Source: Bdellovibrionales bacterium (GTDB taxonomy: Bacteria; Bdellovibrionota; Bdellovibrionia; Bdellovibrionales; UBA1609). From it: a stretch of DNA of 64,000 bases. The DNA lies in NCBI GenBank assembly GCA_965261545.1, contig CBDHDF010000010.1, positions 800,001 through 864,000 on the forward strand, in the 5' to 3' direction. This document shows, piece by piece, positions 1-64,000 of this stretch. The notes below the pieces were generated by a model. The model did no database searches. It saw only the letters and a list, made by a program, of their open reading frames with translations, and was not told where the DNA came from. Made by a program: the position numbers and the translations under genes. Each line of letters begins with the position of its first letter. The stretch's first letter is position 1.

Positions 1-701
1 CCTCCTCCTCAAAGCGAGATTTGGTGGAGTCACTCTGATGCTGATCCATATAAGACTCTAAAAACTGATTCAAATGATCCCAGTCTTTAAAAACAATTCC
101 TTTGTTTCTAACAATATTTTTTATCCGAGAACTGAAGGTTCGAATATCACGCTCCACATCTCCCTTGTCAGAGCCCTTCCCTGCGCGGCAGGGAAGAACC
201 TTAAATCCATAGTATTGGATGGCTCGATCAAAAGATTGGGTGTAAATTCGCTGATTTCCTTTAAGAACTTTCTTCACACAGGGAGATAAATTATCAATAC
301 GGATGTTCGCACTCATCCCACCTATCTTTTCAAAAAAAGCATGCACCCCATCGATGAAACACTCATAGACAAGAAAGGGGTAGGCACGAACCCAACAGGT
401 GCCACTACAAGGCAATGTTCCAAAATGGAGATGAACGATCTGAACACCATCGGCAAATGGTAAAGCAACCTTCTCCTTAAAATCAAACTGAGCCTGTTCT
501 CCAGGATCATATCTTTGGCTGAAAAAACGCTCCTTGGGGCGAGAACCAAGAATCTCACAAACTCTTCTCTGAACCGTTCTCTCACTCCCACGATAACCCT
601 CCTCAACTAATAGCTCATATATTTCACGGGCGGTGTTACTTGGGTTCAACTTCAAAAAGTACTTCACCCGATCCCATAGGTGTTCGTGGTTTTTTATTCT
701 T

Positions 702-1946
702 TCATAGCAAGACCTTTTTAGCCATATTCATTGATGTTTTTCGCCGTCGGTAGTTTGTGTCATAAATTTCATGGGAGAATATCTTGATCTTCTCTATCAA
801 AATATTTAAATACTTTTGAGATGAGCTTAGGAGATATTTGATAAAATCAGAGGCTAATAAGACGGTAACCTTAGCAACTCTTTGAAACGATGTGGAGTCA
901 TTTTGTTCCTTATTGAGTTTAGTTCTTCCTATCCTCAAAACAACACTTGATGTGAGGTGAGCCGCTAATGAAGCAAGAAGAAGACTCTCTATGATATTTT
1001 GATCGTTTGAGGTGATCTGATTTGCATTCAAAGAATTCTTACAAGATTTGAAAATAAGTTCACATTGCCAACGTAAACGATAAATTGGATATATGGACTC
1101 CGCTGCCACATCTAAATTCGTGCAATACCAATGATAGCGTTTTTCGGAGGAATTCCAGAAGCCTACAATTCTCAAACTTACCCATTTACCATTGGACAAG
1201 ACACTGCCTATAAATTCAACAACATCGTTTTTTTTCTTGAGTTTAATATCAGAGAACTCTTTTCCAACATAGTAATCTGGCAAACCTTCAACAACAGCAT
1301 CAATAAGAATAGAGGCATTTGACTTCACTCTAGACAAGAAAAATCCTTTAGCTTCATGAATAGATGACAATAAGCCATAGTCCCAATATCCCAAATCAAA
1401 GATGACTAATTTTCCAACGAGTTCCTTTATATCAGGAAAGCACTTCCTATCGTTAGTGGAAGACGGAGTTAATTCGAACCAAGTCATTATACCACTGAAT
1501 AAACTGAAACAAGCGTGCCATTTAATTCCTGCGTTTGTTCTTGTCCCTGGAAAATTCTCAGATGCTCCATCCCAAAGGCTTATTGTGCTTGAGTCAACAA
1601 GAAGAACGTCTGAGACTCCCAGTTGTAATAATATGGCTTTGCTCCCATGAAAAGCTCCATGAGATAGCTTTATCATGAGCATTTCAACCAGTTTACTCAG
1701 AAGCTCTTTTAATCTTTTTCTAGAGAGTCTTTCCCAGAAGCTGTGTCTTTCAATTCTTAATCCTAAATGACTTATCATAAACCTCCTAATTCCCTCTATT
1801 GAATATGTCTTAGAGTCTCCCTGGAATGACAAGACAAGAGCCACAATAAACTCAAGAGGTGGAATGGTTGCCCGAGAGTCCTTTTCAGGAATAACTTTCT
1901 TGAAACATTTTTTGATCGTTTTAAGTGTTTGAGCTTCCGTGCTCAT
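702..1946 (-). CDS. IS4-family DDE transposase (ISH8-like), 414 aa
   Basis: VDSSTISL, FDLGYWDY and YRLRWQCELIFK (YREK-like) motifs. Confidence 0.92.
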   Translation of the reverse strand: MSTEAQTLKTIKKCFKKVIPEKDSRATIPPLEFIVALVLSFQGDSKTYSIEGIRRFMISHLGLRIERHSFWERLSRKRLKELLSKLVEMLMIKLSHGAFHGSKAILLQLGVSDVLLVDSSTISLWDGASENFPGTRTNAGIKWHACFSLFSGIMTWFELTPSSTNDRKCFPDIKELVGKLVIFDLGYWDYGLLSSIHEAKGFFLSRVKSNASILIDAVVEGLPDYYVGKEFSDIKLKKKNDVVEFIGSVLSNGKWVSLRIVGFWNSSEKRYHWYCTNLDVAAESIYPIYRLRWQCELIFKSCKNSLNANQITSNDQNIIESLLLASLAAHLTSSVVLRIGRTKLNKEQNDSTSFQRVAKVTVLLASDFIKYLLSSSQKYLNILIEKIKIFSHEIYDTNYRRRKTSMNMAKKVLL

Positions 1947-2051
1947 ATTTGCCCCCTGCGTTTAAAAAATAAAAATTTCCTCCAATTAATCTTGACCTAT
2001 TAAGATACTAACGCGAGAATCATTAAGTCTGTAGATAACTCACTTGTATCT

Positions 2052-2516
2052 ATGCGGATTCATTGTATTCGACAGGAGCAAAAAATAGCAATGATTTTTG
2101 GACTTTTAATATTACTTTCTTTGGGATCCTTTATATCTCTTCTTATTTCCTTATTGGTATTTGGATTTGGTTATTTACTGGCACTCATCCTCCCATTAAC
2201 TCAGATGCAAGCATCTTCTTTGTTTTTTGCTTCACTCACACTTTTGGTTCTTACATGTATTTTTATGATGCTCATATCTCAATTTAAAAATCGTTACTTT
2301 CACCAGAATCTAGGAGATATTCTTTTTGATAATTTGGATGAGGATTTGGAAGATGAAAAGCAAAAAAAAATTGTAACTGAAGATATGTCTGCATCACAGC
2401 AGAAAAATGACCAAAGCGAAAAAATTGGAAGAAATCAATCCTGTCCATGCGGAAGTGGAAAGAAATTTAAATTCTGTTGTTCCCAAAAGTCCACAGTTCT
2501 TTCGTTACACAATTAA
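2052..2516 (+). CDS. Membrane protein with C-terminal SEC-C Zn-binding motif (IS4-B passenger)
   Basis: Hydrophobic N-terminal helices, acidic linker, KIGRNQSCPCGSGKKFKFCC; lies inside the IS4-B IRs. Confidence 0.85.
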   Translation: MRIHCIRQEQKIAMIFGLLILLSLGSFISLLISLLVFGFGYLLALILPLTQMQASSLFFASLTLLVLTCIFMMLISQFKNRYFHQNLGDILFDNLDEDLEDEKQKKIVTEDMSASQQKNDQSEKIGRNQSCPCGSGKKFKFCCSQKSTVLSLHN

Positions 2517-2595
2517 GTCTCTTAAAACACATGGCTTGTCGTGGATATCAAATGTCAATCTGCGTCCATTTCTCAAAATACCATCTATAAATATT

Positions 2596-2700
2596 TGTAT
2601 CTATTCAGGGGGGCATGAGTTTACAGAGAGAGATTTATATTTTCTCTGGTAAGAAGGAGCAATTTACCTCTTGAACTCTGCTACCCCCTGAACAGTTACA
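2596..2700. mobile_element. 105-bp MITE inside IS4-B copy 1
   Basis: TGT...ACA ends, imperfect ~26-bp IR, 6-bp TSD AATATT; absent from IS4-B copy 3, which has a single AATATT near 39786. Confidence 0.85.
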
Positions 2701-3637
2701 AATATTTATAAATCGCCCACTTCCCTCTATGTAAAAAAGGAGGCTTGAAAAGTATTTCCATTAATTCGGAATTAAAATTAGAAAAAAACCACGAACACCT
2801 ATGCACCCGATCCATATATCCATTAAGGGGATCTGGGCGAGTTCTTTTGGACCTCGCCTTGTACTTCGGTGGGGTGTTGGACTCACAGTACTTGCGCACC
2901 GTCTTACGATTGATCCCTAATTCACGAGATATTTCTGTCTTATTTTTACCACTGTGACTCAGGTCACGAATGCGGCCGAAAGTGTATTGACTAATCATAA
3001 GATCCTCCTCATTGCTAACCTTTTGAGTTGCAAGAGGGAGGGACTCTGTGAGCTTATCTATATCAGAAGAAGAGACTTCATTGTCTAGTATTTGAACACT
3101 CCCTGAAGATTGGTCACTTTTCATTGGCGACAACCTCCATATTGAAAGTGGGACATTTTAATTGGCGACGGCTTTAAGGGAAGCCTGTCTTCAGAAAGAA
3201 ATTCCATGAAAATTGAGGCAAATGTTGGAATCTTGTGGAATTTAAATACTTTAGAAAATGGGCACAGCCTAAACAGGCTTTTCTTGACTATATATTTAAC
3301 CTCATTGAAATCCAGAAACAGTCTACAAAATGACAAATATGGAACCTGAATAGGCTGTCATGGAAGGACTCTCCAACACGGAGCCCCTTTCCAGGTCGAC
3401 AAGAACCCAAAAGGAGTTCTTATCAGCTCGGAGCCTTTTTATGAGTAATATCAATTGATTATATGCGTCTCGGTTGACAATGCCAAAAATCACCATAGGT
3501 CCTCCTCTGAAAAGTGGCCACTTTTCATTGGCGACGGTGGGGCATTTTAATTGTCAGCTAACATGAGGGGCCAAATAAAGTCCCACTGGATAGGAGGCTC
3601 CTCTCAATCTCCTCTCAATGTGGAATCGAGACTAAGA

Positions 3638-3705
3638 ATCTTTCAGTCGTACCCGAAAGCCCCCTGGGGCTGAGGGGCGAGGGCAGGAGCCCGAGACTGA
3701 AAGAT
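3638..3705. other. Stem-loop in the remnant of an unidentified element
   Basis: ATCTTTCAGTC ... GACTGAAAGAT perfect 11-bp stem enclosing GC-rich sub-hairpins. Confidence 0.45.
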
Positions 3706-3756
3706 CCGCAACAGGATGTTGCGTCGATTCAAGCAAGTAGCCACCACCTGTGGGAG

Positions 3757-5173
3757 CAATGCCGTTTCCTTAAGCCACCACACCCCTCTGCCTCTGCGTT
3801 AAGCTATTTCTTTTAAAAGAACTCCCAGCGCTTTTGATAGACCTTTCATAGCTTCTTTTGAAGTGCCTCCTCTTCTCCATTGAAATCTTCATCAGCAACT
3901 TTATCTGCTTCCTAAATTTCTGATAGAGCCCCGCAACAAAAAGAGGGATGCTATCCATTATGAAATCAAGAATCAGTTTAAAGTTAGGTTTTTTGTAGTC
4001 ATTTTTTACCAACTGATTCACACTGTCTTCATCCTCATTTATGCTCATTTGAATCTTTGTATAATTGAAGAGCCAAAAATAAGAATACAGCTCTTGCAAT
4101 ATTCCATTAAGGCTTGTTGAGTGCCACTGCTCCATTTTCATTGTCGATGTAAAATCACGAAATGTCGTTTCTATTTCCCAACGACGAGAGTAAAGAGCAA
4201 CCATATCCTTCTTGTCCAAGGAGCCATGCGGAAGATTAGTGGCCAAAACAGAGAACTCCCCAGTCTTTGGGTTTTTATACTTATAGAGATGAATGACCAC
4301 CCCCTCAATAACCATTCGTGAATACCAACCTGGGCCATTAAATAAATTTACAATGGGGATAAAAGTAGAGCCTCGCTTACAACGCGCAATAAAGAAGTTA
4401 CTGGCTTGAGCATGGGCCTTAATAATCTCTGTAGATAAATAAAGCCTATCGTAGAGAGTTATGCTATTACTCTCAAAACTACCTATCATTTGAATAGCAT
4501 TGGCGATTTCGTTGAGAGCGGGAGAATAGCAAAGATTCTTTGTCACACCCGATAAAACGTCATAAGCATGAGATAGATACATACGTAAGAAATGAGTTTC
4601 CATCTCATTTGGGCAAGGGTACCCACAATAACCCTCCTTTAAAAGATCTTTAGAGCGAGGAAGTGCTAATTGGTCGCCATCTATGGCATAGATATAAAAA
4701 CCATGAAACGTTTTTCTCAATGGTTCGTAGTCTGTAATCAGAGATTCAAAGATATCTTTGAAAAATAGGTAAGAAATACTTTGACGTATCTTGCTGAGAC
4801 TGCTTTTGACTGGCATGAGAAGCAGGTCACCAAAATGAGTCCATACCGTCTTAAGAGCGATTTGGTAGCCTTCGTAATTTGTTCCTGAAATAAGATAGAT
4901 AATGGTAAAAAAGAAAATTTGAGGATTAAATTTTCGATTCCTTTTTTGTTTTTCTGGATCGACAAGGTGCTCTGGCTTGAAGGAAGAATCAAGTTTTGGT
5001 AGAATAAAATGGTCATCTGTGACGCGAACTCGTCATTTGGGGGCTTTCGAGATCAATATTGGATTGCATGTGACTTACTCCTTGGTTGAGGGTTGGGTGT
5101 AAAATAAAACAAGTCTTATTCTTGTCGATTTATCTAATGATTTCAAGAGATTTTTCTTAAGGAAACGGCATTG
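3757..5173 (-). mobile_element. IS4-family element IS4-A, copy 1 (1417 bp)
   Basis: 18-bp IR CAATGCCGTTTCCTTAAG; 11-bp TSD ACCTGTGGGAG. Confidence 0.96.
3770..4816 (-). CDS. IS4-family transposase (frame stays open ~72 codons upstream of the called ATG)
   Basis: YAIDGDQ, YDRLY and YSRRWEIETTFR motifs. Confidence 0.9.
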   Translation of the reverse strand: MPVKSSLSKIRQSISYLFFKDIFESLITDYEPLRKTFHGFYIYAIDGDQLALPRSKDLLKEGYCGYPCPNEMETHFLRMYLSHAYDVLSGVTKNLCYSPALNEIANAIQMIGSFESNSITLYDRLYLSTEIIKAHAQASNFFIARCKRGSTFIPIVNLFNGPGWYSRMVIEGVVIHLYKYKNPKTGEFSVLATNLPHGSLDKKDMVALYSRRWEIETTFRDFTSTMKMEQWHSTSLNGILQELYSYFWLFNYTKIQMSINEDEDSVNQLVKNDYKKPNFKLILDFIMDSIPLFVAGLYQKFRKQIKLLMKISMEKRRHFKRSYERSIKSAGSSFKRNSLTQRQRGVVA

Positions 5174-5353
5174 ACCTGTGGGAGGATCTCCTGCTTTAAA
5201 TGCCAGGAACTAGGCTTCCAAAAATAATCCATCAAATCAGATACAGCGAAATTATCCTCCCAAGAGAACTTGGAAATCTCAAGTGCTCTTAATTTCTTGA
5301 GCCACCAGGCGGGAGAGCAAACCAAACAGAGAGAATCAGTCATCCTTTTTTCA

Positions 5354-5491
5354 CTCACTTCACCTCGACACACCTTGCTAATCAAAATATCACTCTCAAC
5401 AACTTAAACTCAGTCAGGATAAAATCATAAAAATTGCTTCGAGGTCAAAGGAACCCATGAAAAGTCCGTCAAAATAAAGTATTGGATCACA
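5354..5491 (-). mobile_element. Orphan IS-like terminus (IS-F), repeated at 25679-25816
   Basis: 138-bp near-identical repeat ending ...AAATAAAGTATTGGRTCACA; it truncates the neighbouring sequence at both loci. Confidence 0.6.
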
Positions 5492-5639
5492 CCATCTTAT
5501 CCTCTAGGTTGCTGATCCCCAGTGGCCTGAACTGGCCGTTGTCTTTGGGAATGAGCACTTCTCTGACCGGGGAGGGGCAGTAGGTCATAGTTTTCATGCG
5601 AAGAATTAGATTATCTATATTCTTGGCAAGGTCTTGCCT
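5492..5639 (-). pseudogene. Group II intron reverse transcriptase/maturase fragment
   Basis: Minus strand reads QDLAKNIDNLILRMKTMTYCPSPVREVLIPKDNGQFRPLGISNLEDKMV (RT0-RT2 signature); not in the ORF track. Confidence 0.9.
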
Positions 5640-7056
5640 CAATGCCGTTTCCTTAAGAAAAATCTCTTGAAATCATTAGATAAATCGACAAGAATAAGAC
5701 TTGTTTTATTTTACACCCAACCCTCAACCAAGGAGTAAGTCACATGCAATCCAATATTGATCTCGAAAGCCCCCAAATGACGAGTTCGCGTCACAGATGA
5801 CCATTTTATTCTACCAAAACTTGATTCTTCCTTCAAGCCAGAGCACCTTGTCGATCCAGAAAAACAAAAAAGGAATCGAAAATTTAATCCTCAAATTTTC
5901 TTTTTTACCATTATCTATCTTATTTCAGGAACAAATTACGAAGGCTACCAAATCGCTCTTAAGACGGTATGGACTCATTTTGGTGACCTGCTTCTCATGC
6001 CAGTCAAAAGCAGTCTCAGCAAGATACGTCAAAGTATTTCTTACCTATTTTTCAAAGATATCTTTGAATCTCTGATTACAGACTACGAACCATTGAGAAA
6101 AACGTTTCATGGTTTTTATATCTATGCCATAGATGGCGACCAATTAGCACTTCCTCGCTCTAAAGATCTTTTAAAGGAGGGTTATTGTGGGTACCCTTGC
6201 CCAAATGAGATGGAAACTCATTTCTTACGTATGTATCTATCTCATGCTTATGACGTTTTATCGGGTGTGACAAAGAATCTTTGCTATTCTCCCGCTCTCA
6301 ACGAAATCGCCAATGCTATTCAAATGATAGGTAGTTTTGAGAGTAATAGCATAACTCTCTACGATAGGCTTTATTTATCTACAGAGATTATTAAGGCCCA
6401 TGCTCAAGCCAGTAACTTCTTTATTGCGCGTTGTAAGCGAGGCTCTACTTTTATCCCCATCGTAAATTTATTTAATGGCCCAGGTTGGTATTCACAAATG
6501 GTTATTGAGGGGGTGGTCATTCATCTCTATAAGTATAAAAACCCAAAGACTGGGGAGTTCTCTGTTTTGGCCACTAATCTTCCGCATGGCTCCTTGGACA
6601 AGAAGGATATGGTTGCTCTTTACTCTCGTCGTTGGGAAATAGAAACGACATTTCGTGATTTTACATCGACAATGAAAATGGAGCAGTGGCACTCAACAAG
6701 CCTTAATGGAATATTGCAAGAGCTGTATTCTTATTTTTGGCTCTTCAATTATACAAAGATTCAAATGAGCATAAATGAGGATGAAGACAGTGTGAATCAG
6801 TTGGTGAAAAATGACTACAAAAAACCTAACTTTAAACTGATTCTTGATTTCATAATGGATAGCATCCCTCTTTTTGTTGCGGGGCTCTATCAGAAATTTA
6901 GGAAGCAGATAAAGTTGCTGATGAAGATTTCAATGGAGAAGAGGAGGCACTTCAAAAGAAGCTATGAAAGGTCTATCAAAAGGGCTGGGAGTTCTTTTAA
7001 AAGAAATAGCTTAACGCAGAGGCAGAGGGGTGTGGTGGCTTAAGGAAACGGCATTG
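5640..7056 (+). mobile_element. IS4-A copy 2 (no TSD)
   Basis: Both IRs present; flanks differ. Confidence 0.95.
5997..7043 (+). CDS. IS4-family transposase
   Basis: Same protein as 3770-4816 except two residues. Confidence 0.9.
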   Translation: MPVKSSLSKIRQSISYLFFKDIFESLITDYEPLRKTFHGFYIYAIDGDQLALPRSKDLLKEGYCGYPCPNEMETHFLRMYLSHAYDVLSGVTKNLCYSPALNEIANAIQMIGSFESNSITLYDRLYLSTEIIKAHAQASNFFIARCKRGSTFIPIVNLFNGPGWYSQMVIEGVVIHLYKYKNPKTGEFSVLATNLPHGSLDKKDMVALYSRRWEIETTFRDFTSTMKMEQWHSTSLNGILQELYSYFWLFNYTKIQMSINEDEDSVNQLVKNDYKKPNFKLILDFIMDSIPLFVAGLYQKFRKQIKLLMKISMEKRRHFKRSYERSIKRAGSSFKRNSLTQRQRGVVA

Positions 7057-7137
7057 TACCCTAACCATAGTCTCGTATTCCAGCATTTCTCAACGCCTTA
7101 GAGCCCTCTTATAAGGGGACCTTATTTATTAAAAAAC

Positions 7138-8966
7138 TTAGTTGTCAAAACGGTCACCGTATTCAATGGCAAACCTGTTCATGGCTGGCTTCCAGTTGTG
7201 TAATGGTCGTGTCCATCGCTTAGAGGCCATTTTTATCGCTAAATATACAACTTTTAAAGCCGACCGATCACTGGGAAATATCTTACGATTTCTGATCGCC
7301 TTGCGGATCACGCTATTTAACGACTCTATGGCGTTTGTGGTATAAAAAATCTTTCTGATTTCATCCGGATAATCGAAAATAGTGATGAGATTGTCCCAAT
7401 TCCTACGCCAAGACTTTTCAATATTCGGATACTTTGAAGACCACTTGGTACAAAATTCCTCAAGGGCCTTTTCAGCTTCTGTCAGAGTCGTAGAGCCATA
7501 AATGGACTTGAGGTCTTGGGCGACAGCTTTCATATTCTTGGAAGGAACATAGCGAAGGGAATTGCGGACCATATGGACAATGCACAGTTGCACTTTAGAC
7601 TTGGGAAAAGCCGCTGAAATGGCTTGAGGAAAACCTGTAAGACCATCTACAGAAAATATAAATACGTCTTTCAACCCTCGATTTTGCAGCTCAGTCAAAA
7701 CACTCAACCAAAACTTTGAACCCTCATTTTCAGAAATCCATAGGCCCAACAAGTCTTTCTGACCCTCCTCTGTAATACCAAGAGCTAGGTAAATCGCCTT
7801 ATTAATAACTCTCTTGTCTTGATGGACCTTCACCACGATACAGTCCAAAAATACGATAGGGTAAGTGCTATCCAAGGGGCGGTTCTGCCAAGCCGTAACT
7901 TCATCAATAACAGCATCCGTCACGTTGGCTATCACTGAGTGGGATATCTCTGCACCATGGTAGAGGTCTTTGATAGCTCCTTGAATATCCCTGGTCGTCA
8001 TTCCCCTCGCATAGAGGGTCAGAATACTGTCTTCAAAGCCCTCAAGACGAGTCTTGCCTTTGGGAATGACTTGGGGCTCAAAGGAGGCACTTCGGTCACG
8101 GGGGACCTGAAGCTCCACCTCGCCTTTCTCTCCCTTTATGGTCTTTCTACTGTAACCATTGCGAGTGTTGGATTTGAGGGTCTCAGACTTCTCATGCCTC
8201 TCATAACCTAGGTGATCGTCCATTTCCGCATTAAGAGCTGTCTCTAAAACAACCTTCATCAGTTGATCCGTTATGTCGGATAAATCCTTTTGGGTCTTGA
8301 CCTTCTTCGCTAGTTCCTTGCCTATCGAGTAGGCAGTGGGAACTTCCCCCACTGCCCCTCACAGAACCGTGCTTGAAAGTCTCCCCTCACACGGCTCCTA
8401 TGATTTTCCGTTTCATTAGGCTCCTCCTCAGCATAACCAAGTTGGCCTGACTACTTCCATAAATCATGTGACCCCTTCGCTCCATTCTCATTACAAGAAC
8501 TTCATCACTACTACGAATCACTCTGCCCCTGGTTGGTGGCATCGGTATTTAGCACTTCGGGGGTCTCCCTTATAGCGTTTCCCTTATCATCCACCAGCAG
8601 GTTCCCACGTTCCGATACGAAGCCTGTACTAGGTTCATGCCCCCTATACACCGCACGCCGTCTAGATCGGTCATCAGGCTTCCTCTAGACTTATCCCGAC
8701 GGAGACAACCTTCCTTCGGTTTTGACGCGACTGTTAATCTTTCGATGCGTCGTCGGTGGGTTTGCTTTCGCTCATCTCCCTAGTACTTACATGACCGTTT
8801 ACTACGGCCTTTTCCTTGCTCGCTCACTACAAGGGCCTTGCCTCCCATGCAGCAGCAAGGTTGTTTGCACTCAAATCCTGAAATCCGAGTGCGGAGGACC
8901 TACCTCCATCTTCACATCAGCATGTCACCTCCGTGACTTCGTGGCACACATTGTCTTGATATCCAT
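7138..8966 (-). CDS. IS256 transposase split by a group II intron (exon 1 8950-8966, exon 2 7138-8323)
   Basis: Joined exons read MDIKTIGKELAK..., as in 50388-51590; RNGYS, VPRDR, FLDCI, YTTNAIESLN motifs. Confidence 0.9.
8324..8949 (-). ncRNA. ORF-less group II intron (626 nt, IIB/class D-like)
   Basis: 5' GTGTG; 3' ...TACTCGAT; domain V GAGCCGTGTGAGGGGAGACTTTCAAGCACGGTTC; domain VI hairpin; loop GTTGTC complementary to exon end GACAAT. Confidence 0.93.
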
Positions 8967-9037
8967 TCTGCCTTCTCCTTTCAGGATGATAGTTCATCCT
9001 AATATGATTCGGCAGTTACACAAAATAGTTTACAGGC

Positions 9038-10459
9038 TCATTTTGTAAGGTGGGCCTCACAAAGATAAGTTAAAAAGCATAGAGTTAAATGTCCAATAAT
9101 CCTCTGGTCTGTCCAATGGAAAACAGGACGTGTTTTCAAAGTCCCTTTTAACTCACCAAAAGCATCTTCAATTTTCCACAATTCTTTGTAGTTGATAATA
9201 ATCTCATCTGCCGTCAAGTCTTTGACATTTGTAAGGACGGCAAAAAAACCATCAATTTTTTCATCTAATTCTATTTGTTCTGCATTTAATTCAGGTTTTT
9301 TATTTTTGTCGTCAGCCATCTTTACATATTTCTTATAACCTTTATTGGAAACAAAAGTACTAGACTGAACACCTTTAGAAGATAGTTTTCCTTCGATCTT
9401 TTCAAGAAGGGATTCTCTAGATTTTTTATCTCTCTCTGCTCTTTTCCTAGACCAAGTCACAATACATCTATGCCCCCCATGGTCTGTTTCGTAAACAGCA
9501 AGCTCATTCTCATATACCCAGCTAAAACGATTTAAATCATAGACCTCTTGTTTCTTTTCTTTTTTTAAAGATCCAAGCTTCATACCAACAATAAACTCGC
9601 TTTGATCCTCACTGAGTTTGTCAGTATTAGCCTTTGATAAAAGCCCCCTATCAGCCACAAAAATGAAACGGCGTACATTAAACTTTTTTCTCATTTTATC
9701 AACAATATCTGAAAGCGTCTTGCCTTCAAAAGTATTACCAGGGAAAACCTCAAAACCTAAAGGGATGCCATCCCGATTCACCAACAAACCAAAGACAACT
9801 TGGGTGCAGTCTGATCGTCTCTCTTTACTATAGCCAAATTGACGAAGTTTCCCTAAGTCTGTTCTTGTACTCTCGAAGCGTAAGGTTGTTAAATCATACA
9901 ACACAATGTCTACTTGGAAATTAAATAAATCTCGCCCCACCCAATAAAGCGAGTTCTCTATTTCATCCTTATGGGAGGCAAGTAAGTCCATAGACCGATA
10001 AATATGCTGGAGACTCAAATCACCCTTAATCATGTCTGGGTAAAAAGATTTTTGCCAATACTCAAAAACCTTTAACTTGGAACTAGGAGCAATAAATCGG
10101 CTGGCAACTAAGGTAAAAATCACCTTACATAAATCAAATTGAACTTTCTCATGAGAATCTTTTATGTCTTTGAGGGTCTTATTGATACCCAGTTGATCAA
10201 ACAACTTTTGTAAAATCAGCAAGGGACCCAAAATGAAAGTCTCTTCGATGTAAAGCTCCTTAGCCAATTGACTCACAGTGAGAAGCTCTCGGTGGCGGGA
10301 TACGGCCTGCGCCAAACTATTAATCTTATCCTCTCCTCCTTCTCCAGCCTTACCTAAGGACATGAGCATGCGTTTTTTGGATTTGCCTTTTTCTCTGTAG
10401 GACTCCACAAGGTGGTAGTAGCACTGACCTTTTGAGTTTTTAGTCGTTTGGATGTACAT
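9038..10459 (-). pseudogene. IS1634 transposase, C-terminally truncated
   Basis: LYDLTTLRFE, FGYSKERRSD, VADRG, LWKIEDAFGELK, RPVFHWT; the stop codon is supplied by the IS256 end. Confidence 0.88.
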
Positions 10460-10639
10460 GAGGATATTTTCTACATATTTCTATGATATATCAATATTTA
10501 AAACGATAAAATCCTATTTTGTTTTCTACACTTTTTTTACGTCAATTTTAATTTTTCCAGCAGCTACCATTATATTTCAGTACAACCCCAATTTCTGGAA
10601 ATTTCGCATTTTAACGCAGATGCTGCTGTCAAACTCGGG
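9040..10639 (-). mobile_element. IS1634-family element a (3'-truncated by IS256)
   Basis: End CCCGAGTTTGACAG at 10639; transposase inside. Confidence 0.85.
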
Positions 10640-10661
10640 ACGCATTAACGAGGAGGTGTCT

Positions 10662-12176
10662 ATGGGCAAACAAGGTAAGAAAAAAGGAGCAAGAATGATC
10701 AACAATATTAAGAAATACATAGAGCTTGGACTCAGTTCGAGACAAATAGCTCGAGCTATGGGTGTTAGTCGGAACACTGTGAAGAAGTATGTGAAGGATA
10801 GTCCCGGAGGCCCTAACAGCCGCTCAAAGGGGTCGCATGGGCCCTACCAAGCCCCATGGTCATCCAAGGTGAATTGGACAGATGTTCGCCTCAAGCAAAG
10901 CCTAGGGACTCAATTGGCTCATTACTGGGAGCGACATATTCAGTCCGAGATTGACGGTGTGAGTTATCTTTCTTTTTGGAGAGAGTTTCGTCGGAGGCAC
11001 CCAAGTATAAAACTTGATATGCACCAGACATTCACCCCTGGTGAACGGAGTGAGTTTGACTATAAGGGAAAAGACTCTTGTTTTGGCTATACAGATGCCA
11101 AGACTGGGGAGTTCATCCAATGTCGATTATTTGGGATGATACTTCCATCGAGTCAGTTTTTCTTTCCCTGCGCCACATTAACAGAGCAGCGGGAAGATGT
11201 TTTTTCCTCCATAGCTTCTGGTTTTGAGTTTTTTGGTGGTGTGACCGGAACCATTGCTTTTGATAACGCAAAGGTTCAAGTGACAAGAGCTGATACTTAT
11301 GATCCCGATATTAACTCTGAGTTTCACCTCTTGTGTGATCACTACAATGTGGCTCCTTTGGCGATGAGGCCATCTCATCCCAAAGACAAGAGTCTTATCG
11401 AAAATACCCTTGGAGTCTTTTGGCGCTGGTCTTGGCCCCAGATAAGAGAGCGACAAATGTATTCTCTAGCAGACATCAACGCTGAGTTGAAGCATTTGGC
11501 AGCTATTTTCAATGATCGTATTCAAAAAAAGTATGGGTTGAGTCGTCGACAGAAGTTTGAATCTTTTGAGAAGTCAAAATTGAATCCTCTTCCTGAAAGA
11601 CGCTATGAGAGTGGATTCTGGAAGCATGCCAAGGTTCATCCGGATTGTCACATTCAATATAACTACAATTTTTACTCTGTTCCTTATAAGCATCGCGGCA
11701 AGAAATTAGATATTCGTATTAGCCAACAATGCTTGGAGGTTTATTCAGAATTAGAGCGGGTGGCGATACATCACATCCCCCAGGGAAGTCGAGGGCGCTA
11801 TTTTACGACAAAATCTCATCTCCCTGAGTCCCACCGGGCCATTTTAGAGCAAACGCCACAAAATGTACTTAAAGAGGCATCAAGCCTTGGAGAAAGCATT
11901 CACAAAGTTGCTCAACGGCTTATCAAAGAGCCTCGCCATCCGCTTATGTATCTTCGCCGTGTTCAGGGGATACTCAATCTAAGAAAGCGTTATTCAACAG
12001 CTTCTTTGGAGCAGGCTTGCTCATTTTTTGTAGATGCAGCTTTAAGTGACATTAGGGTTCGTGGAGTTGAGAAAGTCATTTCAGCAAAAAGTCATCGAAA
12101 AGAGGAGCCAAGAGTCTGCCGTCAACCTAATGAAAACTTAAGAGGTTCAGGGCACTGGGAGAATACTTGGCACTGA
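10662..12176 (+). CDS. istA: IS21 transposase IstA (start after GAGGAGG at 10662)
   Basis: HTH, PGERSEFDY, FDNAK, PKDKSLIE, NFYSVP; the 574-aa ORF call extends into neighbouring IS1634 DNA. Confidence 0.93.
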   Translation: MGKQGKKKGARMINNIKKYIELGLSSRQIARAMGVSRNTVKKYVKDSPGGPNSRSKGSHGPYQAPWSSKVNWTDVRLKQSLGTQLAHYWERHIQSEIDGVSYLSFWREFRRRHPSIKLDMHQTFTPGERSEFDYKGKDSCFGYTDAKTGEFIQCRLFGMILPSSQFFFPCATLTEQREDVFSSIASGFEFFGGVTGTIAFDNAKVQVTRADTYDPDINSEFHLLCDHYNVAPLAMRPSHPKDKSLIENTLGVFWRWSWPQIRERQMYSLADINAELKHLAAIFNDRIQKKYGLSRRQKFESFEKSKLNPLPERRYESGFWKHAKVHPDCHIQYNYNFYSVPYKHRGKKLDIRISQQCLEVYSELERVAIHHIPQGSRGRYFTTKSHLPESHRAILEQTPQNVLKEASSLGESIHKVAQRLIKEPRHPLMYLRRVQGILNLRKRYSTASLEQACSFFVDAALSDIRVRGVEKVISAKSHRKEEPRVCRQPNENLRGSGHWENTWH

Positions 12177-12256
12177 TCCATAGCCCCGGTGGGTGGTTCT
12201 CAACCACCTAACGGGTCATTTGGACCTCCATAAGAGAGGTCGTATAGGAGAAGAAA

Positions 12257-12985
12257 ATGATTAAACAAACAGAAAATTTATTAGAGATATTAAAAATGAG
12301 GGGAGTTTTAGCAACCTTGAGCCAGAGGCTCAAAGAAGCTGAGGAGCAGGATCTTGGTTACGAAGATTTTCTAAATGTCATCTTTGAGGACGAGAAAATC
12401 CATCGTGACAATCAGAAGGTCTTAAGACTTATCAAAAGAGCAGCTTTGAAGCAAAAAGCAAGCCTTGAGGCCTTTGAAACCAAGCCCAGCCGAGGAGTCG
12501 ATCGAAGAGTTTTGAGTGATCTAGCCCTTATGAGATTTGCTCAAAGAGGTCAAAATATAATTATCTCTGGCCCAACAGGTGTTGGAAAGTCATATTTGGC
12601 TTGTGCCATAGGCAATCACGCCTGTCGCCAGGGTTTTTCCACTCAGTTCTTCAGAATGAATACTCTTGTTGAAAAATTCAACTTAGAAAGAGCCCAGGGG
12701 ACATATCTAAACTTCCTTAAAAGGCTAAAATCAATCTCTATACTTGTGTTGGATGACTTTGGTATCAAACCCCTTACCTCCAGCCAATATCAAGACCTTT
12801 ACGATGTGATTGATGAACGAGGCCCTGACCTGAGCCTCATTCTTACAACCCAACTTCCAATAAAAAATTGGAGTGAAGTCATTGGGGATCCCATCGTTTG
12901 TGAAGCTATTATGGATCGCATAACCTCTCAAGCTATCAAAATAGCCATGTCTGGAAGCTCATTTAGGCAGAGAAAGACGATTTAA
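12257..12985 (+). CDS. istB: IS21 helper AAA+ ATPase IstB
   Basis: GPTGVGKS, LVLDDFG, AIMDRI. Confidence 0.95.
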   Translation: MIKQTENLLEILKMRGVLATLSQRLKEAEEQDLGYEDFLNVIFEDEKIHRDNQKVLRLIKRAALKQKASLEAFETKPSRGVDRRVLSDLALMRFAQRGQNIIISGPTGVGKSYLACAIGNHACRQGFSTQFFRMNTLVEKFNLERAQGTYLNFLKRLKSISILVLDDFGIKPLTSSQYQDLYDVIDERGPDLSLILTTQLPIKNWSEVIGDPIVCEAIMDRITSQAIKIAMSGSSFRQRKTI

Positions 12986-13061
12986 GGAGAATCCATGCAA
13001 AAGCAGACCTTAGAAGACACCATCGGGAGACACTCCATCGGAACTATTGAATCATGTACCC

Positions 13062-13159
13062 GCCAGTTATCCACAAAATTTACCCACGGCAGCGCTGCGT
13101 TGATAGACATCGGGGTCACAGACGCAGCGTCACCATGGATAAATTTGTGGATAACTGGC
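13062..13159 (+). repeat. ~98-bp palindromic DnaA-box hairpin, copy in IS21-B
   Basis: GCCAGTTATCCACAAAATTTACCCAC ... ATGGATAAATTTGTGGATAACTGGC; homologues at 16718-16820 and 33987-34084. Confidence 0.85.
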
Positions 13160-13512
13160 TCGCTATTCTCTGCCATTTTGAGCCATGGGTTCAACATCCC
13201 CATCGAAAAACCCTCCATTGAAACCTCAAAAATGGGAAGGGCCGAGATTCTCAATGACAAAGTGGCCAATTTTAGTTGGCATCTAACATTCTGGCAAATA
13301 AGCCTTAACCCACCGTTGGGACATCGTGACATTGAGGGTGTAAAAGTTACTGAGTCAGCAGAAAAAAGAAGGTTTAAATTGACAAAGTTTGAGCCACCGT
13401 GAAATTCAAAATTGGACCTCAAATTGACTGACTGAGGGGTGGGTCAAACTTCGTGAAATTCAGTGGGTCAAACTTCGTGAAATTCAGTGGGTCAAACTCG
13501 TGAAATTCAGCA

Positions 13513-14305
13513 CTCACTTCTGTGACGGCTTCTCGGTGGTTCCAAGGAAGACTCGCTAGAGCCTGTGGAGAAAGATTTTCTGCAAACCTTATAAAGGCTT
13601 TTAACTCTGACTTTACAAGACTGTGAAGGTCTGAAAATACCTCCCTCTTCTTCTCTAATACACAATTTTTGGCTAGAAAAAAATACTTTCGAGCGGCCTT
13701 GATGATGGCTTTGATATCTATGGTTATACCCGATGGTAAGTAGGTCTTCTGCTTTTCTTGAAGATACGAAAGAATTTTGTAACACTTCTGAGCCAACTTT
13801 TTCAAAAGACTGGCATCGGAGGGATAAGCCATATTGGCTTCCTGAACGGTCGAATCGACATCCAAATGAGAGGCGTCTGCAAACCCCAGGGATTGAGCCA
13901 AGCGAAGAATATAATCTCCTATTTCTTTGTGAGTCTCTTCCGTCAGTCGATTGCGAAATTTTTCTATTTTCGTATGATCGGGACAACACCATTTTTTGAG
14001 GATATTTAGACCACAAAAAAGCTGATAACTGGCCGTCTCTTTTATCCGTTGCTCCACCCCTCGATCCGTGAGTTTGAATAGAACCTGAAGCAGCAGCACG
14101 GCTAGATGAACTCTTAAAAAGAGCTTTCTTCCTAGCCACCAAAAACCCTTTGCAGTCGTGGTTTTAAGTCGGGCATGACCAGACACGACAGATAGCTCCA
14201 ATCGACGTGGTTGGCCAGTTGAATCAGAGGATCGGATTCTGTGACGATAATAGATACCTTGGCAGGGTGGACCTTGGTTTCGAGGCCTTCTGGGCATAAA
14301 CTCAT
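13513..14305 (-). pseudogene. IS5/ISNCY-like transposase, frameshifted (~14165) and truncated
   Basis: MSLCPEGLETK...DPLIQLANHVDW in one frame; LTDRGVE...YQLFCG...PDHTKIEKFRNRL...DVDSTVQEANMAYPSD in the next. Confidence 0.8.
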
Positions 14306-14361
14306 AGCGATAATCCTTTATCATGAGGTGAAACATGGTAATAAGGTTAACAGGAGGCCCA

Positions 14362-14806
14362 ATGAAAAAGAAGCAAATCATTCAACCAAGAAGGAAAGAA
14401 CTTGAAAAGGCTATTAGTGATTTTTGTGACCAATATATAAACGATGAGTATAAAAACCTCTGTCACGGTGTAGTAGCAAGAATGTCTCGAAAAAGACAAG
14501 TCCCTTACATGACAGGAAGAGTAGAAATTTGGGCTGCGGGGATTATTCATGCCATTGGGAGAATTAACTTTCTTTATGATAGCAAGACGTCACCATATGT
14601 TTCCATGGATGAGTGAGATTGTTGAGCACTTCAACACATCAAAAAGGACAGTGGGGCCAAAAGCAAAAATCATCATGGATATGTGTAAAATGAACCATTT
14701 TGACCCAGAATTCTCTACTCGCTATCTTCAGGAGAGGAGCCCATTTAAAAATCTTATGCAAATTGAAAATTATATTTATCAAAAAGACCACCTTGAAGCT
14801 GAATGA
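14362..14806 (+). pseudogene. DUF6398-like protein with frameshift at a TGAG duplication (~14610)
   Basis: FCDQYINDEY...LC...RKR...G...WAAGIIHAIGRINFL.D then IVEHFNTSKRTV...FDPEFST; GGAGG SD. Confidence 0.7.
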
Positions 14807-14840
14807 TGGATTTCTTAAGTCTATTTCGCGACAGCGACTA

Positions 14841-14944
14841 ACTCATGTCGTTACCTCCTTGAGCCCAAGACTCGCTGCGAGGTGTGCTGAGGCACTTCCT
14901 CGTGTGGACTTTCACCACCGATGTATTTGCGCTTCGTGGCGCAC
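14841..14944 (-). ncRNA. 5' fragment (domain I start) of a second, different group II intron
   Basis: Begins GTGCGCCACGAAGCGC...GGTGGTGAAAGTCCAC...GCAGCGAGTCTTGG...GAGGTAAC. Confidence 0.7.
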
Positions 14945-15092
14945 AAGTAATATTATTCTTTTGTCCAAAGAATATAATCTAGATTTAAAACACCTTATTT
15001 TGGATAAAGGTTTTTATAGCCAAGAGAACATTAAAAGTTTACATAAACAGAATTTATCTTATATTATTCCTATGAGTTTTAGCTCCAAGCTA
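14945..15092 (+). pseudogene. IS1634 transposase internal fragment (element d)
   Basis: LILDKGFYSQENIKSL...YIIPMSF resembles LVMDKGFSSVENIKGL...YLIPMSF in 28966-30522. Confidence 0.75.
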
Positions 15093-16717
15093 CCTGAATT
15101 CATGGTTAAAAATATACACCAGGATTATTCTTCTTCAAAAATTTTGAAAAAATCTCATTTTCAAAGGGAAAATTCAATTTTTTCTTAGATTTTAATAAAA
15201 AATCTATTTTCATTTTCTCAAAAATGGTGTATAAAATATACACCATGACAAAGGGGGTGAAATGAGTTTTATAAGAAGAATAAAGAAAAAGAACGGTCAA
15301 GTTTATTTAGCTGAGGTTGAAAATAAGTGGATTGATGGTAAGTCTGTGCAAAAACACATTCGTTATCTTGGCAAAGAAGTCGACGGTGAAACAGTAATTT
15401 CTCTTTCATCAAAAGATCTTCAAGTTGATAGTGTAAAAATTTATGGCCCACTTCTTGTATTTCATAGTATTGCGAAGAAGATTAATCTTCCAGATATTCT
15501 AGGAGAATATTCTAATGAAATATTAAGTATGGTTTATGCTCATTGTATGGATTATAAGAGTGTTCACAAAATGCCATCATGGTATAAGCGTACAGATTTA
15601 AATCTTCTTTTAGGTTTAGACAAGCTAACAGAAAATCGTTTAGTCTCAGCCATGGATAATCTAAATGAATCTAAGATACATGAATATCAAAGAAATATCT
15701 TTAACAATGTAAAGAAGATATATAAATTAAATTCAAAAGGAATTGTTTACGATGTAACAAATACTTATTTTCATGGAAAAACATGTGGTTTTGGAGAGAA
15801 AGGAAAGAGTAAAGATGGCAAACGTCAAAATGACCTCATACAAATAGGTTTAGCAACAACTCAAAAAGAAGGCATCCCAGTTTTTCATAAAAGTTTCAAG
15901 GGAAATATTCATGACAGTAGAACCTTAATGTCTCTTTCAGATAGTTTTAGTGAGTACCGATTGAATTCAGGTTTATTTGTATATGACCGAGGCATCACCT
16001 CTGAAAAAAACCTAAATTCTATAGGTAAAATGGGCTGGAAAACACTTTGTGGATTAACAATGAGAGAAAAAGAAAAGAATGCCATTAGAAAATTGTTGAA
16101 GAAGGGGTCTATGGATCAATTTTCTAACATGGTTCAAATAAATGGAAATGTTATTTATGTCAAAGGAATTCCACACAAATTTGGATCGATTAAAGGAAAA
16201 TTAGCCATTTGTTATAATGAGACTAAGAGAATAGAGATTAAAGAATCTAGAAGAAACAAAATTGTGGAAGCTCAGAAATTAATAAATGAAAATAAAGAAA
16301 TTTTGATCGGTCTTGATAAATATTTAACTTCTACAGGAAGATTAAGAGAATTCGTACTTCAAAATGCTGAAGAATTTGATGGATACTCATGTATTTTTTG
16401 TACTAAAAATATACCTGATGAAGATATGGTAAGACTTTATTATGATAAAGATATTATAGAAAAAGCATTTCGTACTCTTAAGGGAGTATCAAAGTTAAGG
16501 CCTATTCGATTTAGATTAAAAAAACGTGTGGAGACTCACGTGTTTATATGCTATTTATCTTATCTTATACTATCAATTTTAAGGCTATATCCGAGTTTCT
16601 CGGAGCCTAAAGTCCAAATTCCCTAGGGAAATAGCTAAAAACTGGATGTACAGGTTATTCCTAAGATTTGTACATAAAAACACGGAGGACAGGGCTACCA
16701 AATCACTTGTGTGGAGA

Positions 16718-16820
16718 GCCGCCGTTATCCACAAGACTCACCCACAGCAGCGCTGCTTTATTGTGGCTCCGAGGGCCATAGCCGCAGCGTCGCCATGGAT
16801 GAGTCTGTGGATAACTGACT
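16718..16820 (+). repeat. Palindromic DnaA-box hairpin, copy in ISL3
   Basis: GTTATCCACAAGACTCACCCA ... TGGATGAGTCTGTGGATAAC with compensatory substitutions. Confidence 0.85.
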
Positions 16821-16883
16821 CATCTTGGCGGAGTTAGTATGGGGAGGTGAATTGGAAAAAGAAATGTTGATCGACAATAAAAA

Positions 16884-18149
16884 CTATAATGTACAAAAAC
16901 GCTTGGGGAAACTTCCAACAATATCCAAATCCCCAGCACACAAGTAAATCATATTCTCAAAACCCTGTAGGTTCTTAAATCCTGAAGCCCGATTTTTTAT
17001 GATCTTTAGAAGGCGATTGATTCCCTCAGCCTTGGCATTTGTGACAGGATCTTTAATGAAGGAAAGAATATTTTCTTGGTGCTTCCTGAGCATCAAGGCA
17101 AACTTTTTCATAGAATCAATGCGTGATCTTAAGGCACGAGTGATCCAGGCATTCAGAAAATTCGCAGCATGACCTGGACTCACATAATCCCAGAAATGCT
17201 CAAAATTATCTTTAAGCAGCCATGCTCTGAATATTTTATTGTTAGATTTCTCCATGAGGTTAATTTTACGAGTTTGGGCCTTACTACGAGAGGATGAACT
17301 GTAGGCTATCAACCAGCGAGTTCCCTTAATAGCCTTTCTGTCCTTCTTGCAGGCATCTCTCCAAATTTCTTTTCTCACCTCATCCACAGCCCTGTTGAGG
17401 GATTGAATAATGTGAAATTTGTCCAAAACGAGAGTAGCATTCTTACAATGCTCCTTGATAGAGGAGATGTAGCCTTGAGCCATATCACAACAAGCCACTC
17501 TAATTTTGTCTCGCTGATATTGGCTGAGTTCCTTTGTAAAAAAGGAGTCTATTGTCTCCTTACCCTTACCTTTTCCAATCCAAACGACACAGCCTTTCTT
17601 CATGTCGTAAATCAAGGTAATAAACTTCCTTCCCTTAGCATAAGAAATTTCATCGACTCCAATGACCTCCAAACCACGAATTTTGTGACCATCTCGTTCC
17701 CTGTGGATGATTCGATGAATAAGATCAGATAAGGTGGATGTGGGTATCTTGACAAGCTCTGAAACGGCTTTTTGGGTCATCTGCTTGGTCAGGGTCAGAA
17801 TTGTTAGTTCCAGACGATAGGTGACTCGACTGAAGTGGTCGGCCCAAGGAATTCTCTCCATAATACGACCATGAGTGGGACACAGAACTTCCTTCGGAGA
17901 ATAATGGAAATAAATGGGGGTACCGCACACGACGATATCTCGCCACACTCTTTCTTCTAAGCATCTAAGTATCTTACAGCGGCGTCCACAATGAGGACAG
18001 CGGCAGCCATTCTTATGGGGTTTAACCCCTAAGTGAAGTTCTTGATTTCGATTTTTAAATTTAACCCAAGTCACTTTTAAGAATGATAATTTCAACATCT
18101 TTATAATAAACTTATTCAAGACCATGGCATCTCCTGTATTATTTTCCAA
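16884..18149 (-). CDS. ISL3-family transposase, 421 aa
   Basis: CPHCG zinc finger, IGVDE, CDM, DKFH, TNAKAEGIN. Confidence 0.95.
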   Translation of the reverse strand: MENNTGDAMVLNKFIIKMLKLSFLKVTWVKFKNRNQELHLGVKPHKNGCRCPHCGRRCKILRCLEERVWRDIVVCGTPIYFHYSPKEVLCPTHGRIMERIPWADHFSRVTYRLELTILTLTKQMTQKAVSELVKIPTSTLSDLIHRIIHRERDGHKIRGLEVIGVDEISYAKGRKFITLIYDMKKGCVVWIGKGKGKETIDSFFTKELSQYQRDKIRVACCDMAQGYISSIKEHCKNATLVLDKFHIIQSLNRAVDEVRKEIWRDACKKDRKAIKGTRWLIAYSSSSRSKAQTRKINLMEKSNNKIFRAWLLKDNFEHFWDYVSPGHAANFLNAWITRALRSRIDSMKKFALMLRKHQENILSFIKDPVTNAKAEGINRLLKIIKNRASGFKNLQGFENMIYLCAGDLDIVGSFPKRFCTL

Positions 18150-19362
18150 TAAGTAAATTAAGAGATTAAACCATGGTTTTGTTATGGGTAAAGTAATGAG
18201 GGGGATAAATCATGGAAATTGAATTATTTTCTTGGTTTTTAATGCGGTAATTCTGCAACGTCGAAATTAGGCCCATTTTCTGTTGAGAAACTCGGATATA
18301 CCCAATTTTAAAATTAAACTTAAAATCTAAAGGCATAGATATATCGTCAGAAAAAGCAATTGAAGATTTAGAGGATATGTACAATGTTTATTTTTGTGAT
18401 AATAAAAAGAAAAATAAATTTATTAGATCTGTGACTTTAAGTAAACATCAAGAAAGAATATTACGATCAGTCAATGCCGTTTCCTTAAGAAAAATCTCTT
18501 GAAATCATTAGATAAATCGACAAGAATAAGACTTGTTTTATTTTACACCCAACCCTCAACCAAGGAGTAAGTCACATGCAATCCAATATTGATCTCGAAA
18601 GCCCCCAAATGACGAGTTCGCGTCACAGATGACCATTTTATTCTACCAAAACTTGATTCTTCCTTCAAGCCAGAGCACCTTGTCGATCCAGAAAAACAAA
18701 AAAGGAATCGAAAATTTAATCCTCAAATTTTCTTTTTTACCATTATCTATCTTATTTCCGGAACAAATTACGAAGGCTACCAAATCGCTCTTAAGACGGT
18801 ATGGACTCATTTTGGTGACCTGCTTCTCATGCCAGTCAAAAGCAGTCTCAGCAAGATACGTCAAAGTATTTCTTACCTATTTTTCAAAGATATCTTTGAA
18901 TCTCTGATTACAGACTACGAACCATTGAGAAAAACGTTTCATGGTTTTTATATCTATGCCATAGATGGCGACCAATTAGCACTTCCTCGCTCTAAAGATC
19001 TTTTAAAGGAGGGTTATTGTGGGTACCCTTGCCCAAATGAGATGGAAACTCATTTCTTACGTATGTATCTATCTCATGCTTATGACGTTTTATCGGGTGT
19101 GACAAAGAATCTTTGCTATTCTCCCGCTCTCAACGAAATCGCCAATGCTATTCAAATGATAGGTAGTTTTGAGAGTAATAGCATAACTCTCTACGATAGG
19201 CTTTATTTATCTACAGAGATTATTAAGGCCCATGCTCAAGCCAGTAACTTCTTTATTGCGCGTTGTAAGCGAGGCTCTACTTTTATCCCCATTGTAAATT
19301 TATTTAATGGCCCAGGTTGGTATTCACGAATGGTTATTGAGGGGGTGGTCATTCATCTCTAT

Positions 19363-19414
19363 TGTTAGGCGCCAATTAAAATTGGCCATTTTTAGAAGCC
19401 GTCGCCAATGAAAA
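19363..19414. mobile_element. 52-bp residual terminus of IS21-A
   Basis: Identical to 33682-33733; rejoins IS4-A through the shared CAATGAAAA. Confidence 0.9.
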
Positions 19415-19563
19415 TGGAGCAGTGGCACTCAACAAGCCTTAATGGAATATTGCAAGAGCTCATAGGTGTTCGTGGTTTTTTTCTAATTTTAATTCCGAAT
19501 TAATGGAAATACTTTTCAAGCCTCCTTTTTTACATAGAGGGAAGTGGGCGATTTATAAATATT

Positions 19564-19668
19564 TGTAACTGTTCAGGGGGTAGCAGAGTTCAAGAGGTAA
19601 ATTGCTCCTTCTTACCAGAGAAAATATAAATCTCTCTCTGTAAACTCATGCCCCCCTGAATAGATACA
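19564..19668. mobile_element. 105-bp MITE inside IS4-B copy 2
   Basis: Reverse complement of 2596-2700; TSD AATATT. Confidence 0.85.
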
Positions 19669-19747
19669 AATATTTATAGATGGTATTTTGAGAAATGGAC
19701 GCAGATTGACATTTGATATCCACGACAAGCCATGTGTTTTAAGAGAC

Positions 19748-20212
19748 TTAATTGTGTAACGAAAGAACTGTGGACTTTTGGGAACAACAGAATTTAAATT
19801 TCTTTCCACTTCCGCATGGACAGGATTGATTTCTTCCAATTTTTTCGCTTTGGTCATTTTTCTGCTGTGATGCAGACATATCTTCAGTTACAATTTTTTT
19901 TTGCTTTTCATCTTCCAAATCCTCATCCAAATTATCAAAAAGAATATCTCCTAGATTCTGGTGAAAGTAACGATTTTTAAATTGAGATATGAGCATCATA
20001 AAAATACATGTAAGAACCAAAAGTGTGAGTGAAGCAAAAAACAAAGAAGATGCTTGCATCTGAGTTAATGGGAGGATGAGTGCCAGTAAATAACCAAATC
20101 CAAATACCAATAAGGAAATAAGAAGAGATATAAAGGATCCCAAAGAAAGTAATATTAAAAGTCCAAAAATCATTGCTATTTTTTGCTCCTGTCGAATACA
20201 ATGAATCCGCAT
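19748..20212 (-). CDS. SEC-C motif membrane protein (IS4-B passenger)
   Basis: Identical to 2052-2516. Confidence 0.85.
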   Translation of the reverse strand: MRIHCIRQEQKIAMIFGLLILLSLGSFISLLISLLVFGFGYLLALILPLTQMQASSLFFASLTLLVLTCIFMMLISQFKNRYFHQNLGDILFDNLDEDLEDEKQKKIVTEDMSASQQKNDQSEKIGRNQSCPCGSGKKFKFCCSQKSTVLSLHN

Positions 20213-20317
20213 AGATACAAGTGAGTTATCTACAGACTTAATGATTCTCGCGTTAGTATCTTAATAGGTCAAGATTAATTGGAGGAAATTTTTATTTTTT
20301 AAACGCAGGGGGCAAAT

Positions 20318-21562
20318 ATGAGCACGGAAGCTCAAACACTTAAAACGATCAAAAAATGTTTCAAGAAAGTTATTCCTGAAAAGGACTCTCGGGCAACCAT
20401 TCCACCTCTTGAGTTTATTGTGGCTCTTGTCTTGTCATTCCAGGGAGACTCTAAGACATATTCAATAGAGGGAATTAGGAGGTTTATGATAAGTCATTTA
20501 GGATTAAGAATTGAAAGACACAGCTTCTGGGAAAGACTCTCTAGAAAAAGATTAAAAGAGCTTCTGAGTAAACTGGTTGAAATGCTCATGATAAAGCTAT
20601 CTCATGGAGCTTTTCATGGGAGCAAAGCCATATTATTACAACTGGGAGTCTCAGACGTTCTTCTTGTTGACTCAAGCACAATAAGCCTTTGGGATGGAGC
20701 ATCTGAGAATTTTCCAGGGACAAGAACAAACGCAGGAATTAAATGGCACGCTTGTTTCAGTTTATTCAGTGGTATAATGACTTGGTTCGAATTAACTCCG
20801 TCTTCCACTAACGATAGGAAGTGCTTTCCTGATATAAAGGAACTCGTTGGAAAATTAGTCATCTTTGATTTGGGATATTGGGACTATGGCTTATTGTCAT
20901 CTATTCATGAAGCTAAAGGATTTTTCTTGTCTAGAGTGAAGTCAAATGCCTCTATTCTTATTGATGCTGTTGTTGAAGGTTTGCCAGATTACTATGTTGG
21001 AAAAGAGTTCTCTGATATTAAACTCAAGAAAAAAAACGATGTTGTTGAATTTATAGGCAGTGTCTTGTCCAATGGTAAATGGGTAAGTTTGAGAATTGTA
21101 GGCTTCTGGAATTCCTCCGAAAAACGCTATCATTGGTATTGCACGAATTTAGATGTGGCAGCGGAGTCCATATATCCAATTTATCGTTTACGTTGGCAAT
21201 GTGAACTTATTTTCAAATCTTGTAAGAATTCTTTGAATGCAAATCAGATCACCTCAAACGATCAAAATATCATAGAGAGTCTTCTTCTTGCTTCATTAGC
21301 GGCTCACCTCACATCAAGTGTTGTTTTGAGGATAGGAAGAACTAAACTCAATAAGGAACAAAATGACTCCACATCGTTTCAAAGAGTTGCTAAGGTTACC
21401 GTCTTATTAGCCTCTGATTTTATCAAATATCTCCTAAGCTCATCTCAAAAGTATTTAAATATTTTGATAGAGAAGATCAAGATATTCTCCCATGAAATTT
21501 ATGACACAAACTACCGACGGCGAAAAACATCAATGAATATGGCTAAAAAGGTCTTGCTATGA
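20318..21562 (+). CDS. IS4-family transposase, 414 aa
   Basis: Identical to 702-1946. Confidence 0.92.
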   Translation: MSTEAQTLKTIKKCFKKVIPEKDSRATIPPLEFIVALVLSFQGDSKTYSIEGIRRFMISHLGLRIERHSFWERLSRKRLKELLSKLVEMLMIKLSHGAFHGSKAILLQLGVSDVLLVDSSTISLWDGASENFPGTRTNAGIKWHACFSLFSGIMTWFELTPSSTNDRKCFPDIKELVGKLVIFDLGYWDYGLLSSIHEAKGFFLSRVKSNASILIDAVVEGLPDYYVGKEFSDIKLKKKNDVVEFIGSVLSNGKWVSLRIVGFWNSSEKRYHWYCTNLDVAAESIYPIYRLRWQCELIFKSCKNSLNANQITSNDQNIIESLLLASLAAHLTSSVVLRIGRTKLNKEQNDSTSFQRVAKVTVLLASDFIKYLLSSSQKYLNILIEKIKIFSHEIYDTNYRRRKTSMNMAKKVLL

Positions 21563-22230
21563 AAGAATAAAAAACCACGAACACCTATGTGCAAGAGCTG
21601 TATTCTTATTTTTGGCTCTTCAATTATACAAAGATTCAAATGAGCATAAATGAGGATGAAGACAGTGTGAATCAGTTGGTAAAAAATGACTACAAAAAAC
21701 CTAACTTTAAACTGATTCTTGATTTCATAATGGATAGCATCCCTCTTTTTGTTGCGGGGCTCTATCAGAAATTTAGGAAGCAGATAAAGTTGCTGATGAA
21801 GATTTCAATGGAGAAGAGGAGGCACTTCAAAAGAAGCTATGAAAGGTCTATCAAAAGCGCTGGGAGTTCTTTTAAAAGAAATAGCTTAACGCAGAGGCAG
21901 AGGGGTGTGGTGGCTTAAGGAAACGGCATTGATGCGTGGGGTGGTGTCCTTGGCTAAAAAATATCACTCTGATCTTATTGAAAAAGCAGCCATTCAGGCT
22001 GTGAGCAGAGGGGTCTTATCTCTTAGGGTCTTTAAAAGGCTTGTTGAGGAACTACAGCCCCCTGTGGATGAGAAAAAGATGGAATCCCACCTCACCCAAG
22101 ACCACGACATCATTCGAGCACCATCCGAGTATGCCATCTACTGGGATTTACATGCCAACAACGAAATCTACCACTCACCCTTACACCCTCAGCCTAGCAC
22201 CAACCTTACTTAATCCACCCCCCCAACCCC

Positions 22231-24784
22231 CAATGGCATTCGTTTTTGCAGAAGGTTTTTCCACATTTTTCTGACTCCCTCTAACATACTGAGTTAAGGG
22301 GGCTTTTATCTTTTTTCTTTTTCCGAAAAAAAATACTTGAGTCCACCCCATCGTTGTGTCACATTATATTTGAACCATTCCCAAAGGGGAGAGACTCAAA
22401 TGGACCCACGCATAGAGACATTGCCTTCAACAACTTTTTTTGGAAGACGCTTGACGCGCAAGCAAATTGCCGACATTCAAAAGACGGTGGCGCTATTTCC
22501 TTCTTTAAGTCGCCGTGAACTGGGTTATACAGTTTGTGAACATCTTGGTTGGCTAACTCCCAAAGGTGATCATCGCATCCAATCGTGCCTTCGTATGCTT
22601 GAGACGCTAGAGGAACTTGACATTCTATCCCTGCCAGAAAAAGACATGTCAAAGCGGAGTGTCCCCTCCAAAAAAATCACTTGGACACACCGAACAGATG
22701 AAAAGCCTCTCATCAACGATAAACTAGACTCATTGACCCCACTTTCTTTGCAAATCGTAACTGATCAAGAGGCCATTAAGGAATGGAATGAAGTTGTCGA
22801 TCGGCATCATTATCTCAATTACAGACGTCCCTTTGGTCCCCACTTACGCTATTTCATCTTAGATAATTGTGGGCGAAGATTGGGTTGTCTTTTATTTGAA
22901 GCTGGCACATCCACTTTGCCTTGCCGTGATGAATGGATCGGTTGGCAAAATCGAGCTTACAAAAAGCACTTGAATTTAGTGGTGAACAATAGTCGATTTT
23001 TGATCTTTCCCTGGGTAAAGGTTCGCCATCTTGCTTCGATGGCTTTATCTATGGCAACTCGCCAACTTCCCACAGACTGGGAGTTAAAACATGCTTTCAA
23101 ACCTGTACTCATGGAGACTTTTGTCGACCTTACCAAATTTAATGCCACGAGCTATCGTGCTGCCAACTGGCTTTATTTGGGCAAAACAAATGGGAGTCGT
23201 GCCTACAAAAATGTAAAGGGAAAAACTCAAAAAGGTGTTTATGTTCAACCTCTGACAAAGAATTATCAGTCTATCTTATTGAATGGCCCCCAATGCGCTA
23301 TCAAGAAACCCGTCGGGAAACCCACCATCAAGCCACATAAGAACTTGGCTGAGCCTATGCTAGAGGACTCTTTTGTGCATCTTTGGCAAAACATCATCAA
23401 GACAGTGGTTATCATTGCAGATGAGTACGACCGAACCTGGCAAAAGCGTCAACGTGTCTTGAATACATTGTTGATTATACTTTTCATCTTCCGACTTGTT
23501 TTCTCTAAAGGAAAACAAGGTTATGATACAACTTTGATTGAACTTTGGGAGCAGTGTCGCATATTAGACATTGAACTCCCTCAACCTAAACCAGTTCGGG
23601 CATCCACTATGTGTAGTGCACGGGCTAAAGTAGATGAAAATATATTTAAAGTTTTGCATGATGAAATTCTTAAACAAGACGGTATATCCAATTCTAGTAC
23701 CTTATGGAAGGGCCATAAGGTTTTCGCAGTGGATGGATCGAAAATAAATTTACCACGTCAACTCGTAGATAATGGGTATCAGCAACCATGGGAAAAAGCA
23801 TGGTACCCTCAAGGTCTTGTCAGTTGCCTGTACCAACTACAGTCGAAGATTCCTGTGGATTTTGATCTCTTTGCCCATAACAATGAGAGAAAGGCTGCAC
23901 AAACTCATTTCAAAAAATTGTTTGAAAACGATGTTGTGGTTTATGATCGTGGCTATTATTCCTACGAAATGCTTCATGAGCATAAGGTGCGAAGTCTGCA
24001 TGCGGTGTTTAGGATAAGGAGAAATGCCAACACTGTTTTTGATGAATTTATTAATAATGATCAAAAAGACTCAGTGATCCAAGTCATTCCTAGCAAGCAA
24101 ATTCTGAAAGAACTACATAAAAAAAAGCCACAAGACGACTTCAAAGCCTACGCTTTGCGTTTGGTCAAATATAAAATTGGACAAACTACTTTTGTTCTAG
24201 GAACAACCTTAATGGATCAAAAAAAATATTCCATTGATGATCTGGCCAATCTCTATCATGGACGCTGGAGTATAGAGGAACTGTACAAAATATCCAAAGA
24301 ACTGATGACCATTGAAGAGTTTCATTCTCAAAGTGAAAGGGGAGTCAAACAAGAATTGTTTGCACACTTCACACTTATCACTCTGACAAGATTATTTTCC
24401 AACTACACGGAAGACCGTCTTAATACATCTCAATCCCATAGTAAAAAACAAACCATGCAGACAAACTTTAAAAACAATTTACTGACAATTGCAAGAAATA
24501 TTGAAGGTCTTTTTCTTCAACAAAAGGTAGTGCTTAGTAAAACCCTCAATTGCATCATTACAAATATGAAGACCTGCCGACAAAGGCTACGTCCGAATAG
24601 GCATTACGACCGAGTTTCTAGAAAACCCATCGGAGTATGGAGACCCAGTAAAGAGGTTAGGGGGGCTATGGCCAACGGATAATCACATGGATCAAAGAAA
24701 AAAACTTGGGGTTAGCCCACCCCCGAGGAGTTAGAGGTTCAAATCCTTAACCGAATGGGATCTCTCACTAAACGAATGCCATTG
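22231..24784 (+). mobile_element. IS4-family element IS4-C (2554 bp)
   Basis: 15-bp IR CAATGGCATTCGTTT; 10-bp TSD CCCCAACCCC; inserted between istA and istB. Confidence 0.95.
22400..24682 (+). CDS. DUF4338/DruA-like domain fused to IS4 DDE transposase (~760 aa)
   Basis: N half: HHYL, LRY, RDEWIGW, VVNNSRFLIFPW, LAS, ETFVD, YRAANWLYLGKT; C half: FAVDGSKINLP, YDRGY, YHGRWSIEELYK. Confidence 0.88.
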   Translation: MDPRIETLPSTTFFGRRLTRKQIADIQKTVALFPSLSRRELGYTVCEHLGWLTPKGDHRIQSCLRMLETLEELDILSLPEKDMSKRSVPSKKITWTHRTDEKPLINDKLDSLTPLSLQIVTDQEAIKEWNEVVDRHHYLNYRRPFGPHLRYFILDNCGRRLGCLLFEAGTSTLPCRDEWIGWQNRAYKKHLNLVVNNSRFLIFPWVKVRHLASMALSMATRQLPTDWELKHAFKPVLMETFVDLTKFNATSYRAANWLYLGKTNGSRAYKNVKGKTQKGVYVQPLTKNYQSILLNGPQCAIKKPVGKPTIKPHKNLAEPMLEDSFVHLWQNIIKTVVIIADEYDRTWQKRQRVLNTLLIILFIFRLVFSKGKQGYDTTLIELWEQCRILDIELPQPKPVRASTMCSARAKVDENIFKVLHDEILKQDGISNSSTLWKGHKVFAVDGSKINLPRQLVDNGYQQPWEKAWYPQGLVSCLYQLQSKIPVDFDLFAHNNERKAAQTHFKKLFENDVVVYDRGYYSYEMLHEHKVRSLHAVFRIRRNANTVFDEFINNDQKDSVIQVIPSKQILKELHKKKPQDDFKAYALRLVKYKIGQTTFVLGTTLMDQKKYSIDDLANLYHGRWSIEELYKISKELMTIEEFHSQSERGVKQELFAHFTLITLTRLFSNYTEDRLNTSQSHSKKQTMQTNFKNNLLTIARNIEGLFLQQKVVLSKTLNCIITNMKTCRQRLRPNRHYDRVSRKPIGVWRPSKEVRGAMANG

Positions 24785-24820
24785 CCCCAACCCCTCTTCT
24801 AGAGGAAAGGAGCAATCACA

Positions 24821-25591
24821 ATGCCAATGTCACCTACAGAAATACAAGAGACTCTCAAAAGCCTTAAGCTTATAGGCATGTTTGAAACATTTGAGGCTCG
24901 AAGTTACCAACACACACAGAACCAACAAAACTTCCAAGAGACCTTCTCATTGCTCTTACAGGATGAAAAGGATTTCAAGAAAAGCAAAAAATGTGAGAGA
25001 CTCCTCAAAGCATCCAAGCTCACGGAAAAGTCCACCCTCACCGGCTTTGATTGGAATTTTAACCCAAAAATACCCAAGCCAATGATCTTGGAATTAATGA
25101 ACTTGAAGTTCATCAAGCAGGGGGAGGGAGCCTTGCTTATTGGCTCCCCTGGAACTGGAAAAAGCCACATTGCAAAAGCTATAGCCACCAAGGTCTGTTC
25201 CATATCAAATTACAAGGTTTTGTATCAGGAAGCTCACAAGCTCTTTGAAAATCTCTTTGAGGCCAGGCAGCTGGGGCGCAGAAAGAGGTTCTACACCCAA
25301 CTCATCCATGTGGACCTGTTGATCATTGATGATCTTTTTCTTAGAAAGCGCATTCCGCCAGAGGCTTGCGATGACTTCCAGGAAATCATTCTGGATCGAT
25401 ACTCAGCGAGAAAAAGCACTCTTATTACCTCCAATCGCATTATTGAGGACTGGGGAAAGTGTTTGGGCGATAATACCGTGGCCTCTGCCATCCTGGATCG
25501 CCTTCTCCACTGCAGCCAACTATTAAAATTTGAGGGAAAAAGCTACCGATTGAAGGAAGCTTCAAACCGACTTGTCAAGATAAAAAATTAA
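24821..25591 (+). CDS. istB: IS21 helper ATPase IstB
   Basis: GSPGTGKS, LLIIDD, TSNR, AILDRLLH. Confidence 0.95.
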   Translation: MPMSPTEIQETLKSLKLIGMFETFEARSYQHTQNQQNFQETFSLLLQDEKDFKKSKKCERLLKASKLTEKSTLTGFDWNFNPKIPKPMILELMNLKFIKQGEGALLIGSPGTGKSHIAKAIATKVCSISNYKVLYQEAHKLFENLFEARQLGRRKRFYTQLIHVDLLIIDDLFLRKRIPPEACDDFQEIILDRYSARKSTLITSNRIIEDWGKCLGDNTVASAILDRLLHCSQLLKFEGKSYRLKEASNRLVKIKN

Positions 25592-25678
25592 AGGTAGGGT
25601 GAGCCCATCTTGTCAGATCGCCCTAAATGGCCTGGTTTGCCCGCCCACAAATGGCCTGGTTTAACCCGCCCATCGGGG

Positions 25679-25816
25679 CTCACTTCACCTCGACACACCT
25701 TGCTAATCAAAATATCACTCTCAACAACTTAAACTCAGTCAGGATAAAATCATAAAAATTGCTTCGAGGTCAAAGGAACCCATGAAAAGTCCGTCAAAAT
25801 AAAGTATTGGGTCACA
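25679..25816 (-). mobile_element. Orphan IS-like terminus (IS-F), second copy
   Basis: Repeat of 5354-5491. Confidence 0.6.
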
Positions 25817-26072
25817 AACGCTATAAGGGAGACCCCCGAAGTGCTAAATACCGATGCCACCAACCAGGGGCAGAGTGATTCGTAGTAGTGATGAAGTTCT
25901 TGTAATGAGAATGGAGCGAAGGGGTCACATGATTTATGGAAGTAGTCAGGCCAACTTGGTTATGCTGAGGAGGAGCCTAATGAAACGGAAAATCATAGGA
26001 GCCGTGTGAGGGGAGACTTTCAAGCACGGTTCTGTGAGGGGCAGTGGGGGAAGTTCCCACTGCCTACTCGAT
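25817..26072 (+). ncRNA. 5'-truncated copy of the ORF-less group II intron
   Basis: Matches the reverse complement of 8324-8579, including domains V and VI. Confidence 0.9.
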
Positions 26073-26180
26073 AGGCAAGGAACTAGCGAAGAACGTCAAG
26101 ACCCAAAAGGATTTATCCGACATAACGGGTCAACTGATGAAGGGTGTTTTAGAGACGGCCCTTAATGCGGAAATGGACGA
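26073..26180 (+). pseudogene. IS256 transposase exon-2 fragment
   Basis: GKELAKNVKTQKDLSDITGQLMK...ALNAEMD. Confidence 0.9.
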
Positions 26181-26417
26181 ATACCTCTCTGTAAATGCCC
26201 TTGTTTTAGGGTTGAAGTGTATATAGCATAACCCCATAATGTTCCTTGTTTTTCTCAAAACACATGACTAACCTTGGCGCAGCCAGAACCAAGAGCTAAG
26301 TCTGAAGTCAAGTCTTAACCCCTAAGTCTATCTCTGCTGTAATCCTATCTCATAGCTCTTCAGAGGTCGGGAATTAAATTACGTTCGAATTTTTCAAACA
26401 TAATGACAAGTAAGGAA

Positions 26418-26717
26418 CTATGCAGCCACTTTAGATTTTATGCTATATGACACTCCTAAAACAAGAGCTACTTTGATAAGAAAGTCCATACTTATTTGGC
26501 TAACAACTCCTGATTCCATTCGTGCAATAGCTGGTTGTTGAGTACCAACCTTTTTGGCTAGAGCTGATTGAGATAGTTTTGCTTTAATTCTTCTTGATCT
26601 TAGATTTTCAATAAGACGTAACTTTTCTTTAACCAAAGCAATCTCAAGGCCAGAAAGACCCATATCCTTTGCAAACTCTTCTGTATCTCTATAAATAATA
26701 AGATTGTCTTTTTTCAT
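26418..26717 (-). CDS. XRE/HigA-like HTH antitoxin
   Basis: LSQSALAKKVGTQQPAIARMESG helix-turn-helix; 4-bp overlap with the upstream toxin gene. Confidence 0.85.
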   Translation of the reverse strand: MKKDNLIIYRDTEEFAKDMGLSGLEIALVKEKLRLIENLRSRRIKAKLSQSALAKKVGTQQPAIARMESGVVSQISMDFLIKVALVLGVSYSIKSKVAA

Positions 26718-27034
26718 TTTTCAATGCTCCTCATGCGAGATAAAATAAGCTCCTTAGTTTTTTTATTTAACTGTTGATTTTTCTTTTTTAAACTATGCAA
26801 GACATAAATAGCCTCCCTTCGCTTTAATATATAAAAAACTCGATATGTCCCATCAGCATGGGTTAAACGTAGCTCATGTAGTCCTTTTACAATATTTGGC
26901 AATGGCCGAGAAACTGGCATTGAAAGTTTTGCTCCACTAGCCAAACGATCAAAGAGAGCAAAAATATCACTTAATACTTCCTTGGGAGCTTTTTTTAACT
27001 CTTTCCTTACTTGGGCCAGTATCACAACGTCCAT
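26714..27034 (-). CDS. RelE/ParE-superfamily (HigB/Gp49-like) toxin
   Basis: SRPL...GLHELR...GTYRVFY...IYVLHSLKKKNQ; toxin-first gene order. Confidence 0.85.
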   Translation of the reverse strand: MDVVILAQVRKELKKAPKEVLSDIFALFDRLASGAKLSMPVSRPLPNIVKGLHELRLTHADGTYRVFYILKRREAIYVLHSLKKKNQQLNKKTKELILSRMRSIEK

Positions 27035-27089
27035 GTTAAATAAATATATCAAATTCGTTATATATTCAAGTTTTTTCTAAGGAGATTGA

Positions 27090-28180
27090 CAGAAATTCCC
27101 GCCGAGCTTGAAAAAACATTGAAATTCCTCCAAATCTCAGTGTGAGAATTGCACTGCATCGAATAAGGTAAACCTCCCCGTCTTCGCCATTTAGAGGCGA
27201 ATGTCCAGACTTTAGTTTAGGGCAAATACGTTAAACTCTTTGGGGCACTTTGAGAAAAATGGCTGCTCATGATGTGTCGAAAACATCTGAGGCAGCAATA
27301 GGCTTAATCCCATAAGCCATTATGGCGAGGAGTTCCTGCCAATTTTTAAAGTATAGGGTATGGAAATACCCCCTCATATGATCCCATAGATAAGATAGTC
27401 TCCTCTCTTTTTCTACCGCCTTTTGAAACAATTTACAGGCCAAATGTTGAAGTTGGTCCACTAAAAATACCAGCATCATAATCACGGCTAAATTGTTACA
27501 CAAATTTTGCTTGCCGTGGCCAAAATTGTGCTCAAAGTTGTAACCCAAATTCTTTAACGTATTAAATGTTTCATTTTCTATCTTCCAGCGTGCTCTTCCC
27601 CCCCCTCATTATTTGCATTATGTTGTCTTCGTTGATCTCAATGTCAGTCACCCAGCTAAAGTGCTGAACCTTACCGTTTGCTTTCGTTTCTTTGTATTCA
27701 ATAAAATTCACTCGACAATCAGGATTTGAATCATTGAGTGAAACATCATTTATGAATCGAAATTCATGTGTCACTCCATTCTCTACCACGGTGAAGTGAG
27801 AAACTGTTCCTAAGCTATCTGCTCCATTTACAAACTCAAATAAAACTTTGTGGTCCCCCATCTTACAGCCTAAAATATAACTTAATTTTAATTCGTTAAG
27901 AAGAGTGATGTGAGGAGCATTGGAAGCCAATCCATCCTCAATAACAATCACTGGAAGGTGAGGGTGTTCCCTGCGAAAATCTTCAAGGAGTCGTTTGGCT
28001 GCATTACGCTCACAATCATTTTTGCTCGATCCATCTGTGTTTGAAATGGGCTCTGGAGCAATAGGTATAACCTGTTTCTTATCGGGGTGAACAATCACTC
28101 CTGCTAACATTTGATGATAGTAGGTCTTCGTCTCATCACGATGATTCTTTATACAACAATTCTCACAATGAATAGTCGAG
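27090..28180 (-). mobile_element. ISNCY-type element IS-C, 3' fragment (frameshift in a C-run near 27600)
   Basis: End CAGAAATTCCCGCCGAG; matches 48733 onward. Confidence 0.9.
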
Positions 28181-28743
28181 CGTATTGGGTCATAAGTAAA
28201 CGACACCAAGGAGCGGTTTGTCATTTTGCTCATCTTATGCCACCTCCTTGATATTTTCCTGTCGTACTAATTTGAAAAACTCTTTAAGTTTTAGTTCAAG
28301 TCCCCTCTTTAGCTCAAAGGGGTTGAGTTCAGCTTTACGCCTCCTCAGTGCTTCATCCTCCTCATGGTTTAATACCCCACTTTCAATAACTCTCTGATAG
28401 GGAGTCTTAGGGGTGCCATACTTTTTCTTGATTCTGGCTCCCACTCGTACCTTTTCCTGAAGTTTAAATGTGGGGAGAAAGAAGTTCTGGAGGGGACTCC
28501 AGTGGTTTTTATAAATGTCATTCATTAAAGGAACTAGCCTTGGATCTTCAAACCTCTCATAGCCAAACAATTCTCTGACGTGGGTGAAGTTTTTTTGCTC
28601 AATGTAGCAGTTGTCATTCTTTTTGTAGGGGCGAGAACGAGTGAACTTGATGTTAGATAATTGGGTGAATTGAAGGACAGGCTTGTTTAAGAACTCACTT
28701 CCTGAGTCTGAGTTCATGGCCAGTAGTTTAAAAGGTATAGCTT

Positions 28744-30642
28744 CCTGAAATCCCTAAAAGTTGTAACTAGGTTTAATGTATTGCGTTAACTTTCCTCTCT
28801 TCCTATGGAATTGGCTGCTGTCAACGGTTTGAGAGGTTTAATAGTATTAATATATTTAATATGATTCATAAGAATTTGCTGCGAAAGGTCCTCTTCGTCT
28901 CCATTGGATAGATGAGGCATAGTGGTAGCCACAGCCACCGTCACATTTGAAACAGATAAAAAACATCATTTTGTCTTGGGAAGCCCATCTATTTGGAAGG
29001 CTGAAAAAATATCCTTTTGTTTTTTAGACAGCTCTCCAAGCATCAGATCACCTGTAGCTAATTCATAAAATTTTAATCGGTCCATCATTTTGTAAATTTC
29101 TATTTTAGACATTTTTTTATATAACTTCTTATCTTTCATAACAGTATCAATATGTGAAATTAAAATTAAAGAGAGAAAATTAATAAAGATGCTTCCCCTC
29201 ATATTCATGAGAGAATGAACTCGACTTCTCCTTCCATTAATATCATGCTTGAATGAGAAAAATACTTTCTCAATGATATCTTTGTTTCGATATAAACTCA
29301 ATATATCTGTTTTCTTTAAATCATGACTATTTGTAATTAATATCATAATACCCAGCGTAGAAGATTCTTCATTAATATTTTCTTCATTTAAAGAAATCTT
29401 AAATGGAGTGCAATCAGAGATATTGAGAAACCTTTTTTTATTTCCTAAAGTTTCTTTCATATAGGAACTAGCTTGTTCTTCTGATTTCAAATCTTTCTCA
29501 AGAAAGAGTTTCATAAAATCAAGCAACTCTTTCATTAACACAGATTCCTCATAAACCCTTCTTTCTTTGTCTAAGAAAATATGAGCCGTACAATCAAATC
29601 CTCCGATTTTTATTGATTCTTTGCAATGCGAATAAATTTCCTCATTAAAAGTAAAAGAGCATGATGGAGATTTTATTTTCTCATTTAAAGCCACAGCAAG
29701 CTCTCTTGAGAGTTTTGTTCTAAAACTCATGGGTATCAAATACTTCAATTCCTTACGATGCAGTCCCTTAATATTTTCTACACTAGAAAAACCCTTATCC
29801 ATAACTAAACAATCTAAATCTAATTTATAACTTGTTATGATCTCAATAATATTCGATAAAGTTTTGACATCCGGTATACTTCCAGGATAGATTCTGTACG
29901 CTATAGGCGTATGAGTTTTATTGTCTTCAGATTTCCTACTTATCAGACCTAAGTTTATCTGTTCGAGATTCTCTCCATCTCTGTTGTAACCTTTCTCTAA
30001 AAATTCATTATTCATAGAGTAGGAAGAAAAGGATGTGATGTCAAACATTACCGTACCAGAACCCTTCACTTGACTTATCCATTCGCTAAAGAAAGATTCT
30101 ATCTTTTTTTGATCTCTCCCAAGATCACATAAGAGATTGCTTATTTTTTGTGACGACATAAAATTTTTCTTTGAAACATAAGCTTCTTGACACCACATAT
30201 CGTAAAGATAAAAGGGCTCTCTTTTGATTATTTTAAAAAAAGCTAAATGCAAATAATGTTCGTAATTATCTGGATAAATTTTAGACAATGTTTTTAGAAG
30301 ATTTAGTTGTTCGCATATTTTCTCTAAGAAAAATAAGGCTCCCACATTATAGGAGCCTATGGGAATCTTTTTTCTTTTGGTCTTAATTTGACCTGTAAAC
30401 TCATCCTTTCTTCCAAGGTAGATGCGTTTTTGCCTGGCCTGCTTTTTTTCCTTGTCCCAAAAGCTTTCAACTTTATAGACATAGGTTTTTCCCTTATTTT
30501 TTTGCTCAAAAGTGTATGACATCGTTAATATTGTAACTATGCTTTTGAAGAGATGACAATCTCTTAATCAAAGTGAAGGCCTTCTCAGACAATAATCAGG
30601 ACTTAAGCCCTACACCTAGTTACAACTTTTAGGGATTTCAGG
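28744..30642 (-). mobile_element. IS1634-family element c, intact (1899 bp)
   Basis: Perfect 29-bp IR CCTGAAATCCCTAAAAGTTGTAACTAGGT; 6-bp TSD TAGCTT. Confidence 0.96.
28966..30522 (-). CDS. IS1634 transposase, 518 aa
   Basis: FDITSFSSYS, GYNRDGE, MDKGF, YRNKDIIEK. Confidence 0.93.
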   Translation of the reverse strand: MSYTFEQKNKGKTYVYKVESFWDKEKKQARQKRIYLGRKDEFTGQIKTKRKKIPIGSYNVGALFFLEKICEQLNLLKTLSKIYPDNYEHYLHLAFFKIIKREPFYLYDMWCQEAYVSKKNFMSSQKISNLLCDLGRDQKKIESFFSEWISQVKGSGTVMFDITSFSSYSMNNEFLEKGYNRDGENLEQINLGLISRKSEDNKTHTPIAYRIYPGSIPDVKTLSNIIEIITSYKLDLDCLVMDKGFSSVENIKGLHRKELKYLIPMSFRTKLSRELAVALNEKIKSPSCSFTFNEEIYSHCKESIKIGGFDCTAHIFLDKERRVYEESVLMKELLDFMKLFLEKDLKSEEQASSYMKETLGNKKRFLNISDCTPFKISLNEENINEESSTLGIMILITNSHDLKKTDILSLYRNKDIIEKVFFSFKHDINGRRSRVHSLMNMRGSIFINFLSLILISHIDTVMKDKKLYKKMSKIEIYKMMDRLKFYELATGDLMLGELSKKQKDIFSAFQIDGLPKTK

Positions 30643-31423
30643 TAGCTTGGTTAATGTTGTTGATTTGCCTTCTCACCTCCATCCCTTTCTTGGTAAACAT
30701 AGCCCGACACTCTGTCCATGTGGTGTTAATGTCGGTCACTGTAAGAGAGCTGATAAAAGGGCCTTGGGCACTCGTTCCACAGTGAGCAACCGTATCTGTT
30801 TGTATATAACCAGGCCTTGTGACCTTGGAGTCCAGTGTATTGATGGGAACCTTATTTTTCATATATTGGGCAGGACAGGTTGTGGACAATCCCTTAGAGA
30901 CCACTGAAGCCAAGCGAATTTCCTTCAGATAACGCTTCAAGGTGCTGGCACTCATTTTTTCTAACTGAAGCTTTAAGTGGGGAGGACACGACTCATAATT
31001 GGGGAGCCAATCCGGTAGAGCGGCTTTTATTCGTACAGCCGAGATTTTTTCCATTTGTTCCCACAAATATTTGATGTGGGGTCGTAACTCCTCTTGAGAA
31101 TAAGCCAGAGGCCTCCCTGACCGCTTGAGTGGCACAGAGCCATTTTGTTGAATCTCGTTTAATCTCCTTATGAGTCGCTTCCTAGAGAGGTTTGTGACCA
31201 GTTCCGCATGATCTAGCAACTCCCCTTTTTTAGCCTTAGAACTTTGTTGATATAAGCCTGAAATTGCAGTTAAGTAAGCATTAACAGCCGACTCCCTCAC
31301 TGAAGACCCCCTCGTTGATTGTTTGTTTCCAAAGATCAATCTTACTGAGAGGATCAACAGAGGGGTAGCTCGGCTGATCTGTTTTAGAAGGCGTAACAAC
31401 CGGTGTCTTATTGAGTGAGGGAG

Positions 31424-32840
31424 CAATGCCGTTTCCTTAAGAAAAATCTCTTGAAATCATTAGATAAATCGACAAGAATAAGACTTGTTTTATTTTACAC
31501 CCAACCCTCAACCAAGGAGTAAGTCACATGCAATCCAATATTGATCTCGAAAGCCCCCAAATGACGAGTTCGCGTCACAGATGACCATTTTATTCTACCA
31601 AAACTTGATTCTTCCTTCAAGCCAGAGCACCTTGTCGATCCAGAAAAACAAAAAAGGAATCGAAAATTTAATCCTCAAATTTTCTTTTTTACCATTATCT
31701 ATCTTATTTCCGGAACAAATTACGAAGGCTACCAAATCGCTCTTAAGACGGTATGGACTCATTTTGGTGACCTGCTTCTCATGCCAGTCAAAAGCAGTCT
31801 CAGCAAGATACGTCAAAGTATTTCTTACCTATTTTTCAAAGATATCTTTGAATCTCTGATTACAGACTACGAACCATTGAGAAAAACGTTTCATGGTTTT
31901 TATATCTATGCCATAGATGGCGACCAATTAGCACTTCCTCGCTCTAAAGATCTTTTAAAGGAGGGTTATTGTGGGTACCCTTGCCCAAATGAGATGGAAA
32001 CTCATTTCTTACGTATGTATCTATCTCATGCTTATGACGTTTTATCGGGTGTGACAAAGAATCTTTGCTATTCTCCCGCTCTCAACGAAATCGCCAATGC
32101 TATTCAAATGATAGGTAGTTTTGAGAGTAATAGCATAACTCTCTACGATAGGCTTTATTTATCTACAGAGATTATTAAGGCCCATGCTCAAGCCAGTAAC
32201 TTCTTTATTGCGCGTTGTAAGCGAGGCTCTACTTTTATCCCCATCGTAAATTTATTTAATGGCCCAGGTTGGTATTCACAAATGGTTATTGAGGGGGTGG
32301 TCATTCATCTCTATAAGTATAAAAACCCAAAGACTGGGGAGTTCTCTGTTTTGGCCACTAATCTTCCGCATGGCTCCTTGGACAAGAAGGATATGGTTGC
32401 TCTTTACTCTCGTCGTTGGGAAATAGAAACGACATTTCGTGATTTTACATCGACAATGAAAATGGAGCAGTGGCACTCAACAAGCCTTAATGGAATATTG
32501 CAAGAGCTGTATTCTTATTTTTGGCTCTTCAATTATACAAAGATTCAAATGAGCATAAATGAGGATGAAGACAGTGTGAATCAGTTGGTAAAAAATGACT
32601 ACAAAAAACCTAACTTTAAACTGATTCTTGATTTCATAATGGATAGCATCCCCCTTTTTGTTGCGGGGCTCTATCAGAAATTTAGGAAGCAGATAAAGTT
32701 GCTGATGAAGATTTCAATGGAGAAGAGGAGGCACTTCAAAAGAAGCTATGAAAGGTCTATCAAAAGGGCTGGGAGTTCTTTTAAAAGAAATAGCTTAACG
32801 CAGAGGCAGAGGGGTGTGGTGGCTTAAGGAAACGGCATTG
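31424..32840 (+). mobile_element. IS4-A copy 4
   Basis: IRs; 10-bp TSD AGTGAGGGAG. Confidence 0.96.
31781..32827 (+). CDS. IS4-family transposase
   Basis: Same protein as 5997-7043. Confidence 0.9.
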   Translation: MPVKSSLSKIRQSISYLFFKDIFESLITDYEPLRKTFHGFYIYAIDGDQLALPRSKDLLKEGYCGYPCPNEMETHFLRMYLSHAYDVLSGVTKNLCYSPALNEIANAIQMIGSFESNSITLYDRLYLSTEIIKAHAQASNFFIARCKRGSTFIPIVNLFNGPGWYSQMVIEGVVIHLYKYKNPKTGEFSVLATNLPHGSLDKKDMVALYSRRWEIETTFRDFTSTMKMEQWHSTSLNGILQELYSYFWLFNYTKIQMSINEDEDSVNQLVKNDYKKPNFKLILDFIMDSIPLFVAGLYQKFRKQIKLLMKISMEKRRHFKRSYERSIKRAGSSFKRNSLTQRQRGVVA

Positions 32841-32958
32841 AGTGAGGGAGTCTCCTCAACGCACATTTTTGACTCAAAAAGAGAAAAGTGGGAACTCGGT
32901 GTCGGAATAATGAGCCAGCCAGGTGGAGGACCATAACCCGGGCACCACGAAGGTGTTT

Positions 32959-33681
32959 CGTATTGACTCATTTAAAAAGGTAACCGAAACGGCACGAAAT
33001 GACTCACTGAGTTGCTGGCTGTTGCTGTTTATTTTTAACCTTTTCGGAAGCTAATGTAAAAAGTTAAGGGGTGGAGTTCCCCACACATCAAAACTGGAAA
33101 GAACTACATAAATAATCGTCATCTTGGTTGGAAAAAAATCAGCAATGGCTCTCTCAAAAAAATGGAAATTCCAATCTCATCAAAGGGTTCATGTGTTTAG
33201 GTTCCCATACTATATTACCCCCTTCTTTTAAACTTGGGATCTTCGAGAAATACCGCCTTTATACCACTCTGAGAAGGCTTTCTTGGCTTACTTTTTCCTT
33301 CAGCTCTTTGAGCTTAACTTCAAGCCCCAGCCGTAAATGAAAAGGGTTGAGTTTCTTTTTCTGAGATTTTAACAAATCCTTCTTTTCTTCTGAAATGTGT
33401 GGTGATTGGATAACTCTATCATGAGATTTTTTTGCTCGACATGGCAATTATCATTCTTTTGATAAGGACGAGAACGATAAAAACACACTGGGTTGTCTCT
33501 TTGAACAAAATATCCAAATAGCTCTTTATTGATAAACTCCGAGCCACAATCAGATTTAAAGCCAGTTATTTCAAAGGGGAAAGACTCCTCAATACTTCTC
33601 ATCGCTTCTTTTGTGGCTAACATTCCTTTTTGCCATAGGGCTCTGTTGGATGTCCAAGTCGAAGCTAAATCTGTGACCGTT
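32959..33681 (-). mobile_element. ISNCY (ISLbi1-like) element IS-E, 3' remnant with internally deleted transposase (33259-33681)
   Basis: End CGTATTGACTCA...AAAGGTAAC resembles the 5' end at 48463; SDCGSEFIN and RSRPYQKNDNCHVEQKN motifs. Confidence 0.82.
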
Positions 33682-33986
33682 TGTTAGGCGCCAATTAAAA
33701 TTGGCCATTTTTAGAAGCCGTCGCCAATGAAAAACGGCCAGTTGATGATGTACTGATTTAGTTATTCTTCGTTCAGAGTTTAGTCAAGTGTCTTTATTTT
33801 GCTCATCATTTAACTCGGACTATGCCACAAGATTCTGAGGAATGATTTTCTGCCCACCACTTTTGGCATGACCCCAAATGCATCCTTCAGCCCTATGGCA
33901 GAGGTAAATGGAGTATTTTTCAGGATTCCTTGGCGCAGCTAATGTCTAAAGCTCCGCGAGAGTGACGAGCAAATAGTACGGTAAAA

Positions 33987-34084
33987 GCCAGTTATCCATA
34001 AATTTATCCATGGCGACACTGCGGCTGTGACCCCGATGTCTAGCAACGCAGTGCTGCTGTGGATAAATTTTGTGGATAACTGGC
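33987..34084 (-). repeat. Palindromic DnaA-box hairpin, copy in IS21-A
   Basis: Two perfect TGTGGATAA boxes plus two near-consensus boxes (TTATCCATA, TTATCCATG) in inverted arrangement. Confidence 0.85.
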
Positions 34085-34111
34085 GAGTTCCTTCCCCAAA
34101 AGTGGGGATCT

Positions 34112-34894
34112 CTAATGAACTTCTTTGGTTGAACTTTCCTCTTTGCTCTGTTTAGACTTGGCTTTTGCCGATTCGGTTCTCCAACTTTCTTTTCCTTCAA
34201 TGTTGAGGGTTTCACAGTTGTGAATGATTCGATCAACAGCAGCAGCGGTGGTAATAGGGTTAAGAAACACCTTATCCCATTCAGAGTATGTTAAGTTTGT
34301 AGTGATCATGAGACTTTTCCTTTCATATCGCTGAGATATGAATTGAAAGAAAAGATCTGCCCCCTCTGTGCAGGAAGCTGTATAGCCAAGTTCATCACAA
34401 GCAATAAGATCAAAACGGTCTAATTTCTTAAAAAGAGCATTCAATGAGAGTTCTTTCTTGCTTTCACGCATTGTTTCAATAAGTTCATGAGTGGTGACCC
34501 ATAAACATCGATAGCCTTGTTCACAGAGTGAACGAACTAGGGACATGGCCAAATGACTTTTCCCCATTCCAAAGCTTCCGTAAAACACAACATTACAGGC
34601 TTTTCTGACCCACTCTCCCTCTGCCATCCAATTAATTTGCTGAGCTGTCACTCCCGTTCTTTTCTGGAAGTTATAAGTTTGGAGTGATTTAAGTTGAGGA
34701 AGCTTGGCCCCCTTAAGCAATCTTTTCACTCTCTGGGAATGCTTGTCAGCAAGCTCATTTTGAACGAGTATACCTAAATACTGTTCATACGTCTTTTTTG
34801 TTTTTTCGGCAACTCTAGCCGTTGCAACATATTCATCCGCCATCGCTGGAAGTCGGAGTTTTTTAAGAGAACCTATAAGTTCTTCGTGATTCAT
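34112..34894 (-). CDS. istB: IS21 helper ATPase IstB
   Basis: GSFGMGKS, DELGY, TTNL, AAVDRIIH. Confidence 0.95.
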   Translation of the reverse strand: MNHEELIGSLKKLRLPAMADEYVATARVAEKTKKTYEQYLGILVQNELADKHSQRVKRLLKGAKLPQLKSLQTYNFQKRTGVTAQQINWMAEGEWVRKACNVVFYGSFGMGKSHLAMSLVRSLCEQGYRCLWVTTHELIETMRESKKELSLNALFKKLDRFDLIACDELGYTASCTEGADLFFQFISQRYERKSLMITTNLTYSEWDKVFLNPITTAAAVDRIIHNCETLNIEGKESWRTESAKAKSKQSKEESSTKEVH

Positions 34895-36360
34895 TAAGAA
34901 CCTCCTATGTTTGGAACAAGACTGTCATATTGAGACAATCTAGGTTGAAGTGGTTTTTGTTGGTCATTCAAATTAATTTTGGTGGGATTTCCTAAGAGCA
35001 AATCTTTTATGGATTTAAAGTCGAAAATCTCACGACTTTCTAATTGAAGCTCCATGGCTGTAGATAAGTCCTGCCAACTCACATGCTGAATCAAGTTGAT
35101 AACTCTTAAATATTCATGCTCGGCACGGCTTGAATCTTGTTGCTTGAGGTATTGATAAAAATTTTCAAACACATTTGTTGGAAAAAGAATGGATCGGTGA
35201 GCCCATCTTACCATGGCTTGCGGCTTACGAACTAAAGAGGGAAGGATATGTTCAAGAAGAAGACTATGCTCCCCATCAGGTTTTCTTTGATGGCGAGCGA
35301 CAATTTCTTGCTTCCCTCCTGCACGATAGATCGTGACATGATAGGGACCCTGTACGGTTTTACAGGGAGATTGGATCACCTCATCAGGTATGGAATATGT
35401 GGTTTTACCTATTCTCAAAGTCCCATAACCATTACTTTGACAAATATTCACCTTACAGAGAATATCTTCATCTCGTGGAGGCAAAGGCTTAAGAACTTTG
35501 GCCTCCTCCTCAAAGCGAGATTTGGTGGAGTCACTCTGATGCTGATCCATATAAGACTCTAAAAACTGATTCAAATGATCCCAGTCTTTAAAAACAATTC
35601 CTTTGTTTCTAACAATATTTTTTATCCGAGAACTGAAGGTTCGAATATCACGCTCCACATCTCCCTTGTCAGAGCCCTTCCCTGCGCGGCAGGGAAGAAC
35701 CTTAAATCCATAGTATTGGATGGCTCGATCAAAAGATTGGGTGTAAATTCGCTGATTTCCTTTAAGAACTTTCTTCACACAGGGAGATAAATTATCAATA
35801 CGGATGTTCGCACTCATCCCACCTATCTTTTCAAAAAAAGCATGCACCCCATCGATGAAACACTCATAGACAAGAAAGGGGTAGGCACGAACCCAACAGG
35901 TGCCACTACAAGGCAATGTTCCAAAATGGAGATGAACGATCTGAACACCATCGGCAAATGGTAAAGCAACCTTCTCCTTAAAATCAAACTGAGCCTGTTC
36001 TCCAGGATCATATCTTTGGCTGAAAAAACGCTCCTTGGGGCGAGAACCAAGAATCTCACAAACTCTTCTCTGAACCGTTCTCTCACTCCCACGATAACCC
36101 TCCTCAACTAATAGCTCATATATTTCACGGGCGGTGTTACTTGGGTTCAACTTCAAAAAGTACTTCACCCGATCCATATATCCATTAAGGGGATCTGGGC
36201 GAGTTCTTTTGGACCTCGCCTTGTACTTCGGTGGGGTGTTGGACTTACAGTACTTGCGCACCGTCTTACGATTGATCCCTAATTCACGAGATATTTCTGT
36301 CTTATTTTTACCACTGTGACTCAGGTCACGAATGCGGCCGAAAGTGTATTGACTAATCAT
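34894..36360 (-). CDS. istA: IS21 transposase IstA (likely start 36360)
   Basis: HTH, PGEQAQFDF, IDNL, DKGDVER, YSIP; GAGGAGG SD. Confidence 0.94.
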   Translation of the reverse strand: MISQYTFGRIRDLSHSGKNKTEISRELGINRKTVRKYCKSNTPPKYKARSKRTRPDPLNGYMDRVKYFLKLNPSNTAREIYELLVEEGYRGSERTVQRRVCEILGSRPKERFFSQRYDPGEQAQFDFKEKVALPFADGVQIVHLHFGTLPCSGTCWVRAYPFLVYECFIDGVHAFFEKIGGMSANIRIDNLSPCVKKVLKGNQRIYTQSFDRAIQYYGFKVLPCRAGKGSDKGDVERDIRTFSSRIKNIVRNKGIVFKDWDHLNQFLESYMDQHQSDSTKSRFEEEAKVLKPLPPRDEDILCKVNICQSNGYGTLRIGKTTYSIPDEVIQSPCKTVQGPYHVTIYRAGGKQEIVARHQRKPDGEHSLLLEHILPSLVRKPQAMVRWAHRSILFPTNVFENFYQYLKQQDSSRAEHEYLRVINLIQHVSWQDLSTAMELQLESREIFDFKSIKDLLLGNPTKINLNDQQKPLQPRLSQYDSLVPNIGGS

Positions 36361-36485
36361 AAGATCCTCCTCATTGCTAACCTTTTGAGTTGCAAAAGGG
36401 AGGGACTCTGTGAGCTTAGTATCTATATCAGAAGAAGAGACTTCATTGTCTAGTATTTGAACACTCCCTGAAGATTGGTCACTTT

Positions 36486-36860
36486 TCATTGGCGACAACC
36501 TCCATATTGAAAGTGGGACATTTTAATTGGCGACGGCTTTAAGGGAAGCCTGTCTTCAAAAAGAAATTCCATGAAAATTGAGGCAAATGTTGGAATCTTG
36601 TGGAATTTAAATACTTTAGAAAATGGGCACAGCCTAAACAGGCTTTTCTTGACTATATATTTAACCTCATTGAAATCCAGAAACAGTCTACAAATGAGAA
36701 ATATGGAACCTGAATAGGCTGTCATGGAAGGACTCTCCAACACGGAGCCCCTTTCCAGGTCGACAAGAACCCAAAAGGAGTTCTTATCAGCTCGGAGCCT
36801 TTTTATGAGTAATATCAATTGATTATATGCGTCTCGGTTGACAATGCCAAAAATCACCAT
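36486..36860 (-). CDS. Possible orphan ORF in the IS21-A left arm
   Basis: GAGGAGG SD before ATG; 124 aa; frameshifted in copy 1; no recognisable motif. Confidence 0.3.
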   Translation of the reverse strand: MVIFGIVNRDAYNQLILLIKRLRADKNSFWVLVDLERGSVLESPSMTAYSGSIFLICRLFLDFNEVKYIVKKSLFRLCPFSKVFKFHKIPTFASIFMEFLFEDRLPLKPSPIKMSHFQYGGCRQ

Positions 36861-37119
36861 AGGTCCTCCTCTGAAAAGTGGCCACTTTTCATTGGCGACG
36901 GTGGGGCATTTTAATTGTCAGCTAACACTTGGAGTTCTTTTGGGGAACTCGGAGGTTCAAGACTGTTTTTTTTGCAAATGGCATGTATATTTGAGCGAGA
37001 TTTTGGGTGACCATCTTTTTCGATTTACCGGAGATAGCCAGTTATTTTTACTTTCAAGACATAAGGAAGTCAGAATGAGAATCGAGAATCTGTAGGGAAG
37101 TGATGATTTGAAGAGAAGG

Positions 37120-37143
37120 GGGACTCTTCTTGTGAAGAGTCCC
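37120..37143. terminator. Hairpin downstream of the lipoprotein gene
   Basis: GGGACTCTTC-TTGT-GAAGAGTCCC; U-tract weak. Confidence 0.45.
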
Positions 37144-37195
37144 TATGAATGTTTTTACCGTAACAACGAAGGGGATGTGACTACAGCCACCTTCT

Positions 37196-37885
37196 TTATC
37201 TATACCCATGGGATATACGGTCGATCTTGAATGAAGAGTTGGGTATTTTCTTTGTTTTCTTATTGGCATAAACAAAGACCTCAACTCCGATTCGGTCGCC
37301 ATTGACGATGGGTGACCATATAGTGCCTTTATGCATGTCCCGATAATCCAGACACTGGTACAAACTCTTATTACTATTACTATTACTATTACTATTAACC
37401 ATAGGAACTATAGGTTGTGATTCCCCAAAAAAGCAAACATGGCTTACTGACGATAGGTCGACGATTACACCCATCCGCATGTGCTTTGCTTTAGGTGAAA
37501 TGACTACCGTTCTGCTAGCATAGAGATGATTCTTGATCTTAACCCAGTTCAAATGGGGGGTTAGATCGCCACGATACTTCTTAGGCATCTTACGAGAGAC
37601 TCCAACTTGGTATGGATAACCGTTCTTTGGCGGGCGTATGGTGATGAATGGCAACCGAATGTAGAGATACATAGACGATTCGCTGTCTGTGTCAACATCA
37701 GCATCAATATCAGATTGATGATGAATGGTATCCTCATTACCATTGACTTCTTCTTTTGCATTATCAGATAGAATGGCAAGCCCACTACTGACGTCTTTTT
37801 CTTTTTTTACATTCATCTCCTGTGGTCCGCAATTTGTCATAGAAATGGCGAATAAAAATAAAAATAAAAATTTCAATGGTTTCAT
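37196..37885 (-). CDS. Hypothetical lipoprotein
   Basis: MKPLKFLFLFLFAISMTNC signal/lipobox; AAGGAG SD; (NS)n tract. Confidence 0.75.
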   Translation of the reverse strand: MKPLKFLFLFLFAISMTNCGPQEMNVKKEKDVSSGLAILSDNAKEEVNGNEDTIHHQSDIDADVDTDSESSMYLYIRLPFITIRPPKNGYPYQVGVSRKMPKKYRGDLTPHLNWVKIKNHLYASRTVVISPKAKHMRMGVIVDLSSVSHVCFFGESQPIVPMVNSNSNSNSNKSLYQCLDYRDMHKGTIWSPIVNGDRIGVEVFVYANKKTKKIPNSSFKIDRISHGYR

Positions 37886-39864
37886 TTTTTTCTCCTTTGT
37901 TTTAAGTAGTAAGTAGAGCTTTACTTTCAAAGCCCCATGGTTTAAATAAATACTTTTTTTTTCATTCACCCAACGCTCTTCCAACATATGCTTATCATTC
38001 CTTATTTGTCATTACACTACATTACATTACAGAAATTCCCGCCGAGCTTGAAAAAACATTGAAATTCCTCCAAATCTCAGTGTGAGAATTGCACTGCATC
38101 GAATAAGGTAAACCTCCCCGTCTTCGCCATTTAGAGGCGAATGTCCAGACTTTAGTTTAGGGCAAATACGTTAAACTCTTTGGGGCACTTTGAGAAAAAT
38201 GGCTGCTCATGATGTGTCGAAAACATCTGAGGCAGCAATAGGCTTAATCCCATAAGCCATTATGGCGAGGAGTTCCTGCCAATTTTTAAAGTATAGGGTA
38301 TGGAAATACCCCCTCATATGATCCCATAGATAAGATAGTCTCCTCTCTTTTTCTACCGCCTTTTGAAACAATTTACAGGCCAAATGTTGAAGTTGGTCCA
38401 CTAAAAATACCAGCATCATAATCACGGCTAAATTGTTACACAAATTTTGCTTGCCGTGGCCAAAATTGTGCTCAAAGTTGTAACCCAAATTCTTTAACGT
38501 ATTAAATGTTTCATTTTCTATCTTCCAGCGTGCTCTTCCCCCCCTCATTATTTGCATTATGTTGTCTTCGTTGATCTCAATGTCAGTCACCCAGCTAAAG
38601 TGCTGAACCTTACCGTTTGCTTTCGTTTCTTTGTATTCAATAAAATTCACTCGACAATCAGGATTTGAATCATTGAGTGAAACATCATTTATGAATCGAA
38701 ATTCATGTGTCACTCCATTCTCTACCACGGTGAAGTGAGAAACTGTTCCTAAGCTATCTGCTCCATTTACAAACTCAAATAAAACTTTGTGGTCCCCCAT
38801 CTTACAGCCTAAAATATAACTTAATTTTAATTCGTTAAGAAGAGTGATGTGAGGAGCATTGGAAGCCAATCCATCCTCAATAACAATCACTGGAAGGTGA
38901 GGGTGTTCCCTGCGAAAATCTTCAAGGAGTCGTTTGGCTGCATTACGCTCACAATCATTTTTGCTCGATCCATCTGTGTTTGAAATGGGCTCTGGAGCAA
39001 TAGGTATAACCTGTTTCTTATCGGGGTGAACAATCACTCCTGCTAACATTTGATGATAGTAGGTCTTCGTCTCATCACGATGATTCTTTATACAACAATT
39101 CTCACAATGAATAGTCGAGGAGCTAAAGGCACCTGTTCCATCAATGCTGAGAAGATATTTTCCACCCAAATATGGGTAACCCTCCAAAACCTTCCCTCTT
39201 TGAGCTACGGTAAACAAAGATTTAAAAAAATTTTGAAACTCACGGGTTGGAACAGGATCTAAAATCTCTCGCATAGCCGTATCACTAGGAATTTGGCCTA
39301 TTTGAAACAAATGGTGTAGGTTGTTTTTTGCCACTGGGTCATGGACCAATGCCGTTTCCTTAAGCCACCACACCCCTCTGCCTCTGCGTTAAGCTATTTC
39401 TTTTAAAAGAACTCCCAGCCCTTTTGATAGACCTTTCATAGCTTCTTTTGAAGTGCCTCCTCTTCTCCATTGAAATCTTCATCAGCAACTTTATCTGCTT
39501 CCTAAATTTCTGATAGAGCCCCGCAACAAAAAGGGGGATGCTATCCATTATGAAATCAAGAATCAGTTTAAAGTTAGGTTTTTTGTAGTCATTTTTTACC
39601 AACTGATTCACACTGTCTTCATCCTCATTTATGCTCATTTGAATCTTTGTATAATTGAAGAGCCAAAAATAAGAATACAGCTCTTGCACATAGGTGTTCG
39701 TGGTTTTTTTCTAATTTTAATTCCGAATTAATGGAAATACTTTTCAAGCCTCCTTTTTTACATAGAGGGAAGTGGGCGATTTATAAATATTTATAGATGG
39801 TATTTTGAGAAATGGACGCAGATTGACATTTGATATCCACGACAAGCCATGTGTTTTAAGAGAC

Positions 39865-40328
39865 TTAATTGTGTAACGAAAGAACTGTGGACTTTTGGGA
39901 ACAACAGAATTTAAATTTCTTTCCACTTCCGCATGGACAGGATTGATTTCTTTCAATTTTTTCGCTTTGGTCATTTTTCTGCTGTGATGCCGACATATCT
40001 TCAGTTACAATTTTTTTTTCTTTTCATCTTCCAAATCCTCATCCAAATTATCAAAAAGAATATCTCCTAGATTCTGGTGAAAGTAACGATTTTTAAATTG
40101 AGATATGAGCATCATAAAAATACATGTAAGAACCAAAAGTGTGAGTGAAGCAAAAAACAAATAAGATGCTTGCATCTGAGTTAATGGGAGGATGAGTGCC
40201 AGTAAATAACCAAATCCAAATACCAATAAGGAAATAAAAAGAGATATAAAGGATCCCAAAGAAAGTAATATTAAAAGTCCAAAAATCATTGCTATTTTTT
40301 GCTCCTGTCGAATACAATGAATCCGCAT
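39865..40328 (-). pseudogene. SEC-C passenger with a 1-bp deletion that removes the SEC-C motif from frame
   Basis: 107-aa ORF ends EDEKKKKL; one base missing beside the A9 run compared with copies 1 and 2. Confidence 0.75.
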
Positions 40329-40433
40329 AGATACAAGTGAGTTATCTACAGACTTAATGATTCTCGCGTTAGTATCTTAATAGGTCAAGATTAATTGGAG
40401 GAAATTTTTATTTTTTAAACGCAGGGGGCAAAT

Positions 40434-41678
40434 ATGAGCACGGAAGCTCAAACACTTAAAACGATCAAAAAATGTTTCAAGAAAGTTATTCCTGAAAAGG
40501 ACTCTCGGGCAACCATTCCACCTCTTGAGTTTATTGTGGCTCTTGTCTTGTCATTCCAGGGAGACTCTAAGACATATTCAATAGAGGGGATTAGGAGGTT
40601 TATGATAAGTCATTTAGGGTTAAGAATTGAAAGACACAGCTTCTGGGAAAGACTCTCTAGAAAAAGATTAAAAAAGCTTCTGAGTAAACTGGTTGAAATG
40701 CTCATGATAAAGCTATCTCATGGAGCTTTTCATGGAAGCAAAGCCATATTATTACAACTGGGAGTCTCAGACGTTCTTCTTGTTGACTCAAGCACAATAA
40801 GCCTTTGGGATGGAGCATCTGAGAATTTTCCAGGGACAAGAACAAACGCAGGAATTAAATGGCACGCTTGTTTCAGTTTATTCAGTGGTATAATGACTTG
40901 GTTCGAATTAACTCCGTCTTCCACTAACGATAGGAAGTGCTTTCCTGATATAAAGGAACTCGTTGGAAAATTAGTCATCTTTGATTTGGGATATTGGGAC
41001 TATGGCTTATTGTCATCTATTCATGAAGCTAAAGGATTTTTCTTGTCTAGAGTGAAGTCAAATGCCTCTATTCTTATTGATGCTGTTGTTGAAGGTTTGC
41101 CAGATTACTATGTTGGAAAAGAGTTCTCTGATATTAAACTCAAGAAAAAAAACGATGTTGTTGAATTTATAGGCAGTGTCTTGTCCAATGGTAAATGGGT
41201 AAGTTTGAGAATTGTAGGCTTCTGGAATTCCTCCGAAAAACGCTATCATTGGTATTGCACGAATTTAGATGTGGCAGCGGAGTCCATATATCCAATTTAT
41301 CGTTTACGTTGGCAATGTGAACTTATTTTCAAATCTTGTAAGAATTCTTTGAATGCAAATCAGATCACCTCAAACGATCAAAATATCATAGAGAGTCTTC
41401 TTCTTGCTTCATTAGCGGCTCACCTCACATCAAGTGTTGTTTTGAGGATAGGAAGAACTAAACTCAATAAGGAACAAAATGACTCCACATCGTTTCAAAG
41501 AGTTGCTAAGGTTACCGTCTTATTAGCCTCTGATTTTATCAAATATCTCCTAAGCTCATCTCAAAAGTATTTAAATATTTTGATAGAGAAGATCAAGATA
41601 TTCTCCCATGAAATTTATGACACAAACTACCGACGGCGAAAAACATCAATGAATATGGCTAAAAAGGTCTTGCTATGA
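40434..41678 (+). CDS. IS4-family transposase, 414 aa
   Basis: One E-to-K difference from the other copies. Confidence 0.92.
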   Translation: MSTEAQTLKTIKKCFKKVIPEKDSRATIPPLEFIVALVLSFQGDSKTYSIEGIRRFMISHLGLRIERHSFWERLSRKRLKKLLSKLVEMLMIKLSHGAFHGSKAILLQLGVSDVLLVDSSTISLWDGASENFPGTRTNAGIKWHACFSLFSGIMTWFELTPSSTNDRKCFPDIKELVGKLVIFDLGYWDYGLLSSIHEAKGFFLSRVKSNASILIDAVVEGLPDYYVGKEFSDIKLKKKNDVVEFIGSVLSNGKWVSLRIVGFWNSSEKRYHWYCTNLDVAAESIYPIYRLRWQCELIFKSCKNSLNANQITSNDQNIIESLLLASLAAHLTSSVVLRIGRTKLNKEQNDSTSFQRVAKVTVLLASDFIKYLLSSSQKYLNILIEKIKIFSHEIYDTNYRRRKTSMNMAKKVLL

Positions 41679-43424
41679 AAGAATAAAAAACCACGAACAC
41701 CTATGAGCTCTTGCAATATTCCATTAAGGCTTGTTGAGTGCCACTGCTCCATTTTCATTGTCGATGTAAAATCACGAAATGTCGTTTCTATTTCCCAACG
41801 ACGAGAGTAAAGAGCAACCATATCCTTCTTGTCCAAGGAGCCATGCGGAAGATTAGTGGCCAAAACAGAGAACTCCCCAGTCTTTGGGTTTTTATATTTA
41901 TAGAGATGAATGACCACCCCCTCAATAACCATTTGTGAATACCAACCTGGGCCATTAAATAAATTTACGATGGGGATAAAAGTAGAGCCTCGCTTACAAC
42001 GCGCAATAAAGAAGTTACTGGCTTGAGCATGGGCCTTAATAATCTCTGTAGATAAATAAAGCCTATCGTAGAGAGTTATGCTATTACTCTCAAAACTACC
42101 TATCATTTGAATAGCATTGGCGATTTCGTTGAGAGCGGGAGAATAGCAAAGATTCTTTGTCACACCCGATAAAACGTCATAAGCATGAGATAGATACATA
42201 CGTAAGAAATGAGTTTCCATCTCATTTGGGCAAGGGTACCCACAATAACCCTCCTTTAAAAGATCTTTAGAGCGAGGAAGTGCTAATTGGTCGCCATCTA
42301 TGGCATAGATATAAAAACCATGAAACGTTTTTCTCAATGGTTCGTAGTCTGTAATCAGAGATTCAAAGATATCTTTGAAAAATAGGTAAGAAATACTTTG
42401 ACGTATCTTGCTGAGACTGCTTTTGACTGGCATGAGAAGCAGGTCACCAAAATGAGTCCATACCGTCTTAAGAGCGATTTGGTAGCCTTCGTAATTTGTT
42501 CCTGAAATAAGATAGATAATGGTAAAAAAGAAAATTTGAGGATTAAATTTTCGATTCCTTTTTTGTTTTTCTGGATCGACAAGGTGCTCTGGCTTGAAGG
42601 AAGAATCAAGTTTTGGTAGAATAAAATGGTCATCTGTGACGCGAACTCGTCATTTGGGGGCTTTCGAGATCAATATTGGATTGCATGTGACTTACTCCTT
42701 GGTTGAGGGTTGGGTGTAAAATAAAACAAGTCTTATTCTTGTCGATTTATCTAATGATTTCAAGAGATTTTTCTTAAGGAAACGGCATTGGGTCATGGAC
42801 ACGATCACAAAACTGAAGCATGGATGGATCTTTCAAGGCAAACATTGCCACAGATGACATAATGGCATCGCTCAGAGGAATCCTATGGGGACGCTGCGAT
42901 CTTATATCTGGAACTGCAAGAGATTTACTGTGTAGCAGGGAATACATTCCTGAAGCGGATAGACCTTTTCTAAAATGTTGATGCGACATGACGAACCCTC
43001 CTTGGTCTGATGTGCAACAACAAATATTCAAACAGATACTTAGGCAAAAGTCTACGAACTCTTTTTGAGGCGAATCTTTTGGAAGCCACTACTGTGGCCT
43101 AAACTATTTTTCGACGGGAATTGCTGATTACATTATATCTAGATATCTACAAAATTCGAGCATAAGCTTTTTAACTCATACGGGGACTCTTGTCTTGTAT
43201 GTCATGTTACAAATAATAAGGAGCAAAAAAGATACCACATTCACTTTACGTGGTCTACTGAAATCATTCAGTAATTTGGGATAAGAAACTTCACTATAAC
43301 CTCTTGACTGTCTACTCTTTGTACAATTGGTTACGATAGGAATGCGAGTTGCCTAGCACGCCCCTTACAGATATGGACTTGCTCGTTAAAGCATCCGGCA
43401 GCCCTAGGGTCCACGAAAACACAT

Positions 43425-44117
43425 CTACCCAATGTATTTTTTGGTGGCCTCCAGGTATCTTTGGCAAGATTCGCAAGCTCCACAGAGGTGCTCTTGACCT
43501 TGGTAGCATGGCCAGAGAAGGTTCCATGGTATGCCTAGCTCTTGCCCCTTTTGTGCGATTGCTTTTTTATTCATGTCAACGGTGTAGCATTTCACCATAG
43601 CCCCATGGGATGTGGAAAAGGCAAGGGCTTTATTGAGAGCTGTTATGTAGTTTTGGGAATTATCTGGAAATGTCTGGGCTTCTTCTAAATTAAAGCCGGG
43701 GATAATATAGGTTGCTCCCAGGGCTTCTGCAAATGCTGCCGCAATGTTGATAAAAACCCCATTTCTGTTGGGAACCCAAACGAGGTTTTTGGATTTTTCA
43801 GAGGCTACGGGATCGTGGATATTGATATCCTCTCCCAAGGGAAGGGGCTTGGAGGTGTCCAAGAGGCAACTTCCCCCAAGGGGACGCAGCCATGGCAGTG
43901 AAATTACTTGGTGATCTAAGGATCGAAGAAGGCAAATTTGCTGGGCTCGCCCCACCTCTCTCAAAGCAGCCCTTTGGCCATAGTCAAAAGTTAAGACTTT
44001 TCTCACCGGGAGGCCCTCATCCAAAGCCCAGTAGAGGTTGACCGTGGAGTCCAGGCCCGCAGAGAGAAGCACAACAGCACTTGTTTCTTTTAAAGTCTCC
44101 TCCCTTGAAATCGTCAT
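43425..44117 (-). CDS. queC: 7-cyano-7-deazaguanine synthase
   Basis: LLSAGLDS, FDYGQR, VPNRN, FPDNS, CY...CGACESC. Confidence 0.95.
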   Translation of the reverse strand: MTISREETLKETSAVVLLSAGLDSTVNLYWALDEGLPVRKVLTFDYGQRAALREVGRAQQICLLRSLDHQVISLPWLRPLGGSCLLDTSKPLPLGEDINIHDPVASEKSKNLVWVPNRNGVFINIAAAFAEALGATYIIPGFNLEEAQTFPDNSQNYITALNKALAFSTSHGAMVKCYTVDMNKKAIAQKGQELGIPWNLLWPCYQGQEHLCGACESCQRYLEATKKYIG

Positions 44118-44190
44118 CTCAAGAATTGTAAATCAAGGCTTATAATGATTAAAGCTTTATTTACGCCTCTTTTGGAATTACAATGCACGG

Positions 44191-46338
44191 ATGGCTCCAA
44201 GGCATCGCAAGAGAAAAAAGAAGGTCCATGGCAAGAAGGGCTTGAATCATTCGCCTTTGGGCCAGCCCAGTCGTGATTTTCTCGATCGTGACTTAAGTCT
44301 ACTGTATTTTAACCAAAGGGTGCTGGAGCAAGCGGAAGATGAAAACCAGCCCCTTCTCGAAAGAGTTCGCTTTTTAAGTATTTTTCACTCCAATATCGAT
44401 GAATTTTTTATGAAGCGAGTGGGGGTGCCACGGCGTTCAGCCCTTTTTAGTGCTGCCGGTCACCGTCAGGATCGCATGGTTCTCATGCGCAACACTGTTT
44501 CTGAACTCTTTGCCAAAGCCGATCATTGTTTTAACGAGGCCCTCTCTGTGGAATTGAGAAAAGAGGGCATCTTTCTTTTGAAGTGGGAGGAGGTCACAGC
44601 TCAAGAAAAGAAAAAGGTCAACGATATTTTCGAAAAGCAGATTTTCCCTATTCTTACGCCCTTGGCTGTGGACTCAGCTCACCCCTTTCCTCATATTTCT
44701 AACTTATCCACATCTTTAGCTGTCTCCTTGAGAGGGACAAAAAAATCAGAACTCCTCTTTTCAAGGGTTAAAATCCCCAAAATTTTTCCCCCCTGGTATT
44801 CTGTGAATCAAGAAAAGAAGAGAAAGGGGGATGAGGTTCGACTTGTCAACCTCAACGATGTTATCCGCCATAATCTAGGCAAGTTGTTTCCCAATACACA
44901 CATAGAGGCAACGATGTTATTTCGGGTGATAAGAAATATCAACCTCGAAAGAGATGAAGAGATTTTTGACGATTTCTTAGAAATGATGGAAGAGGAACTT
45001 AAGCAGCGAAGATTTGGAGAAGTTGTCAAGCTTGAGATTGAAAGCAAAGTGGATAGCTGGCTCCTACAAAAGCTTATGGGTCAGTTGGAATTATCTCCAA
45101 GTGATGTCTACCAAACACAAGGTCTTATAGATTACAGCAAACTTAACACGATTGCAAATCTCGACATCCCCCATTTAAAATATTCTAGTTGGAGCCCTAT
45201 GCAACTTACTGAATTTCCTGAAAATGGCTCCAATATTTTTGATGTGATTTCTCAGAAAGATATTTTGGTTCATCACCCCTATGAGAGTTTTTCTGGAAGT
45301 GTGGAACGGTTTATTCAATCGGCTTCAGAAGACCCCAATGTGCGTGCCATTAAAATTACTCTTTATCGAACTCATGAAAAGGGGGCTATTGTTCCTGCGT
45401 TGATCCAGGCCGCAGAAATGGGAAAAGAAGTTGTGTGTCTTATTGAACTCAAGGCTCGCTTTGACGAGGAGAGAAATATCTATTGGGCCAACCGCATGGA
45501 GGGAGCCGGCATTCATGTGGTGTATGGGTTTCAAGGTTTAAAAATTCACAGTAAACTTCTTCTCGTTGTGCGGCAAGAGGGTGAAGAAATAAAAACTTAT
45601 CTCCATGTTGGAACGGGAAATTATCATAGTCAAACGGCAAAACTTTACACAGACATGGGTCTTTTTACAAGCCACCCACACATCACAGCTGAGGTTGTGG
45701 ATTTATTTAACTTTCTCACGGGTCTATCTCGCAAGAGTAGCTACAAGCACCTTCTTGTTTCCCCTATTAACATGAAAGAAAGGTTTCTTGAACTCATTGA
45801 TGGAGAGATTCAGAATGCTCGGCAGAATAAGCCGTCGCATATTATTGCTAAATGCAATAGCCTCGAAGACCATGGAGTCATTAAAAAGTTATATGAGGCT
45901 TCATCAGAGGGAGTACAAATTGATCTTATTGTTCGCGGTATTTGTACGCTCAAACCTAAAGTCAATAGTTTGAGTGAAAAGATTCGAGTGATATCTGTGG
46001 TGGATCGCTTCCTTGAACATTCGAGGATATTTTACTTTCGCAATGGTCAGAGCCGACCTGAAGATGGGATCTTTTATATTGGCTCTGCGGACTGGATGCA
46101 TCGCAATTTCGTAGGACGAGTGGAGGTGGCTTGCCCCATTTACGATGCCTCTATCAAAGAGGGTATTTACCAAGTGTTGGTTTTAATTCTTCAGGAGGAT
46201 GTCCAGACTTGGGAGCTTCAATCCGATGGGAGTTACAAACGCTTCTCCCTTTCAAAGGCTTCAAAGGCAAAACCAATGAGTTCCCAAGCTAAGCTTATGA
46301 AAAGAGCGAGTCAACATTTGGGAAGGAAGCCAATATAA
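44191..46338 (+). CDS. ppk1: Polyphosphate kinase 1
   Basis: FNQRVL, LERVRFL, DEFFMKRV, HPFP, HHPYESF, ELKARFDEE, GTGNY, RFLEHSR, GSADWM. Confidence 0.97.
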   Translation: MAPRHRKRKKKVHGKKGLNHSPLGQPSRDFLDRDLSLLYFNQRVLEQAEDENQPLLERVRFLSIFHSNIDEFFMKRVGVPRRSALFSAAGHRQDRMVLMRNTVSELFAKADHCFNEALSVELRKEGIFLLKWEEVTAQEKKKVNDIFEKQIFPILTPLAVDSAHPFPHISNLSTSLAVSLRGTKKSELLFSRVKIPKIFPPWYSVNQEKKRKGDEVRLVNLNDVIRHNLGKLFPNTHIEATMLFRVIRNINLERDEEIFDDFLEMMEEELKQRRFGEVVKLEIESKVDSWLLQKLMGQLELSPSDVYQTQGLIDYSKLNTIANLDIPHLKYSSWSPMQLTEFPENGSNIFDVISQKDILVHHPYESFSGSVERFIQSASEDPNVRAIKITLYRTHEKGAIVPALIQAAEMGKEVVCLIELKARFDEERNIYWANRMEGAGIHVVYGFQGLKIHSKLLLVVRQEGEEIKTYLHVGTGNYHSQTAKLYTDMGLFTSHPHITAEVVDLFNFLTGLSRKSSYKHLLVSPINMKERFLELIDGEIQNARQNKPSHIIAKCNSLEDHGVIKKLYEASSEGVQIDLIVRGICTLKPKVNSLSEKIRVISVVDRFLEHSRIFYFRNGQSRPEDGIFYIGSADWMHRNFVGRVEVACPIYDASIKEGIYQVLVLILQEDVQTWELQSDGSYKRFSLSKASKAKPMSSQAKLMKRASQHLGRKPI

Positions 46339-46340
46339 AT

Positions 46341-46874
46341 ATGAAGCTCCTTATCATTCGCCATGGCAAAGCTGAAGATCGAGAGGTTTACCACCGGGTT
46401 TCCCATGAGAGGTCGGATCACCTCCGCCCCCTTACAAAGGAGGGAAAAAAGCAGTGGGCTGAGGTCAGTCAATGGCTTCAAGGACAAGTCAGCAAAATTG
46501 ATGAGATTTGGACAAGCCCCCTTGTGCGAGCTCAAGAGACAACGCAGATTCTCCAAAAATACTATCCTAAGGCTAGCGTTTATGCAAAACAAGAGCTTGA
46601 GCCTCAAAATCCACCAGAAAAAATTCTTCAAGTTCTAGATAAGTTTTTATGGGGAGAAAATACAACACTCCAAGAATCTCTCCCCTGTGTGGCTATTGTG
46701 GGACATGAGCCACATTTAAGCCAAACTCTTTGCGAATTGATATCAACTCCCTTTCAGGGGAACATAGGTTTTAAAAAAGCTGGAATAGCTATGGTGAACT
46801 TTTCAGGTCACCATGGGAAAGGGCAAAGTGAACTGAAGTGGCTTGTAACTCCAAAACTAGTGTTGAAAAAGTAA
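46341..46874 (+). CDS. sixA: SixA-like histidine phosphatase
   Basis: IRHGKAE, RPLT, SPLVRAQET, VGHEP. Confidence 0.88.
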   Translation: MKLLIIRHGKAEDREVYHRVSHERSDHLRPLTKEGKKQWAEVSQWLQGQVSKIDEIWTSPLVRAQETTQILQKYYPKASVYAKQELEPQNPPEKILQVLDKFLWGENTTLQESLPCVAIVGHEPHLSQTLCELISTPFQGNIGFKKAGIAMVNFSGHHGKGQSELKWLVTPKLVLKK

Positions 46875-47842
46875 GTTCCTTTTCTCTTCGTGTAGGTGTG
46901 GTTGATATTGGGTCCAATGCTATCCGACTCATTATTGGGGATATCAATGCTCGCGGAGGAATTGTCACTGTTCTCAAAAGAAGGGAGGCTGTTCGTTTAG
47001 GAGAAAGCGTTTTCCGTTCTCAACGATTGTCCGATGAGTGTATGGATCGTGCGGTTGCCAGTATTTCGCAATTTGCAGAATATTTCAGAGAGTTTCAAGT
47101 GGATAAAATTCGGGCCGTCGCCACCAGCGCTGTGCGCAATGCCATGAATAAAGATGAGTTTATCTCTAGGGTTTTTCAAGAAACAGGTGTTTCCATTGAT
47201 GTCATTGATGGCCACCAAGAGTCTAAATTTATACTTAGATCTGTTCGTGAGGTTATAGGTCCCAAAGACCTTTTGATTATGGATATTGGAGGGGGAAGTG
47301 TTGAGTTTATACTAAGCACTCAAGAAAAGGAGTTCGTGGCGATCTCCCTCCCCCTTGGAACCGTGAGAATGATTGAGGATATGAAGGATCAGCAGGCAGA
47401 CTCCAACCAGTCTTTTCGAGATGCCCTTGAGAAAAAATATGAAGATTCTCTTCTCTGCTTGAACTCCTTTTTGGCTTCAGCCTCACTCCAGCTCACGCTG
47501 GTGGGAACGGGAGGAAACTTAGAGTGTCTTGGCCAACTTAGAAAACAGGTCTTTCAAAGAAAATCTCATACAAAAGTTAAGAGTCACGAAATAGACCTCC
47601 TTGTTGAAGAGCTTTTTGCTTTGACTTTTAGGGAAAGGCGACAGCAATTTTATTTAAGAGAGGATCGAAGTGATGTCATTTTGCCTGCAAGCCTACTCAC
47701 ACAGAAGGTCTTGCAGGTGGCGAATTCAAAGAAAATTTTTGTTCCAGGAGTGGGTCTTCGAGAGGGCCTTCTTCTTTCTATGAGGCCCCATGGATGGGGC
47801 CTCACCACAGAAGGTGGTAAATTTGAGACTTGTTTGTTGTAA
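46838..47842 (+). CDS. ppx: Exopolyphosphatase, Ppx/GppA family (start uncertain)
   Basis: VDIGSNAIR, VRLG, ATSAVR, DIGGGSVE, RSDVI, GLREG. Confidence 0.92.
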   Translation: MACNSKTSVEKVSSFSLRVGVVDIGSNAIRLIIGDINARGGIVTVLKRREAVRLGESVFRSQRLSDECMDRAVASISQFAEYFREFQVDKIRAVATSAVRNAMNKDEFISRVFQETGVSIDVIDGHQESKFILRSVREVIGPKDLLIMDIGGGSVEFILSTQEKEFVAISLPLGTVRMIEDMKDQQADSNQSFRDALEKKYEDSLLCLNSFLASASLQLTLVGTGGNLECLGQLRKQVFQRKSHTKVKSHEIDLLVEELFALTFRERRQQFYLREDRSDVILPASLLTQKVLQVANSKKIFVPGVGLREGLLLSMRPHGWGLTTEGGKFETCLL

Positions 47843-48087
47843 CGAGAATTAAATACTTGAATCCGTCAAAAAAATTAAGTCAATTTTCTTCATAGTGGTC
47901 TCTTTAATTGGTCCTAGAAATCGAACTATTTTGAAACAAAATATCTCAAGTTACTGAAATAACATGTGAAAAATGAGTGAAAATTGTCAACTTTCTACTC
48001 AAGTGATCAGGACCTTAGTCCGATGTGCAAAACATGTGGCAAGAGATTCGCTGCTAGGACTCACTCGGACAACTATCATATGAGGAA

Positions 48088-48462
48088 CAGCAATTCCCGT
48101 CGAAAAATAGTTTAGGCCACAGTAGTGGCTTCCAAAAGATTCGCCTCAAAAAGAGTTCGTAGAATTTTGCCTAAGTATCTGTTTGAATATTTGTTGTTGC
48201 ACATCAGACCAAGGAGGGTTCGTCATGTCGCATCAACATTTTAGAAAAGGTCTATCCGCTTCAGGAATGTATTCCCTGTTACACAGTAAATCTCTTGCAG
48301 TTCCAGATATAAGATCGCAGCGTCCCCATAGGATTCCTCTGAGCGATGCCATTATGTCATCTGTGGCAATGTTTGCCTTGAAAGATCCATCCATGCTTCA
48401 GTTTTGTGATCGTGTCCATGACCCAGTGGCAAAAAACAACCTACACCATTTGTTTCAAATAG
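48088..48462 (+). mobile_element. IS-C 5' fragment
   Basis: Left IR plus transposase N-terminus, cut by the IS-E end. Confidence 0.9.
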
Positions 48463-48909
48463 CGCATTGACTCACAATAAAGGTAACTTTGCTCGGTGCG
48501 ATATTTTTAGGAAATCACCGAATGACTCATAAATATCTTACCCTAGACTGGTTGTTGTACCAAAACGACACATTAAGGGGGAATTATGAGCCACTCGGCA
48601 AAAAAGCAATATTTAATGGCTATTCTTGAGCGCTACCAAAAATCGTCCAAAAGCGAGAAAAAAATTATTTTAACTGAGTTTTGTACTATTTGTGGTTATA
48701 ACCGGAAATATGCCATAAGGCTACTGAATGGCCAGAAATTCCCGCCGAGCTTGAAAAAACATTGAAATTCCTCCAAATCTCAGTGTGAGAATTGCACTGC
48801 ATCGAATAAGGTAAACCTCCCCGTCTTCGCCATTTAGAGGCGAATATCCAGACTTTAGTTTAGGGCAAATACGTTAAACTCTTTGGGGCACTTTGAGAGA
48901 AATGGCTGC

Positions 48910-50238
48910 TCATGATGTGTCGAAAACATCTGAGGCAGCAATAGGCTTAATCCCATAAGCCATTATGGCGAGGAGTTCCTGCCAATTTTTAAAGTATAGG
49001 GTATGGAAATACCCCCTCATATGATCCCATAGATAAGATAGTCTCCTCTCTTTTTCTACCGCCTTTTGAAACAATTTACAGGCCAAATGTTGAAGTTGGT
49101 CCACTAAAAATACCAGCATCATAATCACGGCTAAATTGTTACACAAATTTTGCTTGCCGTGGCCAAAATTGTGCTCAAAGTTGTAACCCAAATTCTTTAA
49201 CGTATTAAATGTTTCATTTTCTATCTTCCAGCGTGCTCTTCCCCCCCTCATTATTTGCATTATGTTGTCTTCGTTGATCTCAATGTCAGTCACCCAGCTA
49301 AAGTGCTGAACCTTACCGTTTGCTTTCGTTTCTTTGTATTCAATAAAATTCACTCGACAATCAGGATTTGAATCATTGAGTGAAACATCATTTATGAATC
49401 GAAATTCATGTGTCACTCCATTCTCTACCACGGTGAAGTGAGAAACTGTTCCTAAGCTATCTGCTCCATTTACAAACTCAAATAAAACTTTGTGGTCTCC
49501 CATCTTACAGCCTAAAATATAACTTAATTTTAATTCGTTAAGAAGAGTGATGTGAGGAGCATTGGAAGCCAATCCATCCTCAATAACAATCACTGGAAGG
49601 TGAGGGTGTTCCCTGCGAAAATCTTCAAGGAGTCGTTTGGCTGCATTACGCTCACAATCATTTTTGCTCGATCCATCTGTGTTTGAAATGGGCTCTGGAG
49701 CAATAGGTATAACCTGTTTCTTATCGGGGTGAACAATCACTCCTGCTAACATTTGATGATAGTAGGTCTTCGTCTCATCACGATGATTCTTTATACAACA
49801 ATTCTCACAATGAATAGTCGAGGAGCTAAAGGCGCCTGTTCCATCAATGCTGAGAAGATATTTTCCACCCAAATATGGGTAACCCTCCAAAACCTTCCCT
49901 CTTTGAGCTACGGTAAACAAAGATTTAAAAAAATTTTGAAACTCACGGGTTGGAACAGGATCTAAAATCTCTCGCATAGCCGTATCACTAGGAATTTGGC
50001 CTATTTGAAACAAATGGTGTAGGTTGTTTTTTGCCACTGGGTCATGGACACGATCACAAAACTGAAGCATGGATGGATCTTTCAAGGCAAACATTGCCAC
50101 AGATGACATAATGGCATCGCTCAGAGGAATCCTATGGGGACGCTGCGATCTTATATCTGGAACTGCAAGAGATTTACTGTGTAACAGGGAATACATTCCT
50201 GAAGCGGATAGACCTTTTCTAAAATGTTGATGCGACAT
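48910..50238 (-). CDS. ISNCY-type DDE transposase, intact (~442 aa)
   Basis: SIDGTG, HCENC, KNDCERNAAKR, EDGL, GRARWKIENETFNTLK, HNFGHG. Confidence 0.9.
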   Translation of the reverse strand: MSHQHFRKGLSASGMYSLLHSKSLAVPDIRSQRPHRIPLSDAIMSSVAMFALKDPSMLQFCDRVHDPVAKNNLHHLFQIGQIPSDTAMREILDPVPTREFQNFFKSLFTVAQRGKVLEGYPYLGGKYLLSIDGTGAFSSSTIHCENCCIKNHRDETKTYYHQMLAGVIVHPDKKQVIPIAPEPISNTDGSSKNDCERNAAKRLLEDFRREHPHLPVIVIEDGLASNAPHITLLNELKLSYILGCKMGDHKVLFEFVNGADSLGTVSHFTVVENGVTHEFRFINDVSLNDSNPDCRVNFIEYKETKANGKVQHFSWVTDIEINEDNIMQIMRGGRARWKIENETFNTLKNLGYNFEHNFGHGKQNLCNNLAVIMMLVFLVDQLQHLACKLFQKAVEKERRLSYLWDHMRGYFHTLYFKNWQELLAIMAYGIKPIAASDVFDTS

Positions 50239-50387
50239 GACGAACCCTCCTTGGTCTGATGTGCAACAACAAATATTCAAACAGATACTTAGGCAAAAGT
50301 CTACGAACTTTTTGGAGCCTGTAAACTATTTTGTGTAACTGCCGAATCATATTAGGATGAACTATCATCCTGAAAGGAGAAGGCAAA

Positions 50388-51590
50388 ATGGATATCAAGA
50401 CAATAGGCAAGGAACTAGCGAAGAACGTCAAGACCCAAAAGGATTTATCCGACATAACGGGTCAACTGATGAAGGTTGTTTTAGAGACAGCTCTTAATGC
50501 GGAAATGGACGATCACCTAGGTTATGAGAGGCATGAGAAGTCTGAGACCCGCAAATCCAACACTCGCAATGGTTACAGTAGAAAGACCATAAAGGGAGAG
50601 AAAGGCGAGGTGGAGCTTCAGGTCCCCCGTGACCGAAGTGCCTCCTTTGAGCCCCAAGTCATTCCCAAAGGCAAGACTCGTCTTGAGGGCTTTGAAGACA
50701 GTATTCTGACCCTCTATGCGAGGGGAATGACGACCAGGGATATTCAAGGAGCTATCAAAGACCTCTACCATGGTGCAGAGATATCCCACTCAGTGATAGC
50801 CAACGTGACGGATGCTGTTATTGATGAAGTTACGGCTTGGCAGAACCGCCCCTTGGATAGCACTTACCCTATCGTATTTTTGGACTGTATCGTGGTGAAG
50901 GTCCATCAAGACAAGAGAGTTATTAATAAGGCGATTTACCTAGCTCTTGGTATTACAGAGGAGGGTCAGAAAGACTTGTTGGGCCTATGGATTTCTGAAA
51001 ATGAGGGTTCAAAGTTTTGGTTGAGTGTTTTGACTGAGCTGCAAAATCGAGGGTTGAAAGACGTATTTATATTTTCTGTAGATGGTCTTACAGGTTTTCC
51101 TCAAGCCATTTCAGCGGCTTTTCCCAAGTCTAAAGTACAACTGTGCATTGTCCATATGGTCCGCAATTCCCTTCGCTATGTTCCTTCCAAGGATATGAAA
51201 GCTGTCGCCCAAGACCTCAAGTCCATTTATGGCTCTACGACTCTGACAGAAGCTGAAAAGGCCCTTGAGGAATTTTGTACCAAGTGGTCTTCAAAGTATC
51301 CGAATATTGAAAAGTCTTGGCGTAGGAATTGGGACAATCTCATCACTATTTTCGATTATCCGGATGAAATCAGAAAGATTTTTTATACCACAAACGCCAT
51401 AGAGTCGTTAAATAGCGTGATCCGCAAGGCGATCAGAAATCGTAAGATATTTCCCAGTGATCGGTCGGCTTTAAAAGTTGTATATTTAGCGATAAAAATG
51501 GCCTCTAAGCGATGGACACGACCATTACACAACTGGAAGCCAGCCATGAACAGGTTTGCCATTGAATACGGTGACCGTTTTGACAACTAA
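50388..51590 (+). CDS. IS256 transposase, 400 aa
   Basis: Mutator-type motifs as in copy 1. Confidence 0.95.
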   Translation: MDIKTIGKELAKNVKTQKDLSDITGQLMKVVLETALNAEMDDHLGYERHEKSETRKSNTRNGYSRKTIKGEKGEVELQVPRDRSASFEPQVIPKGKTRLEGFEDSILTLYARGMTTRDIQGAIKDLYHGAEISHSVIANVTDAVIDEVTAWQNRPLDSTYPIVFLDCIVVKVHQDKRVINKAIYLALGITEEGQKDLLGLWISENEGSKFWLSVLTELQNRGLKDVFIFSVDGLTGFPQAISAAFPKSKVQLCIVHMVRNSLRYVPSKDMKAVAQDLKSIYGSTTLTEAEKALEEFCTKWSSKYPNIEKSWRRNWDNLITIFDYPDEIRKIFYTTNAIESLNSVIRKAIRNRKIFPSDRSALKVVYLAIKMASKRWTRPLHNWKPAMNRFAIEYGDRFDN

Positions 51591-51684
51591 GTTTTTTAAT
51601 AAGGTCCACCACCTGCCTTATAAGGGGGCTTAAAAGCCCCTCTAAGGCGTTGACAGAAGTACTGGAATACCGAGACTATGGTTA

Positions 51685-51750
51685 GGGTAATATAGTATGG
51701 GAACCTAAATACATGCCCTCTTGGTGCAGATTTGGGTTCCCATTTTTTTT
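51685..51750 (+). terminator. Hairpin plus U-tract in the IS256 3' arm
   Basis: ATGGGAACCTAAAT...ATTTGGGTTCCCAT followed by a T run; diverged second copy at 51813-51877. Confidence 0.6.
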
Positions 51751-51769
51751 CATATTTCATCCCAATTCT

Positions 51770-51950
51770 GGTATTTCTCGAATATCCTAAGTTAAAAAAA
51801 ATAAAAAAAAGGGGGTAATATAGTATGGGAACCTAAACACATGAACCCTTTGATGAGATTGGAATTTCCATTTTTTTGAGAGAGCCATTGCTGATTTTTT
51901 TTCAACCAAGATGATAATTATTTATTTGAGTTCTTTCCAGTTCTGATATG
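51770..51950 (+). repeat. ~175-bp non-coding module shared by the IS256 and IS-E 3' arms
   Basis: Closely matches the reverse complement of 33084-33254. Confidence 0.85.
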
Positions 51951-52354
51951 ATCCCATTACGGCTCCATAATACAATCAAAAGTCCAGAGTAACTAAAGAG
52001 GCCAATTATATAGACCAGCGAAGATGTCCACCTCCCCATTAACTTATAATGCATTGTGACTGACAAAATCGCTTGAAGGAAAAAATGTCAATTATACATT
52101 GACGAATAATATGGGACTGTGCTTTTTACCAGGAGTGGAGCCACATAAGTGGCTTTAAGATTTAAGAAAAAAATTGCAGTTACACAATTATTTTTACAGT
52201 CCCTCTTTTTGAGGCGAATCTTTTGGAAGCCACTACTGTGGCCTAAACTATTTTTCGACGGGAATTGCTGCTGAATGGCCAACTTACCCTTCCCATAGCA
52301 AAACGAGGTAGAAAGCCTAAGTACACCCAAGAGACACTAGGTCACCTTAGGACC

Positions 52355-53771
52355 CAATGCCGTTTCCTTAAGAAAAATCTCTTGAAATCATTAGATAAAT
52401 CGACAAGAATAAGACTTGTTTTATTTTACACCCAACCCTCAACCAAGGAGTAAGTCACATGCAATCCAATATTGATCTCGAAAGCCCCCAAATGACGAGT
52501 TCGCGTCACAGATGACCATTTTATTCTACCAAAACTTGATTCTTCCTTCAAGCCAGAGCACCTTGTCGATCCAGAAAAACAAAAAAGGAATCGAAAATTT
52601 AATCCTCAAATTTTCTTTTTTACCATTATCTATCTTATTTCCGGAACAAATTACGAAGGCTACCAAATCGCTCTTAAGACGGTATGGACTCATTTTGGTG
52701 ACCTGCTTCTCATGCCAGTCAAAAGCAGTCTCAGCAAGATACGTCAAAGTATTTCTTACCTATTTTTCAAAGATATCTTTGAATCTCTGATTACAGACTA
52801 CGAACCATTGAGAAAAACGTTTCATGGTTTTTATATCTATGCCATAGATGGCGACCAATTAGCACTTCCTCGCTCTAAAGATCTTTTAAAGGAGGGTTAT
52901 TGTGGGTACCCTTGCCCAAATGAGATGGAAACTCATTTCTTACGTATGTATCTATCTCATGCTTATGACGTTTTATCGGGTGTGACAAAGAATCTTTGCT
53001 ATTCTCCCGCTCTCAACGAAATCGCCAATGCTATTCAAATGATAGGTAGTTTTGAGAGTAATAGCATAACTCTCTACGATAGGCTTTATTTATCTACAGA
53101 GATTATTAAGGCCCATGCTCAAGCCAGTAACTTCTTTATTGCGCGTTGTAAGCGAGGCTCTACTTTTATCCCCATTGTAAATTTATTTAATGGCCCAGGT
53201 TGGTATTCACGAATGGTTATTGAGGGGGTGGTCATTCATCTCTATAAGTATAAAAACCCAAAGACTGGGGAGTTCTCTGTTTTGGCCACTAATCTTCCGC
53301 ATGGCTCCTTGGACAAGAAGGATATGGTTGCTCTTTACTCTCGTCGTTGGGAAATAGAAACGACATTTCGTGATTTTACATCGACAATGAAAATGGAGCA
53401 GTGGCACTCAACAAGCCTTAATGGAATATTGCAAGAGCTGTATTCTTATTTTTGGCTCTTCAATTATACAAAGATTCAAATGAGCATAAATGAGGATGAA
53501 GACAGTGTGAATCAGTTGGTAAAAAATGACTACAAAAAACCTAACTTTAAACTGATTCTTGATTTCATAATGGATAGCATCCCTCTTTTTGTTGCGGGGC
53601 TCTATCAGAAATTTAGGAAGCAGATAAAGTTGCTGATGAAGATTTCAATGGAGAAGAGGAGGCACTTCAAAAGAAGCTATGAAAGGTCTATCAAAAGCGC
53701 TGGGAGTTCTTTTAAAAGAAATAGCTTAACGCAGAGGCAGAGGGGTGTGGTGGCTTAAGGAAACGGCATTG
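52355..53771 (+). mobile_element. IS4-A copy 6 (no TSD)
   Basis: Both IRs present. Confidence 0.95.
52712..53758 (+). CDS. IS4-family transposase
   Basis: Same protein as 3770-4816. Confidence 0.9.
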   Translation: MPVKSSLSKIRQSISYLFFKDIFESLITDYEPLRKTFHGFYIYAIDGDQLALPRSKDLLKEGYCGYPCPNEMETHFLRMYLSHAYDVLSGVTKNLCYSPALNEIANAIQMIGSFESNSITLYDRLYLSTEIIKAHAQASNFFIARCKRGSTFIPIVNLFNGPGWYSRMVIEGVVIHLYKYKNPKTGEFSVLATNLPHGSLDKKDMVALYSRRWEIETTFRDFTSTMKMEQWHSTSLNGILQELYSYFWLFNYTKIQMSINEDEDSVNQLVKNDYKKPNFKLILDFIMDSIPLFVAGLYQKFRKQIKLLMKISMEKRRHFKRSYERSIKSAGSSFKRNSLTQRQRGVVA

Positions 53772-54414
53772 CTGCCAGCACCTCATCATCAATAATTTCT
53801 GACCAATGCGTTATTGGCAGTTGAGTGGTAATAACGGTGGACCTATCGGAACGAAACTTTAAAATATCGCAGAAGTCTGTGGATTCACTTTGGGAGAACT
53901 TCCTTAATCCAAAGTCATCAAAAATTAACACTTGGGGGCGGCCCAGACGACGCAAGTAGTTCAAATACCTTCCTGAGTGCCTTTCCAGGGCCAAGGTTTC
54001 TAGAAATATGTTGATGTCTATAAACAGTGTGGAGATTCTGGATTGACAACACTGGTGTCCCAGGCTCTGGGCCAAGAAGGTTTTACCCACCCCCGTTGGC
54101 CCTTCGACAATGATAGACCTTTGCTCCTTAACCCATGATAAAGTTTGAAGCCTATCCACCTCTCTTTTACTAATAGACCTTTTGGCATGGTGGTCAAATG
54201 CCTCACCTCTGACCTTGTGAGGCAGCTTTGAGGTCTTGAGAAGTCTTTGGCTGAATTGGATTTTCCGAGCCTCCACTTCTGCAAATAACAGCTCGTTCAA
54301 TAGATCCAATGCTTGAGTCTTGTGGCTTGTGTTATCCAGCGCCACTTCAAGGCTGTCTAACATTCCATAGAGCTTCAACTCATGCATGTGGTTTTTGATT
54401 TGTACTTCATCCAT
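53772..54414 (-). pseudogene. istB: IstB, C-terminally truncated
   Basis: GPTGVGKT, IFDDFG, TTQLP; ends in the IS4-A IR. Confidence 0.9.
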
Positions 54415-55930
54415 CTGGCACCTCCTTGGGGCTTTGGTTATTTGGATTTTCGTTATGTCGCAAATAAGGGTTGCCTTGTTTACGATCTATTTTCTCGTTC
54501 ACCTTTTTTATTTTTTGCCCTTTATAGAAATGGAGTTGTTGCTGAAAATATCTAACCCTCCTTTTCTCCCACTGCTTGCAGTCCTCAAGGGCTTTGATAA
54601 TGAGAGGAAGGGACTTTTCCTTGCCCTCTTTCTGGATTTCTTTGTGACAGGAGCTTACAAAGCCCATAGCTCTTCTGAGATTTTCAATGGTCCCACCCTG
54701 AAAAAGCTCCTCAATGAAGTTTTCAAGCTCTTTACAAATCATACTTGCTTGAATAAGAATGTTCTGGGGAGTGGCCTCCTTGTAGGCGCGACTGGGCTCC
54801 GGGAGGTGTTCGTTTTTGGTGATGTACTCTCCGAGTTTACCTTTGGTCCTCTTGTGGCGAGCGAGGAGCTGTTTTTGAAAGTAAATCTCCACACTCTCCA
54901 CTCCAATTTTTACATCTACATACTCCCCTCGGTGCTGAAACGGAGCCGAGTAGAAGTTGGATTCAACGCTCACATGACAGTCTTGGTGGAGTTTTTTCTT
55001 CTCCCAACGTCCCCACCGGTAGGGAAAAGAAGGCAAGGGTTTTAAAGTTTTTACCTCTCGTTGAAATTTTTCATTGCGAGAGACCTTAAATCTTGTCTGA
55101 GGGCGAGCATTTATCTTCTCGCACACCTCCCTTAAAGCCTTATTAATTTGATCCAGACTGGTGAAGGTCTCTCGTCTGTACATAAACCTGAGGGCCCTTG
55201 TAACGAGCTTCACGGCATTCTCAGTAAGGCTTTTATCCTGGGGACGACGAACTCGAGCGGGAACAGCCACCGTGTCATAGTGTTCCAAAAGCTCTTGGTA
55301 GGATTTATTCAACTCTGGATCATACAAATGGGGTGTGTTCACTCCAGTCTTTAAATTATCAGGAACAACCACTCTCGGAACCCCACCGTAATATTCAAAC
55401 ATCAGAACGTGAGCGTGAAGAAAATCTTCACTAGATTCGCTCAAAGAGCCATAAGCAAAAATACGCTGAGAGAAACATAGATTTGAGCAAAATATATGGG
55501 CCTTATGAATATTAAGGTCTTCATCGATCCACTCTGGCTGAAATCCTGCGTAATCAACCTCAACTTGGTGGCCTGGCTGAAAATCACGCAAGGTAATAAT
55601 CCTTTTGCCAGCTTTTGGAAATTGCTTATGAAACTCCCTCGTAAACTGGGGGTAGCTAATGACCTTCAGAAATTTTTCCTCCCAAACGTCACTTAAACAA
55701 TGCCTATCCTCAATCTCCTTCTCAATAATCTTCCAATCTATACCGTAAGACCAAGGGGGAATTTCTCTTTGGGTCTTCCAATCCTTGGGGTCTGTTAAAA
55801 GACCACGTCTTATCTTTCTAAGAGTCTTGGTGCAGCATTTCATGCGGCGACTGATTTCTCGGTCGGGAATATTTGCCTTTATTAATGATTTTATTTTTGT
55901 GTAACGCTCATGATCCATCTTTGTTCTCAT
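54407..55930 (-). CDS. istA: IS21 transposase IstA
   Basis: PGHQVEVDYAG, GGVP, PDNLKT, PQDKSLTE, FYSAP; AAGGAGGT SD before ATG 55930. Confidence 0.93.
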   Translation of the reverse strand: MRTKMDHERYTKIKSLIKANIPDREISRRMKCCTKTLRKIRRGLLTDPKDWKTQREIPPWSYGIDWKIIEKEIEDRHCLSDVWEEKFLKVISYPQFTREFHKQFPKAGKRIITLRDFQPGHQVEVDYAGFQPEWIDEDLNIHKAHIFCSNLCFSQRIFAYGSLSESSEDFLHAHVLMFEYYGGVPRVVVPDNLKTGVNTPHLYDPELNKSYQELLEHYDTVAVPARVRRPQDKSLTENAVKLVTRALRFMYRRETFTSLDQINKALREVCEKINARPQTRFKVSRNEKFQREVKTLKPLPSFPYRWGRWEKKKLHQDCHVSVESNFYSAPFQHRGEYVDVKIGVESVEIYFQKQLLARHKRTKGKLGEYITKNEHLPEPSRAYKEATPQNILIQASMICKELENFIEELFQGGTIENLRRAMGFVSSCHKEIQKEGKEKSLPLIIKALEDCKQWEKRRVRYFQQQLHFYKGQKIKKVNEKIDRKQGNPYLRHNENPNNQSPKEVPDG

Positions 55931-56011
55931 TTCGACCTCCTTGGTTAAAGATTGGAGGTCTTTATAGAACATCAATGACGCTATGCTAAGGGGAATCAGT
56001 CATGCCAATCA

Positions 56012-56199
56012 GTGCGGGCAATGCCATGCAACTGGTGCGGGCAATGCCATGCAACTGGTGCGGGCAATGCCATGCAACTGGTGCGGGCAATGCCATGCAA
56101 CTGGTGAGGGTAATGCCATGCAACTGGTGAGGGTAATGCCATGCAACTGGTGAGGGTAATGTCATGCAATCGGTGAGGGCAATGCCATGCAATTTTACA
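56012..56199. repeat. Eight tandem 23-bp subterminal repeats of IS21-C
   Basis: GTG(C/A)GGG(C/T)AATGCCATGCAACTG x8 with no spacers. Confidence 0.92.
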
Positions 56200-56549
56200 C
56201 CATGGGGCTTGGTAGGGCCCATGCGACCCCTTTGAGCGGCTGTTAGGGCCTCCGGGACTATCCTTCACATACTTCTTCACAGTGTTCCGACTAACACCCA
56301 TAGCTCGAGCTATTTGTCTCGAACTGAGTCCAAGCTCTATGTATTTCTTAATATTGTTGATCATTCTTGCTCCTTTTTTCTTACCTTGTTTGCCCATAGA
56401 CACCTCCTCGTTAATGCGTAGCGCAGAAAGAATATCTATGAAGATCTAAGTGGGTCAATGTTTGGTGAAATTCAGTGGGTCAAACTTCGTGAAATTGGGT
56501 GGGTCAAACCAGGTGAAATTGGGTGGGTCAAACTAGGTGAAATTTTGCA
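56200..56549 (-). mobile_element. IS21-B 5' fragment with intact left end
   Basis: Matches 10640-10859; four GTGGGTCAA...GTGAAATT repeats; TGCA end. Confidence 0.92.
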
Positions 56550-56640
56550 GAATTCAGGTTTTACAGGAAATGATAAGGTGTTAGCTCCACCATTTGATGC
56601 CATTAAATTGGATTTAGGAGTATTGTGGGATCACGATTAA
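56550..56640 (+). pseudogene. Probable Uma2-family endonuclease C-terminal remnant
   Basis: FTGNDKVLAPPFDAIKLDLGVLW resembles Uma2 C-termini. Confidence 0.55.
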
Positions 56641-56795
56641 AGCATTGAAATGTGTCCTTGTATCTTCGACGAAGCCTTCTCAAGCACAGCCTATGAATCC
56701 CTTGGACAGCCTTTTTTATCCTTGTCCAGGGAAGTATTTTGTGGCCGATAAAAGCTTACTCCTCCCTCCCTCCCTCCCCAAGGAAACGGTATTCA

Positions 56796-59717
56796 CTATT
56801 CCCTAAATATATAGCCTAAGTGTATTTTTGTACCTTGTTTAATTTGGGTTCCGTTGCAAATATTTCCAGTTCCAGTAAGAAATGCTTTCTTCGCTTCGTT
56901 ATAGCAGCGGTAGAGTGCTATTAACACTTGAGTCTTCGTCGTGTGGGGTGGATATATATACCCTAAGGTTCGAATCTTGTACTCATTTAGTTTGTCACAA
57001 AGAGAAGTACGATTGTGCGCTCTATTAATATGCTGAGTAGACTGACTGCCTTTAATAACACAATCAGCTAAAGGTATGCTTCCATCTTTCTTCTCAGTCA
57101 GAATGTAACCGATATTATTTACAAACCGATAACCTGATGATGCTGATGGAACAGTTGTTGTTGTCCAGCTATCCCCATTTTTTTCATAACGAGATAAAGC
57201 AAGCTTAACTGTAGGTTCATGAATTGAATTTCTACGGACCTGACGTATCTCCCTATAAACAAAGATTCTTTTGTGCTTGCTGTCTCTAGGTCTCTGATAA
57301 GTGTAATACAGGAAGAATATGTCCTCATACCGGTTGCCACCTTTTGGGGAGACAAGACTAAAACTTCGGAAATTTTCAAAACGATTTGTATCTTCTCTTA
57401 TATTTGGATCCTTCGGAACAAGTGGTGCGTTAAGAAGTTTAAAATTGATTCCATCATCACTTGTTGATAAAAGAATTCCATTTCCTTGCAATGACTTATA
57501 GAGAGGAGTACCCACCAATATAAATCGGTCATTTTTGACATCATAACCAGGATAAATTCCATGTTTTTTGGCTCCGTAATCCGAAAATTGATTTTGGATA
57601 CCATTATCATTTATGTTCCTCCAGGAACCATTAAGCCACTTTTTCCAGTGAATGCGATTTTTTGCTCTATCATCATTTGGCGCCCGCAAAACAGTTCGAG
57701 TTCTAGGTCGAAAGGACATATAAGCCCAAAGCCAGCCCCTAGCATTAACGAGAGACACCTGTTCCAATCCCCTAAATTTTCTCGGTTCAGGAGGAAATGA
57801 AGACTGCGGAAAGAAAGGCCAATTGGATATGAATTGGAATGTTTGACCATTGTCCTGTGATTCAACATAAGCTACACTTGAGTATGTCTGAAAATTAGAC
57901 TTGTAACAGCAATTTGTTTCCACATGGGCCCAACCCCTTATATAATCACGATATTTTTCTGTGTACCGTAGCCAAGTCCCACAATCTCTTGATCGAATTC
58001 GCCAATCTGTTGCCTGAGCATTATTCTCAAGGCAATAAAATTGACTTCCCACCAGTTTCTCTCCAATAACCTTCTTGTCTATACTTTGCAATGCCATATT
58101 CTGAAGGGAGTTGCCTTCCAATAAATATGTAGTGGCATTTGCAACATAGCCCCTAAAAAGGTCTCTATTTATTTTTACAACATTAAATGCTCCCTCAAAA
58201 TGGTGGCTCAGCCCCACAACATCTTTTGGGATAAGAATATGGGGTCTACCCACATAATAAGTAAAAGTGTCCACCATAATCGACCATGAAACTGTTTTAA
58301 ATGAAAAATTTCCGGCTCTATCCTGAGCACGAATTGAAAAACGATGTTCTCCTTCAGGCAAGTTGATGTAACTCTTTAGTCCCTGACAGGTTTCAAAGGC
58401 TCCCCCGTCAAGACGACACTCTGTCCCCCGTACACCACTTTGACTGTCCTGGGCAGTGAAATGAAAAAAAGCATTTCTGCTCTTTGTGAAATTTTTCGGA
58501 TGGGAAGTGATTCTGACCGTGGGGACAATCCGATCTATAATCCAAGTGTAGGTGATAGGTAATGATGTATTATTTGCTGAATCAAAACCAACTACGGAAA
58601 AACTGTGTTGACCACTGGAGAGACCGGTCAAGGTATGGGGATTTCTACAAGTCTGTTTGGCTCCCCCATTAAGCTGACATTCATAGGAAACAACGCCCTG
58701 ATTGTTGTTGATCCCTGAAAATTGAAAAGTAACTGTTTGCTCTTTGCTAATCGCTTGGGGCTTTTTGGTAAACTGGATAGTGGGGATTTTGGTATCCTGA
58801 CTCCAAGAATGAAAACCGGACTTGGAAGTCAGACCCACATTGTCCACGGCCCTAACTTCCAGACGGTGAGAACCATCAGAAAGATTGTTCAAACTGAACT
58901 GAGACTGACAAGGTAAAAACTGAGTTTGGGAATCCAGACGACACTCAAGACGGGCCACCCCTGATCCTTTGTCAATGGAAATAAAATTAAAATCTGGGGT
59001 GATGTCTGCCGTGATCGAAGAGGGAACAACACTCATGATCAAAAGGGGGGAAGTTTGATCCAATCCCCAATGAATCCACTTGGGGTCGGAATGGTTTCCT
59101 GCCTTATCTTTGGCTTTCAACACAAGCCCATAAGTCTGATTTTCCTTTAGGGAGTCATAAATCACTTCAAAACCACAGGTTTCAAACAGACCATGCCCAT
59201 GTTTGTCGCATTCAACGAATTGCACGCCACTGCCTGAGTCCTCAACATTAATACCAATACGCAGGTTTGTTTCCTTAATCCAGATATTTGGTTGGTTTTC
59301 AAATTGGACTGTCGGTGGAATATTATCGTGGATAATACTGTCACTCATACAGGAGCTTTCATTTTCTCTCTGGGATCTGTATTTGACGGAAATGGTGTTC
59401 ACTTGGTTGGATAACCTAAGTTCAATGGGCTTGTTGGTTTTTAGGTCCTCCCAATATCCCTGGGAACAATGAGGATCAAAACTGATGAACATCTCATGTG
59501 CTCTGGAGTTCGGGGGCTTAAGTGTGAGGTCCACACTCAGGTCTGCTGTGTATTCCTCATTATCGTTGATTAAAACACCCAGATTATTTGTTGTAACGGA
59601 AAGATTATCCATCACTTGAAAGGAGTCACGGGGAATCTCGCAGTTGCTATAACTTATAGCCAACATAATAATAATAATAATAATAATAACGTAACTTGCT
59701 GTGTAATTACTTTTCAT
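56796..59717 (-). CDS. Large secreted/lipoprotein with ~4 Ig-like repeats and a C-terminal Asp-box domain
   Basis: YSNC lipobox; repeats of F.F...D..SGV...ECRLD...C...L..G.H.F.V.A.D..G; SQDNGQTF and SDDGINF Asp-box-like motifs. Confidence 0.8.
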   Translation of the reverse strand: MKSNYTASYVIIIIIIIMLAISYSNCEIPRDSFQVMDNLSVTTNNLGVLINDNEEYTADLSVDLTLKPPNSRAHEMFISFDPHCSQGYWEDLKTNKPIELRLSNQVNTISVKYRSQRENESSCMSDSIIHDNIPPTVQFENQPNIWIKETNLRIGINVEDSGSGVQFVECDKHGHGLFETCGFEVIYDSLKENQTYGLVLKAKDKAGNHSDPKWIHWGLDQTSPLLIMSVVPSSITADITPDFNFISIDKGSGVARLECRLDSQTQFLPCQSQFSLNNLSDGSHRLEVRAVDNVGLTSKSGFHSWSQDTKIPTIQFTKKPQAISKEQTVTFQFSGINNNQGVVSYECQLNGGAKQTCRNPHTLTGLSSGQHSFSVVGFDSANNTSLPITYTWIIDRIVPTVRITSHPKNFTKSRNAFFHFTAQDSQSGVRGTECRLDGGAFETCQGLKSYINLPEGEHRFSIRAQDRAGNFSFKTVSWSIMVDTFTYYVGRPHILIPKDVVGLSHHFEGAFNVVKINRDLFRGYVANATTYLLEGNSLQNMALQSIDKKVIGEKLVGSQFYCLENNAQATDWRIRSRDCGTWLRYTEKYRDYIRGWAHVETNCCYKSNFQTYSSVAYVESQDNGQTFQFISNWPFFPQSSFPPEPRKFRGLEQVSLVNARGWLWAYMSFRPRTRTVLRAPNDDRAKNRIHWKKWLNGSWRNINDNGIQNQFSDYGAKKHGIYPGYDVKNDRFILVGTPLYKSLQGNGILLSTSDDGINFKLLNAPLVPKDPNIREDTNRFENFRSFSLVSPKGGNRYEDIFFLYYTYQRPRDSKHKRIFVYREIRQVRRNSIHEPTVKLALSRYEKNGDSWTTTTVPSASSGYRFVNNIGYILTEKKDGSIPLADCVIKGSQSTQHINRAHNRTSLCDKLNEYKIRTLGYIYPPHTTKTQVLIALYRCYNEAKKAFLTGTGNICNGTQIKQGTKIHLGYIFRE

Positions 59718-59746
59718 AAATGCGTCCTACAGAAGGGAACCGTGCC

Positions 59747-60352
59747 TCAGTTGATTTTAGAAAAACTAAATTCGGGAGCCCGTGTAGAGCATTCAGTATT
59801 ACTATTATTTTCGTCAATGATATTCTCTCTGGGAACTATAAATTTTCCCACAGTTGTGTCTGTAACACTTAAAGCATTTCCTAAAGGAAAATACCATGAC
59901 TCAGGTCGGTCTCCCGTTGTTAGAAGTAAAACTATTTTCTCCTCACTATTGCTACAGGTGACCGGAGTTCCATCTATAAATGTCATATTTGCTGCGGCAT
60001 TTGCGGGACAAATATCATTAGAGTACTCATAGTCCGAACCGTCACTGCAACCGGCTCCACTGTGTGCTGTTTGGAATTTAATGTGATCAGACATCTCTAT
60101 AGCAACACAGGGATATGTGCCCACGGGAATTCTACCAGACCCCAGGTTGACAGGCCCACTGTCACTCACAAGGTTGACTTCGCTTGCCGTGTCCCCATTA
60201 TCGATAACTGTGGTTAAGCTAGAACAATCATCACTTGTGCTTACCGCAAATTTATAAAGTTTTATTTTTAATTCAGTGGCATCTGCAGCCAATACTGAAG
60301 AAGTGTTGAAAAAAAAGACGGACACAATCAATAATAAAGACAAGTATTTCAT
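59747..60352 (-). CDS. Secreted Cys-containing hypothetical protein
   Basis: Signal peptide MKYLSLLLIVSVFFFNTSSVLA; GGAGG SD. Confidence 0.78.
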   Translation of the reverse strand: MKYLSLLLIVSVFFFNTSSVLAADATELKIKLYKFAVSTSDDCSSLTTVIDNGDTASEVNLVSDSGPVNLGSGRIPVGTYPCVAIEMSDHIKFQTAHSGAGCSDGSDYEYSNDICPANAAANMTFIDGTPVTCSNSEEKIVLLLTTGDRPESWYFPLGNALSVTDTTVGKFIVPRENIIDENNSNTECSTRAPEFSFSKIN

Positions 60353-60566
60353 ATTAAACCTCCATAGCTCCATAAATAAGCACATTGTTTTTTTCTATAT
60401 CTTTTAGTCAAGATGACCTTTAAAGAAATAATATCCAGAATATATATCAACAAAAAAATTCATGTAATTCAAATAAATCAAAATGAAAAAGGTTATTTCT
60501 GGACTTATAGCATATATTCACTAAAACTCTGAATTCAATCTAAATTCCAATCTGAATCCCAATGGG

Positions 60567-61955
60567 TTATTTTTTAGATTTGTAATCAAAAAGGCCATGC
60601 TTTTTAATGAGTTCGCAAATTTGTTGAGGAACCTTTTGCTCCCAGTTGGGGTCTTGGGCTGCAATCATCCCTTGAATATCTTCACATTGAAGAGATAGGC
60701 TCTCTCCACCATAACGAATGGGGATCCTCTTAATAAGATCACTGGAAGTAAGATATTTATAAAGAGACATGAGTCGTAAGTCGAGTTTCCATGTATCAGA
60801 AAGGGCCAACTGAGAGGGATTTTGAAAGACGTAGAGTTGAGTTTGGTCATCAAAAAGTTTTCCTAGACCGCTGAGAATACCTCCTTTAAGACTCTCATAA
60901 GAAGACTCATTGAAAATATCTACGATCTCAAAAGCTCCAAGGATGATAGCGAGCTTGTTGGCTGTATGATGACGCAAGTAATTCTTTAATTCATAGGGCA
61001 AATTAAAATTTGAAATAAGGGCATGGTGGCCGAGGGAGTTAATCATTTCGACTCTTCTCAAGTAATCATTGAAATCCCTTTTTTGATGATACATAGAGAT
61101 TTCTAAGATGATACCAAGATTCTTTTTAAAGCTGGGATCATCTTTGCAAAATTGCTCCCCCCCTTTTTCTATGAGTTCAAGTTGAATATTGGTCATGGGG
61201 TTAAATTGCCCCCTGTGTACGAGCAAAGGAACCTGGTAGAAAGTATCCGAAGGCTGCTCAATGGATCCGCTGGCACTAAAGAGTATGCCCTGGGCAACTC
61301 CTTGGACGAGAAGCTCTAAGTTGAGAAGGGGTGACTGGAGATGATCGAGTTGGGGAGCTTTGAGATCAATAATATCAATTTCCATCCTTTGAAGCCCAAT
61401 GTTTTTAATGAGCGATGTCACAAACTTTTTTTCGGAACTATGCCTATAAAAGGCACTAAAAAGTAAATTGACACCCAGTATGCCAAGCGCCTCATGTTGT
61501 TGAAGACGCTGAGGGTCTTTCATATTGACGTGGAGAATAACATCGTTAGGTGGACCTTCGGGAGTTATCTGAAAGCGTACCCCCATCCACCCATGGCAAA
61601 CCCTTTTGTTTTTGTAGCTGCTGGTGGCCACCGTGTTGGCGAAAACAAAAAAGAGTGAATTTTCGCCCCGGTTTTTATGAAGCCTTTGGGTGAGCAATTC
61701 ATACTCATGATCGAGCATTTTGGAGAGGCGAGCCGCACTTACATACCGATGTCCTTTTCCATAAATGGCATCACTGAAGGTCATGTCATAGGCTGACATT
61801 GTTTTGGCAATGGTGTTGGAGGCTAGGCCCACACGGAAAAAATGTCTTGCCACCTCCTGCCCTGCACCAATCTCTGCAAAAGTGCCATACCGCTTAGTAT
61901 CTTGGTTCACCGTAAGGGCTCTCTTTGTGGTGGTCATATTTTGGTCTTCATTCAT
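60567..61955 (-). CDS. Conserved protein, nucleotidyltransferase-like family (function uncertain)
   Basis: YGTFAEIGAGQEVAR.FF...TIAKTMSAYDM.FSDAIYG, HGWMGVRFQ, RGQFNP. Confidence 0.75.
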   Translation of the reverse strand: MNEDQNMTTTKRALTVNQDTKRYGTFAEIGAGQEVARHFFRVGLASNTIAKTMSAYDMTFSDAIYGKGHRYVSAARLSKMLDHEYELLTQRLHKNRGENSLFFVFANTVATSSYKNKRVCHGWMGVRFQITPEGPPNDVILHVNMKDPQRLQQHEALGILGVNLLFSAFYRHSSEKKFVTSLIKNIGLQRMEIDIIDLKAPQLDHLQSPLLNLELLVQGVAQGILFSASGSIEQPSDTFYQVPLLVHRGQFNPMTNIQLELIEKGGEQFCKDDPSFKKNLGIILEISMYHQKRDFNDYLRRVEMINSLGHHALISNFNLPYELKNYLRHHTANKLAIILGAFEIVDIFNESSYESLKGGILSGLGKLFDDQTQLYVFQNPSQLALSDTWKLDLRLMSLYKYLTSSDLIKRIPIRYGGESLSLQCEDIQGMIAAQDPNWEQKVPQQICELIKKHGLFDYKSKK

Positions 61956-62016
61956 GAGAAATATCTCCTCACGGGGCTCATCATTGATTGCTGAAAGCTG
62001 AAAGAATCCCGCCCAG

Positions 62017-62940
62017 TTATTGCTGGAAGTTGAAAGGATATTTAAAATCTATAATTGGCCCCTCAAAAGGTCTAAATCTTATGCCTTGAAAGATATTTGC
62101 AATACAAGTTTCCAATTTTTTATTTTGAACTTGGCTTTGCACAACTTTGACATTGGTGATGTGGCCTGTTGGGAGGATGCTAAATCCGATGAGAAGTTGA
62201 CCCTTGACGGCTTCGTTTTCCGCCATGCGACGAAGTAGACAGCCTTCAAACATAGGACGCTTTTCGCTCACAATTTTTTCAATGTATACATTGCTTAAAT
62301 TTTGGAGGTCCTGCTTGAGGGTGAGGGGAGGCGTGTTAGGGAGTGGGAGTAGTATCTTGGGAAGTGGAAGTGGTGCAGGAGGTGGTAGCGCAGGAGGTGG
62401 TGGCGCAGGAGGTGTTTGGGGAGGCTGCAGAGAAGGCAATGCCGAAGATGGTGTAAGAGGAGCGAGATTTTGTTCAGGAGTCAACTTTCTATTGTTGGAA
62501 AAAATGTAGACACTGTCAGAGGCTCCCCTCTTAAGGGTCTTGTAGCGACCTGTTTTAAGATAGATATACATGGGAGCTTGCATCTCCTTTTCATCCCATA
62601 GTTCCAGGATAATTTTGCTATTTTCATAGAACTCAATGGTGTATCCCGATAGAAATTGCAAAGTGAGTTGGGATTGACGGTCCACATGGATATGGTCGTA
62701 GTTAAATATGGCCTCTCCTTTTTTCAAAGGGACGCTTTTATTTTTCTGATACCTTCTGGCATGAGCCGTCCCCTTAAGGTTCTGAATGAAACCCACCTTG
62801 GGAGGGAGAGGCACAGGGGGCTGAATTAAGCTGCTTAACCACTGGGAAATGGGCTTCATGTAACAAGTAAGAAGAACGACTGCAATCAGAGTCGGTACTA
62901 AGTAGGCAAGATAGGTGAGGGTGGGGCGCATGGATATCAA
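62017..62940 (-). CDS. Membrane-anchored protein with Pro-rich linker and TonB-C/AgmX-PglI C-terminal domain
   Basis: N-terminal TM helix, FecR-like segment, poly-Pro, C..R...G.....F.I...G......V........LE.CI.......F......YPF.F. Confidence 0.78.
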   Translation of the reverse strand: MISMRPTLTYLAYLVPTLIAVVLLTCYMKPISQWLSSLIQPPVPLPPKVGFIQNLKGTAHARRYQKNKSVPLKKGEAIFNYDHIHVDRQSQLTLQFLSGYTIEFYENSKIILELWDEKEMQAPMYIYLKTGRYKTLKRGASDSVYIFSNNRKLTPEQNLAPLTPSSALPSLQPPQTPPAPPPPALPPPAPLPLPKILLPLPNTPPLTLKQDLQNLSNVYIEKIVSEKRPMFEGCLLRRMAENEAVKGQLLIGFSILPTGHITNVKVVQSQVQNKKLETCIANIFQGIRFRPFEGPIIDFKYPFNFQQ

Positions 62941-62970
62941 AGCCTTAGGATGCGACTTAAAGACTCATCA

Positions 62971-63522
62971 TCATGGCTGATGGTCCTTGGATGTTTTGGG
63001 TTCGGAAGTTCCCTGTTTATGGGGAAGGGTTTGAGAAGAGCGAGACTCTGTAGGCTCCGGGGAAGAAACTCCAGACCCAGACCCAGGTGTCGATGTTGCT
63101 GGCTCAGATGGAGAGGCTTTAGAGGGAGGTACCTCCATGGCTTTGCCTTTCATATCCTTCATATCTTTCATATCCTTATTTTCTAACATGTCTTGATTTT
63201 CTAAAATACCGGAGTCCTTTTTTCCATTTTCTATGTTTTCCACAGGGGCAGATGTAGGAATAAAATCATCAATGACACTTTTATTGGACTGCGTAGATAG
63301 ATAGGCAAGTCCAATACATGTGGCAGCAAAGGTCACTGCTGTGACCCGAGTTAGCTTCACCAAAAAGCTGGAGGCACCTCCTGCCCCAAAAATGGTTTGC
63401 GAGCTTCCACCTCCACCAAGAGGCCCCATAGCTCCACCTTTGGAATCTTGAAGCAACACAAGCAAAATAAGCACGAAGGCCACCGATAGATGAATAATTG
63501 TTATAAAAGCTAAAAGACTCAT
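62971..63522 (-). CDS. secG: Preprotein translocase subunit SecG with long disordered tail
   Basis: LILLVLLQDSKGG.MG..GGG..SQTIFGAGGA..FL.KLT. Confidence 0.93.
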   Translation of the reverse strand: MSLLAFITIIHLSVAFVLILLVLLQDSKGGAMGPLGGGGSSQTIFGAGGASSFLVKLTRVTAVTFAATCIGLAYLSTQSNKSVIDDFIPTSAPVENIENGKKDSGILENQDMLENKDMKDMKDMKGKAMEVPPSKASPSEPATSTPGSGSGVSSPEPTESRSSQTLPHKQGTSEPKTSKDHQP

Positions 63523-63756
63523 AGTTAAGGCTCTCCTAAAACGATGAAAGTACAATGCAAATTTACAAAAGGCAAATTGTGTCACCCACTATCTCCGAAA
63601 ATAATGCATAGAGTTGCTATCCTCCGTCCTTTCTCACACCATGTCACATAGTGTGAGAAAGGAAGGGAAGGCAGAAGGAGATAAAATCGCATCATTCGCA
63701 TAATCAATGACAAGTGGATCATGGACGGTTTAGAAAAGTTAAGATAGAAAAAGAGA

Positions 63757-64000
63757 GTGGCATTTATTGTATTTGAAGGTTTAGACGGATCGGGTAAATC
63801 AACTCTCATAAGTACTTTTGCTGAGAAGCTTAAGTCCCATGGCATTGAGTGCATTCTCACTCGGGAGCCAGGGGGGACAGTTTTGGGAGAAGAGGTGCGT
63901 CGCCTTTTATTGTCCACGGAAGGAGAACCACCAAGTCCCCGGTGTGAGTTGCTTCTCTATGAGGCCATTCGGGCCCAACATGTCGATGTTAAAATCCGGC
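63757..64000 (+). CDS. tmk: Thymidylate kinase (partial, runs off window end)
   Basis: GTG start; FIVFEGLDGSGKST, TREPGG, ELLLY.A.RAQH. Confidence 0.93.
   Translation, partial: MAFIVFEGLDGSGKSTLISTFAEKLKSHGIECILTREPGGTVLGEEVRRLLLSTEGEPPSPRCELLLYEAIRAQHVDVKIR

Follow-up and report, generated by a model that had tools for sequence, protein, structure and literature searches.

A multi-copy ORF-less class D-type group II intron in IS256 and other mobile elements of a Bdellovibrionales genome, probably left without its helper reverse transcriptase

The element at positions 8324–8949 of the window, i.e., of the whole 64,000-nt stretch of DNA considered here, is confirmed by sequence comparison to be a real ORF-less group II intron of the class D type, belonging to a recently mobile family. 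It probably represents a non-autonomous class D (IIB) retroelement that has inserted repeatedly and whose helper, a class D reverse transcriptase (RT), has since been broken or lost. A non-autonomous group II retroelement had already been proposed in a preliminary description of this DNA, which agrees with the multi-copy spread and with an RT gene reduced to a nine-codon stub. The genome assembly that was searched comprises 4.3 Mb in 11 contigs and is 96.8% complete; 46% of it lies in repeated 24-mers, an extreme load of insertion sequences (IS).

Structure of the Intron and Its Host Gene

The intron lies on the minus strand, has a length of 626 nt, and is identified by Rfam matches, by eight identical full copies in the genome, and by its place in an RNA tree. 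On this strand, the Rfam model group-II-D1D4-2 matches domain I at 8790–8907 with 88.5 bits, and the Intron_gpII model matches domains V and VI at 8324–8399 with 66 bits. The 5′ end, GTGTG, and the 3′ end, CGAT, fit the GUGYG start and the AY end of group II introns, and the junctions with the IS256 exons are exact, without target duplication. The fold of the whole intron outperforms those of all 20 shuffled sequences (z = −4.2).

According to the preliminary description, the intron interrupts codon 6 of the IS256 transposase gene in the sense orientation. This is borne out by the 5′ exon (8950–8966, minus strand), which constitutes the first 17 nt of the transposase gene and agrees at every position with the beginning of the intron-free gene at 50388. 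The 5′ exon contains IBS1 (8950–8955) and the ATC core of IBS2 (8958–8960). The 3′ exon (7138–8323, minus strand) provides the remainder of the transposase, is open to the stop codon, and begins with the A that corresponds to IBS3; over its 1186 nt it differs from the copy at 50388 at 5 nt, resulting in 4 amino-acid changes. The occupied frame and the frame at 50388 both match the IS256 transposase profile NF033543 with 427–430 bits, and the predicted splicing would restore an open transposase frame at this locus.

Domain V (8364–8397, minus strand) forms a hairpin of 34 nt and contains an AGC triad, and domain VI (8327–8361, minus strand) carries a bulged A at 8330, seven nt from the intron end. 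Together with the 66-bit Rfam match, these features are in line with the earlier impression that both domains are intact. Domain IV is reduced to ca. 78 nt (8398–8475, minus strand) and holds, as noted before, a Shine–Dalgarno-like GAGGAGG (8423–8429), an ATG, and a few codons. The latter form a nine-codon stub (8387–8416, minus strand), which ends inside domain V with GAV and a stop codon. The same end inside domain V is observed for the RTs of the relatives L042, L058, and L162, and the stub is most likely what remained when a class D RT gene was deleted and its first and last codons became fused.

We have also considered a splicing-independent start of the transposase at an in-frame GTG in domain VI (8352, yielding a 404-aa frame), which the preliminary description had overlooked. 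This codon is paired in domain VI with a probability above 0.99 and, being buried in the stem, is unlikely to matter as a bypass of splicing. The outcome of a promoter scan was at chance level.

Class Assignment

Group IIC introns have a CGC triad, a shorter domain V, and no EBS2. The present intron resembles them in its small size and its ORF-less form; however, a IIC assignment is rejected on the basis of the AGC triad, the 34-nt domain V, the EBS2 pairing, and the grouping with class D. A further difference concerns the insertion sites. IIC introns are described as inserting downstream of terminator or attC hairpins (PMC4424553), whereas the junction of the present intron shows no terminator hairpin: none of the eight 5′ exons contains a strong hairpin, the best one reaching −7.8 kcal/mol over 45 nt.

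The best plasmid matches to the intron are RNAs with 65–71% identity that are located in front of group II RT genes, and the D1–D3 region is 66% identical to those of the relatives L042 and L044. In a tree of 32 D1–D3 sequences, the intron groups with a second ORF-less family of the same genome (100/99) and then with L042 and L044 (93/93). The RT of L042 carries the strict form of the class D C-terminal motif given in PMC4615759, while that of L044 carries a looser form. The EBS1, EBS2, and EBS3 pairings are all present, as in class D/IIB, and class D introns are described as having a IIB structure (PMC3552965, PMC4424553). Since its ORF is deleted, the intron has no RT-maturase of its own with the class D C-terminal motif, and the class D label thus rests on the RNA rather than on the protein.

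The second ORF-less class-D-type family has a length of ca. 640 nt, is ca. 70% identical to the first, of which it is the sister in the RNA tree, and has its own EBS set and IS targets. Its copies are found at C2:910162-910805, C2:47908-47262, C4:188023-188670, C11:1056592-1055948, and C10:508798-511605. A hybrid intron at C2:463512-464144 has a 5′ part from the second family and a last stretch of 274 nt identical to the family of 8324–8949; its flanks do not belong together, suggesting DNA recombination between two introns. Unrelated phyla also contain ORF-less class-D-type introns of 600–700 nt, 6 of the 24 relatives in the alignment being of this kind; such introns are represented by the loci L049, L069, L074, L075, L084, L101, and L043.

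Target Recognition

EBS1 (GUUGUC, 8704–8709, minus strand) is located in the d3 loop of the predicted fold and pairs 6/6 with the exon end GACAAU, confirming the pairing proposed in the preliminary description; only 0.6% of the genome positions would pair in this way. The full 6/6 pairing is found at four independent targets, namely IS256, IS3, an Rpn-type gene, and IS1634. In three variant copies EBS1 is changed, and in two of these the altered sequence fits its own flank better than the common EBS1 would (6 vs 4 and 6 vs 5 pairs). In the variant at C2:245651 the change worsens the pairing (4/6 vs 5/6). The target at C11:395083 pairs 4/6 with the common EBS1, the truncated copy there having lost its own.

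The EBS2 region (8735–8740, minus strand) has the core GAU, which pairs with ATC at −11 to −9 of the 5′ exon. All three pairs are formed in five of the eight target sequences, and in a sixth with a shift of one base, the pairing being short (3–4 pairs). In the variant at C2:291100, EBS2 is altered together with the flank.

EBS3 is assigned to U304 of the intron (8646, minus strand), at an alignment column complementary to the first base of the 3′ exon. Watson–Crick complementarity holds in 23 of 29 rows and, when both families of the present genome are left out, in 21 of 27. The column was picked post hoc from a scan of all columns, in which the next best reached 14/25. An alternative EBS3 at intron position 295 failed across the relatives. 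The locus L161 of strain GR4, which probably corresponds to RmInt2, has a U at the same column. As a U, EBS3 is predicted to accept both the A of IS256 and the G that is the first base of the intron itself, which would lead to head-to-tail tandems. Such tandems are indeed present at two sites, C2:405046/405672 and C11:520568/525126. The tandems of RmInt2 have been ascribed to the pairing of a U at EBS3 with the first G of the intron (PMC4615759), and this explanation would fit both tandems here.

IS256 and Intron Copies in the Window

The host IS256 copy (7057–9039, minus strand) has its left end at 9039 and is cut at 7057; its right end was not found within 4.5 kb or elsewhere in the window. 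The element is 100% identical, over 90 + 1269 nt, to the empty copy at C2:97822. It has inserted into an IS1634 transposase gene (9038–10459, minus strand; positions 2–426 of 483 of profile NF033559), the frame of which is thereby shortened, stopping at the left end of IS256, and has the same sense as IS256 and the intron. In the genome, most complete IS256 copies are flanked by 8-bp target duplications.

An intron-free IS256 of 1889 nt is located at 50315–52203 (plus strand), with its gene at 50388–51590. The preliminary description regarded this copy as an empty homing site, and the insertion site between 50404 and 50405 is indeed unoccupied. A second intron copy, which had been overlooked, is recognized by sequence comparison and Rfam at 25816–26186 (plus strand); it is 5′-truncated, comprising the last 257 nt of the intron (25816–26072) followed by a short piece of IS256 exon 2. 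The window also contains a 781-aa ORF (22337–24682) that combines a DruA-like domain with a DDE transposase domain, and transposases make up most of the long ORFs scanned between 702 and 55975.

Distribution in the Genome

In the assembly, the family is represented by 17 5′ ends and 19 3′ ends, and eight copies are identical over 626/626 nt. It had been suggested to count occupied against empty IS256 copies, and this gives 8 against 59 among the 67 IS256 exon-1 anchors. IS256, the target named in the preliminary description, is the main one but not the sole one, insertions also being found in IS3, IS1634, and Rpn-type sequences. In total there are eight distinct non-tandem target sequences, IS256 and seven others. 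The insertions into IS3 and into an Rpn/YhgA-like gene are antisense (22 of 23 and 20 of 22 flank matches empty, respectively), while that into IS1634 is in the sense orientation (35 of 37 empty). Many copies of the family are interrupted by IS insertions. The decayed variants at C2:494623-494891 and C2:291100-293104 have internal deletions between short direct repeats, and their EBS1 sequences fit their own flanks.

The exact pattern of domain VI gave no match in public genome and metagenome contigs, and a search of 60 related genomes for the intron gave one match, of only 41 nt. A test for the insertion bias toward the lagging-strand template that is expected of class D/IIB introns gave 11 of 17 introns against 35 of 59 empty sites (Fisher p = 0.78; null at three window sizes), in a genome with scrambled GC skew and undefinable replichores.

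Reverse Transcriptases and the Putative Helper

The genome contains 30 matches to PF00078. The intact group II RT frames fall into three families, of 495, 463, and 435 aa, all of which lie outside class D in the RT tree (100/100, with long branches), and their RNAs match another Rfam model, D1D4-6. A fourth RT family belongs to class D, in the same RT clade as the class D relatives (95/98), and none of its copies is intact, each being disrupted by IS insertions, a stop, or frameshifts. Neither an intact class D RT gene nor any further class D ribozyme or RT was found by profile and tblastn searches of the assembly, a draft of 11 contigs.

The preliminary description had suggested searching the genome for a full-length, RT-bearing parent of the intron; the search was carried out, and no direct parent was found. 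The genome's own class D intron does not qualify, as its partial RNA does not group with the present intron, and a helper supplied by it would consequently be heterologous. Most heterologous pairs of the RmInt type are reported to have lost mobility (PMC4615759). Domain IVa of the intron resembles that of the foreign L044 (p = 0.006) and not that of the class D intron of this genome (p = 0.63; ten comparisons, uncorrected), and shows no likeness to the introns of the genome that carry non-class-D RTs. The intron had been said to be a dead relic if neither splicing nor a cognate RT could be found. The searches of the assembly gave no intact cognate RT, but the family, with its eight identical copies, has clearly spread in recent times, which argues against an old relic.

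Of nine other genomes with such ORF-less introns, five contain a full-length class-D-like RT and one only split pieces, whereas two have nothing beyond distant RTs or a short fragment, and one has none; one plasmid record with such an intron has no RT. An apparently stranded state is therefore not rare in drafts.

Insertions of the 463-aa RT intron lie immediately downstream of sequences resembling group II 3′ ends, namely at C11:346168 behind the class D intron and at C10:511248 antisense inside the second ORF-less family. A 92% variant of it, with its 5′ part lost, lies before IS256 exon 2 at C2:263416 and probably once sat behind a copy of the 8324–8949 family. A third ORF-less family (C11:956222-955493, C11:904729-904502, C2:524829-525466) derives from the intron of the 435-aa RT (C7:389650-387777, intact). 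Two non-intron RTs are located at C4:59374-60435 and C11:1009752-1010654, one with a YMDD and the other with a YVDD motif; the YMDD one is presumably DGR-like.

The history that we propose on the basis of the sequences is as follows. As the sequences show, an ancestral class D intron lost nearly all of its RT gene while keeping domains I–VI; its RNA carries EBS1, EBS2, and EBS3 suited to codon 6 of IS256 and to look-alike sites in other mobile elements, and it has given rise to many exact insertions without target duplication. Following the biology of class D introns, transcription of the RNA would begin in the host IS or upstream of it; the RNA would then be spliced as a lariat with an RT-maturase acting in trans and reverse spliced into DNA, where copying would start from a replication-fork primer. 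Most likely, a class D RT served as the helper and was later disrupted by IS insertions or lost, and the intron family may now be stranded.

Alternative Explanations

Instead of having been lost, an intact class D RT intron could be present in the organism or its population and be missing or mis-assembled in the draft, so that an active parent would coexist with its ORF-less passenger. We consider this unlikely, even though the assembly has 11 contigs, a completeness of 96.8%, and 46% repeated sequence, and full-length class-D-like RTs occur in five of the nine other genomes with such introns. The two frameshifting indels of the RT copy at C11:345k are not seen in public contigs, which is also in its favor; however, the same contigs hold both IS junctions that break class D RT copies, although phasing of the copies is impossible, and the profile and tblastn searches of the assembly revealed no more class D ribozymes or RTs. 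It is less likely still, and in our view rather improbable, that the intron remains mobile by means of an RT of another lineage, i.e., one of the three intact non-class-D families of 495, 463, and 435 aa. These are the sole intact group II RT genes found, eight intron copies remain identical, and the two ORF-less families of the class D type are not accompanied by an intact class D gene. Against this, the RTs in question fall outside class D (100/100), their RNAs match model D1D4-6, and domain IVa of the intron is unlike theirs. The 463-aa family variant that ends on the IS256 exon 2 junction (C2:263416) could be taken as a trace of such a helper, but this family inserts behind sequences resembling the 3′ ends of other introns, a habit that explains the common junction without requiring a protein in common. 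Many intron copies are moreover IS-disrupted, as the class D RT copies are, and the two may thus have decayed over the same period, while the published cross-activity is, as far as reported in PMC2882425 and PMC4615759, between close relatives. As the helper, we accordingly favor a lost or broken class D RT, followed by an intact one missing from the assembly and, last, by a cross-class RT.

A different alternative concerns the mode of spread. The intron could have entered IS256 once and then spread chiefly as a passenger of IS256 or by gene conversion, with the transposase output depending on splicing, and the preliminary description had indeed pictured the intron as riding on IS256. The occupied IS256 copies, however, represent at least five haplotypes, each closest to different empty copies; they have no private SNP in common and differ at SNPs ca. 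20 nt on either side of the junction, which indicates repeated insertion into existing IS copies rather than riding. The host element in the window points in the same direction, being identical to the empty C2:97822 and devoid of a right end. A pair of occupied and empty copies with the same left flank (C11:520478, C10:779422) was considered and discarded, as only 128 nt are in common and the haplotypes differ. Passenger moves may still account for part of the copies: three of the eight occupied elements have target duplications of 8 bp at their ends, one of them (C10:131711) being a complete IS with one intron, 2515 nt in length, and the commonest SNP block is found in four occupied pieces. 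Nevertheless, the seven non-IS256 target sequences cannot come about in this way, and 59 of the 67 IS256 sites are empty. In addition, RmInt1, the model for class D, gives only 0.07% ligated exons (PMC3035460). On these sequence comparisons, spread as a passenger or by gene conversion is largely refuted as the main route, and we regard it as very unlikely.

The proposed dependence of transposase expression on splicing may hold for individual loci at most, and it does not hold for the family: with 59 empty sites and an intact frame in 43 of 45 complete empty copies, the supply of transposase is independent of splicing, and a full frame remains in only three of nine occupied exon 2s. The 0.07% ligated exons of RmInt1 are read by its authors as a silencing of the IS (PMC3035460; PMC4238363), and on this figure the restoration of IS256 would likely be minimal here. 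The likelier effect of the intron is therefore a knock-down of a minority of IS256 copies and not control of the family.

Comparison with Known Systems

As a class D ribozyme, the intron is compact, at 626 nt, and comes with natural EBS variants; with three ORF-less and four RT families in one genome, the specificity of helper RTs is open to direct test. A greater significance would arise only if the helper were of another class; a single protein would then serve unrelated ORF-less families, a bacterial step toward a general splicing factor.

The intron shares with RmInt1 of Sinorhizobium meliloti, as described in PMC3035460, PMC4238363, and PMC4615759, the class D type of ribozyme, the sense insertion in an IS transposase gene, and the targeting through EBS1, EBS2, and EBS3; the RmInt1 intron-encoded protein (IEP) is also able to act in trans. 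RmInt1, however, encodes its RT, targets ISRm2011-2, and forms a G–C pair at EBS3, whereas the present intron has no ORF, targets codon 6 of IS256, forms a U–A pair, and fills 8 of 67 sites. RmInt2 of S. meliloti GR4 (PMC4615759) is similar in its EBS3 U, head-to-tail doubles, relaxed EBS2, and identical copies in an IS. It differs in encoding an RT and in targeting IS inverted repeats, and its tandem comes from a plasmid assay, while two are found here in a genome assembly.

Among ORF-less introns, those of the TeI3 type from Thermosynechococcus elongatus (PMC2882425) show the same deletion of the ORF, proliferation, divergence of EBS to new targets, and insertion into IS elements and other introns, as well as the trans mobilization that we propose for the present intron. 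They belong to IIB1/CL1 and are accompanied by closely related intact driver RTs in the genome, in contrast to the class D intron studied here, for which no intact cognate RT was found in the draft. C.te.I1 of Clostridium tetani (PMC4424553) is likewise a bacterial intron that has no ORF and no cognate IEP in the genome that carries it, but it is described as robustly self-splicing, with no IEP-related gene in its genome, whereas the present intron is multi-copy, lies in mobile DNA, and occurs in a genome where the class D RT genes are broken and the intact RT genes are unrelated. According to the 2015 review in PMC4424553, bacterial ORF-less introns are rare, and a related IEP is almost always encoded in the same genome. 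A genome survey counts ORF-less introns as a category of their own (PMC8919778).

Titles and abstract openings in the literature revealed no group II intron in IS256, which supplementary survey tables may nevertheless list, and no such group II proliferation for relatives of Bdellovibrio. ORF loss, trans-mobilization, retargeting through EBS changes, targeting of IS elements, and tandems are already known from other systems, and the present intron is a clear natural instance of them with IS256 as the host.
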